DNA from: an uncultured archaeon
GTDB lineage: Archaea > Thermoplasmatota > Thermoplasmata > Thermoplasmatales > Thermoplasmataceae
Assembly (NCBI GenBank): GCA_000965745.1
Contig: CP009479.1
Coordinates: forward strand, 1,792,001 to 1,856,000
DNA length: 64,000 nt
Reading direction: 5' to 3'
How positions within the stretch are numbered: position 1 is the first letter of the stretch; every line of letters begins with the position of its first letter. Shown one piece after another: positions 1 to 64,000 of this stretch. Made by a program: the position numbers and the translations under genes. The notes beneath the pieces were generated by a model that ran no database searches, was not told where the DNA came from, and saw only the letters and a program-made list of their open reading frames with translations.

Positions 1-1
1 T

Positions 2-235
2 ATCTCCTCGTTCTTTGACACTAGAATCGGCAGTAAACGTGACTCTGACAGCTATAGAAGGATAGCTGCATCTAAGACACTGCCGCCTTCAAGCATAATC
101 TTCTTTTCGGATGTGCCTGAAGAGCTGGAGGCAGCTGATAAGGCTGGGCTTATGACGGGACTGGTTGACCGGGAGAAGAAGATTATGCCCGGCAGGGAAA
201 AATTTGTTACCGTAACAGGCTTTGAAAACCTGTGA
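2..235 (+). CDS. mtnC: Enolase-phosphatase E1 / acireductone synthase (HAD family), 3' end only
   Basis: Not in the ORF track. Manual translation of frame 2 gives ISSFFDTRIGSKRDSDSYRRIA...IIFFSDVPEELEAADKAGL...FENL*, matching the MtnC C-terminal pattern FDT-x-IG-x-K..SY / F-x-SD-xx-EL-x-AA..AG. Truncated by the window edge. Confidence 0.8.
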   Translation: MSSFFDTRIGSKRDSDSYRRIAASKTLPPSSIIFFSDVPEELEAADKAGLMTGLVDREKKIMPGREKFVTVTGFENL

Positions 236-358
236 AACCACTAAACTTATCGTTTTTACCTTAACACCAGTATATTTGAAATGGTGGCTTCAGCATCCGG
301 CATCTGCTTTGTGGGAACATCACATAGGCAACAAGAGCTTTGATAATTCCTTTGCTGG

Positions 359-628
359 TTGTCGGTTTATGACATTCAATCGTTAATTCATACTCACATA
401 GAAGCGGCAAAAAGGAATGGACGATTGTTATTGGGCCTTTCTCTCTTGGCAGCAGGGTTAATCTCAATGATTTCCTCAAATTCTTTGACTGGGTTCTTAA
501 ATCTAAAGCCTATATCGCTCCACAGTTCAACTAACCAGTTTATTCTGTTTAGCGGGTCAGGTATTCTGGTTGCTACGATTGGACTTTTTGTCGCCCTCTC
601 CTCATTTGAAAAAGATGATGGGTACTAA
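359..628 (+). CDS. Small membrane protein (2 TM), hypothetical
   Basis: 89-aa ORF with two hydrophobic segments; start codon uncertain. Confidence 0.45.
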   Translation: MSVYDIQSLIHTHIEAAKRNGRLLLGLSLLAAGLISMISSNSLTGFLNLKPISLHSSTNQFILFSGSGILVATIGLFVALSSFEKDDGY

Positions 629-737
629 AATTTCTCTGAGGCTTTCTCATGCAGGCCTCGTCAGAACAAATCGAGTTTAAGGGCATTAATGGGTCGAAAT
701 AATGTTGTATAATGATACACATCTGACATTAAATTTT

Positions 738-1993
738 GGTCATGTGCAGCAAGTGCTGTAAATTAAAGAGGGACTCCCCCACCGTGCAAATCCTCGATCC
801 TCAAATACTTTCTCCCAGTGATCCATTCTTCATTCATGTCCATTAGAATGGAACCTGCTAACCTGATCAATGCTTTCTCAGATGGAAACGCACCCACTTT
901 CTTCGTACGACGCTTGATCTCATAGTTCAACCGCTCCATCATGTTTGTTGTTCTTATCCTGCGCCAGTGCTGCTGTGGACAGGACTGATAGTTGTACAGT
1001 GAATCCGACCATCTATCGTACATCTCAGCAGCCCTGTCCATCCCATTATCGATCAAGGCCTGCTGTGCCAGCGGCATGAGTGAAGGATTTTCGAGAGATT
1101 CCTTCACTATGAGTGATACTGATCCCCACTTTTTCCTGGAGACCTTCTTCATCAGATTCCTGATGAAATGCACATGGCAGAACTGCCATGATGCACCCGG
1201 GAATGATCGGAGTACAGCCTCTCTTATGCCCTTATGGCCGTCGGATATGACGAGATCAAGGCCTTTCAGGCCACGATCCTTCAGATCATCGAAGAATGAT
1301 TCATAATCTATCTCTGTCTCAGAGTCATAAAGCCTTGCTCCCAGGATTTCCCTGTATCCATCCTCTCTCACGCCAGCTGCAATGTACAGCGCCATGCTTT
1401 TGTATCTGGAATCCTGTCTCACCTTTATGTATGTGGCATCCACATACATGTACCTGATCCCCTGTTCGATAGGACGCTCAAGGAATTCCTTCACCTTCTC
1501 ATCCAGCTCGGAGGAGAGTGATGAGACATATGACGGGGATACTTTTCGTATCCCAAGGGTCTCAACAATGCTCTTCACCTTCCTTGTTGAGACACCCTGT
1601 ATGTACGATTCCAGGGTTGCTGATTCAACTGCTCTCTCGACTCTGCTGTACCGGTCAAATACCTGTGTTTCGAATGGAAACTCACGTATCTGGGGCTTCT
1701 CCAGAGTGAGATCGCCGTCCGATGTCTTCAGTGATCTCTTCCTCTTGCCATTCCTGTGTGCTTTCCTCTGCTCAGATCTCTCGTACCATTTCGCCATGAT
1801 CTGATCCATCGCTTCCCTGTCCATGACTTCGTTCAGAAACCACTCGATCAGCTGTTTCTTCCCTTCCTGATTGTCATTCAGGAAAGTGCTTATTAATTCC
1901 TCTACCATGTTCAACTGGTCCTGCATTTTTGGTCCTCCTAATTCCAAATTTTGCGGGACCTCTTTAAAATTACATCACTTTATGCACACGATC
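738..1993 (-). mobile_element. IS256-family insertion sequence, about 1256 bp, complete
   Basis: Imperfect TIRs: left GGTCATGTGCAGCAAGTGCTGTAAATTAAAGAGG, right (reverse complement) GATCGTGTGCATAAAGTGATGTAATTTTAAAGAGG. Flanked by 8-bp direct repeat TAAATTTT at 730-737 and 1994-2001. Encloses a DDE transposase. Confidence 0.95.
763..1926 (-). CDS. IS256-family (Mutator-like) DDE transposase
   Basis: Motifs RNG, GVSTRKV, YVDATYIKVR, ISDGHKG, WQFCHVHF, RTTNMMERLNYEIKRR. ATG at 1926 follows GGAGG. Confidence 0.95.
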   Translation of the reverse strand: MQDQLNMVEELISTFLNDNQEGKKQLIEWFLNEVMDREAMDQIMAKWYERSEQRKAHRNGKRKRSLKTSDGDLTLEKPQIREFPFETQVFDRYSRVERAVESATLESYIQGVSTRKVKSIVETLGIRKVSPSYVSSLSSELDEKVKEFLERPIEQGIRYMYVDATYIKVRQDSRYKSMALYIAAGVREDGYREILGARLYDSETEIDYESFFDDLKDRGLKGLDLVISDGHKGIREAVLRSFPGASWQFCHVHFIRNLMKKVSRKKWGSVSLIVKESLENPSLMPLAQQALIDNGMDRAAEMYDRWSDSLYNYQSCPQQHWRRIRTTNMMERLNYEIKRRTKKVGAFPSEKALIRLAGSILMDMNEEWITGRKYLRIEDLHGGGVPL

Positions 1994-2135
1994 TAAATTT
2001 TCAGTTGCAGTTTGTCAGATTTTTGTTTTTTCCATCTAGTTCTCATTGGAAGGAGAAAAGGCAGCAATGGGATGAGTACAGGAGGTCGAGCATATCATGT
2101 AATTTCTTTGTGCTAGACCACATTGTTAATGCTTC

Positions 2136-2839
2136 CTATAATTGAGATGGGATCATGGCCAACATCTTTGATTGGAACTCATTCCATATTTCAATGGTCT
2201 TTGGGCTCCTCTTGAAGCCCATTCTGGACATTGAATCTTCATACATTTTAGTCCTGTGGACCTTCTCTACTGTTTTCTTAAGTTTCAGATCCAGTGATTT
2301 TGACGACACCTGCTTGAATAATTGCAAGACCTCTTGTTTGTTGATTTTATCTGCGAAATAGAAAAAAGGTCTGGGATATCCTGGTCTCTTCCAGATTGAG
2401 GTTTAAGTGCCCACATAACCTCTGGCCTTGCTATTTGTACAGGATTAGATGTTCTTCCTGTAATCGTGATCAATTGCTTCTTAATTGGTTGTCTGGTAAT
2501 CCAGGGTTCGAGGATATCTACCTTAGCCTCTCGGTCACGGACTGCACCTGCAAGTATGTCTAATGTCAACAAATCATTTGTTAGTCTGTAGACCCTTCCT
2601 GAATAATTCTGTGGATTAGGCATACTTGCCCTGTCTATTTCAAATTTAGAGCTTAGAAGCCAATTTATGATACGTTCTGATGATTCGAAGGGTATTACTA
2701 AGTCCAAGTCATTGGAGTATCTTGGCCTTCCGTAAGATGAGATTGCATATCCACCGATTACTGTTCCACCAAATTGCCAAGGCCATGAATCTAGCAAGTT
2801 AAGAGCCTGTCTCTCTCGAATTTCAGTATCAATCCTCAA
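2136..2839 (-). pseudogene. Nucleotidyltransferase (AbiEii/MNT-like toxin), split by a frameshift near 2355-2370
   Basis: GG-Y-A...R-x-S-x-DLDL NTase motif and GRDQD motif in ORF 2285..2860. The reading DKINKQEVLQLFKQ...SQL continues in another frame (ORF 2136..2327). The likely TTG start overlaps the upstream stop. Confidence 0.7.
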
Positions 2840-3392
2840 TAAGATCCTCAGCTCCTGCATAGATCCCTGGATGTTCGCGTATCAGCTTAATCGTCATCTC
2901 TTTGGAGATTACCGGTTCTCCTTCTATTTCAACATATTCCAGTTTATCAGCGGGATGAAGTTCCACGTATGCGCCTATACTCTTAGATCCTCTTGTTGAG
3001 ATGCCATGTGATTTGAGATAGTCCACCCAATTATTGTGATCAGAAGTCAGGACAACGAGATCAAAAGTGTGCGCAAATGCATTCGGATACACCCTATACT
3101 TTCCGTTTGTCCATAGCTCCACTGCGTTAGACCCGGTCCATGCCTTAGGCCAGGGCGCATTAAGCAATAGCCGGCTTACCCTATTCCATTCAGTCTTCCT
3201 AAAGTCAGGACGATCCTCAATTTTTAAGCACCTATAGGTTCCATGACCAACTCGTTCAACGATACCCCTGAACTTCAATTCTGAAAGCAACTTTCCAGGT
3301 CTGGAATTACCGGTCAGTTCTGTTACTTCCTTTGTTGTAAACTCGTCCTCGCCAAACGCATACGTTAAAACGTCGGCATAAGTCATGCCCAT
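2829..3392 (-). CDS. Winged-helix protein, putative type IV TA antitoxin (AbiEi-like)
   Basis: N-terminal wHTH (FTTKEV...LLSELKFRGIVERVGHGTY), translationally coupled to the downstream NTase. Confidence 0.7.
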   Translation of the reverse strand: MGMTYADVLTYAFGEDEFTTKEVTELTGNSRPGKLLSELKFRGIVERVGHGTYRCLKIEDRPDFRKTEWNRVSRLLLNAPWPKAWTGSNAVELWTNGKYRVYPNAFAHTFDLVVLTSDHNNWVDYLKSHGISTRGSKSIGAYVELHPADKLEYVEIEGEPVISKEMTIKLIREHPGIYAGAEDLIED

Positions 3393-3591
3393 ATTCCTAA
3401 TTATTCGGAACTTATACTTAAATATTATTATCTAAATGGCATCAGACATGTAGCCACTATTTTTCAATATTATACCTGGAAGCTGACTTTCTATAAGACG
3501 TGCAACTTCGCTAAAGCTCAACCAGGAAACGTGAAATTATAAAAAGAATGATCACCCGAATCAAGTTCGGAGGTATTAGTCAACAAATGAA

Positions 3592-4287
3592 TTAATGTTG
3601 CAGAACGGGAACAACCAAAGTAAAAACAAAGGCATAAACGATTAGATCTACTGGCATTAATACTACAAACCAAATAATCCCCCATTTCAATTTCCCATCT
3701 CTCCCCATAGGTAATGAGCTGTCCCAAGAGTTAAGAAAAGCGAAGACCACAGCGTTAAATATGGAGATCATGAAAATAACAATTAAGAGAAAAAGAAACG
3801 TGCGGGGCGTAATTTTTAGTGGAAAAGACAATAATGATGATGCGGCAAGGATGATCGCATATTCTATAAGACCATATTGCCAGTCATTAAATTTCGCGGC
3901 GGACTTACTGGGCGATTCATCCTTCTCTCCCACCTCACTCGAATGTTCAGTGGCAAGCTTTCCAATGGAACCTGGTGAAAATAGCATAGTCACTCTGTGC
4001 GAGTTTGATAATTCGCTGCCACAGTATGCGCAGTTCTGCTGATCTAATGCATTCAACGACATACAGCTTGTACACCTGATAAAGATCTCCTCATGAGATC
4101 CCCATAAGTCATGTGTTATTGGAACTCCAGGCTCGACAGCGTCATGACCATTACTTCTCTCACTGTTCACAGAAATTGTAGGCAGAGTGACCAGGTCGGA
4201 ATCAGACAGACCGGCACCACAGATATCACAAAGCCTGCGGTCTGTCTGGTTGAGGGTCATGCAATTTCCACATCTTCTGTATTCCAT
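3592..4287 (-). CDS. Membrane protein with tandem double-zinc-ribbon repeats and 3 C-terminal TM helices
   Basis: RCGNCMTLN..CDICGAGLS and RCTSCMSLN..CAYCGSELS repeats; hydrophobic C-terminus. Confidence 0.7.
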   Translation of the reverse strand: MEYRRCGNCMTLNQTDRRLCDICGAGLSDSDLVTLPTISVNSERSNGHDAVEPGVPITHDLWGSHEEIFIRCTSCMSLNALDQQNCAYCGSELSNSHRVTMLFSPGSIGKLATEHSSEVGEKDESPSKSAAKFNDWQYGLIEYAIILAASSLLSFPLKITPRTFLFLLIVIFMISIFNAVVFAFLNSWDSSLPMGRDGKLKWGIIWFVVLMPVDLIVYAFVFTLVVPVLQH

Positions 4288-4800
4288 TTAGCTTCAAACA
4301 TATCCTGGTAAATATACTTAAGAATTCTGATCCAGCTAGTTTTCATCTTATCAGAAAGCAAGTGATCACAGAGAATCGTGTTGAATTGATTCCAAGCTCA
4401 CATCTCAGTCTGATAGGGTAGTCAAGTCCTTAATAAAATTTGTAAACAAAATGATCAAAAGCCAAAAAATTATTAGTGAGGGAATGAATTGAACTCCCCG
4501 AGTGGCTATGGCCTGGAACAGCATCGCTCACTCTATGGAAATATTGGGATATCCAAAAAATGTCGTATAATCATGGTTATACAGCATTTTTATCCGGCCA
4601 AAAAGATTGACCGCGATTCCCGGCTTTATGTCAGTCTCATAACCTGTATTGCTGCTGGTCTTGACAAAATCATGCTAATCCGTACTTTCAATGTAGAATC
4701 AACCATGGTTATACTTTGTTATAACTTCAGTTGATCCAGTAGGATTAAAATTCCAATAGCAAATCAACTCAAAAAGAGACATCAGGTCGAAATTGCGGAA

Positions 4801-5388
4801 TTGCAGGATGAAGTTATGTCAATAGCTTATAGCGTCTGTGAAGACATTGTTTTCCACGGAGGAACTGCGATATGGAGATGTTTCTCCGGGAAAAGATTTT
4901 CGGAAGACCTTGACTTCTATTCCCGTACTTTTCCCGATGCTTCTGAAGAATTTGTAAAAATGGTTAAATCACATGGTCTCACAATCAGCAAATTGAAAGA
5001 TACTGGCAACGTTATATGTCCTTCAATTTCCAACAGCAGAGCAACTGTTAAGATCGAAGTCAACCATGTTATTGATGTTAAGGGAGTGGAGACTGCATAT
5101 GAGCTAGTTGATGGATCCTCTATAGAGATTATATGCCTCTCTCCTGAAAATTTAGTTATTGAGAAAATTGCGGCATATCGTGATAGAAAGTTTATCCGGG
5201 ACCTTTATGATATTTACCATTTAACGGGCTATGGTGTAGAAATTGAAGCTGTAAAGAAGGAGCTTATAGAATTTCTTTCACATACCGACAAGCCTGTCGA
5301 CGAGGGAGTTCTTAAAAGCATTGTTTATCTTAGTCTGCCACCATCCTATGAGAAGATGATAAGCACCATACGCAGGAGGGTTTCATGA
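4801..5388 (+). CDS. AbiEii-family nucleotidyltransferase toxin (type IV TA); true start may be upstream near 4744
   Basis: FHGGTAI...RFSEDLDF, KIEVN, EKIAAY...RDLYDIY motifs. Confidence 0.85.
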   Translation: MQDEVMSIAYSVCEDIVFHGGTAIWRCFSGKRFSEDLDFYSRTFPDASEEFVKMVKSHGLTISKLKDTGNVICPSISNSRATVKIEVNHVIDVKGVETAYELVDGSSIEIICLSPENLVIEKIAAYRDRKFIRDLYDIYHLTGYGVEIEAVKKELIEFLSHTDKPVDEGVLKSIVYLSLPPSYEKMISTIRRRVS

Positions 5389-5975
5389 GGTACATTAGTG
5401 ATTTTTTACATCATTTTTCTGAAAAGCCTGCGTTTAGTGCAAATGAAGCGAGACTTTTTCTTAAACGGAGGGGTGCATCCGAAGGTTACCACAAACTGCT
5501 TTTAGAGAAGTTATACTCTTCTGGAAGGATATACCGCATTACACGTGGGCATTACACGTTCTATGAAGAGGTTCAACACGTGGGTTTTGCCTTTTCGCCT
5601 TTTTATTATGGGCTTGAAGATGCGCTCTCTCTGTTGAATTTGTGGGAGCAGGAAACTAACCCAGTAGTCATTACCCCAAGAAAGGTCAGAAGTGGAATCC
5701 GAGAATTTCGCGGAAGAAATTACGTTGTCAGGAGGATAGATAGGTCGATGTTTTTCGGATATATTTATATCAAATATGAGAAATTCTACATCTCAGTATC
5801 TGCCCCTGAAAAGACCCTCATTGATCTCTTCTACTTCAGGACTTACATCGAGAATGACACATATGATGAGGTCTTTAAAAACATCGATGCCACAAGGTTC
5901 AAAGATTATCTTGAAAATGTTCCTGGATGGTTGAAATCCAAGTTGACAGGGGTTCTTGATGATTCTGGAGGTTGA
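5385..5975 (+). CDS. AbiEi-family antitoxin (wHTH plus C-terminal domain)
   Basis: GRIYRITRGHY wHTH, YYGLEDALS, VSAPEKTLIDL motifs; ATGA overlap with the toxin gene. Confidence 0.85.
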   Translation: MRYISDFLHHFSEKPAFSANEARLFLKRRGASEGYHKLLLEKLYSSGRIYRITRGHYTFYEEVQHVGFAFSPFYYGLEDALSLLNLWEQETNPVVITPRKVRSGIREFRGRNYVVRRIDRSMFFGYIYIKYEKFYISVSAPEKTLIDLFYFRTYIENDTYDEVFKNIDATRFKDYLENVPGWLKSKLTGVLDDSGG

Positions 5976-6738
5976 ACAGTCAAAACATTCTCTAATAATG
6001 AAGGATAAGATTGGCGATTACACCGACAATTCAATTGCATAAACTAGAACCAAGTCGGAATGGACGCTACCCTTTACTGAGAGAAATAACCGCTTCTTCC
6101 TCAACATAAGTAATTATACCTATAAAATGGTGATTAAAACTCTATCATAGCATTATTCTAATTATAACAACATGATGTTTGCAGTATATGTCATGTTACT
6201 ATGTGGTATTGAATCAAGGGAAAGAAAAATATCATAAGAAGTACTCATCATTGTATATTATATCTGAGGAATTTTAAAACAATTCTAGACTGTTATCTCA
6301 TGTATCAATGACTAAATGACCATGCCGGTCTGAATTTAAGAGGTGAATCTTCAATGAAATTACTAGTAAATAGTAATTACGTTGTACATACCTATTTACA
6401 CGGTATAATGGTTATTTCATCTGTAGTTATCATCGATTTCTAATTTCATCAGTGAAACAAACCATGAATAGTCTCTCTCTAATAGCGATATTATCTCTAT
6501 GATAGCGGAAATAAGATGATTAAAACTGCGACATATAGTAACTAATATTTTTTTTTCAAAATAACGATGAAAACTTATTCCCAGTGAGGTATCATTATCA
6601 ATAAACTCACCATGTTTTGGCTATACCTTGGAAAATGCTGCCTTACCATGGTACTGTTAGTGCTGCTCGTTTCAACAATACTCCTCTCTGCTTTGGCAAT
6701 GTCTGTGCATTCATACCCGAAGTACAGAATAATAATTA

Positions 6739-6997
6739 ATGCCTGATCTCCACGTGGTTGCCAGGATCACAGGTACTTGTTGAAAACGGGCCGTTACAGA
6801 AGACAAAGCTCTCGCTGCCTGCCGATATGGCTTACGACAAAATGGTTGTTTACATGAAATAGATGATGGAGAACAACCTTATACAGGAGAATGCCGCTCA
6901 CATCGACCTGAATGAAGATGGAGTAAGAACCTGTGAAGAGGTAGTTTCATGGATCGCGCAGTACGTGGGCAGACTGTGCTTTCCAAGGGAAAGATGA
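6739..6997 (+). pseudogene. Degenerate winged helix-turn-helix regulator
   Basis: Manual translation MPDLHVVARIT/(frameshift)VLVENGPLQKTKLSLPADMAYDKMVVYMK*MMENNLI...IDLNEDGVRTCEEVVSWIAQYVGRLCFPRER*: wHTH pattern with one frameshift and one in-frame TAG. Confidence 0.6.
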
Positions 6998-7086
6998 TGG
7001 CCATCTATAGAAAGAAAGCAAAACTTCACCCGGTCATTCATAAAAATTTGTTTATTAACTGTATAGGGATCATATCCTGTTGCTTC

Positions 7087-7485
7087 ATGAGTGCTGATGA
7101 TGGGGTCAAACTACTAATGCAGAGGTCAGAGAGATTTCTGGAGAATGTGAAACATAACTTTGAGATAGGATTTCTGGATATTGCGGCTTTCAGCCTCGAA
7201 CAATCGATCGAATTATTTCTCAAGTCAAAGGTACTTGAGAAGGCCGGAGATTTTCCTCATACGCAAAATATCAGAACACTAATGCAGACACTCTCTGAGC
7301 AATCAAGTCAGCGGTGCAGTGAGATCGTTAAATCCTATCTTGACAAGCATGGAATAATACTCGGGGCGATTCAGGATGCATATATTACATCAAGGTATTT
7401 TGCGATCAATATTGAAAAAAATGATCTGGACAAGATGATCCAGGTGGTTCAGGAGATAATCCATGACCTTAGACATGTTTGCTAG
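7087..7485 (+). CDS. HEPN domain protein (HEPN-MNT pair)
   Basis: AAFSLEQSIELFLKS, FPHTQNI, AYITSRY motifs; ATG at 7087 preferred over 6949. Confidence 0.85.
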   Translation: MSADDGVKLLMQRSERFLENVKHNFEIGFLDIAAFSLEQSIELFLKSKVLEKAGDFPHTQNIRTLMQTLSEQSSQRCSEIVKSYLDKHGIILGAIQDAYITSRYFAINIEKNDLDKMIQVVQEIIHDLRHVC

Positions 7486-7783
7486 ATACTCGAAGCGACG
7501 CAAGGAAGCATTTAGTCGTCTCAATGAAAACCTCCAGAAAGTAAAATCTATTGTGGTAATGGAAGATCCATCAGCTAAAATCTATCTTTTCGGCTCCGTT
7601 GCCAGGGGAAACTACAATATGGCAAGCGATATAGATATACTCATAGTCTCCAGGGATTATGTCAAAGCAATACGCAAAGCCCTGATAGAAGCAGGTTTTG
7701 GGGAGCCGTACGAATTTCACATCAGGTCACCAAGAGATGCTCAAACATACTTTCGTCATGTAAAAGATATTAGGAAAATTTAG
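7463..7783 (+). CDS. Minimal nucleotidyltransferase (MNT) antitoxin
   Basis: IYLFGSVARG...SDIDILIV motif; overlaps the HEPN gene. Confidence 0.9.
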   Translation: MTLDMFARYSKRRKEAFSRLNENLQKVKSIVVMEDPSAKIYLFGSVARGNYNMASDIDILIVSRDYVKAIRKALIEAGFGEPYEFHIRSPRDAQTYFRHVKDIRKI

Positions 7784-7888
7784 GTATGGCAGGATTTGTT
7801 TCCGTAGTGTTCCTGAATCTGCTTTGTTCCTCTATATACTGCCCCTTTACAGTGTAATCGAATGAGATGTAGCGTTTATTAATATCAA

Positions 7889-9604
7889 ATGCAATTGTCA
7901 ATAATGACCAACAGGGAGCTCGCATCACTTTTCCAGGACCTTGCTGATATGGAGGAGATAGAAGGGAACAGATGGGAATCTCTGGCCTATGGTAAAGTTG
8001 CTCTGAGTATTGCAACACTTGTAGAGGATGTGGGTGAGCTCAGGAAGAAGGACTCCCTCCGTAATATAGAGGGAGTAGGTGCTGCCATAGAGAAGAAGAT
8101 CATTGAGTATCTTGAAACGGGGCATATTGAAAAGCATGTCAAGATGAAGGAGAAATACCCGATTGACTTCCCATCACTCAGGAATATCCAGGGGCTCGGT
8201 CCTAAACGAATTGCGCTGCTCCACAGAGAACTTGGCATCAAGAACGTTGATGATCTTGAGAAAGCTCTGGAGGAGGGGGCAATATCTTCAGTGCCCGGAT
8301 TTGGAAAGAAATCGGAAGAGTCTCTCCGCAGATCGCTTGAAGTGCACAGGAGAACTGGCTCAAACCGCCTCTTTCTGGCACTTGTATACGATGATATCCA
8401 TAGGTTTCTCTCAAAGGTAAGGGATAACGGGTATTTCCTCAAGGCAGACATAGCGGGTTCCACCAGGAGAAACAGGGAAACGATAGGAGACATTGACATT
8501 CTTGCCGTATGCACTGACAATGCAAAATGCACAGAATTTTTCCTTTCTCTGGATGAAGTGGAGGACGTCGTTGTAAGAGGCGAGACAAAGGTATCGGTTC
8601 GCCTATCCTATGGCATCAACTGTGACCTCAGGATAGTGGACCCTGAGTCCTACGGGGCTGCGATGCAATATTTCACTGGAAGCAAGGAGCACAACATCAA
8701 GATGAGGGACCTGGCAATTGAGCAAAATCTCAAACTGAATGAATACGGGCTGTTCAGCGGCGAAAAAAGCGTTGCAGGAAAGACGGAAGAGGAGGTTTAT
8801 GAACACCTTGGCCTATCGTGGGTCCCCCCTGAGCTGCGTGAAAACATGGGAGAACTTGAAGCCGCCAGAGGCAGAAGCCTGCCTACTCTCATAGAACATC
8901 GTGATGTCAGGGGAGATTTCCATGCACACACAAATGCCAGCGATGGTACTGCAACATTGGAGGAAATGGTTGAGAAGGCCAAGTCGCTGGGGTATGATTA
9001 CATCGCACTGACGGAACACAGTGCAAGCCTGAGAATTGCAAACGGGCTTGACGAGAAAAGGTTCAATGAGCGGAATGTTGAGATCGATAAGATAAATGAG
9101 AGTGACAGATCCATCAGAATATTGAAGGGGGTTGAACTGGAAATAAGGAAGGATGGCACTCTTGACCTGCCTTATAAGCTTCTTGAGGAAATGGATGTGG
9201 TGGTGGGTGCACTTCATCAGTGGGTTGGCGACAACATAACTGAAAACACCAACAGAGTTGTTAAGGCACTCAATAGCGGCCACATTTTCACTCTGGCACA
9301 CCCTACTGGACGGCTCATAGGGGTGAGGGAGCCTTACAGGCTGGACTTTGAAAAGATCTTCCAGGCGTGTGAGGAAAACAATGTCTCACTTGAAATAAAT
9401 GGCTATCCTGAGAGATCAGACCTTCCTTACGACCTGGTGAAAAGGGCACGGGAATATGATCTCAAGTTTACGCTTGGAAGCGACTCTCACAGGACCGATC
9501 ATCTGAGATTTCTCAGGTTTGCCACTTCAATAGCAAGGCGTGGTTGGCTGGAAAAGAATGATGTAATGAATACCTCATCCTGTCATGAGCTTTTCGCCAA
9601 ATAG
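7889..9604 (+). CDS. polX: DNA polymerase X with C-terminal PHP domain
   Basis: HhH motifs (IEGVG, IQGLGPKR, VPGFGKK), AGSTRR..GDIDIL, YFTGSKEHN, LNEYGL; PHP motifs HAHT..SDG, AHPTGR, SDSH. Confidence 0.95.
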   Translation: MQLSIMTNRELASLFQDLADMEEIEGNRWESLAYGKVALSIATLVEDVGELRKKDSLRNIEGVGAAIEKKIIEYLETGHIEKHVKMKEKYPIDFPSLRNIQGLGPKRIALLHRELGIKNVDDLEKALEEGAISSVPGFGKKSEESLRRSLEVHRRTGSNRLFLALVYDDIHRFLSKVRDNGYFLKADIAGSTRRNRETIGDIDILAVCTDNAKCTEFFLSLDEVEDVVVRGETKVSVRLSYGINCDLRIVDPESYGAAMQYFTGSKEHNIKMRDLAIEQNLKLNEYGLFSGEKSVAGKTEEEVYEHLGLSWVPPELRENMGELEAARGRSLPTLIEHRDVRGDFHAHTNASDGTATLEEMVEKAKSLGYDYIALTEHSASLRIANGLDEKRFNERNVEIDKINESDRSIRILKGVELEIRKDGTLDLPYKLLEEMDVVVGALHQWVGDNITENTNRVVKALNSGHIFTLAHPTGRLIGVREPYRLDFEKIFQACEENNVSLEINGYPERSDLPYDLVKRAREYDLKFTLGSDSHRTDHLRFLRFATSIARRGWLEKNDVMNTSSCHELFAK

Positions 9605-9611
9605 GAGGGGA

Positions 9612-9920
9612 TCATCCTTTCCAGATGCCTATCCCCACTCCCACAACGAATAAGACGACCAGCAGGGAAAGGGAGCCTGCGTTCCCTATTGGAATTATGG
9701 ACGCTATTGAATGCAGGTTAGTAACGATATATGACACAGCTTTTGACAGGATGTTTGAAATTGATATCTTAGGGACAAAGGACAGGCCAACGTATCCCGA
9801 AAGAATGAAAGCAACTATGAGCAGCACGAAAGAGACTATTCCTTTCTTGACGGCGAGACCAAAGAGGAGCCCGTCAACGAAAGCGAGTATCAATAAAACT
9901 ATTCCACTTATATCCGGCAT
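9612..9920 (-). CDS. Small membrane protein (3 TM), hypothetical
   Basis: 102-aa, highly hydrophobic ORF. Confidence 0.75.
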   Translation of the reverse strand: MPDISGIVLLILAFVDGLLFGLAVKKGIVSFVLLIVAFILSGYVGLSFVPKISISNILSKAVSYIVTNLHSIASIIPIGNAGSLSLLVVLFVVGVGIGIWKG

Positions 9921-10106
9921 TTTTTTAACCTGATTACAATTATATTAATTCTCCTTAAATTCTTTATGGTACGTTTCCGGTTATACATCCTGCAACTCAG
10001 TACGGAATCCAGGTAAAACGGAGAATGAATGTTAAAAACAGCGTGAAGAATATTAAAATATATAAAAAATAAATAAAAATAAATTACTTATTTTCATTTT
10101 TTAAAT

Positions 10107-10691
10107 TTAGCTAGAGATGTATGTCATGGATACTAGTATCTCACCATTCAGCGCAGCACCATCGTAGGGTGGCGTGAAGAATCCAATGTAAATCGTTGTG
10201 CTCCCGTCGACAGCGACTGAGTATGAGTCAGCCGATGTCAGAGAGAACGCCGTTACACCGGGGTTCACGACTGTGGGTATCTCGCCAGGGAGTCCCTGGT
10301 AATTGAAGTCGCTGAAGCTCAGTGGGGCCAGTGAGAAATACATGTATGATCCTGTAACGAACGGTGAACTCACGGTTGAGTTAAAGTAAAACATACCAGA
10401 CCCAAGAGTGGGTGCGAAGTTGATCTGCATCACGTTTATGATGAAGGTCGACTGGTTGCTTACTGTGCCAAACTGGAGATCGCCCATTGCGTTATGCGTT
10501 CCCGTGTATGGGTTCCATGAGATAGATCCGTCTGCTGTCTGGAAGTTGGATCCCGGTGCAAGCCAGAATGCGGCATTGTTATGGGTTCCATTTACTCCTA
10601 CCTGGCCTGTTATCATCACATCTGCTACGGCTACCGCTGGAAGGATGGCCGATACTGCTGCAATTAACAACAGGGTTAATCTTCTGTTCAT
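10107..10691 (-). CDS. Secreted beta-rich protein, paralogue 3 (candidate filament subunit)
   Basis: Signal peptide MNRRLTLLLIAAVSAILPAVAVA|DVMITGQ; no C-terminal TM; SD GGAGTGA. Confidence 0.85.
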   Translation of the reverse strand: MNRRLTLLLIAAVSAILPAVAVADVMITGQVGVNGTHNNAAFWLAPGSNFQTADGSISWNPYTGTHNAMGDLQFGTVSNQSTFIINVMQINFAPTLGSGMFYFNSTVSSPFVTGSYMYFSLAPLSFSDFNYQGLPGEIPTVVNPGVTAFSLTSADSYSVAVDGSTTIYIGFFTPPYDGAALNGEILVSMTYISS

Positions 10692-10712
10692 TTTATATCA
10701 CTCCTTGTTCCC

Positions 10713-11330
10713 TCATGATAGTGCCACGAATTGGCCCGTGAGCAGTGCGCTAGATCCTGCATAGTATCCAGGTGGCAGAACAAATCCAATGTAGAACGTC
10801 TGTGCCGGGCTGAAATTGGTTATCAGCAGGTGCGGGTTCTCACTGAGATCAACAGCTACTACGGTCGCAAGTGAAGATCCATCAACTGATATCGGTGTAC
10901 CGACATAGTGTGTTATGGCTGTCCCTATAAGAACTGCAAAGGTAATCGTGGAAGTCGAGATGACCATTTCAGTTCCGACCGGGAAGTTTGATGAAGACAC
11001 GTTAAGGTACAAACCCATGAACGACGATGGAGCTAAAGCATTACTAATAGTAATGTTCAGGTCAATCACGTTTATCATGGAGGTCTGCACGTAGTAACTT
11101 CCCTGGAGGTCCAGTGTTCCCATTTCTCCGCCAAGCACATCAGGCATCCATCCTATGGAGTTTGTTGCGTTGGCTGCGGCGTAGTTCGGTCCAGGCTGGA
11201 ATTCAAACGCAGTGTGATGATGTTTGTTCTCTAGTGAAATCTGTCCTGTTATCATTACGTCAGCCACAGCTACCGCTGGAAGCAGTGTTGCAATGGCTGC
11301 AACCAATAACAGTGTCAATTTTCTGTTCAT
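10713..11330 (-). CDS. Secreted beta-rich protein, paralogue 2 (candidate filament subunit)
   Basis: MNRKLTLLLVAAIATLLPAVAVA|DVMITGQ; shares QPGPNY, NV(I/L)DLN, F-x-LPPG-x-YAG with paralogue 1. Confidence 0.85.
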   Translation of the reverse strand: MNRKLTLLLVAAIATLLPAVAVADVMITGQISLENKHHHTAFEFQPGPNYAAANATNSIGWMPDVLGGEMGTLDLQGSYYVQTSMINVIDLNITISNALAPSSFMGLYLNVSSSNFPVGTEMVISTSTITFAVLIGTAITHYVGTPISVDGSSLATVVAVDLSENPHLLITNFSPAQTFYIGFVLPPGYYAGSSALLTGQFVALS

Positions 11331-11378
11331 TTTTTTTCACCTAACCAAAAATAATGGTGTTTTTTAGGACACCACTAT

Positions 11379-11954
11379 TTAATGCGCTATGAAAGTGCCA
11401 GTTATGGTACCAGTTGCTCCAGCATATGATCCAGGGGGCAGGTAGAAGCTCATGTAGTATGTTGTTGTTCCACCGGGGAATGGCCCGTTGAACTGGAAGC
11501 TTGCGCTGTTGATCGACTGTCCGCCGAGAAGACCTGGGAGTGAGTGCACATCAACCGTGTTGTTTGTAACCCAAACCATTGCTCCAGCGGGGAAGTTTCC
11601 AGTGAAGTTCACATACAGTGTTCCGGTAACTCCTGCGCCTATTGTCACGTTCAGGTCAAGAACATTTGCGAGTGCTGTTGTCTGGTTGTTTATGCCTTCA
11701 AGGTCGAATGATGCCATTGGTGCGAGTTGTCCGGGTTCTACTGATGCGGGCTGCATGGGGTTCCACGCAATGGCTCCGGCTGCGTAGGCTGCGGGGTAGT
11801 TAGGTCCTGGTTGGATCTCAAACACGGGTGTGTTCTGAGTACCAACAATGCTTACATTTCCTGTTATCATCACATCGGCTACAGCAACTGCGGGAAGAAT
11901 TGCTGCAACTGTTGCGAGTAACAACAGGGTCATCTTTCTATTCGTACTTTTCAC
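11379..11954 (-). CDS. Secreted beta-rich protein, paralogue 1 (candidate filament subunit)
   Basis: (T)NRKMTLLLLATVAAILPAVAVA|DVMITGN; start ambiguous (GTG 11954, ACG 11945 or ATG 11933). Confidence 0.85.
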   Translation of the reverse strand: MKSTNRKMTLLLLATVAAILPAVAVADVMITGNVSIVGTQNTPVFEIQPGPNYPAAYAAGAIAWNPMQPASVEPGQLAPMASFDLEGINNQTTALANVLDLNVTIGAGVTGTLYVNFTGNFPAGAMVWVTNNTVDVHSLPGLLGGQSINSASFQFNGPFPGGTTTYYMSFYLPPGSYAGATGTITGTFIAH

Positions 11955-12147
11955 CTCTCTATTTTTGGCTTAATGCCTGATTACATTATGAGCGGTGAAA
12001 TATATTTAATGGGTGGAATAAAAAATACATATAAGATCTTCTAATAGTTTGTAGGAATAAGAAATTCCTACATCTTATATACCTGTAAAGTTGAAATGCC
12101 GGCCCGGGCTCCCGCTGGATTGAAAATAAATGGAAAAAGCAACCAGT

Positions 12148-12942
12148 TCACTGAAAAGCTGTTGTGAAGAGATTGAAAAACAGAATGAATGCGGTAATCC
12201 CATAGGAGGCGAATGACGTGTATGCAGACGCTGAAAATGCAGGCTTCCTTTTCATGTAAGTTGCTACGGTGTAGACGGCCATGCACACTATTACTACGGC
12301 AGAATATACAATCGCCAGGTGTATGAGGCCGTTTATGCCGGTGATCCATGACATGGAGGGCGCATAGAAGGCAGCAAACGTTAAGGCTCCTGCTGAAACG
12401 AGCATTATTGCCATCAATCTCTTGGTTACGCTTATCCTGCTCACGACTGTCGTCAGTACTGCTATGCCGAGGACTGCAGCCAGAATAACGTATATGGAAT
12501 AGGTTACTGTCGACGGAAGCGAAGGCAGCAGCAGGTTTAGTTTCTTGACCGGGGAAAGCAGGAGAGATACGAGTATCCACAAATCGAGTGTGAGGAGTAT
12601 GAGCTGAGTGTCCGCGACAATTCCTTTACCCCCCGTATTGTGGACGAAATCTGAGAAAGGGGCTGTTGCTATGCTTGGTTCTGCATCTGGGACAGAATTC
12701 TCTGAATTCTCAGGCAGAGTACTTTCCATTAACCCATCCAGGGTGGACCGTTCCCCCTCTTGATGCTCAATCCTGTCTTTTTCCAGCCCATCACCATGGC
12801 CACCGGGAGGGGCAAGCAGGAATTCAAGTTTTTCCTCTTCAGGGCTGAGCTTTCTGAATGTTATGAAAAAATATATGGCAACTACTCCACCTATTACAAA
12901 CTGTGGAAGAAAACTGATCAATGCAGCAAGATCGAATTGCAT
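12148..12942 (-). CDS. Polytopic membrane protein with acidic, probably disordered loop after TM1
   Basis: One N-terminal TM, about 80-aa E/S/P-rich loop, then five to six TM segments. Confidence 0.75.
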   Translation of the reverse strand: MQFDLAALISFLPQFVIGGVVAIYFFITFRKLSPEEEKLEFLLAPPGGHGDGLEKDRIEHQEGERSTLDGLMESTLPENSENSVPDAEPSIATAPFSDFVHNTGGKGIVADTQLILLTLDLWILVSLLLSPVKKLNLLLPSLPSTVTYSIYVILAAVLGIAVLTTVVSRISVTKRLMAIMLVSAGALTFAAFYAPSMSWITGINGLIHLAIVYSAVVIVCMAVYTVATYMKRKPAFSASAYTSFASYGITAFILFFNLFTTAFQ

Positions 12943-13013
12943 AGCGAACGTTGATCATATCCCCAAGCCGGCATATAAACTATTCCAAAAAATTGAAAAA
13001 TATTTTGAAGCGG

Positions 13014-13808
13014 CTACTTCTTTTCCTTTTTGAACAACCTGTCATAAGGGAATACAGAAGCCGCGATGACAATCACAATAAGTATGCCCAGGTACAGGTA
13101 TGCGTTGTTTGGAACCTCGTTGTACTGGGTCCAGCTGCCACTGAATCTCAGTATATTAAGCTTTATCAGTCCGACCCATGGTATCTGACCGTAGGAGGTT
13201 CCCACGACCTTATCGGGCTGTACCGGGTTGAAGCCGAATACGTTCTGGTCTGAAGCACTGTATGCATTCTGGCTGGAATTGTAGAGGGGGCTGTGTGCAA
13301 GATTGTAATCGCCTACGGTTACGTAGCCGTCCTTGCCGACAAAGTGGTTCAGGTAGACGATGAGATTTCTGTGGGTAAAGCCAACATTATCGATGATCAC
13401 AGCGTTTGAAGTAATTTTGATCCAGCTTTGGCCATGATCACCTGCGACAATAGGAGTTGAACCGTTCCAGGACAGGTAAAACATGGCCCTGTGTATGATT
13501 ATCCTGCCATTCGGGTCATGGTAGAGTATAACGTTTCCAAACTCGCCATAGGTGCTGTAGCCTGAATCTCTTCCCTGAACATAAGTTACCACATCTCCGG
13601 TAGAGTTGTGGATATTCTTGGCGAAAACAATGTCCCCGGTGTTTATGGTCCCATAGGTCCAGTTCTGTGAATGTTCCATGCTCTCTGACTCCACAACATA
13701 CAGGGGGGGCCATACGTCAGAGTATGCAATGACAGAGGCAACGCTTGCCAGAACAACTACTGCAATTGCGATAGAGGCAATCTTTCTTGCTTTCACGGTA
13801 CATCGCAT
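13014..13808 (-). CDS. Signal peptidase I, S26 family, Ser-His (Sec11/SipW-type)
   Basis: VVESESMEH (catalytic Ser), GDIV, IIIHRA (catalytic His), VGDYN, IPWVG; N- and C-terminal TM helices. Confidence 0.9.
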   Translation of the reverse strand: MRCTVKARKIASIAIAVVVLASVASVIAYSDVWPPLYVVESESMEHSQNWTYGTINTGDIVFAKNIHNSTGDVVTYVQGRDSGYSTYGEFGNVILYHDPNGRIIIHRAMFYLSWNGSTPIVAGDHGQSWIKITSNAVIIDNVGFTHRNLIVYLNHFVGKDGYVTVGDYNLAHSPLYNSSQNAYSASDQNVFGFNPVQPDKVVGTSYGQIPWVGLIKLNILRFSGSWTQYNEVPNNAYLYLGILIVIVIAASVFPYDRLFKKEKK

Positions 13809-13932
13809 TAATTTATGAGGGTTAATAAATATATCCGATTAACATTTATTTCAAACTCAAGCAGCATCCAGGTATTTTAAAAAGTATTGCTGGCAGCCAT
13901 TGTTCGAAAAAAAGGTTGGAACTGGAAGATAA

Positions 13933-14556
13933 TTATTCAACACTGAGTGTGGACTGGCGGTGTTTGCTGTAGTTATACTCGACATTTTCAAAGGCATTGT
14001 TTATTTTGCGAGCAGTAGTGAACAGGTCCACAAGTATCAGAAGCAGCACTGCCGAGAATATTATGGTTATACCGAAAACAATACCATCCAGCTGGAATAT
14101 GATGCTGTCGGTGAATGCAAACTGGGTAGCAGTAACCAGGACGTATTCAGTTATGGCTATCATTACTCCGTAGATTATCATGAGTTTCCTGATCATTGAT
14201 GAGTCATGCTTGACCCTCTCGAGGTCTCTGCTTGGCTGCAATGCGTTTTTGAGGGACGACTCGAGCTTTTCCATATCCTTCATGGACATCATTGGCATAT
14301 CGTCCGGTTTGGTCTCTTCACCCATTTCCTCCGCAATCTCCCTTTCACTGAAGAACAACTGCGTATTGAGAGAGCTGTTCCTCAGGAACATTGAAAGCAT
14401 GTTCTTGGTGAATACCATGTTTGAGAGTTTTTCGATAGTCTTGACCTTGCTTTCAAGTCGTGAAATGTAGTCCTTGAATCCTTTTCCGGATATGTTGTAT
14501 ATCAAGAATGATACGACAAGTATCAGGGTAGGGATTATGTAAAGATACAGCAACAT
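13933..14556 (-). CDS. Membrane protein (3 TM) with helical/coiled-coil cytoplasmic region
   Basis: TM at the N-terminus, heptad-like YISRLESKVKTIEKL and MEKLESSLKNAL, two further TMs. Confidence 0.75.
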   Translation of the reverse strand: MLLYLYIIPTLILVVSFLIYNISGKGFKDYISRLESKVKTIEKLSNMVFTKNMLSMFLRNSSLNTQLFFSEREIAEEMGEETKPDDMPMMSMKDMEKLESSLKNALQPSRDLERVKHDSSMIRKLMIIYGVMIAITEYVLVTATQFAFTDSIIFQLDGIVFGITIIFSAVLLLILVDLFTTARKINNAFENVEYNYSKHRQSTLSVE

Positions 14557-14607
14557 TTTATTCAGCCCCCCTTCCAGGATATTTCATCTGATCATTATCC
14601 ATGAATA

Positions 14608-15036
14608 TCATGTACCTGGCCTCCTGATCTGGCTCTTGATGGCCCATCTCCTTTCCATTGCCTGCTTCATCTTCTCCTTGTCGCCACGGAACTCAGGAAC
14701 ATCGGGGGAAAGGGGGGCATTTTTCGCGTTTCCTCTCTTTACCTCCGATCTTATTTTCTCAATGGTTTTCTGCCTCTCTAGAATTTCCTCGAACTCCTCT
14801 TCTTCCATGCTGTTCTTCTGGCCGGCAATGTCTTCAACTTTCTTCTCGAGATAATTGACCGTTCTCTTAAGCATCTGAAATTCAAAATTGTCGTACAGCG
14901 CCCTTCTGATAACGCTCAGGGTGCTCTCATTCGGTCTCCTGAGAAGTTCTATCAGGACAAGGTCCTCCCTGAACAGCTCAACGGTCAGTGACTTCAGTTC
15001 CTGATTTTTGTTCTCCGAAACGCTTTCATTTGCCAA
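14608..15036 (-). CDS. Putative ribbon-helix-helix plus coiled-coil protein (ParR-like adaptor candidate)
   Basis: KSLTVELFREDLVLIELLRRPNESTLSVIRRAL fits a beta-alpha-alpha RHH pattern; followed by a coiled coil; directly downstream of the actin gene. Confidence 0.6.
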   Translation of the reverse strand: MANESVSENKNQELKSLTVELFREDLVLIELLRRPNESTLSVIRRALYDNFEFQMLKRTVNYLEKKVEDIAGQKNSMEEEEFEEILERQKTIEKIRSEVKRGNAKNAPLSPDVPEFRGDKEKMKQAMERRWAIKSQIRRPGT

Positions 15037-15101
15037 TTATCATCATCCACTCATAATATTAGATGGCGAAAAGAAAATAAAAAAGAAGGATTTTCCTCGC
15101 C

Positions 15102-16091
15102 TTATTGTCCTATTTCCCTCTTTGCTGCATCCTTGTAGCCAAGGGCGTTTGCAAAGGGAAGATCCTCTTCGGGAATTTTAATAAGTGCACCCGGAGCCAG
15201 TGATTCGAGCTTTTCGCCAATAAGGGCCGCTCCCCCGCCAACCGGTATGAGTGCAGTGACACGGTCAAGCTCACTTCTCAGGTTCGCCCTCATGTTATCC
15301 ACGATCCTGTCTGCAAGTTCCTGAAGGAATGGTGCAGCGAATTCCGGGCCACCCACTTCTCTCTGCTTGAACATGACGCTTTCCGATATCGACTCGCGTG
15401 CAACATCAGTCGGGACAACAAACCCGGTTTCCCTGGCGATGGCCTTTGCAATTTCTGAAACTGAGTCTCCGACTCCGGTTGTTATGCTGAACGACATCTG
15501 GAGAACAGGCTCCATGGTAGAAAGGTTCAATGTAAGAACATCAGTTGTTCTGGATCCCACATCAATTACTGTTGCAAGGCCCTTCTGCTGTTTCATTAGA
15601 CCTTTCTCTATCATATAGAGTGCAGCTCCTACTCCCTGTGGCCTCATGACAAGCCTGTCTATGGAAAGCTGCCTGACTTCCCCGGACAGTGAAGTGATCT
15701 TGATGCTCCTGCCTTCGAGAGCCTTTCTGGATTCGGCCAGTTCCTTGTCAAAGGTTCCCAGGGGAGTCCCGCTTCCAAGAACCACCTGGGTGGGAGATCC
15801 ATCAGCTCCTGCACCGCTTGCCCAAAGGGCTGCCCCGATAAGGGGGAGTGAAGCATTGTCTGCGAGTCTTCCATCGCCCAGAGGCTCCCTTGCATTTGGC
15901 CCATTCGCATCTTCTCCAAATGCAAAATGGTCTGTGCCGTCATCTACACTTAATATGGGAATATTCCCACCAATCCCCCACGATGTTCCATCATGCTTTG
16001 CCCACCGGGAAGGGAAGCTTATTCTCTCATCATTTACACTGATTACTTTTGTATCTCCATAACCAAGGTCTATACCAACAACTACTGACAA
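15102..16091 (-). CDS. ParM/StbA-family actin-like ATPase, close homologue of Thermoplasma acidophilum Ta0583
   Basis: GIDLGYGDTKV, RPQGVGAA, IDVGSRTTD, PVGGGA, FANALGY; recalled Ta0583 segments (FPSRWA, SWGIGG, GSGTPLGTFD) match. TTG at 16091 follows SD GGAGGTG. Confidence 0.92.
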   Translation of the reverse strand: MSVVVGIDLGYGDTKVISVNDERISFPSRWAKHDGTSWGIGGNIPILSVDDGTDHFAFGEDANGPNAREPLGDGRLADNASLPLIGAALWASGAGADGSPTQVVLGSGTPLGTFDKELAESRKALEGRSIKITSLSGEVRQLSIDRLVMRPQGVGAALYMIEKGLMKQQKGLATVIDVGSRTTDVLTLNLSTMEPVLQMSFSITTGVGDSVSEIAKAIARETGFVVPTDVARESISESVMFKQREVGGPEFAAPFLQELADRIVDNMRANLRSELDRVTALIPVGGGAALIGEKLESLAPGALIKIPEEDLPFANALGYKDAAKREIGQ

Positions 16092-16210
16092 CTCTTTACA
16101 CCTCCAACTGGAAATATCTTCCACAACTCTTCCATAACTAGTTGAGTCACTTATTGACTATCAGAGCCTTTTCGTATTAAAATCTTTACATCGACTGCAG
16201 GCGAAATTTT

Positions 16211-16220
16211 TGTCTAGACA
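16211..16220. promoter_or_regulatory. Palindrome TGTCTAGACA in the divergent promoter between the actin and pseudo-PP2C genes
   Basis: Perfect 10-bp palindrome; same half-sites as the TGTCWGACA sites at 23504, 23592 and 31434. Confidence 0.35.
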
Positions 16221-16348
16221 CGTTGAAAACTGCGGTTTCCCGTGAAATTTTTTTTCTTCATGAAGCCGTGTTTATCTGATTCCCACATTATTAGCCTTTC
16301 TATTTTGATATTTTTAATAGTTTTGAAGCACTACCACAGGGAGGATAA

Positions 16349-17080
16349 TTGGCTGGGACTGGTCCAAAAGGGGAATTTTTCATAACCGGAAGGTTGGGTT
16401 CCAAGGATGATCAATTCAGGGGATCTTTTTCGGGAGACGGTGAGGTTGGCAGGTACGCCTTTGCAACTGCCTATCCTGATCAGCCGTTATCCGGGAAATG
16501 GGCTGAATCACTGGTGAGGTCATTCATCGGTTTCGAATACCCTGTGGAAAATAGCATTGATTTGGTAAAGGAGTTCCTCTCAGAGTCCAGGAAGATGTGG
16601 CTTGAATTACTGGACTGGGGCAACCTTAAATGGTATATCAGAAACAAATCAATGGATGGTGTTTATTCTTCCTTCTCCGGACTTTCAGTTGCATCCAGGG
16701 ATGGGTCAATCGAATGCAGGGGGTTTTCTTCAGGCTTTGACAGTTTTTTTGCCCTGGGCCCGTCAGATAAGATTTCCCGGATTGATTCTGCTGGCTCAGC
16801 ACCCGATATTCACGAATTCTGGAGTGGCTATCCTTCTTCAGCTTCACCTGTGTACAGGTGGGATGTTCCCCAGAATGTCTTTTTTAAGTGGATTGTCCCC
16901 ATAGATTCACGTATGGTCCTTGTAACCCCCAACGTATCGAGGTGGATCCTGAAAAATCCCGAAGTTAACCTGGTCACTGTCGTTAATAACAGCGACCCGG
17001 GAGTCCTGGTAAGGAATAAGATGAAGTCGGGGGATATAGATAACGCCGAATCAGTGGTTCTCCTTCTTGAAAGGCGATAG
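16349..17080 (+). CDS. PP2C-fold pseudophosphatase, paralogue of 24457..25185
   Basis: Aligns end to end with the TerY-associated PP2C (WAESLVRSF/WANALVKAF, WGNLKWYIRNK/WDSLKLFVKNK, WSGY/WSGY), but the metal-binding Asp motifs are replaced. Confidence 0.75.
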   Translation: MAGTGPKGEFFITGRLGSKDDQFRGSFSGDGEVGRYAFATAYPDQPLSGKWAESLVRSFIGFEYPVENSIDLVKEFLSESRKMWLELLDWGNLKWYIRNKSMDGVYSSFSGLSVASRDGSIECRGFSSGFDSFFALGPSDKISRIDSAGSAPDIHEFWSGYPSSASPVYRWDVPQNVFFKWIVPIDSRMVLVTPNVSRWILKNPEVNLVTVVNNSDPGVLVRNKMKSGDIDNAESVVLLLERR

Positions 17081-17089
17081 TTAGAGCCC

Positions 17090-18943
17090 TCAGAACCTGC
17101 TTCTCACCGCGTTCAATATGGAAATTGCGTCCACTATTTCCTGAATTACCGCTCCGACTGCAGGCTCAATATACCCAACGGATGCAATAATCATGAAGAA
17201 TATGCTTAACCCCATCCCGGCGAATATACTCTGTTTCACAATGTCAAGAGTTCTTCTTCCTATCTTTATGGCATCGCCAACCTTCAGGACGTCGTCCACA
17301 GATATTATGACGTCGGCAGTTTCAGAAGAGATCTCCGACCCCTTTGCCCCCATGGCTATCCCCACTGTGGCAGATGCCAGCGCAGGAGCATCATTAATTC
17401 CGTCACCAACCATAACAACCGACAGTCCATCTTCAAGGGACCTTCTGACATAATTGGTCTTGTCCTCAGGCTTCAGGTCTGCCTTGTAATCTGATATCCC
17501 GGCCTCGCGCGAGATCCTGAAGGCGTTTTGCTCATTATCCCCTGTAAGCAGAACCGTCTTAGTTATTCCGGCTTTCTTCAGATCCAGGATCATGTTTTTC
17601 ACCCCGCCCCTCAGCAAATCTGAAAAGAGGATCATCCCCGCAAGGCTGCGGCCAACAGAAATGAAGCTTGCAACCATCTCCCTGTTCTCAGCCATTATGT
17701 CCTCTATGACCGATAGTTTTCCATAATCGGGTGCAAGCTCCATGCAGTATGTGAGAGTGCCAACACGCACTATTTCTCCGTCCACTTCCGCCTGTGTCCC
17801 CATTCCCGGGGATTCTAGAAAATTTTCAGGAAGGGGGAGGTCACCGACCCTTTCCCTTGCATAATCAGTTATCTCAACCGCAAGGGGGTGTGAGGAAAAG
17901 CTCTCTGCTATACCAATTATCCTGATAAGATCGACCTCATGATATTTGTCTATAGGCATTATCCTGTTTATGACAGGTTTACCGTGAGTCAGTGTTCCAG
18001 TCTTGTCGAATATGACAGTATCGCATCTTCCGAGCTCTTCAAGCGGTGTCCCTCCTTTGATTATAATTCCTTTTTCTGCTGCCTTGTTAAGTCCTCCCAT
18101 CATGCCAATTGGTGTGGCAAGGATCAGGGGGCAAGGAGTAGCGACAACCAGGACAGACAATATGGTGAGTGTTTCTCCGGTAATAAGCCAGCCGATAAAT
18201 GCAACAGAAAGAGTGACTGGAATCAGCAGTGCACCATACCTGTCTGCTATCCTCTGCACGGGTGCCCGGTCCTGCTGAGCCTGTTTGACAAGCTCAACTA
18301 TTCTTGAGTACTCGCTTTCACCGCTCGTCCTGTCAGCCCTTATCTCTAGAGTGCGTGAAATGTTGATTGTTCCGCTCATAACCGTGTCGCCCCTCTCCTT
18401 TACAACCGGCATGGGTTCGCCGGTGATCGATGATTCATCGACTTCAGAGTACCCACTTGTCACGGTACCGTCAACTGGTATCATGTCACCCTGTCGAACT
18501 ATCAGGACATCATTGATCGCCACTTGCTCCGCCCCTATATCCAACACGGTCCCGTTCAATTTCCTGTGCGCCACTTTTGGCGTTCTCTCAAGCAATTTCC
18601 TCGTATCACTGGTTGCTCTCGAAAAGGCGTAGTTCTCGAGTGATTCACCGCCCGACTGCATCAGGACTATTATCGAGCCGGCAAATGCCTGGTCCATCAC
18701 GAGCGCTGCGATAATGGCCATCATTGCCACAACATCGACTGAGAATTTCCCGCGGAGAAGGTTTCTGATGGTCTTATAGGATAACGGAACACCGCCGACT
18801 AGGAGAACCGACAGCCATATGTACCTGCTAAGGAACGGATGGAAATCTAAGAGGATCAGAACGGAACCCGTTATTATGCCAGCTATGGCAAAAAATGGCA
18901 GTGGGTATTTTCTGACAGTTCCAGAAAGTTTCCCAGCACTCAT
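17090..18943 (-). CDS. Heavy-metal P1B-type ATPase (P1B-5-like)
   Basis: TGE, VATPCPLIL, DKTGTLT, SSHP, MVGDGINDAPALA, and QEIVD in the last TM; no N-terminal metal-binding domain. Confidence 0.92.
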   Translation of the reverse strand: MSAGKLSGTVRKYPLPFFAIAGIITGSVLILLDFHPFLSRYIWLSVLLVGGVPLSYKTIRNLLRGKFSVDVVAMMAIIAALVMDQAFAGSIIVLMQSGGESLENYAFSRATSDTRKLLERTPKVAHRKLNGTVLDIGAEQVAINDVLIVRQGDMIPVDGTVTSGYSEVDESSITGEPMPVVKERGDTVMSGTINISRTLEIRADRTSGESEYSRIVELVKQAQQDRAPVQRIADRYGALLIPVTLSVAFIGWLITGETLTILSVLVVATPCPLILATPIGMMGGLNKAAEKGIIIKGGTPLEELGRCDTVIFDKTGTLTHGKPVINRIMPIDKYHEVDLIRIIGIAESFSSHPLAVEITDYARERVGDLPLPENFLESPGMGTQAEVDGEIVRVGTLTYCMELAPDYGKLSVIEDIMAENREMVASFISVGRSLAGMILFSDLLRGGVKNMILDLKKAGITKTVLLTGDNEQNAFRISREAGISDYKADLKPEDKTNYVRRSLEDGLSVVMVGDGINDAPALASATVGIAMGAKGSEISSETADVIISVDDVLKVGDAIKIGRRTLDIVKQSIFAGMGLSIFFMIIASVGYIEPAVGAVIQEIVDAISILNAVRSRF

Positions 18944-19090
18944 TTACATGTCCCCGCATAAAGCCTATGGAATCATGTTCATGTAATTTATTCAGGCATT
19001 GCGTTAAAATAACCATCTGCTGTTCATACTAATAATACACGCCTAACAGATTATATTTTAAAATATTAATGATGTTCCCGCTATTATATT

Positions 19091-19855
19091 ATGGGAGATA
19101 CTCTAAGTGATAAGATTGCAGTTATTACTGGGGCTGGCTCCGGCATAGGACGGGAGATGGCAATTCTATTCCATGCCGAAGGGGCAAAAGTAGTGATTGT
19201 GGATATAGACGGAGAAAGGCTCAAGGAAACTGCCTCCTTATTGCATACAGATGATGAGGGAGTCCGTTCCATGACGCTGGACCTCATGAAGCCGGAGAAT
19301 ACAAAGAAGATGATAGACGACACTGTAAAGGCGTACGGGAGAATAAACATCCTGTGCAATAATGCAGGAATCATGGATGGCGTCAAGGCAGCGGCTGAGA
19401 CCTCAGATGAATTATGGGGCAAAGTCTTTGATATCAACGTTAACGCACCGTTCAGGGCGATCAGGGAAGTGATACCGCACATGCAGAACCAGGGCCATGG
19501 GGTCATTCTCAATACAGGGTCCATTGCAGGCCTGCATGGCGGGCGGGCAGGTGCGGCCTACACCGCTTCAAAGCATGCACTGCTTGGGCTTACAAAACAC
19601 ACAGCTGCCTTCTATGGCCCGGAGGGCATAAGATGCAACGCAATGGCCCTGGGGGCTGTGGAAACGAATATAGGGTACGGAGCCGAGAAACCATCTGAAG
19701 TCGGAATCCAGGTGATGCAGAAGACATTTCCAGCTATGCCTGCCCCGGCCAATCCGAAAGAGATTGCAAGGCTTGCATTGTTTTTGGTGTCAGATCAGTC
19801 ATCGTACGTCAACGGATCTATTGTCGTCGCAGATGGCGGTTGGACTTCCTACTGA
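19091..19855 (+). CDS. Short-chain dehydrogenase/reductase
   Basis: TGAGSGIG, NNAG, YTASK. Confidence 0.95.
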   Translation: MGDTLSDKIAVITGAGSGIGREMAILFHAEGAKVVIVDIDGERLKETASLLHTDDEGVRSMTLDLMKPENTKKMIDDTVKAYGRINILCNNAGIMDGVKAAAETSDELWGKVFDINVNAPFRAIREVIPHMQNQGHGVILNTGSIAGLHGGRAGAAYTASKHALLGLTKHTAAFYGPEGIRCNAMALGAVETNIGYGAEKPSEVGIQVMQKTFPAMPAPANPKEIARLALFLVSDQSSYVNGSIVVADGGWTSY

Positions 19856-19943
19856 CACTGGGCTGGTTTCAAATCAGCCACACCACTCATTTTTGACTGC
19901 ACTAATAATCTCTGGTACAACAGGGCAGATCCTAGATGTTATA

Positions 19944-19968
19944 AAAAAGTAAAAATAAAAAAAAAAAT
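19944..19968 (-). terminator. Oligo-T tract, probable archaeal intrinsic terminator of the SBP gene
   Basis: Long A-run on the + strand (T-run on the - strand) immediately after the 19976 stop. Confidence 0.5.
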
Positions 19969-19975
19969 ATACGGC

Positions 19976-22900
19976 TCATGTCGTGCTGTATGACAACAGG
20001 TTGTATAGCAACAGATATGTGTCGGCGATCATTGTATTCCCCTGGTAGTTGGTCATATCACTGCTGCTGATCTTTGAACTTATTGTCCAGTGGTTGTGCT
20101 GCTGCCCGATATACACACGCATTGTAGTGTTTACGGCCAGACCGTTTGTTACATGGAACCATTTCTTTGCCAGCGCTGGATTTGTCGAATTATCCGTTCC
20201 GTTGTTGTATGCGCTGATTATCTGCCCCATTTGCGCAGCCTCTGTCGTGTTGTGTATGTAAGCAGACATGTTCCCGACAAAATACGGCGTAAACTGGTCT
20301 GCGCCCATGAAGAGAGACCCGTTCGTTGGGAGGCTCAGCGGGAGCAGGTAATCCGTTGGGTATGGGTAGTCTGGGTACCATGCGGCCCATCCGACCGGCA
20401 TCGGGTTCTGGTTCTGTGCAGTATACGCAATCACGTCAGTAAATGGTATGCTTATCACAGGGAAACTGGCACCCGGCATTATCTGGGCAAGGTCCTTGCT
20501 CCATGTGGTGGCGCCGGCAAGCACGCTCGGGTAATTCGTTGGCACAAAGAGCGGGACAACAAGCTGCTTGTTGTTGTAAAGCACTTTACCGTTGGAATAC
20601 GTAACATTCATTAAATTTCCAACGTCAGTCTGGCCAGCAGTGGAGGTCCCATGCAGGAAGTAGTTCAGGTATTTCTTCGCCTGGCTGATCTGGAATGGCT
20701 CTTTGCCATTTGCGTTGATCACTGGGGTTCCTGAGCTGATCATCTGCTGCTCTGTCTGGTTATACAGCATTCCTGGCGGAAGCATTCCCACATACGGCGA
20801 GAAGAACGTTGTATTGTATATCTTGTTCCCAACCTGGTAGTCGAAATACTCAGAATAGTTGAATGCGTATGAGAAGGCTTTCCTGACATTGGGGTTCATG
20901 AAGAACGATGCCGGGAGGTTAGCCTGCGAATATATCGAGTGCAGAATTGAAGTATTCACAAACAGGTTGTATGTGAAGAAATATATTCCAAGGGTCGAGA
21001 AGCCGTAGGTGCTCAGCTGGCCACTGTTTACCATGTCCTGTGTCTGGTTCCAGTACTGTGTCGAAAGGACTGCGTTCTGTGCCTGTCCCGACTTCAGCAG
21101 TAGATATGCCTGCTGGTTCGAGGACGAATAGAGTATGTTTATCCTGCTGATTGAAGGTGTCGGGTACCAAGGCCCGGGTGAAACAAAGTCCGGGTTTGCT
21201 GCGAGCGTGACCTGTGATCCGGGCACAATGTATGAAATCTTGTAAGGACCGTCTGGCATCACGTGATTCTGCACGTATATGTTGTAGTTTGCCTGGTTTC
21301 CATACGCCTTGTAATCCTGGAATCCCTTTGGTGTCCAGTTAATTCCCGCACCGTGGGCTTCAAGCCACTTGGCATCCATTATTGAGGTTCCCGGGCCTTC
21401 AAATATCTGATAGACAAGTTCCTGGGACATTGGAGTCTGGAAATGGAACGTTATGCTGTTGGTTGAATTGTCTACTGTCATGTTCTGCGTTATGTTGTAG
21501 AATGTGTTTGACACGTACAGGTTACCCGGAAGCAGGTACTGGGCAATGATCCATCCCGGGGTTCCCGGGGACCCGGCAGCAAACAGTATGTCCCTTGTAA
21601 GGGAATACATCACGTCCCACGCAGTGGTATTGTCACCATTGGCGAATTTTGTATTGTTGTTGATGTAGAATGTGTAATTCGTGCCGGGAGCAACTGTATA
21701 ATTGTACTTTACGCCTGAAGGTGTTGTTAGCTGGTTAGGCTGACCCGGATTGGTGGACGAATTCTGCCAGTTGGTGTTCACGCCTCCGTTGGATGCTGAA
21801 GGGAGCTTGGCCGCAAGAAGCGGTATGAAGCTGCTTGTTGATGTGCCGTTGTATGTGTCGAGTGGCAGCAGGGTATTGTAGAGAATTTCGGAATCTGCTG
21901 TGTAATAAGCTACTGCAGGGTCTAGCGTGTTGTATCCGCCCGAATATTGTGGTTCTGCATTTGTGAATGAGGTGGATGTTGCTGTCTGCTGGCTCACCGA
22001 TGACACCACGGGGAAGTCTATGAAGTAAGTTGTTGTTATTGTCCTGGAGCTGTCATACTGCCCATTGTTGAGCGGTATGGTAGTAGTGCCTTCCAGCGTG
22101 TATGTCACACTGACATTGCTTGCAGCACTGATGAATTTTATGACTGTTCCATTGTCCACTGTCACGCTCGTGTTCGCCCCGTAGAACAGGGATGTTGTAT
22201 GGGTGTCATTGAGCTGAGTAGTAGTCTTCGTGTTGAAGGTGAGGTTTGTGCCCTTGACAAGTGAAAGTTCAGTTGACGCATTCAGGGTGGCCGTGTTTCC
22301 GGCTGTTACCTGAAATGTTGTGCCTGTCTCATTCTTGTAGGTTACAGTCCCGTTTTCAACGGTTATGTTTGCCATAGTTCCCAGATACAAGGTTGACGGA
22401 GTTGTGTAATTGACACCGGAACCAGCGGCATAGGTTACATTTGTCCTCAAAAACTGCATTTCTGCCATTGAGATATTGGCAAGCCTTGTTCCTGATGCTG
22501 CTGTATAATTCTGGTTGGCTGTGAAGTTCATGACAACATTCTTCTGCACAGTTGTGACAACAGTCTGTGTTGTATTCACCGGAGCTGTTGTTGTGTTTAC
22601 CTCAAGGGAATATATGCCTGTTTTGAGGCCACCGTAAGCGACGCTCTGTATCGGTATTACATATCCTTTGCTCTGGAGATTGTACACATAGGGGACGTTC
22701 TGCTGGGATACGGTGGAAGTACTGTTCGACATCGTAAGTGTCTGTTCAACTATCTGGTAGCTTCCACCACCAACAGCTGGAAGGAAGTCAAGCACCGTGT
22801 GCGAGCCCGGGGTGAATATGTTGGACAGGTTGTTGACTAGTTGCGGTGATGAACTTATTGGATCAACAGAGAGTGACCTGTATGCATACTGGGCATTTGG

Positions 22901-23344
22901 AAAGTCCGGATTGACTTTAACAGGTTCCATGAAGTAACCCTGGCTGGAGCCATAATTGATGTCTGCAAATATGTAATACTCGCCCGGGTTCTTGTAGACA
23001 TGTTTCACCTGGAGAGTATTGCTGCCGCTGTAGCTTAATAGCTCACTGGTGCCGTCTCCAAAATATACTGTTGCATTCTGGAAAGTCTTTGTTGCTGTTA
23101 TGTTCGTTGTGTATGTGCTGTTCTGGTTGATTGCGCCTAGCTGGCTTGACAGGGTTGCACTGGGGGGGCTGCTCTGTGGAGCAGTGTAATGTGTCGCAAG
23201 CACACCACCCAGAACACCGATCACTGCCAGAAGTGCAATTATAACAGCAATCCACTTACCCGAAGATTTGCCTCCAGCAGGCCTTTTCACAGGCCCCACG
23301 GAAGGCTCTACGGAGTTTTTTTCGTTATTTTCTTTGCCGTTCAA
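19976..23344 (-). CDS. Large membrane-anchored ABC family-5 (OppA/DppA-like) solute-binding protein with PKD domain
   Basis: N-terminal TM, PKD motif VYFGDGT..HVYKNPGEY, TLDPAVAY, FANGD..TAWDVMYSL, GPYKI, NVRKAFSYAFN, WYPDYP; many N-x-S/T sequons. Confidence 0.88.
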   Translation of the reverse strand: MNGKENNEKNSVEPSVGPVKRPAGGKSSGKWIAVIIALLAVIGVLGGVLATHYTAPQSSPPSATLSSQLGAINQNSTYTTNITATKTFQNATVYFGDGTSELLSYSGSNTLQVKHVYKNPGEYYIFADINYGSSQGYFMEPVKVNPDFPNAQYAYRSLSVDPISSSPQLVNNLSNIFTPGSHTVLDFLPAVGGGSYQIVEQTLTMSNSTSTVSQQNVPYVYNLQSKGYVIPIQSVAYGGLKTGIYSLEVNTTTAPVNTTQTVVTTVQKNVVMNFTANQNYTAASGTRLANISMAEMQFLRTNVTYAAGSGVNYTTPSTLYLGTMANITVENGTVTYKNETGTTFQVTAGNTATLNASTELSLVKGTNLTFNTKTTTQLNDTHTTSLFYGANTSVTVDNGTVIKFISAASNVSVTYTLEGTTTIPLNNGQYDSSRTITTTYFIDFPVVSSVSQQTATSTSFTNAEPQYSGGYNTLDPAVAYYTADSEILYNTLLPLDTYNGTSTSSFIPLLAAKLPSASNGGVNTNWQNSSTNPGQPNQLTTPSGVKYNYTVAPGTNYTFYINNNTKFANGDNTTAWDVMYSLTRDILFAAGSPGTPGWIIAQYLLPGNLYVSNTFYNITQNMTVDNSTNSITFHFQTPMSQELVYQIFEGPGTSIMDAKWLEAHGAGINWTPKGFQDYKAYGNQANYNIYVQNHVMPDGPYKISYIVPGSQVTLAANPDFVSPGPWYPTPSISRINILYSSSNQQAYLLLKSGQAQNAVLSTQYWNQTQDMVNSGQLSTYGFSTLGIYFFTYNLFVNTSILHSIYSQANLPASFFMNPNVRKAFSYAFNYSEYFDYQVGNKIYNTTFFSPYVGMLPPGMLYNQTEQQMISSGTPVINANGKEPFQISQAKKYLNYFLHGTSTAGQTDVGNLMNVTYSNGKVLYNNKQLVVPLFVPTNYPSVLAGATTWSKDLAQIMPGASFPVISIPFTDVIAYTAQNQNPMPVGWAAWYPDYPYPTDYLLPLSLPTNGSLFMGADQFTPYFVGNMSAYIHNTTEAAQMGQIISAYNNGTDNSTNPALAKKWFHVTNGLAVNTTMRVYIGQQHNHWTISSKISSSDMTNYQGNTMIADTYLLLYNLLSYSTT

Positions 23345-23502
23345 GATAATTTTCCTCCATTAGAATTGAACATTGTTCGCACGTCGCATGCGAAACGTAC
23401 TAGTTAAATCTTTACTTCTCAATCCGGTTTTACAAAGGTTTTCCTGGAAGATTCATAGACATGTAGCACTATTATTATTTTCTTCTAATGTTTTTCATTC
23501 AA

Positions 23503-23513
23503 TTGTCAGACAA
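23503..23513. promoter_or_regulatory. Palindrome TTGTCAGACAA, candidate operator
   Basis: Perfect 5-1-5 inverted repeat in the SBP/vWA divergent intergenic region. Confidence 0.45.
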
Positions 23514-23590
23514 CACAGTTACCCGAGCTCACGAACTTGATAGATTGCAGCCTTGAAGCTAAATGTAATTATATTTTGCCTAAAATAAAT

Positions 23591-23601
23591 CTGTCTGACA
23601 G
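23591..23601. promoter_or_regulatory. Palindrome CTGTCTGACAG, candidate operator just upstream of the TATA-like box of the vWA gene
   Basis: Perfect 5-1-5 inverted repeat, followed by ATTATAT about 25 nt before the ATG. Confidence 0.45.
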
Positions 23602-23635
23602 CTAAGATTATATTGTTTCATTATTATGGGGTCGC

Positions 23636-24460
23636 ATGACCTATTCATCCGAAATAAGCAGGAAGAATCCTGGACTATTCATTTTTCTCATAGACCAGTC
23701 TAGATCGATGAGCCACAAGATTGGCGGCAGCGACAGGTCGAAAGCGATAGAAGCTGCTGATGCAATAAACAGGCAGTTGAACGAATTGATTAACAGATGC
23801 ACCAAATCCGAAGGAATCAGAGATTACTTTGAAATCGGCATCATAGGATATGGGGGTGCAAGAGGACAGGCGTTCTCACTTCTCAAGGATTCGACTCTTG
23901 TGCCGATCAGCGAACTTGAGTCCAGAATACTCAAAATGGAAAACAGGACACAGGTAATAGAAGACCAGGAGGTCGAATACGAACTGCCGATATGGTTTGA
24001 ACCCATTGCCGCAAGCGATACTCCAATGGTCAAGGGCCTTCAGTTGGCTGAGGAATGGGCCAAAGACTGGGCTGCAGAGCATCCTGAATCATTCCCGCCC
24101 ATAATTATAAACATTTCTGACGGGGAAGCTACAGATGGCAACCCAATGGACGTAGCGGGCAACATTTTCTCAATATCCACTTCAGATGGAGATGCAATGA
24201 TCTGGAACTGCCACCTTTCAAGCAACAAAATTGAGCCAGTTTCTTTTCCAAACGACTCATCCAGCCTTCCTGAGGACAGGTACGCCCAGACCATGTTCCA
24301 GATGTCCAGCACACTGCCGGACAACATGGTTGCCATTGCCAGAGAGGAATATACTGATGTTGAGGATGGTGCCAAGGGCTACGTATTTAACGCCCAGCTC
24401 GAGGACCTGATCAAACTTCTGGACATAGGAACAAGAGCAGTTTCCTCGCTGATGCGATGA
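23636..24460 (+). CDS. von Willebrand factor A (TerY-like) protein
   Basis: MIDAS DQSRSM, TPM, INISDGEATDG; N-terminal YSSEISRKNP typical of triad-associated vWA proteins. Confidence 0.88.
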   Translation: MTYSSEISRKNPGLFIFLIDQSRSMSHKIGGSDRSKAIEAADAINRQLNELINRCTKSEGIRDYFEIGIIGYGGARGQAFSLLKDSTLVPISELESRILKMENRTQVIEDQEVEYELPIWFEPIAASDTPMVKGLQLAEEWAKDWAAEHPESFPPIIINISDGEATDGNPMDVAGNIFSISTSDGDAMIWNCHLSSNKIEPVSFPNDSSSLPEDRYAQTMFQMSSTLPDNMVAIAREEYTDVEDGAKGYVFNAQLEDLIKLLDIGTRAVSSLMR

Positions 24461-25185
24461 TTTCCGTAAAGGAATTTCATCGCCCCAAACTGGGTAACAG
24501 CGATGATGAGTACGAAGATGCCTTTGCATGCAACTTTAAGAACAGGAGATTCGCCATAGCTGATGGTGCAAGCGACTCAATTTTTTCCAGTATATGGGCT
24601 AATGCCCTCGTTAAGGCGTTTTCAGACTCAACTCTTCCATTTTCCAGGGAAAGTGCCTTTCTGAGGAATATAATCTATATGGCCAGAAAGACCTGGTACA
24701 ATAATATCGAATGGGATTCCCTTAAGCTCTTTGTCAAGAACAAGGCACTCAAGGGGTCTTTTTCAACCTTCCTTGGTGTGCAGATAGACCCTTCAGGGCT
24801 CAACTACCATTACAGGGCAATAGCAGTCGGGGATTCATGCCTCTTCCTCAGGAACAATGATGATATCACAGGTTTCCCGATAAATGACCCTTCTAAGTTC
24901 AATATCACTCCAAAACTTATATGGAGTGGCTATGGAAGTCCGTTTCCTGAGGACTACAACACAAAACTTCCAGAGATAAAATACTACGAGGGCAAGATAA
25001 AGCCCGGCGAACAGATGCTTATGGCCACCGATGCCATTTCAAAATGGGTGCTTGAAAACTCTCCAAAGTCATTTGACCGGCTCTGCAGGATGGATGACCC
25101 TTACAGGTTCATTACGGGAATGCTTGAGGCCAGGGAGCTGAGAAATGATGATGTCACATTTTCCGCCATCACTTTAGAGATGTGA
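24457..25185 (+). CDS. PP2C-family protein phosphatase (TerY-P triad type)
   Basis: EDA, AIADGAS, VGDSC, MATDA, NDDVT motifs; ATGA overlap with the vWA gene. Confidence 0.9.
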   Translation: MISVKEFHRPKLGNSDDEYEDAFACNFKNRRFAIADGASDSIFSSIWANALVKAFSDSTLPFSRESAFLRNIIYMARKTWYNNIEWDSLKLFVKNKALKGSFSTFLGVQIDPSGLNYHYRAIAVGDSCLFLRNNDDITGFPINDPSKFNITPKLIWSGYGSPFPEDYNTKLPEIKYYEGKIKPGEQMLMATDAISKWVLENSPKSFDRLCRMDDPYRFITGMLEARELRNDDVTFSAITLEM

Positions 25186-26545
25186 TTCTGCCAGGTGAAG
25201 CACCGTCCCAGAGTGGGTCTTTTCCCAATGCCTGATAGAGCAGCTTACCCAGTTTCCCGAGTTTTCCCTTCATTTTCATTATCTCTGCAAGAAGTTCCGA
25301 ATTGGAAGGATCCTTGAAGTCTGCGGCCGAAAAAATCAGCTTGTCCCCGTCACTGCCATTGTAATCCCAAAGGTCTGGCTTCTCATATAGTGCAAGCAGG
25401 GAGGTGTATATTACAAGGAGGGAAAAATTGTCAAGGGAGCTGGAAAAATGCTCATTTCTGCCTGGATGCTGAAAATTGTCATGCCCTTTCTCGGGGGCCT
25501 TCCTTTTGGAGAATGCAGGAACATACATGCCGTCGTAGTCGATGAGCATCAGGTTGCCTGAAGGTCCAACCAGAATATTGTCTCCGGAAAGGTCTCCGTG
25601 CGCAAGTCCGTTAGCCTGAAGATCAGTGACCATGCCTAGAACACTTTCAGCCGCATTCTTCAGTGCCTTCGAGTCATTCAGGCTCTCTGAAATAAATTCG
25701 TTAAGGCTTCTTCCGGTGATCCATTCCATCTTCAATACCGGATAATACTGTTTTGGATTGGTCAACAGGCGCACTGCACTCATAAGGTACTGGAAATCAA
25801 CTAGAAATGGAAGCTTCAGGGCAGCAATGTAATGGCCAATGTAATAATACCTTTCGGCAAGCCCCGTTGCAGCCCTTGTGAAGCATTTTATTGCGTAAGA
25901 CTTTCCATTGGCGTTCAATTTGAATACCGTTCCGAAATTACCTGATCCAAAGATGTATGACGTGTATTTGACGTTTGTATTCTTTTCCAGCTGTCCGTCC
26001 CTCAGTTCCATGTAATCTGGTGAAACGCTGAATTTAAGGTTCTGGAACGCTTGCGCGTAGGAACTTGAATTTGGCCATGATTTTATATCTTCGCCTTTGA
26101 ATTTTTCAGGGACCTTTGGCACCCTGATCTGCCTGGGCTTTCCTGCCTGGCTGCGGTCGGAAGCATGCCCTTTTCCATTGTTTTTCCTGGCAGGGCTGAC
26201 CACGTTAAATGATATGTCGTTAAGAACAGCATAACCCCTCCTTCCGTAAGCAGCGACTGATGCCATGTGCTGCCCTGCCTCCCTCGTGCTGAAGGTGACA
26301 AGGTATCCTCCGTTATTACGATCAGCTTTTATTATGCGGCTTCTGCCTGAGGGCTCGACTATAGCAACATCGATGCGGTTGAATATACCATCCTCTGATA
26401 AGGCGATCCTGACCTTTTGCAGATTGCTTATATTCACTTCCTTCAGGAACTCAATATCCACATTCCTGTTTTCAAGATGTTTCACCTTACCGGCTTTCTT
26501 TACCGGTTTTCTTGAAGTAGTGGGGCTCTTGGCTTTAGCAGGCAT
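25169..26545 (-). CDS. Ser/Thr protein kinase with basic N-terminal region and putative Ig-like domain
   Basis: GSGNFGTVFK, AIKCF, KMEWI, HGDLSGDNILV, LIDYDG, NFQHP; ATG at 26545 preferred. Confidence 0.9.
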   Translation of the reverse strand: MPAKAKSPTTSRKPVKKAGKVKHLENRNVDIEFLKEVNISNLQKVRIALSEDGIFNRIDVAIVEPSGRSRIIKADRNNGGYLVTFSTREAGQHMASVAAYGRRGYAVLNDISFNVVSPARKNNGKGHASDRSQAGKPRQIRVPKVPEKFKGEDIKSWPNSSSYAQAFQNLKFSVSPDYMELRDGQLEKNTNVKYTSYIFGSGNFGTVFKLNANGKSYAIKCFTRAATGLAERYYYIGHYIAALKLPFLVDFQYLMSAVRLLTNPKQYYPVLKMEWITGRSLNEFISESLNDSKALKNAAESVLGMVTDLQANGLAHGDLSGDNILVGPSGNLMLIDYDGMYVPAFSKRKAPEKGHDNFQHPGRNEHFSSSLDNFSLLVIYTSLLALYEKPDLWDYNGSDGDKLIFSAADFKDPSNSELLAEIMKMKGKLGKLGKLLYQALGKDPLWDGASPGRITSLK

Positions 26546-26624
26546 CTGAATGGAGGTAGTATATACATAAAATATAAAACGTTCCTTTGTCCGGCATGAT
26601 TCGCATGTTCGGCCAATTACAAAT

Positions 26625-27170
26625 TCATGGTATTGAATAGCTAAAAGGGAAGTAGGTCGAAACAACAAATACTAGCACAATGAATGATAGCTGAAGGACG
26701 AGGAGATTAACGACATTCTTTTCAAGCACCACAAAATGTGCTATGCTCTGATTCTTGATCTTCTGTTCGAGTGAGGTGTATATCGACGAATACATGCCCA
26801 TTCTCGGCAGTAGCATACCCTCTCCCACGACGACGTACGCCACGATAATGAGGAGTTGGACCGTGAAAACATTCAAGGGGGAGAACCTTTCCAGAATCGC
26901 CAACGGAGATGCAAACGGGAAGAAAAATTCGGCAATGCCCATAATAACTGCCAGAATGCCCCAGCCCCTGATATAAAGCCTGCTTTTCCTGTAGATGCTG
27001 GCATTTGCAGTAACTCTAGTCTCTCCCTGGAACTGCCTGACAGCCGGAACCAAAACTATCAGCAGGAATATGATCGCCCCTGCCCAAGCCGCGAGGGATA
27101 TCGATTTCAGGATTCCAACTGCCAAGCTCAAGATGTGCAGGTCCATTAGCGGAGTCTTAATCGGATACAT
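26625..27170 (-). CDS. 4-TM membrane protein (CopD/DUF4149-like topology)
   Basis: Four hydrophobic helices; W-x-G..F...VLVP motif in TM1. Confidence 0.6.
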   Translation of the reverse strand: MYPIKTPLMDLHILSLAVGILKSISLAAWAGAIIFLLIVLVPAVRQFQGETRVTANASIYRKSRLYIRGWGILAVIMGIAEFFFPFASPLAILERFSPLNVFTVQLLIIVAYVVVGEGMLLPRMGMYSSIYTSLEQKIKNQSIAHFVVLEKNVVNLLVLQLSFIVLVFVVSTYFPFSYSIP

Positions 27171-27274
27171 ATAATAAAGGTTCGTCGCATTGAATCGATG
27201 AGAAGGCAGGCATTACAGTTTTGTGCACATAGTACAGCTACCAGCGCAAGAGCTTAATAGAATAATTATGATTA

Positions 27275-27613
27275 ATGTCCTGTATCAACATGGGTACAAA
27301 GAAGAACGTGGCATTCATCATGGCATTCGCGCTGGCCATAGTCACTGTAGAGGTTGTAAATTTTTTCTTCATCTCATGGAAGGCAATATTGAGTTTCCCA
27401 ATGCTTTTCCTGCTTATCAGGCCCGTTGAGCAGGAGCGAAGGAGAAGGGAGAGACTTCTGCAATGGTGTGTCAATTGTGGCCACAAGATAAAGGCGTACC
27501 AGAACAGGTGGAAGCACTTTGACGGAAAGATAAGGACTCGGTTGTGCATGCACAAAGGGTGTGACTGCATGCTTCCGGAGTATGCGCAGCCCTACACGAC
27601 AATTGCAAGCTGA
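27275..27613 (+). CDS. Small membrane protein with C-terminal Cys/His metal-binding motif
   Basis: Two TMs, then CVNCGH...H...CMHKGCDC. Confidence 0.6.
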   Translation: MSCINMGTKKNVAFIMAFALAIVTVEVVNFFFISWKAILSFPMLFLLIRPVEQERRRRERLLQWCVNCGHKIKAYQNRWKHFDGKIRTRLCMHKGCDCMLPEYAQPYTTIAS

Positions 27614-27642
27614 CCGGAAATTTTTCGGAGGAAAAATAATCT

Positions 27643-28410
27643 CTATTTTACTGCAACCAGTATGCGGTCATTGGAATATTGCCACACGACGTCTATGAAC
27701 CTGAACCCTGCCTGTTTCAAGTAATCGATGTGCCTGTTCAGAGATACCATCTGGTTGTGATTATCCGGATTGGAGTATCTTCTAGCCCTCTCTTCAAGAA
27801 GGCCGTTGAATTTTTCATTATCCCTGATCTTTGACCACCACTGTTCCCAGTTCGGTGCCTTGTTCTCTGCAAATGAACGCTCACTCCATCTCTCATTCGC
27901 TTTGTGCACGAGATCGTGAACCCTGTCCACTCTTTCCTCAAGGATCATGTGGTCTCCATTCATGAATATCCCGCCCTCCTTGAGAACAGAATATATGTTC
28001 CTATACAGGTTCCTTAGGCTGTCAGCACCAAGCCAGTGCAGTGCCGTGGTGCTCATTGCACAATCAAACGGGCCGGGCGTTAACTCACCTGGCCAATCGT
28101 TCTTGCGAAGGTCTCCTTCAATCCAACTGACCCTGTCACCATATGCAGACATGGAGTTTCGGCCAATTGCCAGGAGTACAGGATCAAAGTCAACTGAGTT
28201 TACCCTTGATTCGGGAAACCTGTCCAACAGTCTTCTACTGAGAGATCCTGGGCCGCATGCTACGTCCAGGCCTTTAAAATCACCCCCAAAAGCCTGCTCA
28301 GCAATATCCAGCATTATGCCGAACCTTGTCTCCCTGAACCTGATGTGGGAGTTTTGCTGACTTTCCCAGCTGCTGACAAGCTGATTGAGGGTTTCGGGTT
28401 CAATTTCCAT
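27643..28410 (-). CDS. Class I SAM-dependent methyltransferase
   Basis: LDVACGPG, VDFD, GDL, STTALHW, LKEGGIF; ATG at 28410. Confidence 0.9.
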   Translation of the reverse strand: MEIEPETLNQLVSSWESQQNSHIRFRETRFGIMLDIAEQAFGGDFKGLDVACGPGSLSRRLLDRFPESRVNSVDFDPVLLAIGRNSMSAYGDRVSWIEGDLRKNDWPGELTPGPFDCAMSTTALHWLGADSLRNLYRNIYSVLKEGGIFMNGDHMILEERVDRVHDLVHKANERWSERSFAENKAPNWEQWWSKIRDNEKFNGLLEERARRYSNPDNHNQMVSLNRHIDYLKQAGFRFIDVVWQYSNDRILVAVK

Positions 28411-28612
28411 TGCTTTGCTATACGATAGTTTGTGATGAATCTTGCCGTTGCCCGCTTTATAAATCCATATGAACAATTCCTCTAGAATTCAATTTCATAT
28501 GTCTAATTCGATCCGCTTTATAAAACGACTTGGGATATATATTCAGGACACCACAAGAAAGAGCAAGCTACGATCTACTGATGTCCTGAACACCCACGGG
28601 GTAAGGAAATTG

Positions 28613-29239
28613 ATGTCGAGAGGGAAATATGATGCAAGAAAGTATGCCATCCTAGGTGTAGCCATCTTAATCTCCTCGGCTATAATCCTGCCCTTGGCCA
28701 CAGGAGATGTTGTAGTTAATGGAAACCTTTCCATGACACAGACCTATGTGCCGCCCTCCATCACAGTTAACGAGACGAACCAGAGCTATAAGGGAGCAAC
28801 GTTTGTTTTTAATACTACAGTCCAGAACGGGACAACGATCTCCACCCTCCAGGTGCACCTCAATTTCAAGCTGAATGGCAGCCAGAATTTTACAACCCTG
28901 CTGCTGAATGTTCTGCAAGTTTTCAACACGGGCAACATAACCGGGAACTTCTCAGTCATAATAGAGAAGAGTGCCCAGGCAGGGACCAACAAGACCCTTA
29001 ACAGCACGTATACCGATGCGATGCACGTTTACATGAGCCATGCTTACCAGAACAGCAGCAACATGGGAACGCAATTGTATAACAACACGCTCTATTACTT
29101 CCCGTTCTATCCTTTCGATAACGTCATTCCCATGTATTACATAGGGATGAATTACACCGAGCCACCACTTCCTCCGTCTGGAACTGATATCAATTCAATC
29201 CAGCAGTTCATTACCTTCACCTTCACGGTTGTCAGTTGA
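28613..29239 (+). CDS. Secreted beta-rich protein, distant fourth paralogue of the 10.1-12.0 kb subunits
   Basis: RKYAILGVAILISSAIILPLATG|DVVVNGNLS, LNVLQV, YYIGM..PP, terminal strand ITFTFTVVS; many sequons. Confidence 0.7.
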   Translation: MSRGKYDARKYAILGVAILISSAIILPLATGDVVVNGNLSMTQTYVPPSITVNETNQSYKGATFVFNTTVQNGTTISTLQVHLNFKLNGSQNFTTLLLNVLQVFNTGNITGNFSVIIEKSAQAGTNKTLNSTYTDAMHVYMSHAYQNSSNMGTQLYNNTLYYFPFYPFDNVIPMYYIGMNYTEPPLPPSGTDINSIQQFITFTFTVVS

Positions 29240-29312
29240 TTTACATCCTATCAACCACACATTCTTTTTACCGGAAAAAAATAATGAGCCGGCAAAAGAG
29301 GTTTGAAGAAAA

Positions 29313-30461
29313 TTATCTTCTTATGAGGAACATTCTGAATATTTCAGGATCCATTCCGTGCTCATGGGAGAATCCTTCAATCATCAGTTTTGAGAGCTCT
29401 TTTTCATTTGACAGTATCAGGTTTGGCGGAAGGTAATAGAATGCGCCTTTCCATGAGATAAATCCCTGGATCAGCCTCACAAGCTGAGCTAAATCAGAAT
29501 TGTTCAGCTTACTCACCTGGAAGAGATATCCTTCTTTGAGGCTGTCACCGCTCTGTTCATACATCTTGAGCATCTCAAGCATCTGGTTTTCCATTATTTG
29601 GCCCATTCCCGGTTCCTTGGACCGGTCTGACATTCTCCACATCTTGAAGGCCTCTATGTTATTGATCAGGGTCCACATTTCTGATGTGCCCATCCGTGCT
29701 ACCTCTCTGGTTATTGTAGAGAACCTTTCCTTCCTGGTCAGGTTGTCGATCACCTGCGGAATTTCATCCTTGGAGAAAACCATGTTGGAGTTTTCAGATA
29801 CTTTCTGGATAATTTCGTCCTTTTCTGCACCCTCCAGTATGTAGTCGAGTATTATTGCCCTTGAGTTTTCCTCCGCTTCATCTATTGCTTCCAGCAGCTC
29901 ACCCTCTCCCATCACCTGAAGCTTCGTAAATTCGTCAGAAGAGTCCACGAGCCCTTGACGCTCAAATTCCCTGGAAAGTTTCACGGTGTCGAACATTACG
30001 CCTTGCTCCCGCCTCTCCCGCATTGCAATAGAGATCTGCTCTTCACGGACAATCCGGTTGAGTTCATAATTGAAGTAGTCGTATCGTGAAAGAAGCTGGT
30101 TCATGTTAACTGAGTTGACAGACGGTATAGGAACAGGGCAGTCAAGCGAATATTCACTCCAGTCCCTGATTTCCGAAAGTTTTCTGCTTTCCTTGAGCAT
30201 CTGCAGAATTTTCTCCTTCGATTCTGCCTTAACAGTGTAGAGAAGCTCCTCAATCTGTTCCTCCTCTGCCATATGTTCCATGGATGCCTTCTCCATGTCA
30301 GATTTGATCATATGTGGCGGGTATTCGTACGGAACACAATTCGAAAAATAACTCATAGTCTTGAACCTGTGCAGGATATAATTCCTGGATTTTTCATCCA
30401 TATGCATGTATTCGCCTCCGCTCTGTTTTGAACGCTGTCTCTTTTCCAGTTGAATCACCAA
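29313..30461 (-). CDS. Acidic alpha-helical protein, hypothetical
   Basis: 382-aa E/M/L-rich ORF with no recognised catalytic motif; start may be ATG 30408. Confidence 0.75.
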   Translation of the reverse strand: MVIQLEKRQRSKQSGGEYMHMDEKSRNYILHRFKTMSYFSNCVPYEYPPHMIKSDMEKASMEHMAEEEQIEELLYTVKAESKEKILQMLKESRKLSEIRDWSEYSLDCPVPIPSVNSVNMNQLLSRYDYFNYELNRIVREEQISIAMRERREQGVMFDTVKLSREFERQGLVDSSDEFTKLQVMGEGELLEAIDEAEENSRAIILDYILEGAEKDEIIQKVSENSNMVFSKDEIPQVIDNLTRKERFSTITREVARMGTSEMWTLINNIEAFKMWRMSDRSKEPGMGQIMENQMLEMLKMYEQSGDSLKEGYLFQVSKLNNSDLAQLVRLIQGFISWKGAFYYLPPNLILSNEKELSKLMIEGFSHEHGMDPEIFRMFLIRR

Positions 30462-30595
30462 ACAGATTGTTGTTGTGATATTGTAGCCTAAGGGTGTTGT
30501 ATGCTATACCAGTAAAAAAATGGGCATAAAGTGACGCGAATCAAAAATATGAATAAATTATACTTTTGCTGAAGTGGGAAAAGAATATTGGGAAT

Positions 30596-31339
30596 TCAGA
30601 GATTTATGTAGAATTGAAGTCTTTCCAGCATCTTTCTTCCCCTGTCTGTCATTTCGTATCTTTTGCCTATTGAGCTGTACTCGACTATCTTGAGAAGGTC
30701 CTTTGAAATCATTTCATTCAGCAGATTTTTTGCAGATTTGTAATTGAGGTTGCATTTGTATATAAGCTGCGTAATGCTCGCGCTCTTCATGTAGAGGACA
30801 CTTTCAAGGACATCCTGGATGATCTTGGTTCTGTCCCTGTTCTTTCTCCTGAATATTTTGGGCTTTTCTGAAAAGATTTCGTCATTGGCATTTCTCCTCA
30901 CCGTCTCCGTTACATCATAGAAAGCGTTGTGGAAGCGGTCCGATATCAATCTTCCATTCTGAAACTGCCCGACGTTGATGACTTTGAGGTGTGACATTTC
31001 AGAAAGTATCCTGTCCTTTGGTTCCATGGGAAAGTCTGTCAATACATAACTCAGGTTTGCAGAAACATCGTCCGACTTGACTTTGTGCAGCATGATCTTA
31101 CTGGCCTTGTTTTCATCGGTGGACCTTAGAAAAAGAATCGGGGCAAGCGCCTTGTTCGTTTCTGATTCCATCACGAGGTCAAAGTAGTGGAGAATCTGAG
31201 ATTTTCCCCTTATTGTACCCCTGAAAACTATCCTCCACTCCGTTGGATCTATCCCGAGAATTTCGGACATTCTTGTGGCAGTCTCGGGATCATCATTATT
31301 TAATTCGCTTTTAAAAGCTACAATGGCTGTCATATACAC
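30596..31339 (-). CDS. Fusion of a degenerate restriction-endonuclease-like N-terminal domain and a C-terminal winged-helix regulator
   Basis: IRGKSQILHYFDLV at the N-terminus; RDRTKIIQDVL..ITQLIYKCNLNY..YEMTDRG wHTH at the C-terminus. Confidence 0.7.
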   Translation of the reverse strand: MYMTAIVAFKSELNNDDPETATRMSEILGIDPTEWRIVFRGTIRGKSQILHYFDLVMESETNKALAPILFLRSTDENKASKIMLHKVKSDDVSANLSYVLTDFPMEPKDRILSEMSHLKVINVGQFQNGRLISDRFHNAFYDVTETVRRNANDEIFSEKPKIFRRKNRDRTKIIQDVLESVLYMKSASITQLIYKCNLNYKSAKNLLNEMISKDLLKIVEYSSIGKRYEMTDRGRKMLERLQFYINL

Positions 31340-31433
31340 TCCCCAGTGATTTAAAGCCTTCCAGCGAAGGGTTCATTTATAACACAAATTCCGGGGATAT
31401 AAACGTATTGGTAACGCCGGAAGTAGCATACAA

Positions 31434-31442
31434 TGTCTGACA
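31434..31442. promoter_or_regulatory. Palindrome TGTCTGACA, candidate operator
   Basis: In the divergent intergenic region between the wHTH fusion and dienelactone hydrolase genes. Confidence 0.4.
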
Positions 31443-31527
31443 AGCTGTTTCACAACATACCATTATCCAGCATGTCTGCCCTGTGCATCAGGGGGCAATA
31501 CTTTATATTGCCGTATATTAACAGAAT

Positions 31528-32331
31528 ATGGAACTAAAAGAACATTGGGGATCTTTTTATTCAGAAAACAAATCTGTAGATTCTTTCTTCTGCTCCCCGG
31601 GCATAGTGCCCGACAAGAAGCCTGCAATAATACTCATTCAGGAGATATGGGGAGTTGATGAGCACATACAGGACATGGCCAGGAGATATGCCAGTGCAGG
31701 ATATTTTGTTGCGGCTCCCGATCTCTATTCCAAGGGTGGCAAGGATGCTGCAAGATCACCGGGAAGGATTACAGAACTCAAGGATTTTCTGGACAGGGCC
31801 CCTATGAGTGTCATCATGAACGAGGATGAGAGGAAGAAGTTTGTTGAACGGGAAGGTCCGGACAGGGCAAGGAGGCTCGTAGAAACCATGGAGTCAATAT
31901 TCAAGGGAAGAGACATGGATGGTATGGTCAAAACGCTTAATGACACGGTATCTCTATTGAAAGGAGACATGGGTGCAACATCGGTTGGAACAGTCGGATA
32001 CTGCATGGGTGGTGCGCTCTCATTCATGATGTCAACGAACAGGGAGGTTGATGCATCAGTGGTTTATTATGGAGTGGCACCCGAGGACGAGAAATTGAAA
32101 GATGTTTCTTCACCGGTTCTGGGACTTTATGGCGGGGAGGACCACCGGATATCTGATGCGGTTCCTGATGTTGCCTCAAAGCTTAAGGATCTTGGAAAAT
32201 CATATCAATACAGGATCTATGATGGAGCTCAGCACGCCTTTTTCAACGACACAAGATCTTCTTATGGATACGGGGCATCGAAGGATGCCTGGGCTAGAAC
32301 ACTTGAGTTCTTCAGGGCAAACCTGAAATAA
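31528..32331 (+). CDS. Dienelactone hydrolase family protein
   Basis: QEIWGV, APDLY, GYCMGG, AQHAFFND. Confidence 0.92.
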   Translation: MELKEHWGSFYSENKSVDSFFCSPGIVPDKKPAIILIQEIWGVDEHIQDMARRYASAGYFVAAPDLYSKGGKDAARSPGRITELKDFLDRAPMSVIMNEDERKKFVEREGPDRARRLVETMESIFKGRDMDGMVKTLNDTVSLLKGDMGATSVGTVGYCMGGALSFMMSTNREVDASVVYYGVAPEDEKLKDVSSPVLGLYGGEDHRISDAVPDVASKLKDLGKSYQYRIYDGAQHAFFNDTRSSYGYGASKDAWARTLEFFRANLK

Positions 32332-32336
32332 ATTCC

Positions 32337-32891
32337 TTAATTTTTCCTTCCAGGCCCTGTGCTGTATCCGAGAAGGAGGGCGTCTGACAGTATGAATGCC
32401 GGAACCATTATGAAATACTGCAGCACATTCCAGTAAATTCCATAATCTGAGATCGAGGTGATGCCGCTGTAGTAGTTGTTGAAATTCAGAAAGGCCACCA
32501 GGTCTGCCAGCAGGTAAACCACCACTGGAATAGCGAAATACCTCCTGCTGTAAATGTCCAGGTCCCTTATGCCAGACAGCTTCTTGAATCCGTATATCCC
32601 GACCAGGTTTGCAGAGAATCCCAAAAGGTCATCAAAAACACCTGCAACGTACCATTCAAACCCTGTTGTGGTATAATTATGGAAGAGAAATGGCAGGACA
32701 ACGATCCGGTGATATGAGAAATCCTTTACCCAGCCACCCTGTGCATTGAGCCATGCCCCGAGTATTCCCAGCATAATGAAAAGAAAAAGGAACCGCCTTC
32801 TCCTGGAGAGGATAAAGTCCTCCAACGCAGACTTCCTCTTCACAGCACTCTCGTCAATCATAACGCTCCCGAAAATTCCAATCCGGGTCAA
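32337..32891 (-). CDS. Membrane protein, hypothetical
   Basis: About four TM segments; start may be ATG at 32861. Confidence 0.65.
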   Translation of the reverse strand: MTRIGIFGSVMIDESAVKRKSALEDFILSRRRRFLFLFIMLGILGAWLNAQGGWVKDFSYHRIVVLPFLFHNYTTTGFEWYVAGVFDDLLGFSANLVGIYGFKKLSGIRDLDIYSRRYFAIPVVVYLLADLVAFLNFNNYYSGITSISDYGIYWNVLQYFIMVPAFILSDALLLGYSTGPGRKN

Positions 32892-32940
32892 GAACTTTTC
32901 GATTTTCGAATAATTCAGTCCCCTGCCTGCGCTCTCATGG

Positions 32941-33474
32941 TCATGATTCCCTGTTTATGCTCCAGATTTTTTCCTCTATCCCTTTTCTCTTGTTTGCTGC
33001 CAATGCATGCATGAAGAGCAGGGATGAGAGCCTATTGGCATAACTTAGTACATGGGGGCTAATTTTCTTTGATTGCGAGGCAACAACTATTGAACGCTCC
33101 AGCCGGCGTGCAACAGTTCTTGCAACGTGAAGGACTGCAGATTCCATAGATCCGCCGGGAACGACGAATAATTGAATCTTTCCAATTTCTTCCCTGTACC
33201 TGTAAACTCTTTCTTCAAGCCACTTGGTTCTTTCCTCCTGGATCGTCCTCTTCTTTCCGTCCGCCAGGATGTCTTCCCCAAGCGTGAAAATATCCTCCTG
33301 AATTGCAGCAAGGTCCTGCCTGATATCGTCCCACTCTACCATTGATCGGGCAAAACCAATGAAAGAGTTCAGCTCGTCACTGGTCCCTTCAACTTCGACA
33401 AGAGGGTTTCCTTTGGATGTCCTGTTCCCTGTGGAGGTGTCAGTTTCACCGGAATCGCCTTTTCGCGTGAACAT
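32941..33474 (-). CDS. pduO: ATP:cob(I)alamin adenosyltransferase, PduO type
   Basis: MFTRKGDSGET, GTSDELNSFIG, LHVARTVARRLER, NRLSSLLF. Confidence 0.93.
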   Translation of the reverse strand: MFTRKGDSGETDTSTGNRTSKGNPLVEVEGTSDELNSFIGFARSMVEWDDIRQDLAAIQEDIFTLGEDILADGKKRTIQEERTKWLEERVYRYREEIGKIQLFVVPGGSMESAVLHVARTVARRLERSIVVASQSKKISPHVLSYANRLSSLLFMHALAANKRKGIEEKIWSINRES

Positions 33475-33526
33475 GTCTCTTTGTAATAACTTTGTATAAT
33501 TTAAAATCGAGTGTGCTTTTGAGCAA

Positions 33527-33880
33527 TCACTTCGTACGGCTGTTATCTCCGTTATTCCGCAGGACTTTGAAGAGTACGTAGAGCATGAACCCGCCAAACA
33601 TTACAACGTGTCCCCCGACAAAAAGCACCATTGTGACAAGGAAAGAAAAACCATAGGCCAGAAGGGCGAGATACAGGCCCACGTAATAAATCCCGAGGAT
33701 TACAGCAGCGATCCCAAGAATCGTGTAGAACCTTCTTGCCCTCTTCCTTGTTTCAGGGTCACCTTCTTCCTTCCCTGCTTCTATGAATCCGAGCCCGAAA
33801 CATTCAGTGCATATGTCTATGTGGTTCTGCTCATCCCGGACCTTACCGGTGCCACCACACTTATCGCAAGCAAGCTTCAA
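33527..33880 (-). CDS. Small membrane protein with DnaJ-type CxxCxGxG zinc finger
   Basis: CDKCGGTG and CTECFGLG, followed by 2 TMs. Confidence 0.7.
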   Translation of the reverse strand: MKLACDKCGGTGKVRDEQNHIDICTECFGLGFIEAGKEEGDPETRKRARRFYTILGIAAVILGIYYVGLYLALLAYGFSFLVTMVLFVGGHVVMFGGFMLYVLFKVLRNNGDNSRTK

Positions 33881-34056
33881 TTTTGTCCCCTTCCGCTATA
33901 CTGCCGTAGTCCATACACTTCCAGGAATAACCCTGGCATTGCCACGACCATGGCGCATTGGAATCATAATATCATAATCGGTTCTGGACTTTGAATTTAA
34001 TGTAACAGTTGATGCAAATTGGCCCGCAACCAGAAGGTAGGTGCATGTTCAGCCCC

Positions 34057-35004
34057 TCATACAGTGTACTTGGGCCGATTGCCTTTTAGAGCCTCGATGA
34101 GGTTGGTTACAGCGAGTTCAGCCATCTTATCCCGTGTCTCAATGGTGGCACTGCCAAGATGAGGTGACAACACGATATTCTCGAGGTTGACGAGAGGGCT
34201 GTCTAAATTGACTGGCTCTTCAGTGTATACATCAAGGGCCGCCCCAGCAATGTTGCCTCCTTTGAGAGCTTCATAAAGGGCAATTTCATCCACAACCGGC
34301 CCTCTAGATATGTTGACAAGGATCGCGTCGTTTTTCATTGCATCAAGGGCAGCCTTGTCTATGGAGTTCCTTGTTTCTTCATTAAGTGATACAGTCACGA
34401 CCAGGAAGTCGCTCTCTGAAAGAAGCTTCTTGAAATCCACATATTCGGCGAAGCCGACGCGCTTGTCAGTCCTGCTGTAATATATTACGTTCATGCTGAA
34501 AGCCCTGGCCCTTTCAGCAACAGCTTTTCCAATTCGCCCAAGGCCATAAATCCCAAGTGTCTTTCCTGAGACTTCCAGGCCAAGCATGAAGTCCGGTTTC
34601 CATTTCTCCTTCCAGCCCTTGTTCCTGACCAACCTGTCCCCTTCAACAATCCTTCTAGCTGCAGACAGGAGCAATGCCATTCCCATGTCGGCAGTCGAGT
34701 CGGTAAGGACGTCAGGGGTGTTGGATACAACAATACCATTTTTCCTGGCGTATTCTGCATCAATGTGATCATACCCCACGCTCATTGTGCTGATCGCTTT
34801 GAGTCCCTTTCCAGCTTCAATCAATTCCCTGTCCACTGAATCGGTAAGCATTACGATTGCGCCATCTTTTCCCTTGACGTTTGAAATCAGCCATTCCCTG
34901 TCAGCGGGTGCATCTTTTTGCCATAGCGTAACATCAGCAAACTCTTTGAGTCTTTCAATCCACTTGCCGGAAAAATTCCTGGTGACAATGACCTTAGGCT
35001 TCAT
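34057..35004 (-). CDS. gyaR: Glyoxylate/hydroxypyruvate reductase (D-2-hydroxyacid dehydrogenase)
   Basis: SVGYDHID, NTPDVLT, GLGRIG, NISRG, LDVYTEEP, PHLGSAT. Confidence 0.88.
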   Translation of the reverse strand: MKPKVIVTRNFSGKWIERLKEFADVTLWQKDAPADREWLISNVKGKDGAIVMLTDSVDRELIEAGKGLKAISTMSVGYDHIDAEYARKNGIVVSNTPDVLTDSTADMGMALLLSAARRIVEGDRLVRNKGWKEKWKPDFMLGLEVSGKTLGIYGLGRIGKAVAERARAFSMNVIYYSRTDKRVGFAEYVDFKKLLSESDFLVVTVSLNEETRNSIDKAALDAMKNDAILVNISRGPVVDEIALYEALKGGNIAGAALDVYTEEPVNLDSPLVNLENIVLSPHLGSATIETRDKMAELAVTNLIEALKGNRPKYTV

Positions 35005-35112
35005 AACTCTCCATGATCAGGATTTAGATTAATTAATACATCGTGGCTCTTTTCTATAATACCTATTTTACTGCAGAAGCAATCAATTTAATATGAAAAG
35101 AAATGTCGGTTT

Positions 35113-35988
35113 ATGAGATTCGCATTTGTACGCGTTAAAAATCACACTGAGCTGGCTGTTGCGACGGGAGAAGGCCTTGTTCCCCTAAACACTATCACAA
35201 TCAAGGGCCTTGAGAATGTCAGGCTAACAATAAGCTCGTTGATGAAGAACCCGTATTATATCGATCTCATAGATGATGCTCTGTGTGAAGTCAATGGTGA
35301 GCTGGAATACCTCAGGGAGGGTGAGTACAAGTTTGATTCAGCCGTTGGCAAGCCTGAGAAGATTATATGTCTGGGCCACAACTACAAGGAGCATGTGGGC
35401 GAGCTGAAGAAGAAACTGCCCGAAAACCCCATTCTCTTTAGCAAGTTCAACAACAGCCTTGCCGGGCACGAGGAGGAAATACCCCTGCCGGAGAACAGCT
35501 CCCAGATAGATTATGAAGGAGAGCTTGGAATTGTCATCGGGAAGGCTGCATATAATGTCTCTGAAGATAAGGCCCTGGATCATGTTTTCGGATATTTCAT
35601 TGCAAACGATGTTTCAGCAAGGGACCTCCAGTTCAGAACTGAGCAATGGCTCCTGGGAAAGACCTGCGAGAAATTCTTTCCAAACGGCCCTTTCCTTGTC
35701 ACGTCTGATGAGGTTCGCGATCCTCAAAACCTTTCCATCAAGACCCGTGTAAATGGTGAAGTGAGGCAAAATTCCAACACCTCCCGGATGATATTTTCCT
35801 GCAGCAGGATAATAAGCTACATTTCGAAGTACATTCCTCTCAAGCCGGGGGATGTCATATCGACTGGAACCCCTGAAGGAGTCATAGTTGGCATGCCTGC
35901 AGAAAAGAGAAAGTGGCTAAAGAACGGAGATATTGTGGAAGTTGAGATCGAGAAACTGGGAACACTGAGAAACAGGTTTGTGTCCTGA
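35113..35988 (+). CDS. Fumarylacetoacetate hydrolase family protein
   Basis: CLGHNY, DYEGEL, NDVSARD, GDVISTGTP. Confidence 0.93.
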   Translation: MRFAFVRVKNHTELAVATGEGLVPLNTITIKGLENVRLTISSLMKNPYYIDLIDDALCEVNGELEYLREGEYKFDSAVGKPEKIICLGHNYKEHVGELKKKLPENPILFSKFNNSLAGHEEEIPLPENSSQIDYEGELGIVIGKAAYNVSEDKALDHVFGYFIANDVSARDLQFRTEQWLLGKTCEKFFPNGPFLVTSDEVRDPQNLSIKTRVNGEVRQNSNTSRMIFSCSRIISYISKYIPLKPGDVISTGTPEGVIVGMPAEKRKWLKNGDIVEVEIEKLGTLRNRFVS

Positions 35989-36068
35989 TTCTCTGACCGG
36001 GGCGGTGCAAAGGCACTTCCTCTGTGCTGCTGCGCGGGAATGGGTTTGTGTCCAGTTATTGTTCCCGG

Positions 36069-36431
36069 TTACAGGCTGCTGAGATATTCCTTCGGAGTCA
36101 TGCGCCCCTCGGTCGGATATTCGGACTCCACCCACTCCTTTATTCCACCTTCATATGCCAGAACTTCGAACCCTCGGCCCATCATCAAAGCAGCGGCCTT
36201 TCTTGAGGCGCCACAGTTGTAGCTTGCACAGTATATTACAAGTTTCTTGTTCTTATCTATACTGTCGAATTCACCATTCTCAAGTTTATCATAAGGTGCG
36301 GAGAGGGAGTTTTTAATGTGAATCATTTCGTAAGAATGGCTTGCAAGAACGTTCAAGAGCACAACATCTTCTGAATCAAGCAGTTTCAGTAGTTCTTCTT
36401 TCTGTATCGTGGGAATGTTCTCCAGATCCAT
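36069..36431 (-). CDS. Rhodanese-like domain protein
   Basis: HIKNS, IYCASYNC, YEGGIKEW. Confidence 0.85.
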   Translation of the reverse strand: MDLENIPTIQKEELLKLLDSEDVVLLNVLASHSYEMIHIKNSLSAPYDKLENGEFDSIDKNKKLVIYCASYNCGASRKAAALMMGRGFEVLAYEGGIKEWVESEYPTEGRMTPKEYLSSL

Positions 36432-36564
36432 GCATGGTTATTGCCATAGATTGAAATATTCTTTTCCATACTTTTCCTCTTCGGATACCTGGGGCTTCCC
36501 GGGCATTTTCCAATTAATGATCCACGCTGCAACAGAAATTTAAATGTTGTATCATTTCAGTCAT

Positions 36565-36870
36565 ATGGCTGAGTTCAATTGCTATGTGTGTTCCAAGAAA
36601 GTACTGACTGGAGAGAAGTTCACATTTACCAAGGATGGAGCTGTTCATTTTGACTGCTTTGTCTCTAAGAAGAGAAGTGAGATAGAAGAGTCCAAAGTGG
36701 AACAGCTTAGAGTTCTTTCACTCGTCCTCGATTCAGAGCTTCAGCACCTCCTAAATGTTCTCGGTGTTCAGCAGAATGGCCCGGAAATCCAGAAAGAGAA
36801 CATCAGGCTGAAGTACAAAGATGTGGAAAAAGCTGCTGGAGAAACTACTAAACTGATAAGCTCTCTCTGA
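36565..36870 (+). CDS. DUF2175-like archaeal zinc-binding protein
   Basis: CYVC..GEKFTFTK.GAVHFDC, E..AGE.T motifs. Confidence 0.7.
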   Translation: MAEFNCYVCSKKVLTGEKFTFTKDGAVHFDCFVSKKRSEIEESKVEQLRVLSLVLDSELQHLLNVLGVQQNGPEIQKENIRLKYKDVEKAAGETTKLISSL

Positions 36871-36871
36871 T

Positions 36872-37522
36872 TTACAGAGGGTTGCCGCAGTTGGGGCAAA
36901 ATTTCATGCCGGCATCGACCGATGTACCACATTTTTTGCATTTGCTTGAAGCTTTCGCCGGATATTCCTTTTCGGATACCTGAAGGTCGGTTTCACCTGA
37001 TTCCTCGTATTCGGCATCAACATATTCATCATCGGTCGGCTGCATCTGCTTTTTTCGGTCGCCCATGTACACGTTGCCGATGTTAGCCTTGGGGGACTTA
37101 GCCTTGGCCAACTCCACCTCTTTCTTGTACGCTTCTTCTTTTTCCCTTCTTTCCTGTTCTTCCTTGAATCTCTTGGAATCGCTTATCCATTCCCTTATGG
37201 TCCTATCCCATTTTACGGGGTCGTCAACGATGAAATTTGCGTGTTCCTCACCCTTGTCCGTCTTATAATCCAGGGTGAGTGTCTTCTTAGTCATAAGCTT
37301 GAATCTTGGAACGGCAGTTGAAACGTTCATTATGGCATCGAGGCGTATGTCGATCATGGTTACTGGCGCAGATGCCCTGAGAAAGCCCCTCTTGCCCTTG
37401 AGTTCGTATATGAATCGCCTGTCGGTCAGGTACAGCATACCCTCGGATATTTGCACACCTTCTTTTATCTGCTTTGTCTCTTCTTTCAGGATTTCGTGTT
37501 CATTAGGTTCGTAAACAGGCAT
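36872..37522 (-). CDS. PH/GRAM-like domain, coiled coil and C-terminal zinc ribbon protein
   Basis: GMLYLTDRRFIY; CKKCG..FCPNCG. Confidence 0.75.
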   Translation of the reverse strand: MPVYEPNEHEILKEETKQIKEGVQISEGMLYLTDRRFIYELKGKRGFLRASAPVTMIDIRLDAIMNVSTAVPRFKLMTKKTLTLDYKTDKGEEHANFIVDDPVKWDRTIREWISDSKRFKEEQERREKEEAYKKEVELAKAKSPKANIGNVYMGDRKKQMQPTDDEYVDAEYEESGETDLQVSEKEYPAKASSKCKKCGTSVDAGMKFCPNCGNPL

Positions 37523-37703
37523 CTGAATGGTAATTTATATGCGCTATAAAACTTTTCACTGGAGAGACCATTTTTCATTTGCTCTTCCGATTAAGATGTT
37601 ATGCTTTCAATCGGAGAGGATAATGGCTGTTGCAACCCGAAATTTCATTCGATTCGCATATCAGCACAATAAAAATGAAATATAACCAGTTTCTTATCGC
37701 ATC

Positions 37704-39803
37704 ATGCCTAAGGCGAGAATTCGGCGTATGGTTTACATGTCAGCTGCGATTCTGCTTGCTCTCCTTATATTGACATCACCGGCATTAGTTTATTTTCAAA
37801 ACGGTTCAGGATTAAATATCCATTCTGCGAAGAAAAACTCCCAGCAAAGCAGTGCTGACTCGATCCCGGCACATTCAGTAAATTCAGCCACTGGCCCGGA
37901 AAGTGGCTACCATGTTTCACTGTCAAAATTCTATAACAGCGGGCCTGCGCCTATGGGCATTGCCGACTACGGGTACAGCTCACAGTCAGGCGCATACAGA
38001 TACAACTCAACTTCATTCCTGGGGACTTTGAAACTGAACAGCATGTATGTGTACAATTCCACATCCGGCAGTACGGGTTCTGCCTTTCAGCTGAACCTGA
38101 TGCTGAACTTTTCGGCCGGTGGCAACTCTTACACATACTGGATCCAGGATGTAGCAGCCATTAATTCCGGTTCAAATGGAAAATCTCAGTACATTTCATT
38201 CATCGACAATGTGTGGAATTTTTCTTCAAGCCACTCCACAAGCATATACCCTTCCAGCCTGCGTGGGAATGGTAGCGTCTATCAGAACACCCTGTACTAT
38301 GCCTATGCGTCAAATGGGCTCGCCGGAAGCAACATAACCGTATCAGCCCCCGTGAAGATTGAGCTCAAAGCTGATTCGAACTTAATTGCAGGAGTGCCTG
38401 AAGTCTCTCTGATGTACAACGATGGATACGGGTGGGTAACTTATGATAACATCTACTTCACTTTTGCATCAGGTGCTTCTTCAGATTCGGGTTTCGTGGT
38501 TTCTGGCTATTCGTATAACAAACTGGGATTATATTATGACGCTGAACTGATACTTGGTGGACCCGGGAACGGGAGCAGCACCAAACTTCAATCCGGTTCA
38601 GTGGACTTCAGCCTGCAATACTGGAATGGGCACAATTACCAGTTCGTGCCAAATGCCTGGAATTATGGGTCTGATACTGCCGAAACAATTTACGGATCGA
38701 ATCTCAGTTTCCTGCCCTCGACCAGGAATGCGTCTCTGTACTCTTCAATGTCGACAGGGGTGGAAACCCTTGGGCAGCTGTATTCATCGGGTTCGGTAGG
38801 TGATGTCAATATTTCACTTCCGTACAGTTCGGGAACTGCGTATGTGAACAACGCAGAGTATAACTACACCAATTACGGGCTTAATCTGACGTTGATGCCC
38901 GGTGTTTACAATGTTACTATTTCCCCGGCATCTAAAAATGAAACTCTCAAAGGTTCTTTCTCAATTAGGCCAGGTCAGTATCTGAGTCTTAACCAGTCGT
39001 ACTTTGGGAAGAAATATACCGTGAAGCTCAATGAGACCGGACTTGAGGCAGGGACCCCATGGACCGTCGTGTTTGCCAATGGAACCCTTGTGAGCTCTGA
39101 CTTGCCTACTATTGCCATTTATTTGCAAAACGGGACTTACACACTGATACCAAATTCGACCGCCGGGTACAGATACACAGGACCGCCCCTTATAGTAACC
39201 GTGGATGGATCAAACCAGAGCATGTACGTTAACTTCAGCAGGCTTTACAAGATAACCTTCAATCAAACTGGCCTGCATGGAGTGGAATGGTTTGTAAATC
39301 TGAGCGGGAATGTGAGTTACGAACTTGGGGATTCGATTTCATTCAATCTTACTAATGGAACTTACAATTACTCGGTCATTCACATAAAAGGTTACACAAC
39401 ATCACCGGATAAGGGCATTTTAACAGTCAATGGTTCCGCAGCCAACCTTACCATAAGATTCATCCAGTCAGCCTATACTGTTACTGTCAAGGAGCACGGA
39501 CTTCCGGACGGATACAACTGGTCATTGTTTATCGATGGAAGCTGGCATTATTCCAATGACTCGATCCTGATATTAAACCTGTCAAACGGCACATACGCCT
39601 TTGCGGCATACGGTTTGAACGGTTCTTACACCATAAAGGGAAGTAATGCCACAATTTCTGTAGCGGGCAGTAATGAGACTGTCGGGATAACATTCATCAG
39701 CGCATACAACAGCGGCATAAATCTGGATTACAAACTAATCTATGTTGTATTTCTGGCAGCAGTTTCAATAAGCGGAACAATAGCGATCAGGAGGAGACAA
39801 TAA
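37704..39803 (+). CDS. Thermopsin-family (A5) acid protease with C-terminal ETGL-type repeats and membrane anchor
   Basis: PAPMGIADYG, QLN, YWIQD, DNVWN, DAELILGGPGNG, GSDTAE; three (E/Q)(T/H)GL..W repeats; TM plus RRRQ tail. Confidence 0.92.
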   Translation: MPKARIRRMVYMSAAILLALLILTSPALVYFQNGSGLNIHSAKKNSQQSSADSIPAHSVNSATGPESGYHVSLSKFYNSGPAPMGIADYGYSSQSGAYRYNSTSFLGTLKLNSMYVYNSTSGSTGSAFQLNLMLNFSAGGNSYTYWIQDVAAINSGSNGKSQYISFIDNVWNFSSSHSTSIYPSSLRGNGSVYQNTLYYAYASNGLAGSNITVSAPVKIELKADSNLIAGVPEVSLMYNDGYGWVTYDNIYFTFASGASSDSGFVVSGYSYNKLGLYYDAELILGGPGNGSSTKLQSGSVDFSLQYWNGHNYQFVPNAWNYGSDTAETIYGSNLSFLPSTRNASLYSSMSTGVETLGQLYSSGSVGDVNISLPYSSGTAYVNNAEYNYTNYGLNLTLMPGVYNVTISPASKNETLKGSFSIRPGQYLSLNQSYFGKKYTVKLNETGLEAGTPWTVVFANGTLVSSDLPTIAIYLQNGTYTLIPNSTAGYRYTGPPLIVTVDGSNQSMYVNFSRLYKITFNQTGLHGVEWFVNLSGNVSYELGDSISFNLTNGTYNYSVIHIKGYTTSPDKGILTVNGSAANLTIRFIQSAYTVTVKEHGLPDGYNWSLFIDGSWHYSNDSILILNLSNGTYAFAAYGLNGSYTIKGSNATISVAGSNETVGITFISAYNSGINLDYKLIYVVFLAAVSISGTIAIRRRQ

Positions 39804-39857
39804 GAATTGCTTGCCGGTAGCAGAGCGGGAAAGCCTCCCGAAAGGGCGGGGAGGATT

Positions 39858-40235
39858 TCACTCTGCACAAGCCGTGATATCAAGTTCAACCAGCACTTCC
39901 GGAAGCGTGAAGGCACAGACAACAGTTGTTCTGGCCGGGGCCCCTTCTCCAAAAGTGGATTGAAAGGCGTTGTTCAATTCGGGAAAATACTCATTGCTGG
40001 AAAGATACGCTGTCAGCTTCAGTGTATGATCCTTAAGTTCTGAGCCCAAATTTCTGAGGATCTTGTCCGCGCGGCCAATGATGGTTTCCCACTGTTCCAT
40101 GAAAGTTTTCTGTTCCCCCTTCGAAACACCCACCAGCCCGGACAAATACGCAATGCCGTTATACACAACAGCCTGGGAATATGGGCCACCTCTGGGCATT
40201 CCTTCAATATTTACTCTCCTCGGATCTCTTGCCAT
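39858..40235 (-). CDS. RidA/YjgF family protein
   Basis: GPYSQAV, YLSG, PARTTV, VELD. Confidence 0.9.
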   Translation of the reverse strand: MARDPRRVNIEGMPRGGPYSQAVVYNGIAYLSGLVGVSKGEQKTFMEQWETIIGRADKILRNLGSELKDHTLKLTAYLSSNEYFPELNNAFQSTFGEGAPARTTVVCAFTLPEVLVELDITACAE

Positions 40236-40250
40236 ATTGCAGAAGCGTTG

Positions 40251-42077
40251 CTAATATGATGAATCTTTTGGAAGCACTTGATCCTGGATCTTTGGTTTGG
40301 CTGCACCTTTCAAATACCTGTCAAACCATTCCAGCTTGATGAGAAGTGCATCCATTCGGTTCAGGGGGTTCTCCCTGTTGGCCAGTTCATGGCTTTCCCC
40401 CTGCAGTCTTACGAATACTGTGTCAACCCCGTAGAATTTCAACGCCGTGAAAAACTGCTCAGATTGCTCAATTGGGCAGCGATGATCCTCCTCACCGTGT
40501 ATCAGAAGGGTCGGAGTCCGGACGTTCTTCACGTATGATATGGGTGATCGCTCCATGAATTTTGAGATCGAGTCTGCCGACCATGGGTCAGAACTTCCAA
40601 TTTCTTCGGGCCCGTCAAACCAGTACCCTATATCGCTGGTTCCAACAGAACTTAGCAGGTTTGAGACCCCCTTTTCTGAGACTGCTGCATCAAACTCCCA
40701 GGTCTGAGTTACAAGCCAGTTAACCATGTAACCGCCGTATGATATCCCCTTGATACCTGTTTTCCCAGTTAACCCGTATTGTTTCCTGGCGCTGGCAAGA
40801 AAGCGCATGATATCCCTGCTGTCCTCTCCTCCCCAGTCCCCAATGCTACCCTTGACAAAGGCCTCTCCGTACCCTGTGCTACCCCTGGGATTGCAGTACA
40901 GAATGTTATAGCCCCTGCTGGAAAAGTACTGCATCTCAATTGTGTAAACAGGACCGAAAGCACTATGTGGGCCACCGTGAATGAAAAGTATTGACGGGCT
41001 TAGTTCCCCTGAAAATATGACCCAACCTTCAATGCTCCCTGCCCATATGTTATCCGCACTCTTTCCCCTGAATCCACTGTTGGGGTCATAATCCCCGAAA
41101 GGTGATACGATAACTGATGGAATGTCTGCCTGTGAATAGCTGTATGAGACCTTTCCTCCTGCAGCGTCAAAATGCCTGACTGAACGGTTTTCAGGCGTTA
41201 TTCTCCTGATCGCATTCTGGCGCAGCTCGAACACCGAGGTTACCCCGCCCTTCTGGCCCATTACGAAAACGGACCCGTGGTCCCATCTTACCTTTGCTTC
41301 GCTGTCGTCAAACATGTCTGTGCTGATCGAACTTCCAGCGGTACTGGCGATGTTGAACTCAAGCCTAGGCTCAAGAAGATACAGTTTCTTTGGTGCCCAG
41401 TCCTTTGCACCCTGCCTGTGACCGATATATGCAACCTCTCCGCCGTCTGATACATCAAATGAATCTATTGAACCTCTGCCGCGTGTCAGTTTTGCCATGT
41501 TGCCGTTCTCAAAATCCAATTCGTACAGGTCGGTCAAGCCTAGATCATCGTTCAAGTGTGCACATGATACTATTATGCGTGAACCATTGCTCCTCACATC
41601 GGCAACATCATAGGAGCCGGAGATCATTTTCCTCGTCCCCGTTGAGTTGGAAAACAGCAGTGTCCTCCTCTTCCGGAGAAGGCCGGTACTGTCATGCTTA
41701 TACCTGAGTCCGTTTATTACAAAAGGTCTCCTTGACTTGAAATTCTCGCTTACAACAGTCAGAACACCATCTCTGAACGGTATGTAATCAAGGATCTGCT
41801 TATGCCTGAATATGACCTCAGGCTCACTCATCTCTTCGAGTTTCATAACATTGTCAATGTCTGCTTCTCTGGAGAGATAATACAATGCCGACCCCAGGTG
41901 GATAGGTTTGCTCTCAGAACCGCCATGGGTTATGCGACGGACTTCCCTGTCGCTTATTGAATATATCGAAGATGCATAACGGTCCCCATCAACCCAGGTG
42001 AGAGTAAAGAAAATCCGGTCCGTTGCTGAAGAAATACCGGAAACTAGCCTTATGTTGAAAGGGTTCTCAATCTGCAC
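40251..42077 (-). CDS. S9 family acylaminoacyl/oligopeptidase
   Basis: IHGGPH, NPRGSTGYG, GISYGG, HGEEDHRC, ESH. Confidence 0.93.
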   Translation of the reverse strand: MQIENPFNIRLVSGISSATDRIFFTLTWVDGDRYASSIYSISDREVRRITHGGSESKPIHLGSALYYLSREADIDNVMKLEEMSEPEVIFRHKQILDYIPFRDGVLTVVSENFKSRRPFVINGLRYKHDSTGLLRKRRTLLFSNSTGTRKMISGSYDVADVRSNGSRIIVSCAHLNDDLGLTDLYELDFENGNMAKLTRGRGSIDSFDVSDGGEVAYIGHRQGAKDWAPKKLYLLEPRLEFNIASTAGSSISTDMFDDSEAKVRWDHGSVFVMGQKGGVTSVFELRQNAIRRITPENRSVRHFDAAGGKVSYSYSQADIPSVIVSPFGDYDPNSGFRGKSADNIWAGSIEGWVIFSGELSPSILFIHGGPHSAFGPVYTIEMQYFSSRGYNILYCNPRGSTGYGEAFVKGSIGDWGGEDSRDIMRFLASARKQYGLTGKTGIKGISYGGYMVNWLVTQTWEFDAAVSEKGVSNLLSSVGTSDIGYWFDGPEEIGSSDPWSADSISKFMERSPISYVKNVRTPTLLIHGEEDHRCPIEQSEQFFTALKFYGVDTVFVRLQGESHELANRENPLNRMDALLIKLEWFDRYLKGAAKPKIQDQVLPKDSSY

Positions 42078-42188
42078 TTGACCAGATTTTGGACCGTTAT
42101 ATAAGGACTGGGAACTGGGCTTTCAAGGCATGGTTATGCCATAGTTCCCGGGAGATTCGTCACATTTTCCAGTTGCACCCGGCCATGG

Positions 42189-43574
42189 CTAATGTGAGCT
42201 GTATTTTTCCACCCCTTCAAAATATGTTTTCAGGACCGAAAGATCGTTTCTGTCCAGTGCTACTATGTCGGATTTCTTTCCTGGCTCGAGCATGCCGGTG
42301 ATTCCCTCTAGATGTAGTGCATAGGCTGAATTTTCGGTATAGCACTTGATTGCCTGGTCGAAGCTTATCTTCTGGCCCGATGTTGGGGGTTTCATTGCCA
42401 GGTTTATTCCATACATGGGGCCAACAGGCATTGAGTCTGATCCAAACGCTACCTTGACGCCATTCTTAAGAAGGGACCCGAATCTGTTGTTCAGGCCAAT
42501 ATAACCTGAACCGAGGCGCCTCTCATACATTCCTCCCTTGAATGACCACCTCAGGAAATTTGGTTGCATGCTCACAACCATTCCCTTTTCCTCCATTTCC
42601 GTCCTGAGAGGCAGAACAAACTCATTGTGCTCGATCTTGAGCCTTCCCTTGTCGAACTTCTTGGTTGTCCGTATAACCTGGTCTATGGCCACATCACCGA
42701 TAGCATGGGTCATGACATCATTTCCGGAGCTTATAATTTCACTATAAAGTGCTTCAAGCTGTGAGTCCGAATATACCAGTGAAGGGGAGGCGTCAGAATC
42801 CCTGTAGCCGTCTGACATCACCGCTGTCCTGGCTCCGACAGAGCCATCGGCAAACAGTTTTACATGCCCCATGTACAGGTTCTCAGAGACAAGGTCTCCA
42901 GTGTTGAATCCCATTCTATGCAGGCCGATAGGGTTGAAAACGATTCTGAGTTTGTGCTGCATCTTTCTGTAATCCGCAAGAAGGTCCGGTGTTTCTATAT
43001 CAGAAATGGATGTTATTCCCTGGGAGAGGCAGTATTCTTCAGCCCTCATAATAGCCTCATTGATATCTGAACTGGGCTTGATCCTGCTCATCAGTTTGTC
43101 CAGCTCACCTTCTTTTATGACTCCGTCGGACTCCACGTGCAGGCCCAGGCCAATACTTTCCATTATGCCTTTCTTGTTCAGCACTGCCATGTGCCCATCC
43201 ACACGTATTGCAAGCACCGGATTGCCGTTGGATATTTCATCTGGTGTAAGGAACTCCTGTTTCTTCCAGAGGCTTTCATCCCAACCTCTGGAAACAACCC
43301 ATCCATTCTGGTTCGGCTTTGCCCCGGTAAGCTTGAGCAACACCTCTCGGCGAGAGAGGCCGTCAAGATCCTGAGTCATCAGTTTCAGCGCTGTACTGTA
43401 GAGATGCATATGGCTGTCGACAAAGCCCGGGACTATGACAGCACCATTCATGTCCAAGACCTGATTTCCTTTTTCTTTCCCCCCCAGTGAGATGATATTC
43501 TCATCGAATGTGATAGAATCATATTCTTCTCCACCGGAGAGTACTGTACAATTTTCAAGGGTCTTGCTGAACAT
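42189..43574 (-). CDS. Amidohydrolase (YtcJ/Amidohydro_3-like)
   Basis: PGFVDSHMH, KLFADGS, HAIGD, IEH, SMQP, GSD; ATG at 43574. Confidence 0.9.
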   Translation of the reverse strand: MFSKTLENCTVLSGGEEYDSITFDENIISLGGKEKGNQVLDMNGAVIVPGFVDSHMHLYSTALKLMTQDLDGLSRREVLLKLTGAKPNQNGWVVSRGWDESLWKKQEFLTPDEISNGNPVLAIRVDGHMAVLNKKGIMESIGLGLHVESDGVIKEGELDKLMSRIKPSSDINEAIMRAEEYCLSQGITSISDIETPDLLADYRKMQHKLRIVFNPIGLHRMGFNTGDLVSENLYMGHVKLFADGSVGARTAVMSDGYRDSDASPSLVYSDSQLEALYSEIISSGNDVMTHAIGDVAIDQVIRTTKKFDKGRLKIEHNEFVLPLRTEMEEKGMVVSMQPNFLRWSFKGGMYERRLGSGYIGLNNRFGSLLKNGVKVAFGSDSMPVGPMYGINLAMKPPTSGQKISFDQAIKCYTENSAYALHLEGITGMLEPGKKSDIVALDRNDLSVLKTYFEGVEKYSSH

Positions 43575-43685
43575 TAGATTGTTTAGACCGACAATGCCCT
43601 TAAACTGTTGCATCAGAGGATTCAGCGAAGATATTATAACTGTAAACAAATTTATCTGATTCGTTAAGAAGAGCCTGTAAAATGG

Positions 43686-43874
43686 GTGATTGATGTGGCA
43701 AAACTTAGGGAACTTGAAAAATATGAGATACGCGCACTTGATATCTGTCCTGATCCGGAATACAGAGAAAAGCTGAAACTGTGGGTACAGAAGAGGAAAG
43801 ACCCCCTGGATGATTACGGATTAAAGAAGTTGAAGGACAAGATTGACGCTTATATCAGAAGGCACAGCAGATAA
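43686..43874 (+). CDS. Small hypothetical protein
   Basis: 62-aa charged helical ORF filling an intergenic gap. Confidence 0.55.
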   Translation: MIDVAKLRELEKYEIRALDICPDPEYREKLKLWVQKRKDPLDDYGLKKLKDKIDAYIRRHSR

Positions 43875-43891
43875 GTAATTTGCTTGAATAG

Positions 43892-44926
43892 CTAGTGCGC
43901 CCCCGGAGGAAATATCACCTGGTCATATTTCAGGTAAGCTTCCTCCTCAAATCTCAGATAATCCGGATTTATCCCTTTCTGAATTGCAAGATAGTATGCC
44001 AGATAATACAATGGGACAATGTTTACCACCGGGCTGAGGGCCTCCTCGATTTCGGGCGTTCTGACCGAGAATTCGCCATCACCGTTAATGACAAGAGTTC
44101 TTGTCCCTACTTCCCTGCTTGCCCTGACAATATCCTGTGACCTTTCCATGACAGTGGGGGTCTCGATGATTATCACGAGAGAGTGTTCATCTATCACAGC
44201 TGTGCACCCATGGTTGAATTCCTCAAGCTCTATCCCCTCAGCATGGATATGGGTCGCTTCCTTGATCTTCTGGGCAGCTTCCCTGGCAATAACATAATTT
44301 GGGCCCGCACCCAGCACAAAGATATCATCAACCTCAGTGAGCTTTTTTGCAATATCCTTAATTGGCTCATCAAGGGTCTTTATTGAGGCTTCTACTGCAT
44401 CAAGCAAGGAAGTGAAATCAATCTCGAGGACGCCGTATGACGCTGCGATCTTCATGACTGCAAAGACGTTGTCGAAAAAGGTCTTCGTATTGCATAGCGA
44501 CCTGTCAGGGGAATTTCCAATAACGAGAGGGTGATCTACTGTACCGGCCATAGGGCTGTCCGGGTAATGTGTTATCCCCACGGTGCTTGCGTGTTCCTTT
44601 GCTTTCTTAAGCGCATCCATGGTAGACTTTGTTTTTCCCGTGTGTGACACGGCTATGACTGTTCCGCTGGGCTTATGGTATTTTTCAAGTTCGTACGCCT
44701 GGATCGCATGCCATTCCTTTGATGACGAACTTAGTATCTGAGCCCCGACCATTGCTGAATGGAACGCGGTCCCATTGCCGGTGAAATAAAGCGGAGACTT
44801 CAGGACCCCGTAATCGAAGTCCTTCATTCTTTCAAGGGTTGCCCTGATCCCGTTCGGGGTATCTTTCATCATATCATACATCACGAAAGGGTGTGATTTC
44901 CTTATTTCCGGGAGTTCGTCAGTCAT
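43892..44926 (-). CDS. Double-SIS-domain sugar-phosphate isomerase/deaminase (GlmS C-terminal/FrlB-like)
   Basis: GNGTAFH, SHTGKT, EAAQKIKE, EEFNHG, GINPD; no glutaminase domain. Confidence 0.88.
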   Translation of the reverse strand: MTDELPEIRKSHPFVMYDMMKDTPNGIRATLERMKDFDYGVLKSPLYFTGNGTAFHSAMVGAQILSSSSKEWHAIQAYELEKYHKPSGTVIAVSHTGKTKSTMDALKKAKEHASTVGITHYPDSPMAGTVDHPLVIGNSPDRSLCNTKTFFDNVFAVMKIAASYGVLEIDFTSLLDAVEASIKTLDEPIKDIAKKLTEVDDIFVLGAGPNYVIAREAAQKIKEATHIHAEGIELEEFNHGCTAVIDEHSLVIIIETPTVMERSQDIVRASREVGTRTLVINGDGEFSVRTPEIEEALSPVVNIVPLYYLAYYLAIQKGINPDYLRFEEEAYLKYDQVIFPPGAH

Positions 44927-45051
44927 TCGGTGATAAAGATGTTCATTTCATTTAACTTTTTGTAAGACAGGCTTTGATAACTACAGGCGTAAATCAATAA
45001 ATGTCATATTCCAGTACAGCGATACGGGTGTGATTAGGAGAACCTGAAAAA

Positions 45052-45402
45052 GTGTTGCTGGAAGACGGAGATTACTCAGATCTTGTTACGTACCTGACAG
45101 GGCTGTTCAGCATAAAGAAAATTCCCGAAGTGGCCATGGATCAGTACGGGATAAAATACAGTTCAGCTGTGATTCTGCAAGGGATGAGCGGGGACAGTGA
45201 GTATGAAATCACAAGGTACCCGGAGAAAGACGAAAGGGAGGCAGTCAAGATAATCAACCTGGAAGTCTCTGGAATAGTCCCGGATGTTACATGCAAAGTC
45301 TCGATTAACTGGGATTGGGTCAGCATCACCCCTGAGATTGATGAGAAGGATGCGACCGCGTTTGTTGACAAGCTCGACATGTCAACCTTCAGATATTTCT
45401 AA
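45052..45402 (+). CDS. Hypothetical protein
   Basis: 116-aa acidic ORF after an AGGAG SD. Confidence 0.65.
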   Translation: MLLEDGDYSDLVTYLTGLFSIKKIPEVAMDQYGIKYSSAVILQGMSGDSEYEITRYPEKDEREAVKIINLEVSGIVPDVTCKVSINWDWVSITPEIDEKDATAFVDKLDMSTFRYF

Positions 45403-45444
45403 GTGCTGTCACCAATAGAGATGCAGAAGAATATTGGGGTATGA

Positions 45445-46215
45445 GTGATGAAAGCCTGTATAATAACAATTGGCAATGAGATCCTTAAGGGCAGGACCGT
45501 AAACACAAATGCGGCTCATATTGGAAAGTTCCTGACCTCGCGAGGGTATGAAGTTGAGAGGGGCATTACTGTCAAGGACAACCTGGATGAGATCAAGTGG
45601 GCAATTGACGAATCTTTTGGCAAGTACGATATCATAGTCACCAGTGGCGGACTGGGCCCAACCTTTGATGACATGACCGTCGAGGGTGTTTCCAGGGCCC
45701 TAGGGCTGGAGCTTGTTGAAGACAGGGAAACGTTGGAAATCCTCTCCAAAAGATATAAGGAACTCAGTGCCGAGCTAACTCCGGAAAGGCTTAAGCTTGC
45801 GTATATCCCGGCAGGCTCACATGCGATCAGGAATCCCGTTGGAGCAGCGCCCGGTATATGGATCAGCGGCGGGAAATCGAGCATACTTGTCCTGCCAGGT
45901 GTGCCCAGGGAAATGGAGGCGATCCTGGACCAAGCTGACAGCCTGATCAACAAAAATGACAGATTCTATTATGAGGCCACTGAAAGACTGGCAGGCGTTA
46001 TGGAGAGCGCAATGGCCCCGATAGTCAACAGGATAATGGAAGAGCACGCCGGTGAGGTTTATGTCAAAACCCATCCGCTTAAATCAGAGACGAGAAATCC
46101 TGAAATCGATGTAGAGGTCTCCGCATACGCTGATTCAGCCGAAATGGCAGAGCAGGCAGTCAGGGATACCATAAGAGAAATCCTTGCAGAAGCCAGAAGG
46201 ATGGGAAAAAAATAG
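45445..46215 (+). CDS. CinA N-terminal/MoCF-binding domain protein (NMN-recycling related)
   Basis: IGNEILKG..NTN, SGGLGPTFDDMT, NPVGAAPG, LPGVPREM. Confidence 0.9.
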   Translation: MMKACIITIGNEILKGRTVNTNAAHIGKFLTSRGYEVERGITVKDNLDEIKWAIDESFGKYDIIVTSGGLGPTFDDMTVEGVSRALGLELVEDRETLEILSKRYKELSAELTPERLKLAYIPAGSHAIRNPVGAAPGIWISGGKSSILVLPGVPREMEAILDQADSLINKNDRFYYEATERLAGVMESAMAPIVNRIMEEHAGEVYVKTHPLKSETRNPEIDVEVSAYADSAEMAEQAVRDTIREILAEARRMGKK

Positions 46216-46237
46216 CTTCCAAAGCCGAATACGGCAC

Positions 46238-46597
46238 TTAACCTCTGAAAAACTCAGTCAGGTTTCTTTCAACAAACCAGTAGGATGGGCGGTAGTACTC
46301 CCAGAAGTACCTTTTCGGAACCGATATCCACCGGTTCCCGTTTAAGCTGACCGTGGCTTCAGCCCCTTTAAGATACTTTTTCAGATCCTCGAAAGAGGTG
46401 TCAACAAGAACTTCCCCCTTGCCGTCCCTGATACAAAGCGCTATCCTGCACTTTTTGCCATCAGAATCCCTGATGGTGTAGGAGTCTATTGTGAAAAGAA
46501 GGCCTTCCTCAAGCTCCACAAGCTCTATGCCACTGTTTCTGTAGAATTTCTTCAGCTCTTTTAGAATGTTGTCTTTATCTACAGGTAATGTTTCCAT
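46238..46597 (-). CDS. Hypothetical protein
   Basis: 119-aa ORF; no motif recognised. Confidence 0.6.
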   Translation of the reverse strand: METLPVDKDNILKELKKFYRNSGIELVELEEGLLFTIDSYTIRDSDGKKCRIALCIRDGKGEVLVDTSFEDLKKYLKGAEATVSLNGNRWISVPKRYFWEYYRPSYWFVERNLTEFFRG

Positions 46598-46693
46598 TCT
46601 ACCGCTCCGAAATGCCGGAACTGCTGATAACCTTTACCTTATCCTGCAACATTCCCCAGTCATTATCTGGCCAGGTACTCTGTATTCAGGCGG

Positions 46694-48706
46694 GTGAATG
46701 GAGACATGTACAGCTACGACAGAATCATTTCAAAGAACGGGAAGCCTTTTTACACCAAAGAAGGAATCGCCATTGGAGAAGACTACAGGAAACGCAGTAT
46801 AAGAATGCCTGAGCAGATGCTCGAAGGGCACCTGCTTATACTGGGGAAATCGGGAACTGGAAAATCGAACCTTATATTCAACCTGGTTAATCAAATCGGG
46901 GAGGTGGATGGCCCCAACATAATCCTGTTTGATCCCCATGGCACCCTTCTCAATGATGTGGTACTCTCAAATACCGGGAATGACTTGATCTATCTGTCAC
47001 CCGGCATCATCATGGAGGATGGCCGGGAAAGAGCAGTATCATTCAATACGATATCAACTGGAAGCGGAGAACAGGAGGACATTGACAGAACAACTGGCTG
47101 GTTGAGAGATATGATGGCAAATGAGGAGGCGTTCTCCAACGGGTCGTGGGGGCCGAGGCTTGAAGTGATCTTCAGGGTCGTTCTTGCAGAGCTCATACGG
47201 CAACATGATGGGGCTAATCTCGAATATCTTGCGCAAACGCTGACCAGCAGGCAGAATATGAAGAATTTTATTTCTTCAGTGAGCGATGAATCAACCAGGA
47301 AATTTCTGGAGGGGCAGTACCAGGACTGGAAAAGCTGGACCCAGTATATTTCCAGCACAATGAACAGGCTGCTGCCGTTGCTCTCGACACCCTCCACCAA
47401 GTACCTAATCTCCGGGAAGGAAGATTCTGTCGATCTCTATAAGGAACTGAAAAGAGGGAACAGCCTTGTTGCATTGAACATCTCAAAATCCTCGTTTTCA
47501 GATGAGGTAATCAAGATCGTATCCTCGCTGTTTCTTATGAAAATCTGGACCAGCATCCTTGATGGTTTCAGGAAAACGCATGAGAAAATAAGCACTTATG
47601 TCATTATTGACGAATTCCAGTCCATTCCGGCTGCAATCATCGAGAATCTTCTCCGGGAGGGAAGAAAGTTCGGTATTAGGGTCATACTCGCTTCACAGTA
47701 CATTGATTCAGGGTCCGAGCAACTCATGCAGGCAGTCTTTGGAAATGTCAGAAATTACATATCATTCAATCTCTCCGATAGAGATGCAGGATATTTTGCA
47801 AGAATGGCTCCAAATGGAGGAAGATCAAAGGAGCTCGCCGAGACCGTTAAGGAGCAGAAGCTGCATAGAGCTGTCATCATCTCCCAAACCCGGGAAGGCC
47901 CAGCTGGCCCACTTTCGTTCACACCGTTTTTTGAAGAACCGGCCCGGAACTATGAGAAGGTGGAGAAAATGAAGCGGGAGAGCATGATCAGATATTCTGC
48001 TGATATCGTGAAAGAAGCCCCACAAACCATAAACAGGTCCTTGCATGAAAAGATAATTGACACACTGGAATCAGTTCTTGGAAAGAATGGAATAGAAATA
48101 TCGAGATCAACCAGGATCAACGGATCCATAGCTGATGCATCTTTTCACTACTCAGGAAATGAGTACATTGTTGAGGTTGAGGTTTCTGATGTTTCGAGGA
48201 AGTCAAGGGTCCTCTCAAAACTGAAGAGTTATCCGGGGAAAAATATCATTCTCGTCTGCCCGCAGGGGCAGGGTGAGGTGATCCATTCCATGATATCTGA
48301 CCCCACGAGGTACCGCGTAAAGAATGGCTTTGTTGTGGAGTTTCCGCTTTCAGATGGCGGAAGGGATATCTATGCGAGGGATGTTGCCCCGTCGATCAAG
48401 AATACCTGGATTCTGGAATATTGTGACAACGGGTTAAAATCATACTGGAACGGGAAAGGCAGGAGGTTCCTTCTGAAACACCTTCTTGAAGCTCCCACCT
48501 TCCAACGGGAACTGAACAACGGAGAATATGCGGAAGCAAAAAACTACCTTTTCAGGCTTATGCTGTCAAGTGAAACATTTGCCTTGAAGAAGAGGGATGT
48601 AATTGATAACGGTGTTATCAAGAAAGCCTTCATGAATGAGTTCATCAGAAAAAACTGTGAGAAGGAGTCAGAATTCGTTTTCATGAAAGATTTGTTCGGG
48701 GATTGA
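46694..48706 (+). CDS. HerA/FtsK-superfamily (DUF87/VirD4-like) ATPase with C-terminal PD-(D/E)xK-like domain
   Basis: HLLILGKSGTGKS, FDPHG, WGPRL, IIDEFQ, REGRKFG..LASQ; C-terminal H..I...ADASF..IVEVE. Confidence 0.85.
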   Translation: MNGDMYSYDRIISKNGKPFYTKEGIAIGEDYRKRSIRMPEQMLEGHLLILGKSGTGKSNLIFNLVNQIGEVDGPNIILFDPHGTLLNDVVLSNTGNDLIYLSPGIIMEDGRERAVSFNTISTGSGEQEDIDRTTGWLRDMMANEEAFSNGSWGPRLEVIFRVVLAELIRQHDGANLEYLAQTLTSRQNMKNFISSVSDESTRKFLEGQYQDWKSWTQYISSTMNRLLPLLSTPSTKYLISGKEDSVDLYKELKRGNSLVALNISKSSFSDEVIKIVSSLFLMKIWTSILDGFRKTHEKISTYVIIDEFQSIPAAIIENLLREGRKFGIRVILASQYIDSGSEQLMQAVFGNVRNYISFNLSDRDAGYFARMAPNGGRSKELAETVKEQKLHRAVIISQTREGPAGPLSFTPFFEEPARNYEKVEKMKRESMIRYSADIVKEAPQTINRSLHEKIIDTLESVLGKNGIEISRSTRINGSIADASFHYSGNEYIVEVEVSDVSRKSRVLSKLKSYPGKNIILVCPQGQGEVIHSMISDPTRYRVKNGFVVEFPLSDGGRDIYARDVAPSIKNTWILEYCDNGLKSYWNGKGRRFLLKHLLEAPTFQRELNNGEYAEAKNYLFRLMLSSETFALKKRDVIDNGVIKKAFMNEFIRKNCEKESEFVFMKDLFGD

Positions 48707-48709
48707 GGT

Positions 48710-49684
48710 CTATAATTCAACCCATTTCCCGATATAATCACCCTCAAAGGCTGCATTTACTGTTTTTACAACCGCAAGTCCATCATTGCCATCAGCAATC
48801 TCAGTTTTTTCCCCCCTTGTAGCTGCAACGAAAGCTCGAATCTCATCTTCATACATATTACCAGAGTCGAAGGACTTCACTTTCTTTCCATTCAGTTCTA
48901 AAACCGATCCTTTTACGTCCGTGCCAAAGAAATTATTAACAACAACCGTACCTTCGGCACCGAAAATTTTCAAACTATTGTCAGGAGTTCGGATATCCCT
49001 GGAAGATAAGGAAAAACCGGCAAATTTCCCATAATCCATATGAACAGTCTCAGTTATGTCGATTACCTTTTTTTTGGGAAATCTTGAAGAAGTCACTCTT
49101 TTGGGTAGCGAATTTGTCGTATAATTTAGAGTGTCTATGACATGCACACCACTACCCATTACGGACCCCCCACCAACCTTCTCATCATCATCCCACCATT
49201 TGCTCCTCGGGTCTTCGTGAATCATGGGTGACTGCCATGCCCAGGAACCCATTACAAATACTATTTTCCCCACATCACCTTTTCTGATGATTTCCTTTAC
49301 AATTTTCATTGCAGGGTGAAATCGCATATGGAACCCTACTGACAGATTCAGATTTTTTCTATTTGCTGTTCTTACGAGTTCTTCGGCATCTGAGTTCTTG
49401 AGAGTCATTGGTTTCTCGAGAAGTACGTGTTTTCCCCTTGAAAGTGATTTCATCGCGTGCTCAAAGTGAAGAAAATTTGGAGAAGATATGTAGACTGATT
49501 CAAAATCCCCTGCAAAGAATGTTTCAAGGTCATCGTAGGGTTTGGAAAGGTATTTGAGCCCTATATCTTTTGCATTCTGGATATCCCTGCTATAAATGGC
49601 ACTAACCTCATGTCCGGCCTTAACAATTGCAGGCATTACTTTGTTCCTGGCATGTTTTCCTGCCGATATGATTCCGAACTTCAT
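48710..49684 (-). CDS. Gfo/Idh/MocA family oxidoreductase
   Basis: GIISAG, SPNFLH, HVLLEKP, GFHMRFHP, GGG..G.H.ID. Confidence 0.92.
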   Translation of the reverse strand: MKFGIISAGKHARNKVMPAIVKAGHEVSAIYSRDIQNAKDIGLKYLSKPYDDLETFFAGDFESVYISSPNFLHFEHAMKSLSRGKHVLLEKPMTLKNSDAEELVRTANRKNLNLSVGFHMRFHPAMKIVKEIIRKGDVGKIVFVMGSWAWQSPMIHEDPRSKWWDDDEKVGGGSVMGSGVHVIDTLNYTTNSLPKRVTSSRFPKKKVIDITETVHMDYGKFAGFSLSSRDIRTPDNSLKIFGAEGTVVVNNFFGTDVKGSVLELNGKKVKSFDSGNMYEDEIRAFVAATRGEKTEIADGNDGLAVVKTVNAAFEGDYIGKWVEL

Positions 49685-49780
49685 AAGTTGCATAATTGAA
49701 CAAAGTTAAAATTATTTTTTAAGACTACAGTATGAGGTGATAAACTGGACCCACGACTAGCAAATCTTCCTTTCATTCCA

Positions 49781-50671
49781 TTGTTGCCCAACGAACATAG
49801 AATTATCAATATATCCATTAGGAATTCATTGGATGTTCGCCCATCAATAAGGTTCTTCGTTATAGACAAGGGAAAGGTGTTCAGAGTCAAGGAGTTTTTC
49901 CTGGATTGGTTTTACACTGGTTTTCCAAAGAGCCTTATGAAATCATTGGTAGATACTTACGACCCAATCGAGTCTTTTCTTATGGACGGGAAAATCTGCT
50001 ACTTCGGAAGAGATTACAAAGGGAGAAATTCAGTCTCATTCTACTGGCAAGGCACTAGCGTTGAAATAGAGTGTTTTCAGGAAGCAGAGATGCAGGATTT
50101 TGAGAATGTTTTAAAAGACCTAAATGCAGAATCAGATTTTGTAAATAGTTTGGCAAATAAAGGATTTTTAGATCGTTCTTTTCTGGCTTCTGGAGGAAAC
50201 GACAACTGGTGGGAGGCCCAAAGGATCAGTCGTATGAAATGGGTGAAGTTATGTGAAACGAGCAAGCAATCAGTATCGGGAAGAAGCCTGAGGTTGGACT
50301 CTTTTGGAAACTATCTGGGGCACGACGGAACAACCAATAGTATATTGATATTATCTGACAAATTGTACAGTTCTGTAGTGTGGGTAGACTTGCTGGATTT
50401 GAGCAGTTTAATAGACCATGGATATTACAAATTCAGAAAAGTTGTGGGGATATTTGATTTGTTTGAAGACGATCCAAACTTCCTTTGTCATAGGTCCCCT
50501 TATGGCCCAAGTATTCTTCAGGCGAGTATGTTTGGAAAAAAATGTACCATTTCATTGACCCCAGACTTTAATTTTAGAGATCTGAAAGTGGTTTCACGTC
50601 ACACTGAAGAACTAATCTCACTGGCTTTAAATGAACAAGAGAAACTTTATAAAGAAAATAAATTATTTTAA
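49781..50671 (+). CDS. Hypothetical protein (possible CTG start at 49745)
   Basis: 296-aa AT-rich ORF; SD GAGGTGA precedes an in-frame CTG at 49745. Confidence 0.7.
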   Translation: MLPNEHRIINISIRNSLDVRPSIRFFVIDKGKVFRVKEFFLDWFYTGFPKSLMKSLVDTYDPIESFLMDGKICYFGRDYKGRNSVSFYWQGTSVEIECFQEAEMQDFENVLKDLNAESDFVNSLANKGFLDRSFLASGGNDNWWEAQRISRMKWVKLCETSKQSVSGRSLRLDSFGNYLGHDGTTNSILILSDKLYSSVVWVDLLDLSSLIDHGYYKFRKVVGIFDLFEDDPNFLCHRSPYGPSILQASMFGKKCTISLTPDFNFRDLKVVSRHTEELISLALNEQEKLYKENKLF

Positions 50672-50699
50672 AAATGTATTGTCCCATCCGTTCAAAAAC

Positions 50700-51974
50700 C
50701 TAAGATGGGGAAAAATTCTCTTTTAATTTTGGTTTCTCTCTTAAAGGGATTGAGAGGAACACACATGCTGCCGCAGGTATTATTACAACGTAGGTTATCG
50801 CTCCGAGCCAACCTATCGAACCAACCAGACCACCTACTATGAAGCCAGATGCGAACCCAGTTCCATAATAGGCACTCATCGCAATTCCCGATATGATGGG
50901 GATGTTCCTGTGCTTCACGGAGTTTTGAAGCGACGCTAGCACATTAGTAAATGCAAAAGCACTGGTGGAGACACCGAATATTGCAGCTACAAGCAATGCT
51001 TCTGTTACACTTACATTTGTACCAAATATTATAAAAGACGCGACAACCTCTCCAATTGAACCTATCAATATAGGCCATATTCTGTTAACACGGTCTCCGA
51101 ATTGTCCCCCTAATACTGCTAGAATGAATCCTATTCCGATTATTCCGGAAACACCCGCTGACTCTACAACAGTAAAACCAACACTCTGAAGGTATGATGA
51201 AAGTAGTACTAGCCAGGGCCACTGAATCAATCCAAGCAGTGCCATTATGATGATCCCGAAGATTGACCGAGTACTGAATACTCCCGACAGCCTTTCTCTC
51301 GTCAAAGGAACCTTTTCTTCATCTAAATCAACTCTGGGCTTAAGAAATTCTTTTGAAGCTTTGGGAAAAGTCAGCAGAATATAAGCAGCTACCATAACCA
51401 CAAATCCAAGAATTCCGGCGATCACCAAAGTCAATCTCCAAGATGACGTACTAGTAAACAAAAGCGCATATATCACTGGACCAGTAAACACACCGATTCC
51501 CTGCAGAAGATTTACCACACCAATTGCAGTTCCCCTAAATCGTCTGGACATCATTCCAACTATAGAGAGAGCTACTGGGAAGAAAAACGCTTCACCAACT
51601 CCCGTGATGGTTCTTGAAGCGAAAATTTGTTCAGAATTTTGACTAATCCCAGTAAGAACGGTAAAAAGTGAAAAGATTCCGATCCCAAGCATTAGAGTGT
51701 TTCTTAATCCCAATTTACGTGATACAAACCCGCTTGCAGGAGCAGCAATAAACTGACCTAACGCGAAAATGGTTGCAAGCCCACCAGCCAAAACAAATGG
51801 CAAACCTAAACCAATAAAGAGTGGCCTTAGAATTACACCAAACCCAATCCGATCAGCCCAGTAGAAAACTGAGGGAAAACCTACAGCGACTGCAACTACG
51901 ATCCAACCATAGGCAGCAAATGCCGTACCGGATTCATTCTTTTTAGCCAATCTTTCTTTTTCAATATCTTCCAT
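50700..51974 (-). CDS. MFS transporter
   Basis: 12 TM; WADR, G..SRKLG.R, RTITGVGEA, GDRVNR. Confidence 0.92.
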   Translation of the reverse strand: MEDIEKERLAKKNESGTAFAAYGWIVVAVAVGFPSVFYWADRIGFGVILRPLFIGLGLPFVLAGGLATIFALGQFIAAPASGFVSRKLGLRNTLMLGIGIFSLFTVLTGISQNSEQIFASRTITGVGEAFFFPVALSIVGMMSRRFRGTAIGVVNLLQGIGVFTGPVIYALLFTSTSSWRLTLVIAGILGFVVMVAAYILLTFPKASKEFLKPRVDLDEEKVPLTRERLSGVFSTRSIFGIIIMALLGLIQWPWLVLLSSYLQSVGFTVVESAGVSGIIGIGFILAVLGGQFGDRVNRIWPILIGSIGEVVASFIIFGTNVSVTEALLVAAIFGVSTSAFAFTNVLASLQNSVKHRNIPIISGIAMSAYYGTGFASGFIVGGLVGSIGWLGAITYVVIIPAAACVFLSIPLREKPKLKENFSPS

Positions 51975-52263
51975 TATTTAAAACCCATGAATAAATGGGA
52001 TTACTAACTATTAAATCTTTTGTACTACAAATCACTTGACCAAAATACTTAAATAATTTAATACGAATAAAGAATTTGTAATATTACACAATTTGATTCA
52101 TTTAAGTCAAGTGATATTAGGTCTTAGATAGAAGTCTGTTAATTTAATCTTCGAGAGAGTTTATATAAATATTTGTGTGGTTATGTATTAAAGTCTTCCT
52201 GCTTTTCAATATTACAAAAAATGCTGAACAGCAAATATTTAATATCATATCCAATCAGATACC

Positions 52264-53247
52264 ATGGTTCTATACTTATCTAACGAAGATGTGCAGAAAG
52301 CTGTGGGGATAGACGATCTTGTCAAGAATGTAAGAACTGCACTTATGGATTACGGGCTTAAAAGGGCACAAAATTCTCGCCGCCATACCCTATCATTGGA
52401 AGGTGGTATTTTTAGGAATATGATGGCAGTGATTCCTGCACTAGAGGTTGTTGGACTGAAGGAAGGTATGTGGAAATCAAGTGAAAAAGAAGGAAGGACA
52501 AAAGATGTAGAGAGGAACACTGAATTGGTATGCCTTTATTCTTTAAAAGAGGAAAAACTCCTGTCAATAATAAAATCTCATCGGTTGAATGAATTGCGCA
52601 CTGCCGCGGGAAGCGCGATAGCTACTGAATTGTTATCCAGAAACAATTCTACTACTTTAGGGATAATAGGAACAGGACCACATGCATTTGCTCATCTGGA
52701 AGTCCTTCAAAGGATTAAACCGTTTAAATCATACAGAGTATATAGCAGGAAGCCTGAAAATAGGAAGGCATTCATAAATAAAGCTCAGACAATGTTTGAT
52801 TCTGTTGAGTCAGTCAACTGTAATAGTGCCGAAGAAGTCTTAGAATACTCTGATGTAATAGTGGAGGCCACATACTCAAGAGACCCTGTGATAAAAGGTG
52901 ATTTCATTCAAGATGGGACACATATAAATTCAATAGGGTCGAGTTTTGGTGGGAAGCAGGTCTTGGACGATACTTTGTTGCGCAAAATGTCTCGGATGGT
53001 AGTTGATTTTAAAGAGCAGTCTCTTTATGATAATTCAGGCGATATAATTGGTCCCGTATCAAAGAACATCATAGCATATCCAGATATTGATGAGCTTGGT
53101 CAATTAGTGGCAGGAGTGAGAGAAGCTAGAATTTCAAATGATGAGGTAACTGTATACAAGTCACTAGGCATGGGTTTGTTTGATGTTGCAGCAGCATTCT
53201 CTGTTTACGCTTCTGCAATTAAAGAAGGTATTGGTAGGGAGATATAG
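52264..53247 (+). CDS. Ornithine cyclodeaminase/mu-crystallin (ketimine reductase) family protein
   Basis: LRTAAGSAIA, IIGTG, HINSIG, YKSLGMGLFD. Confidence 0.9.
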   Translation: MVLYLSNEDVQKAVGIDDLVKNVRTALMDYGLKRAQNSRRHTLSLEGGIFRNMMAVIPALEVVGLKEGMWKSSEKEGRTKDVERNTELVCLYSLKEEKLLSIIKSHRLNELRTAAGSAIATELLSRNNSTTLGIIGTGPHAFAHLEVLQRIKPFKSYRVYSRKPENRKAFINKAQTMFDSVESVNCNSAEEVLEYSDVIVEATYSRDPVIKGDFIQDGTHINSIGSSFGGKQVLDDTLLRKMSRMVVDFKEQSLYDNSGDIIGPVSKNIIAYPDIDELGQLVAGVREARISNDEVTVYKSLGMGLFDVAAAFSVYASAIKEGIGREI

Positions 53248-53263
53248 AGAAATCGGAACTATC

Positions 53264-54733
53264 TTAAGTATCTGGACCTCTATTCCTTTGTTTTAAAGCT
53301 AAATCTATTTTCGAGATAGCCGCTTTCCTTATCTCCTCTGGAAACTCGAGGAAATCAGATACAGGTGGAACTTCACCTTCCTTGAACCATGCGGGAAATC
53401 TGCAGTCAATTATCACTTTTGCTAGCCCCCTTCTCTGCTTGATCAGAGACGGATCCCTTCCTTGCGGTATCAACCCAGCGAAATCATAGAAGTTCGGAAT
53501 AACAGTAATGTCCCTATCGGGCTTACACCTAGTGCACATTGCCCATATAACTTCGTTAAGATTTGTTATATCAATATCTTTATTGACTATAACTACCCAG
53601 TCAGCACCTGCTCCGACCTTAGTTCCCCAAAGTGCAGAAGCTACGTGTTTGTCGTGGCCGGGGTATGGATTTCCATCAGTGGCTATAACCACTAAGTGAT
53701 TTGAAGGAGACCATGGGTGGTAAGCAATATCTACAACTGCTGGAATTCCAAGATCATCTATTAGAGCTTTTCTACTAAGTGCACTATTGCCAACTGACAT
53801 TATAATGTGGTCTTCAACAATTGGTTTTCCTTCCAGTGTCCCTGTATTAATAGGAGAGTCCCTATGGGTTATGCATTTAACATCAAAAACAGGTCTTTCC
53901 TGAATGCCGCCAGCGTAATATCCTATATACTCACCAAATGGGCCCTCAGTTCTAAGCTTATGTGGGTCAATTTCTCCCTCCAACACTATTTCAGCGCTTG
54001 CGGGAACTTCTAAATCCAATGTTTCGCATTTCACCATTTCCAGGGGTTTTTCGCGAAGTGCTCCTGCCATTTCAAGTTCATTGACATTAAATGTATACCT
54101 TCCACACGAGGCAAGAACCACCGAGGGGTCAACTCCTATGGCAACCGCCGCAGGCATTGGTTTGTTAAGCATCTTGTATTTCTTGAAATGATAACCTATG
54201 TGTTGCGCCGGAACAATGAACATTCCAGTGCTGGTTGGATCATGTATCATCATTCTGTAAACGCCCATGTTAGTCCAGTCAGTTTCAGGGTCTTTGGTTA
54301 TGACACAACCAAAGGTTCCAATAAATTTGCCTCCGTCCCGAGGGTTCCACTTAGGCGTAGGGAACTTATATAAGTCCACTTCTTCATCCTTGAGAATGTT
54401 TTCCTTGACTGGGCCGGAACTAACAATTTTAGGCGGAATTGGTTTTTTAATCCGTTCGTAGTACGTTTTAATGATCTCTTTTACGTCAGTATCGGCGGGT
54501 AGCCCAAGAGCGATGGCATATCTTCGATACGTGGATACCATTCCTGAAAAGAATTTGTAATCTGAACCGTACCCCTTTAATTTGTTGAACATGATTGCAG
54601 GTCCTCCAATGTCAAACGTCCTCCTAGTTATTGCTCCTACCTCTAGATCGGGGTCCACCTCCTCATTTATTTCTAGAATCTCGTTTGTAACCCTGAGCTT
54701 ATCGATGAACTGTCGCAAGTCATTGAATGCCAT
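53264..54733 (-). CDS. UbiD-family prFMN-dependent decarboxylase
   Basis: DLRQFI, DGG.F, NMGVYR, VPASAEIVLEG, EGPFGEYIGYY, VIWAMCTR. Confidence 0.93.
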   Translation of the reverse strand: MAFNDLRQFIDKLRVTNEILEINEEVDPDLEVGAITRRTFDIGGPAIMFNKLKGYGSDYKFFSGMVSTYRRYAIALGLPADTDVKEIIKTYYERIKKPIPPKIVSSGPVKENILKDEEVDLYKFPTPKWNPRDGGKFIGTFGCVITKDPETDWTNMGVYRMMIHDPTSTGMFIVPAQHIGYHFKKYKMLNKPMPAAVAIGVDPSVVLASCGRYTFNVNELEMAGALREKPLEMVKCETLDLEVPASAEIVLEGEIDPHKLRTEGPFGEYIGYYAGGIQERPVFDVKCITHRDSPINTGTLEGKPIVEDHIIMSVGNSALSRKALIDDLGIPAVVDIAYHPWSPSNHLVVIATDGNPYPGHDKHVASALWGTKVGAGADWVVIVNKDIDITNLNEVIWAMCTRCKPDRDITVIPNFYDFAGLIPQGRDPSLIKQRRGLAKVIIDCRFPAWFKEGEVPPVSDFLEFPEEIRKAAISKIDLALKQRNRGPDT

Positions 54734-54916
54734 ACCTGTCAAACATTACTCGAATATATATTCTTTTTGTAATTTCTATAACCAAACATCAAAAATTTTC
54801 TATGGGCTACTTTAAGCCAATGAGTAATCCGACCCATATCACAACTTTCCAGAGAGCCAACCAATTTGTGGAAATGGAATAGATCTCTTTTTGGTGGTGG
54901 TGAACCCTTCATATAA

Positions 54917-55600
54917 CTAATGGAATCTGTTAGCTTGATGCTTGACCTTCCACAGTACGTCTATAAATTGCTTTCTACTTAGTCTTCCAGTGTTGACGTT
55001 TCTCGGGCTGGGGTGGTAGCAGCATACTTCCTTGAATTTCCCATAGTCATACACCTCTCCGTGCACAAATTTCTTCCCCCTGGTATCAAAACCTTTCTTC
55101 CTGAGGTATTTATTGAAACCAGTATGAGCCACGGTTCCAAGTGTAAGTACAACTTTGAGGTTTGACATTGAGTCAATCTCAAATTCAAGATACTCCGAAC
55201 AGTTATTTATCTCCTCACCTGCGGGCTTATCGTTAGGGGGAACACACTTCAGGACAGCAGTTATGTATGTATCGTAATATTCAAGCCCGTCGTCTATAGA
55301 TGTCGAAGTAGGAATGTTCGATATTCCCACCTCATGCAGGCAGGATACCAGAAAATCCGAGCTTTTATCGCCGGTGAAGACTCTCCCAGTCCTGTTGCCT
55401 CCAGTGGCGGCGGGAGCAAGTCCAAGGACAAGGATGCTGCCGGATATATCCCCAAATCCAGGGACGGGCCTGGACCAGAAATTCTCGCCAGCGTATCTTG
55501 AATTCCTCCCGGATACTTCCTCGCGAAACCTGACCAGCCTGTCGCATTTTCTGCACTCTATCAGCTTCTTGTTGAACTCCTGCATGTTTTTGTATTTCAA
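54917..55600 (-). CDS. udgB: Uracil-DNA glycosylase family 5
   Basis: CRKC.RL, GLAPAATGGNRTGRVFTGD.S, KCVPP..KP, YHPSPRN. Confidence 0.9.
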   Translation of the reverse strand: MKYKNMQEFNKKLIECRKCDRLVRFREEVSGRNSRYAGENFWSRPVPGFGDISGSILVLGLAPAATGGNRTGRVFTGDKSSDFLVSCLHEVGISNIPTSTSIDDGLEYYDTYITAVLKCVPPNDKPAGEEINNCSEYLEFEIDSMSNLKVVLTLGTVAHTGFNKYLRKKGFDTRGKKFVHGEVYDYGKFKEVCCYHPSPRNVNTGRLSRKQFIDVLWKVKHQANRFH

Positions 55601-55738
55601 CGCAACCGCCCATGCATTGAACGATATACTTAACTTGTTCCCTTGTCCGGACGTGCCCCCTTACATACACATATTCGTACCGCCTGACGTGCAGATCAAG
55701 CTTAAATATGGAGTAATCTGTTTGTGTAAGTAATCATT

Positions 55739-56926
55739 ATGCAGGGTCAGTCTAAGATCGAATATGTACGAAACAGGATCAACATACTGATGAAACTTGG
55801 CCGTGAAGACCAGGTTCTGAAAGAGTATGATGAAATTATTAGATTAACCGGCGAAAATGATGAAATTCGCTTCAAGAAGGCTGTGCTTCTTTTCAGGATG
55901 AAGAGAATGAAGGAGGCTGCCGAGGAGTGCGACAGGGCGATCTCAATAAATTCCTCCGTTCCAATATACCACTACGGGAAAGCCCTGGCACTCAATGTCC
56001 TCGAAGATTACCCGGGAAGTCTTAAAGAGATCAATGAAGTTCTCAGGCTTGTTTCATCACCCCAAAGGGAGAGTGTGTATGAGACCCCAAGCAGGAATAT
56101 CAACCTCGAAATAGAGCGGCTGCTGAAGCACTTTGAAGAAATAGAATCACACGAAGTTCCTGAGCACAACATAGAAACCTTTGCTGAAGGAGCAGAGGAA
56201 AAGGAGGAACCGGTTCGGAAAGAGGAATTCTTTGAACCGCAGGCCCGAAACAAGATTTCTGTCAGGGATCAGAGTTTTCTGGACCCGGATTTCACTGAAT
56301 CCATAGATGACCTCAAGAAACTTGACAAGGCGCTAAAGGATATAGACATACATTTCAACCGGCTGAAGAGTGCCGCACAGAGCGTAGATCTTGCAATAGA
56401 CGAGAAAGAGGGGAGACTGAAAAGATTATTGGCCAGTTGCACCGATCCGCAAATTGAAGAAATTCTCAGAGGATACAGTGATGTATTGAGGGTCGACATT
56501 AATGGGGAAGACCGCAGAAACCTTAGAAAGATCGAACGTGTACTGGATTCCAATCCCAAAAATGGTGAACTTCATTATGGAAAAGCGCTCTTTCTCTACA
56601 CTAGGGGAGATTTTGATGAGGCCATGGCCGAGATGGAAATAGCCAGGAACCTTGACCCTGTCAGCAGTGCTTACAATTTTGGGATCACCCTTATCGAAAA
56701 TAAGTCCATGGACTATGAGCAATCAATCAAAAACCTGACCAACCAGGCAAGGGAAAGCCCTGACAACCCTTCTGTCCATTACAAGAGGGGGATGATGCTT
56801 TACCTGCTCAAGCGTTTTGGAGAGGCAGCCGATGAGTTCAACAATGCAATAGATCTCTACCAGTATGACCCGAGATACTACTTTGGGCGCACTCTTGCGA
56901 GATACATGCTAGATTCTGTAGCATGA
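55739..56926 (+). CDS. TPR-repeat protein with central acidic/coiled-coil linker
   Basis: Repeated HYGKA/HYKRG..A...AI...P TPR units at both ends. Confidence 0.8.
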   Translation: MQGQSKIEYVRNRINILMKLGREDQVLKEYDEIIRLTGENDEIRFKKAVLLFRMKRMKEAAEECDRAISINSSVPIYHYGKALALNVLEDYPGSLKEINEVLRLVSSPQRESVYETPSRNINLEIERLLKHFEEIESHEVPEHNIETFAEGAEEKEEPVRKEEFFEPQARNKISVRDQSFLDPDFTESIDDLKKLDKALKDIDIHFNRLKSAAQSVDLAIDEKEGRLKRLLASCTDPQIEEILRGYSDVLRVDINGEDRRNLRKIERVLDSNPKNGELHYGKALFLYTRGDFDEAMAEMEIARNLDPVSSAYNFGITLIENKSMDYEQSIKNLTNQARESPDNPSVHYKRGMMLYLLKRFGEAADEFNNAIDLYQYDPRYYFGRTLARYMLDSVA

Positions 56927-56974
56927 TAGTACTATTTTTTATACCTGTACATTATATTAATAATAAGTGTAATA

Positions 56975-57391
56975 ATGGCTCTTTCGGCACTCTACGTTAT
57001 AATTGGACTAGTTGTGGCATGGATTGTGATTTCCATCCCACTGTATCTGGCAGCTAAGGTAGTTGCTGGAAGGCGTGCAACATTCGGAAAGGCGCTCCTC
57101 GCATCCCTCATTGGCCCGGTGGTTGAGTATTTGTTCCTTTTTGTGTTCATACTTTTCCTGACGCCGTTTATAGGTGTTGCTGCCATCCCGATTGCACTGA
57201 TACTGGCAATAATAATCCTGATATACGTATACGCATCGATATTCAGCACCTCATGGCTTGGCGGGCTGGGGATTGCTATCATTTCCTTCATCATAAGCTT
57301 CATTATAATCGGGATATTCTCGGCGTTTTTCACGTTCCTGCCACTCGGAACTTCAATCTTTCATGGTGGTCCGAGGTCCGGACTCCCGTAA
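56975..57391 (+). CDS. Small membrane protein (4 TM)
   Basis: Hydrophobic ORF; PLYLAAK..RATFGKA motif. Confidence 0.75.
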   Translation: MALSALYVIIGLVVAWIVISIPLYLAAKVVAGRRATFGKALLASLIGPVVEYLFLFVFILFLTPFIGVAAIPIALILAIIILIYVYASIFSTSWLGGLGIAIISFIISFIIIGIFSAFFTFLPLGTSIFHGGPRSGLP

Positions 57392-57488
57392 TTTTTCCCT
57401 TTAAACCCGTTATTGTTTCTAGCGTTCCTTAAGTATATCTGAACAAAAAGGTTAAATAATGAACTATTGTTATATTTCTGGTGATAAT

Positions 57489-58181
57489 ATGCAATTAAAC
57501 GGAGAAGAAGATTTCTATTCACAGGCTTACAAGTTTGTCAAAAGGCACAACGCCACCAATAATGAATTCATTGACAGGTTTTCCAGGGGAGACATTTCGG
57601 ACGGAGAATTCCGTCGTTTCTCGGTTGAATTCTATCATTTTACAAGAGAGTGGCCCTCGATTTTGTCTACGCTGCTTGTGAACACCCCCGACGAGAACGA
57701 TGCAGCCAACCTTACTACGATCCTTGTATCCGAACTTGGCGATGACGACCCCGGCCAGAGACACGAGCTTCTATACAGAAAGTATCTCAGAAGCATAGGG
57801 CTTGACCCGGCTGAAATAGTAATGAAGAAGCAGCTCAACACAACTAAGTCTTGGCTTGACGGAATGAGAAAATACTTCGCGGGCGACCATTTTGAAGCTC
57901 TAGGGGCAGAATTCGGGCTTGAAAACATGGCAATTCCAATGTGGGACAAGTTGCTCGCCGGTTTTGAGAAATGGAAAGCATCCCATCCTGACTATTCGGG
58001 AATGGACCTTGAATATTTCACATTCCACAGGGCACTTGAGGAGAAGCATGAAGAAGCAATGGAGGATGTGCTCGGGAAGCACAAGGATGATGGGTCAGCC
58101 AGGGAAAAATTCATCACTGGTGCCAGAGGAATTTTAGATCTAGAGGAGAAGTTCTGGATCGGGCTAGGAAATAACCAGTGA
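57489..58181 (+). CDS. Heme-oxygenase-like diiron oxidase (CADD/PqqC/TenA superfamily)
   Basis: SELG...RHELLY, GLE, YFTFHRALEEKH ligand pattern; terminal FW. Confidence 0.8.
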   Translation: MQLNGEEDFYSQAYKFVKRHNATNNEFIDRFSRGDISDGEFRRFSVEFYHFTREWPSILSTLLVNTPDENDAANLTTILVSELGDDDPGQRHELLYRKYLRSIGLDPAEIVMKKQLNTTKSWLDGMRKYFAGDHFEALGAEFGLENMAIPMWDKLLAGFEKWKASHPDYSGMDLEYFTFHRALEEKHEEAMEDVLGKHKDDGSAREKFITGARGILDLEEKFWIGLGNNQ

Positions 58182-58202
58182 TCCGGCCTCAACCCTGCCC
58201 TC

Positions 58203-59378
58203 CTATGCAGGAGCAGTTTCCCTTGCGGCATTTTCCTCCATTTTTTGAAGTATGATATCCGTATCTTTGAGGATATGGCCTGTCAGTACGCACGCAACCA
58301 CATCATTCCTGTCAATTACCCCCTGATTCCTCAGTTTTTTCACTCCAGCAACAGAAGCCGCAGAGGCCGGCTCACAGCCTATGCCGGATAAATCGATCAT
58401 GCGCTTGGAATCGTATATTTCCTCATCAGAAACTGACACAGCAATTCCGTTGGTGTATTCCAGCGATTTTTTGGCTTTCCTCCAGTTTACAGGGTTCCCT
58501 ATTCGAATTGCCGAGGCCATAGTCTGCGGGTCATCTTCAGGAACGAGGGGATCGCTGCCCCCTTCTGACATGTATCTGTAGAACGGGCTTGCGCCTTCTG
58601 CCTGCACCGCAATAATCCGTGGGATGTCGTAAAGGACTCCCCAATCCTTCATCTCCTTGATGGCCTTTCCAAACGCGCTGGTATTCCCCAGATTTCCTGC
58701 GGGGACAGCGATGTAATCGACGGTGATAAGTTCCTCTATAAGCTCAAAGATGATGGTTTTCTGCCCTTCAACTCTCCACGGGTTGATAGAGTTTAAGGGG
58801 TAGGGCTTATCGTATGCGCCGACAGAATCTATTACTTTCCTCATCGCTCCATCGAAATTACCATCGAAAGTCTCGATGTTTGCGCCATAGGCAACTGCCT
58901 GTGCAAGCTTTGATTTTGTAATCCTTCCCGATGGGATAACCACGGTCATTCCTATACCTGCGAATGAAGTATAAGCCGCTGCAGACGAAGAGGTATTGCC
59001 GGTTGAGGCACAAATTGCGTGATTGAGGCCAAGCCTTTTTGCTTCGGATACAGCCACCGTCATGCCCCGATCCTTGAAGCTACCTGTGGGATTCCTCCCC
59101 TCGTGTTTTAGGTGGAGGTTGTTCACTCCTGAATATGCTGACAGTTTGTCATTTTCGTAAATTGTGGTGGCACCTTCACCAAGGGTCACGATGAATTCTT
59201 CAGGCAGAGTGGGGTGTATCATCTCCTTGTACCTCCAAACACCTTTTGTAGAGTATACCTCCCACTCCACATCCTGGTGATTCACCTCCAGGGGAGACTT
59301 GCATTTATCGCACCTATAATCTGTCCTGTTTATGTGATAATATTCCCCGCATTCAATGCATCTGAGATTTGTAATCAT
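58203..59378 (-). CDS. thrC: Threonine synthase
   Basis: NPTGSFKDRG, ASTGNT, NSINPWRVEGQKT, PAGNLGN, EPASA, TGH.LKD. Confidence 0.95.
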   Translation of the reverse strand: MITNLRCIECGEYYHINRTDYRCDKCKSPLEVNHQDVEWEVYSTKGVWRYKEMIHPTLPEEFIVTLGEGATTIYENDKLSAYSGVNNLHLKHEGRNPTGSFKDRGMTVAVSEAKRLGLNHAICASTGNTSSSAAAYTSFAGIGMTVVIPSGRITKSKLAQAVAYGANIETFDGNFDGAMRKVIDSVGAYDKPYPLNSINPWRVEGQKTIIFELIEELITVDYIAVPAGNLGNTSAFGKAIKEMKDWGVLYDIPRIIAVQAEGASPFYRYMSEGGSDPLVPEDDPQTMASAIRIGNPVNWRKAKKSLEYTNGIAVSVSDEEIYDSKRMIDLSGIGCEPASAASVAGVKKLRNQGVIDRNDVVACVLTGHILKDTDIILQKMEENAARETAPA

Positions 59379-60286
59379 CCAATCACCAACGATCCTGTAT
59401 CAGAGGACTTCGTGATGACAGCAGTCGATTCCAGCCCGTTGTCAAGAAACGCCTCTGACATGGCCGCTGATACATCCTCCAACATTTCCTCTGGAGCTAT
59501 GGCAAACACTGAAGGGCCGGAGCCACTTATTGACACCCCATAAGCACCACGCTTAAGGGCAGACTGCTTCACCTCGGTGTATCCGCTGATCAGACTTGCT
59601 CTCCTCTTTTCCACAACATTGTCAGAGTTTACAAATCTTCCTATCAACCTCGCATCACCTTTCAGAAATGCGTGAAGAAGCAGAGTTGAAGATGAGATGT
59701 GGTTTCTCATCTCGGAGAATGGCATACAGTCTCCCAGCACCTTTCTGGAATCCGACGTTTTAAGTTCCACTGATGGAGTAGCTACGGCAATGGGGAGGTC
59801 TCCTGCTGGCACCTTTAGAAACTGGTGCCCATCGTTCACGACTAAACCGCCTAAGATTGAAGCTGATACATTATCATGATGAACAGTTCCGGAAGATACA
59901 GTCTCACCGTATGAGGCGTACTGGATCAATGCATCCGAATCAACCTTGCAGTAGATAGAGTCTAAAGCATAAAGGGCTCCAGCAGCTGAAGCAGCGGAAC
60001 TTCCCAATCCACCGCCCGGGCGAATGCCTTTGTCTATTTCTATGACGAATTCCCCGGCAATTCCGAAGTCCTTCAGGTACTTCAGGGCCGCGATTCCGGC
60101 AGTATTGTCTTGAGGCTCAGTTGGAACTTTGTATTTTCCCTTAGAAATGAGTTCAAGTGATAGTCTCTCAGAGGGTCTTGTTGTAACTGTTACTGTCTCA
60201 TACGGCTCTTGCAGCGCTAGGGCAAACACGTCAAATCCCGGACCAAGGTTCGCAATGGTCGCCGGTACCCTGACAGACAGTTTCAT
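59375..60286 (-). CDS. thrB: Homoserine kinase
   Basis: PATIANLGPGFD, GLGSSAAS, H.DNV, SGSGPS; ATG at 60286. Confidence 0.95.
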   Translation of the reverse strand: MKLSVRVPATIANLGPGFDVFALALQEPYETVTVTTRPSERLSLELISKGKYKVPTEPQDNTAGIAALKYLKDFGIAGEFVIEIDKGIRPGGGLGSSAASAAGALYALDSIYCKVDSDALIQYASYGETVSSGTVHHDNVSASILGGLVVNDGHQFLKVPAGDLPIAVATPSVELKTSDSRKVLGDCMPFSEMRNHISSSTLLLHAFLKGDARLIGRFVNSDNVVEKRRASLISGYTEVKQSALKRGAYGVSISGSGPSVFAIAPEEMLEDVSAAMSEAFLDNGLESTAVITKSSDTGSLVIG

Positions 60287-60438
60287 GGTACCTGTGAAAT
60301 GTTTCTTAACATAACATTTTACTAGGCAATTCCGAATAAATGACAAACATACTGCTCATTATCTGGTATATATCCGGGAAGAATTTGCAATCATGTTATT
60401 GCGTTAGACGTGAATAAAAAGAAAAATGGTTTGGGAAA

Positions 60439-61581
60439 TCAGGATCTGACTTCTTCTGATATGCCCTCAAGGATTTCCTTGTTGAATGAAGCCTCTTCAG
60501 GCACAGATGAAGGGTCAACTCTTGTTTCGGACCCTACAGACCTGAAATATGTGTTCAGGAAGGCAGATATCTTCTCAGAATCCACAACTCCCAGCAGGCC
60601 GACTCTTACCATCTTGTCAGCAAAAGATTTCATTCCCTTGGATACCTGGATTCCAGCAGCCTTCATGTCACCCTGCACCTTCTTGACTGGAACAGGTGGT
60701 TCGAACGCGAGAACTGTGTTGGAATAGTTAGCTGGAGTTCCATACATCCTGGAGCCGGTGCTTATGATCTGTTCCCTTACAAACTCTGCCGCAGCACTGT
60801 GCCTCTTCCACCTGTTCTCAATCCCCTCGCGCTCCAGTATCTTCAATGCGGTGTAGAGTGCATTAAAGCTTCCGGTTGACGGGGTGTATGGAGTTTCATC
60901 CTTATCCAGAAATTTCAGCGATACAGAAAGGTCCATGTACTTTGGAACATCGGCACTTTCAAGGACATAGCCAAGGCCTTCTTCGCTGATTGAAACCATG
61001 CCCAGGCCCGGCACCGATGCCAGACCTTTCTGGCTGCATGATGCAATTGCATCAATGCCCCAGCTGTTCGCCTTCACCTCAAGGCTACCAAAGCCGGAAA
61101 CAGAGTCAACCAGAACTTTCATTCCAAGGTTCTTGGCTTCGCGGGCCGCTTCCCTTAGATTATAAATTGATGTCCCGTTCCCTGTTTCGTTGTGAATAAG
61201 GCACACAGTTTTGATCTCTTTGTTCTTGGATATGTAATCTGCAATTTCTCCCGGCTCTAAAGTGTCTGAATAGGATTTCTCCATTACTTTTACATTGCAC
61301 CCATGCCGGTTCAGGCTCTCCACAAGCCTTCCACCGAATTCACCGAATGTAACTGCGAGGACACCCTCGTTTCTGGAAGTCATTGAATATAACATTGATT
61401 CAACTGCTGTAGTGCCCGATCCTGTTGTAATCACACTGGCGGAGGAGTCGGCAAATCTGTTCAGAAGATCCGAGCTTGAGCGCACAATATCCCTGAACTC
61501 GTCGGATCTGTGGTTCTGTACATAGGCTGAAGCTTTCAGGACTTCATCGGGAACGTCAACCGGACCCGGAAGGAGAAGCAT
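60439..61581 (-). CDS. Class V PLP aminotransferase (probable phosphoserine / serine-pyruvate aminotransferase)
   Basis: LLPGPV, GSGT, HNET.NG, VDSVS, SQKGL..PG, TPYTP; coupled to serA. Confidence 0.88.
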   Translation of the reverse strand: MLLLPGPVDVPDEVLKASAYVQNHRSDEFRDIVRSSSDLLNRFADSSASVITTGSGTTAVESMLYSMTSRNEGVLAVTFGEFGGRLVESLNRHGCNVKVMEKSYSDTLEPGEIADYISKNKEIKTVCLIHNETGNGTSIYNLREAAREAKNLGMKVLVDSVSGFGSLEVKANSWGIDAIASCSQKGLASVPGLGMVSISEEGLGYVLESADVPKYMDLSVSLKFLDKDETPYTPSTGSFNALYTALKILEREGIENRWKRHSAAAEFVREQIISTGSRMYGTPANYSNTVLAFEPPVPVKKVQGDMKAAGIQVSKGMKSFADKMVRVGLLGVVDSEKISAFLNTYFRSVGSETRVDPSSVPEEASFNKEILEGISEEVRS

Positions 61582-62528
61582 TACAGTTCCCCCCTTACAG
61601 CTTTTGCTACGTTTTCCACAGTTGCAAGTGCTACCCTTTTCTGTGCTTCTCTAGTCTGCGCCCCGATGTGAGGGGTTACAATCACATTTTCCATGTTTAT
61701 CAACTCCTTTTCCCACTCTTCCTTTGGAGGCTCATTCCACATTACATCCGCCGCATATCCACCGATTCTTCCCGCCTTGAGGGCTTCCAGAAGTGCAACA
61801 CCGTCCATAGCCTCGGCACGGCTGGTGTTTATGATATATGCGCCTTCTTTTACTCTTGAGAACTGCTCCTTTGCCATAAGGCTCTTGGAACTCCCGTTCA
61901 GGGTTACACATGTAAATATAAAGTCCGAACTCGAAAGGAGGTCATCCAATTCAACGTAACGGCCGCCTATGGTCTTTATCAGTTCGTCATTATGCACTAT
62001 GTCATATGCCACAATATTGGCTCCGAGAGATGAAAGGACTCTTGCTGTCTCATAGCCTATCCTTCCAAACCCGATAACACCGCAAGTTGACCCGGAGAGT
62101 TCCTTGCCTTTCTGTTTCTTGTATTCTCCTTCCCTGATTTTACGGTTCAAAGCAGAAATTCTTCTGGCGAGGTCTATCGCGAGAACAAGGTTGAGCTCAA
62201 CAACAGACTCAGTTGATGAGCCGGCTGCCGTAATAATCTTCACTCCCTTTGAGTTTGCACTTTCGGAGTCTATATTATCAATGCCAATTCCTGCACGCGC
62301 TATAATTTTAAGGTTTTTTGCAGCATCCATGACATCGGAATCCACCTTTGTCCTGCTTCTTACTACTATGATCTGATAGTCGCTTATATTCTCCACAAGC
62401 TCAGACTTTGTGATCTCAGGTTTATAATCTACGTTATAACCTTCATTTTTAAGCCCGTCGAGGAGTTCCTGAGCAACACTGTCACAAACAAGAACTCGTA
62501 TATGAGTATCATTAACTAGCTCGGTCAC
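61581..62528 (-). CDS. serA: D-3-phosphoglycerate dehydrogenase (short form, no ACT domain)
   Basis: VRSRTKV, RAGIGIDNID, GFGRIG, INTSR, TPHIGAQTREAQ. Confidence 0.85.
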   Translation of the reverse strand: MTELVNDTHIRVLVCDSVAQELLDGLKNEGYNVDYKPEITKSELVENISDYQIIVVRSRTKVDSDVMDAAKNLKIIARAGIGIDNIDSESANSKGVKIITAAGSSTESVVELNLVLAIDLARRISALNRKIREGEYKKQKGKELSGSTCGVIGFGRIGYETARVLSSLGANIVAYDIVHNDELIKTIGGRYVELDDLLSSSDFIFTCVTLNGSSKSLMAKEQFSRVKEGAYIINTSRAEAMDGVALLEALKAGRIGGYAADVMWNEPPKEEWEKELINMENVIVTPHIGAQTREAQKRVALATVENVAKAVRGEL

Positions 62529-62612
62529 AGCACCGAATTGTGTCTATTTTATTTAAGTTCTCCGACATGGATTTGTTACATCTGCGAGAATGGCTGTCTG
62601 AGGAAATACCGC

Positions 62613-62694
62613 CTTGCGTGAGTCAATATATCACGCAAGACTATATTACAGGGGCCGCCCTGTAAAAAACAGCACAATAGGGCAGGTTTGCCCT
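62613..62694. other. Three adjacent perfect hairpins in the serA/DUF1015 divergent intergenic region
   Basis: CTTGCGTGA-N9-TCACGCAAG; TTACAGGG-GCCG-CCCTGTAA; AGGGCA-GGTT-TGCCCT. Confidence 0.6.
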
Positions 62695-62925
62695 GACGAT
62701 ATGACAAGAAATCCTGCAAAACTGTTAAGTTCTAACTGCTGATCCCACGAACGGCAACAAGCATTAAAATACTGGTTAAGATAAAATGATTTGCAGATCT
62801 GTGAATTCTTTGGGAAAAGTGAATTGCAAAGCGGTACTTGGCCATGGTTGCTTATCCAAGGTTGTGCAAAATGATGAGATGTAAGCTGTTTAGGTATGTT
62901 CTACATATGAAGGAGTGTTTCTGAT

Positions 62926-64000
62926 ATGTGCCCGGAAGTACGCCCATTCAAGCCATTGAAGTTTAAAGATAATAGGACAAGCTCCCTGTCTCCACCGTTT
63001 GATACTATTTCCGGAGAGCAGGAGATGCGGTTGAAGTCCAACCCTTATAACATAACACACCTGACCCTGCCTGACGAGGGTGGGCCTGAGGGAGCAAGAA
63101 ATAAGCTCGATCAGTGGCTGGAAAGTAATGTTCTGGTACCCGAAGACCAGGATTCCGTTATCGTTGTCAAGCAGAAATTCAGCTTTGAGAATAACGAAAT
63201 GACTAGACTTGGGATAATATCACTCGTAAGAATAAATCCTGATGACGGATCCATAAAGCCCCATGAGAAGACATTTGAAAGTTCTGTAAATGGCAGGGTC
63301 TCAATAATGTCAAGGCTTCGGTCACAGCTCGAACCCATATTCCTCACAGTGGATTGTGATACAATGGAACCAATCCTGGAGGACGCCATTGATGGACAGC
63401 AACCGGACCTTACGTACAGTGACGATGAAGGAACTGTGCATAACATTTACACAGTGAGGGACCAATCCAGAATAGCGAAGCTTCAGTCGGCCCTTTCCAG
63501 CAAAACCTTTCTCGTCGCTGACGGACACCACAGGCTGGAAGCCACCAGAAGGCTCTCCAGCGAGAGTGAGGGTGGCCAGAGAGAATTCTGGAATTATGTA
63601 ATGGCATACATCACCCCGATCAAGGAGCAAGGGCTGGTTATAGCTGGTATTCACAGGCTTGTGAAAAAGAGCATGAAGCTGGGCCAGTTTGCCGTGGAGG
63701 CTTCTAAATTCTTTGAATTAAATGAGACTTCTTATCCGAAGGATTCCAAACACATGGTTGTTTATGACGGAAAATATACGGAGCTTGTCCCCAAAGAGGA
63801 GGAGATAAGAAATGAGTTGGGCATCAGCGGAGAAGAACCACTCGTTCATGCAGAGATGCTAAATGACATTTTTTTCGCCAGGACACTGAACCTGTCTCCA
63901 CATGACCTAGAATACAGCGTGTCGTATATCCACGATGTCGAAGAGGCCAGAAAAGAGGTTGACAGCGGTAAGGCGGGAATGGTTGTCATAATGCCAAAAT
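62926..64000 (+). CDS. DUF1015 family protein, 3'-truncated by the window edge
   Basis: Not in the ORF track (no stop in the window). Manual translation MCPEVRPFKPLKF...SPPFDTIS...PYNI..L...IKPHEKT...LEPIF...VADGHHRLEA...GIHRL. Confidence 0.88.
   Translation, partial: MCPEVRPFKPLKFKDNRTSSLSPPFDTISGEQEMRLKSNPYNITHLTLPDEGGPEGARNKLDQWLESNVLVPEDQDSVIVVKQKFSFENNEMTRLGIISLVRINPDDGSIKPHEKTFESSVNGRVSIMSRLRSQLEPIFLTVDCDTMEPILEDAIDGQQPDLTYSDDEGTVHNIYTVRDQSRIAKLQSALSSKTFLVADGHHRLEATRRLSSESEGGQREFWNYVMAYITPIKEQGLVIAGIHRLVKKSMKLGQFAVEASKFFELNETSYPKDSKHMVVYDGKYTELVPKEEEIRNELGISGEEPLVHAEMLNDIFFARTLNLSPHDLEYSVSYIHDVEEARKEVDSGKAGMVVIMPK

What the first reader, a model, noticed from the sequence alone, without database searches (positions are those of the whole stretch)
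13933..16348. Ta0583-type actin with a ParR-like RHH partner and a membrane coiled-coil protein
Seen: the actin-like ATPase is followed by a 142-aa protein with an RHH-like N-terminus, a coiled coil and a C-terminal amphipathic helix (KEKMKQAMERRW), then a 3-TM coiled-coil protein. The upstream intergenic region carries palindromes AGTCA-N5-TGACT (16145-16159) and TGTCTAGACA. Known: in ParMRC, RHH ParR binds parC upstream of parM and contacts ParM through a C-terminal helix; the cellular role of Ta0583 is unresolved as far as I know. Inference: a chromosomal ParMR-like module, possibly membrane-tethered, for DNA segregation or cell shape.
Basis: partly seen in the sequence, partly recalled or inferred. 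Interest (0 to 1): 0.8.

Follow-up and report, generated by a model that had tools for sequence, protein, structure and literature searches.

The report
Archaeal actin with ParR-derived partner
An acid-loving archaeon carries a known but unexplained actin-like protein together with a small unnamed protein that is predicted to plug into it; the pair looks like a plasmid-segregation machine taken over from bacteria that no longer has its DNA anchor site, and the neighbouring membrane gene is not part of it.

Summary
The sequence features are as described. The actin is a Ta0583 orthologue (E 1e-130). The 142-aa gene lies directly behind the actin at all 23 places it was found in 61 genomes, a Thermoplasma genome of T. 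acidophilum size included, and never alone. It folds as RHH, coiled coil and a near-invariant tail helix. A complex model puts that tail in the actin's ParR-binding groove (0.87, best control 0.59). The nearest non-archaeal relatives are ParMR pairs on bacterial mobile elements, two with parC-like arrays, so this looks like a domesticated ParMR. The membrane gene flanks the actin in one genus only. The palindromes are not conserved. None of 23 archaeal loci has a parC array, and the RHH surface is acidic and variable. Most likely the partner is a dimeric filament-end regulator or adaptor without a centromere (0.5); DNA positioning is the main rival (0.3). The scan found this pair before in other genomes (e1-3989127, e1-5450640); I found no paper on the partner.

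The parts
15102..16091 (-). Ta0583-type actin-like ATPase (ParM/StbA family), 329 aa from TTG
   Evidence: Pfam ALP_N + MreB-like_C; 2fsj E 1.2e-130; D8, K15, Q152, D177 and G285-G287 invariant or nearly so in 79 homologues
14608..15036 (-). ParR-derived partner, 142 aa, named only 'hypothetical protein' in relatives
   Evidence: directly behind the actin at 23 of 23 hits; names
14881..14997 (-). RHH domain of the partner (residues 14-52); net charge -1, outward ribbon residues S16/T18/E20 not conserved
   Evidence: AF2; fold search led by RHH proteins, best Z 5.4, rmsd 2.8, 50 aligned; charge table
14725..14880 (-). long helix / coiled coil (residues 53-104); length varies in the family
   Evidence: AF2 helix 39-104; alignment
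14629..14679 (-). tail helix (residues 120-136), motif [LM]-K-x-x-[LM]-E-x-x-W; predicted actin-binding site
   Evidence: E128 and W131 invariant in 23; complex model 0.87 vs best control 0.59
15606..15644 (-). actin residues 150-162, floor of the predicted partner-binding groove (with 191-195 and 321-326)
   Evidence: interface list; equivalence to the actin hydrophobic groove inferred from motif positions (own knowledge)
15117..15131 (-). actin D321 and R325: kept in every partnered archaeal actin, changed in actins without a partner
16175..16182 (-). TATA-like box of the operon promoter
   Evidence: conserved in the genus alignment; function inferred
16201..16207 (.). GCGAAAT / ATTTCGC element about 18-20 nt upstream of the TATA box; best candidate for a regulatory site
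   Evidence: invariant in 6 of 6 genus sequences; RCGAAH in 21 of 23 promoters vs 9.5 expected, pattern chosen after looking
16145..16159 (.). AGTCA-N5-TGACT near the inferred transcription start; not conserved
   Evidence: perfect in 2 of 6 genus sequences
16211..16220 (.). TGTCTAGACA palindrome; not conserved as such
   Evidence: exact in G002, altered in G001, lost in G003
15069..15087 (-). T tract between actin and partner; possible partial terminator
   Evidence: T-rich stretch after the actin stop in most long-gap loci
13933..14556 (-). 3-TM protein of a separate Thermoplasmataceae family; a neighbour, not part of the module
   Evidence: 2-3 paralogues per genome, unlinked to the actin in five other genera, not found with this query in four genera that have the pair

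Best explanation
A type II partition cassette (ParM + ParR) from a conjugative element of acidophilic Bacillota entered an ancestor within Thermoplasmataceae and became a resident chromosomal operon. SHOWN here: the pairing, the folds (as models), the relationship to mobile-element ParMR and the lack of a repeat array beside the genes. PREDICTED: the partner's tail helix (M123, K124, M127, E128, W131) binds the groove between actin subdomains IA and IIA, where ParR and arcadin-2 bind their actins. INFERRED: the partner dimerises through RHH and coiled coil and so carries two tails. The groove is filled by the next subunit in related filaments, so the partner can bind only free filament ends or monomers. 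It would cap, stabilise or nucleate filaments when clustered and sequester monomers when free, and is made at a lower level than the actin (T tract; SD-hiding hairpin in several genera). The parC array is gone and the RHH face is acidic, so the RHH probably serves mainly for dimerisation or for docking on a protein. The filament then has an accessory, non-centromeric cytoskeletal job (shape or internal positioning in a wall-less cell), as in the repurposed CorMR but with another anchor.
For: Adjacency 23/23, partner never found alone in 61 genomes. RHH fold. Complex score 0.87, best of 3 controls 0.59; the mark was reached by 58 of 80 solved and 2 of 110 mismatched pairs; runs agree in at least 87% of contacts, partner pLDDT at least 72. 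Interface residues D321 and R325 are kept in 42 of 42 partnered loci and changed in 5 of 5 orphans; 2 further orphans and 3 further partnered loci agree. Bacterial relatives (40-50% identity) lie among VirD4, TrbL, MobL, FtsK or primase genes, each followed by an 85-128 aa gene with a similar L-x-x-L-[ED]-x-x-[WF] tail. The archaeal actins form one clade (SH-aLRT 99) among them (quick tree). The repeat screen finds arrays in L144 (8 vs 3.0) and a Sulfobacillus plasmid (6 vs 3.1) but at none of 23 archaeal loci. All 23 archaeal RHH regions are net negative with variable ribbon residues; 7 of 11 other RHH-like proteins of this genome are positive. The actin is patchy in the family and broken in some genomes of genus g3; this genome also has ParA-like and FtsZ-like genes.
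Against: The model may pass by likeness to ParM:ParR (4A62), and the groove is sticky: one unrelated control scored 0.59. Over all interface positions the orphans are not significantly more changed than elsewhere (Fisher p 0.54), and partner loss is only one or two events. Profile comparison of archaeal and bacterial partners is not significant (E 0.086, tail only), so their homology rests on position, layout and motif. Net charge is a crude test: 3 of 11 control RHHs are also negative. A conserved GCGAAAT element does exist upstream. No anchor protein was identified. No expression or bench data.
Confidence: 0.5

Rival explanations
1. The pair still works on DNA. The RHH binds GCGAAAT-type or dispersed sites, regulates the operon and couples filament ends to the chromosome or to resident plasmids, giving ParMRC-like positioning.
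For: RHH fold kept. ATTTCGC invariant in 6 of 6 genus promoters, motif in 21 of 23 partnered promoters, not a general promoter element of this genome. ParMRC ancestry. Chromosomal Cb-cParR still binds its cparC (PMC12270681).
Against: One or two sites, not an array; no cluster of the motif near the locus. The site lies upstream of the TATA box and in either orientation. An orphan promoter has it and two partnered ones lack the strict pattern. The ribbon residues that should read one conserved site differ between genera and are often acidic or hydrophobic.
Confidence: 0.3
2. CorMR-type: the partner itself anchors filaments to the membrane and controls cell shape.
For: Precedent for a chromosomal ParR that lost DNA binding (10.1101/2025.06.27.661541); eroded RHH face; wall-less host (own knowledge).
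Against: No N-terminal amphipathic helix: the N-termini are polar, variable or absent, and in Thermoplasma the protein starts at the ribbon strand and ends one residue after W.
Confidence: 0.08
3. Three-gene module in which the 3-TM protein tethers the actin-partner pair to the membrane.
For: Co-directional, 51-nt gap, kept in all genus g1 genomes and two further contigs; the family occurs only in genomes that also have the actin pair.
Against: Unlinked in five other genera, not found in four genera with the pair, absent from the second actin locus; homologues sit with a 240-aa gene, an S26 peptidase or secreted-protein genes.
Confidence: 0.07
4. A relic of an integrated plasmid with no host function.
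For: Patchy distribution and pseudogenes.
Against: Kept at 52-66% identity across 12 genera with intact ATPase motifs, GC like the genome, archaeal promoter and SD, no mobile genes nearby.
Confidence: 0.05

Closest known systems
Ta0583 of Thermoplasma acidophilum (PDB 2fsj, 2fsk, 2fsn)
   Same: Orthologous actin (E 1.2e-130; about 60% identity); reported to form helical filaments (PMC2651865).
   Different: No partner described in the papers I could search; Roeben 2006 and Hara 2007 could not be read. A Thermoplasma genome of T. acidophilum size has the partner 7 nt behind the actin.
Plasmid ParMRC (R1, pSK41; ParM:ParR 4A62)
   Same: Actin followed by an RHH protein whose C-terminal tail binds the hydrophobic groove (PMC5016525, PMC5173319; model).
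   Different: Chromosomal, archaeal, no tandem-repeat parC, acidic and variable RHH face, long coiled coil.
Chromosomal cParMR of Desulfitobacterium and Clostridium botulinum (PMC12270681)
   Same: Resident chromosomal parM-parR pair; Cb-cParR acts as a filament depolymeriser.
   Different: Bacterial; Cb-cParR binds its cparC; only distantly related (8x1i E 7e-4).
CorMR of Anabaena (10.1101/2025.06.27.661541)
   Same: Domesticated ParMR; RHH partner keeps the C-terminal actin-binding helix and has lost DNA binding.
   Different: CorR has an N-terminal amphipathic helix and CorM an N-terminal disordered region; neither is seen here.
Crenactin with arcadin-2 (PMC5173319)
   Same: Archaeal actin with a neighbouring gene whose C-terminal helix, with a tryptophan, fills the same groove.
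   Different: Different actin branch; the likeness is one of mechanism, no sequence relation was tested.

Membership tests
ParMRC type II partition system | ParM-family actin ATPase with intact nucleotide motifs | tested here: met
ParMRC type II partition system | adjacent gene with an N-terminal RHH domain | tested here: met
   (monomer models only; low Z as usual for 50 residues, but RHH proteins fill the top ranks)
ParMRC type II partition system | C-terminal helix binds the ParM hydrophobic groove | tested here: met
   model only: 0.87 vs control 0.59; invariant motif; may pass by likeness to 4A62
ParMRC type II partition system | tandem-repeat parC next to the operon | tested here: not met
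   no array above shuffles at 23 archaeal loci while bacterial relatives L144 and L179 score
ParMRC type II partition system | sequence-specific DNA binding by ParR | tested here: inconclusive
   acidic, variable ribbon against a conserved GCGAAAT element; needs EMSA
ParMRC type II partition system | dynamic filaments that move DNA | not testable with these tools
   needs reconstitution or imaging
CorMR | N-terminal amphipathic membrane helix on the RHH partner | tested here: not met
CorMR | loss of DNA binding | tested here: inconclusive
Ta0583 family (Pfam PF21522 + PF17989) | both domains over the curated cut-off and full-length match to 2fsj | tested here: met

The most novel reading that the evidence does not exclude
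An independent case of a plasmid ParMR turned into a host cytoskeleton, here after transfer from Bacillota into wall-less archaea: the ParR kept its actin-binding tail, gave up DNA and now links filaments to a cellular structure through its acidic RHH face, shaping or organising the Thermoplasma cell.
Probability: 0.3. Interest if true: 0.8.

Novelty: new variant of a known kind. Interest (0 to 1): 0.55.

Why it matters
Ta0583 has had a crystal structure since 2006 but, as far as I could find, no known partner and no tested cellular role. A conserved partner with a predicted binding site (tail W131, E128, K124 against actin R150, L158, D321) makes its regulation directly testable with purified Thermoplasma proteins, and the partner-less actins of Ferroplasma and Acidiplasma are natural controls. 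The link to Bacillota mobile-element ParMRC, one close relative still carrying a parC-like array, suggests where the system came from and what it lost.

Tried and rejected
Pfam, NCBIfam and PDB sequence searches gave no significant family for the partner. Fold searches with the full-length model returned generic coiled coils; Foldseek gave nothing under E 0.001. No ParR chain appeared in the top 50 fold rows, which excludes nothing. Reading AGTCA-N5-TGACT as a conserved 5' RNA hairpin: two of six sequences break the pairs, rejected. Reading the CGAA element as a general promoter element of this genome: no positional peak at 358 TATA-like sites, rejected. Linking the motif to partner presence: weakened by new loci. 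A cross-domain compensation (actin D321 with partner K124 in archaea, hydrophobic residues at both in bacteria) is one clade contrast with exceptions (E-plasma, L112); not counted as evidence. Origin proximity: skews were unclear and the window's copy is about 450 kb from the best Cdc6 gene. No RNA holder was listed. Two primary papers were not held. The careful tree did not finish; the quick tree was used, midpoint-rooted, and no clade test was run.

Full report
Setting. The window is G000:C1:1792001-1856000 of a complete 2.23-Mb genome; same-genus records are titled Thermoplasmataceae. The actin most likely starts at TTG 16091, behind a GGAGGTG ribosome site.

The actin. It carries Pfam ALP_N and MreB-like_C and matches Ta0583 (2fsj) at E 1.2e-130; plasmid ParMs follow at E 6e-7. 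The nucleotide motifs are conserved in 79 homologues. It was found in 22 of 61 related genomes, all in one family. A family-profile search of 121 genomes of the order gave 32 over the cut-off, with none found in several well-sampled genera. Genus g1 has two copies; the second is at C1:480809. GC content matches the genome and no mobile genes flank it, so it is resident, not a fresh insertion.

The partner. A 102-237 aa gene follows the actin within -17 to +89 nt at almost every locus. A profile of 23 such proteins found 23 places in 19 genomes, every one directly behind an actin and none elsewhere. The profile was built from these sequences, so the informative part is the absence of stray copies. 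Actins without a partner occur in Ferroplasma- and Acidiplasma-type genomes. A genome of 1,564,906 bp, the size I recall for T. acidophilum DSM 1728, has the partner 7 nt behind the actin. Sources call the family hypothetical. A search of 1.84 billion representatives found only 18 hits. AlphaFold gives an extended stretch before residue 23, helices 23-32 and 39-104, a loose linker and helix 120-136. The N-terminal part alone (pLDDT 92) aligns best to RHH proteins: TacA1 Z 5.4, rmsd 2.8, 50 aligned, then MazE, TraM, ParD, PutA, NikR. The Atlas model points the same way. E52, E128 and W131 are invariant although overall identity is 13-27% outside the genus.

Binding. Actin plus partner 105-142 scored 0.87 against a best control of 0.59. 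The mark was reached by 58 of 80 solved and 2 of 110 mismatched pairs; the runs agree in at least 87% of contacts and the partner's pLDDT is at least 72. Residues 120-131 lie on actin 150-162, 191-195 and 321-326. By motif position (Q152 equals actin Q137; own knowledge) this is the groove between subdomains IA and IIA that ParR, arcadin-2 and many actin regulators use (PMC5173319, PMC5016525). The pass may therefore come from likeness to solved complexes. Independent but modest support: D321 and R325 are kept in 42 of 42 partnered loci and changed in all 5 orphans, and 5 new loci fit. The orphans fall at two places in the tree, on unstarred branches. Across the whole interface the effect is not significant (p 0.54).

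Origin. The next homologues (40-50%) come mostly from Bacillota assemblies. Four that I opened lie among conjugation or replication genes: VirD4, TrbL, TraG, MobL, FtsK, primase. Each is followed by a small gene with an arginine-bearing strand at the start and a DPRL-x-x-L-[ED]-x-x-W type tail. A conjugative Sulfobacillus plasmid has a more distant pair. In the quick tree the archaeal actins form one clade (SH-aLRT 99) whose sister is L144 (94), among these elements (midpoint root, no clade test). L144 carries five or more 18-nt palindromic repeats with about 21-nt periodicity between its two genes, a parC-like array. Transfer from such an element is the simplest reading. Homology of archaeal and bacterial partners is inferred from position and layout, not from a significant profile match.

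DNA side. A repeat screen that detects the arrays of L144 and of the plasmid finds none above shuffles around 23 archaeal loci. AGTCA-N5-TGACT lies behind the TATA box and is perfect in 2 of 6 genus sequences; TGTCTAGACA is also variable. What is conserved is ATTTCGC, 18-20 nt upstream of the TATA box (6 of 6), with a related CGAA element in most genera (21 of 23 vs 9.5 expected, pattern chosen after looking). It may be an operator, but its binder is unknown and it does not track the partner strictly. The RHH region is net negative in all 23 partners, and its outward ribbon positions vary (STE, EIK, RVD, PTT, EVP), unlike the arginine-bearing bacterial partners and unlike most other RHH-like proteins of this genome. 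An earlier scan note prompted this check.

The third gene. It belongs to a family with two or three copies per genome. It neighbours the actin only in genus g1 and only at this locus; in five other genera it is unlinked, and it was not found in four genera that have the pair. Its homologues follow a 240-aa gene or lie with an S26 peptidase, a membrane protein related to window 12148-12942, or secreted-protein genes. It is better read as the first gene of the downstream membrane and fibre-like block. The partner has no CorR-type amphipathic N-terminus either.

Coupling. The T tract may end some transcripts, but gaps of 7-8 nt in Thermoplasma and E-plasma argue for one operon. In several genera a hairpin hides the partner's ribosome site. 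Both would keep the partner below the actin in amount (inference).

Verdict. The actin-partner pair is real, conserved and very likely interacts (about 0.8). It is a ParMR variant without a local parC. I put a centromere-free filament regulator or adaptor role at 0.5, DNA positioning or autoregulation at 0.3, direct membrane anchoring at 0.08, the three-gene tether at 0.07 and a relic at 0.05. Chromosomal ParMR pairs and their repurposing are known in bacteria (PMC12270681; 10.1101/2025.06.27.661541), so this is a new variant, not a new kind. I found no paper on the partner, but the two primary Ta0583 papers were not available. The scan has reported the same pair from other genomes.

Noticed in passing
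window 10107-13808 (-): Three paralogous 191-205 aa proteins with near-identical signal-like N-termini ending in AVAVADVMITG, a 264-aa membrane protein and an S26-like signal peptidase (TIGR02228, E 3e-4, below cut-off). Resembles a SipW/TasA-type fibre block (recalled lead, not tested).
   Followed up: partly
G000 C1:480809-482182 (L024, L149): Second, divergent actin-partner pair (57% identity), present in all four genus g1 genomes, without the TM gene, about 16 kb from a weak Cdc6-like gene at 464267.
   Followed up: yes
L144:3205-3395 (Logan SRR33468571 contig): Nearest non-archaeal relative (50%): apparent complete ParMRC with five or more TGGGCC-N6-GGCCCA repeats between parM and parR, beside SSB and TacA-like genes.
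   Followed up: partly
L003, L005, L007-L011, L083, L142, actin-partner gap: Recurrent hairpin CATCCT...AGGATG with variable loop that pairs the partner's ribosome site; weak in the window itself.
   Followed up: partly
L019, L020, L090, L091, L094, L166, L169; L022 and L178: Ferroplasma- and Acidiplasma-type genomes keep the actin without the partner, and two carry it as a fragment or frameshifted gene: stepwise loss of the system.
   Followed up: yes
L132-L134, L145-L148: Homologues of the 3-TM gene usually lie directly behind or near a roughly 230-260 aa uncharacterised gene; a separate conserved pair.
   Followed up: no
window 16349-17080 (+): Divergent 243-aa gene with no Pfam or NCBIfam hit; a related gene lies at the same place in G002, G003 and L141 but not in G001 or L140.
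   Followed up: no
L006, L063, L097, L142 partners: Partners of 211-237 aa with a long proline- and glutamate-rich linker between coiled coil and tail helix: the spacer length is free, the two ends are fixed.
   Followed up: no
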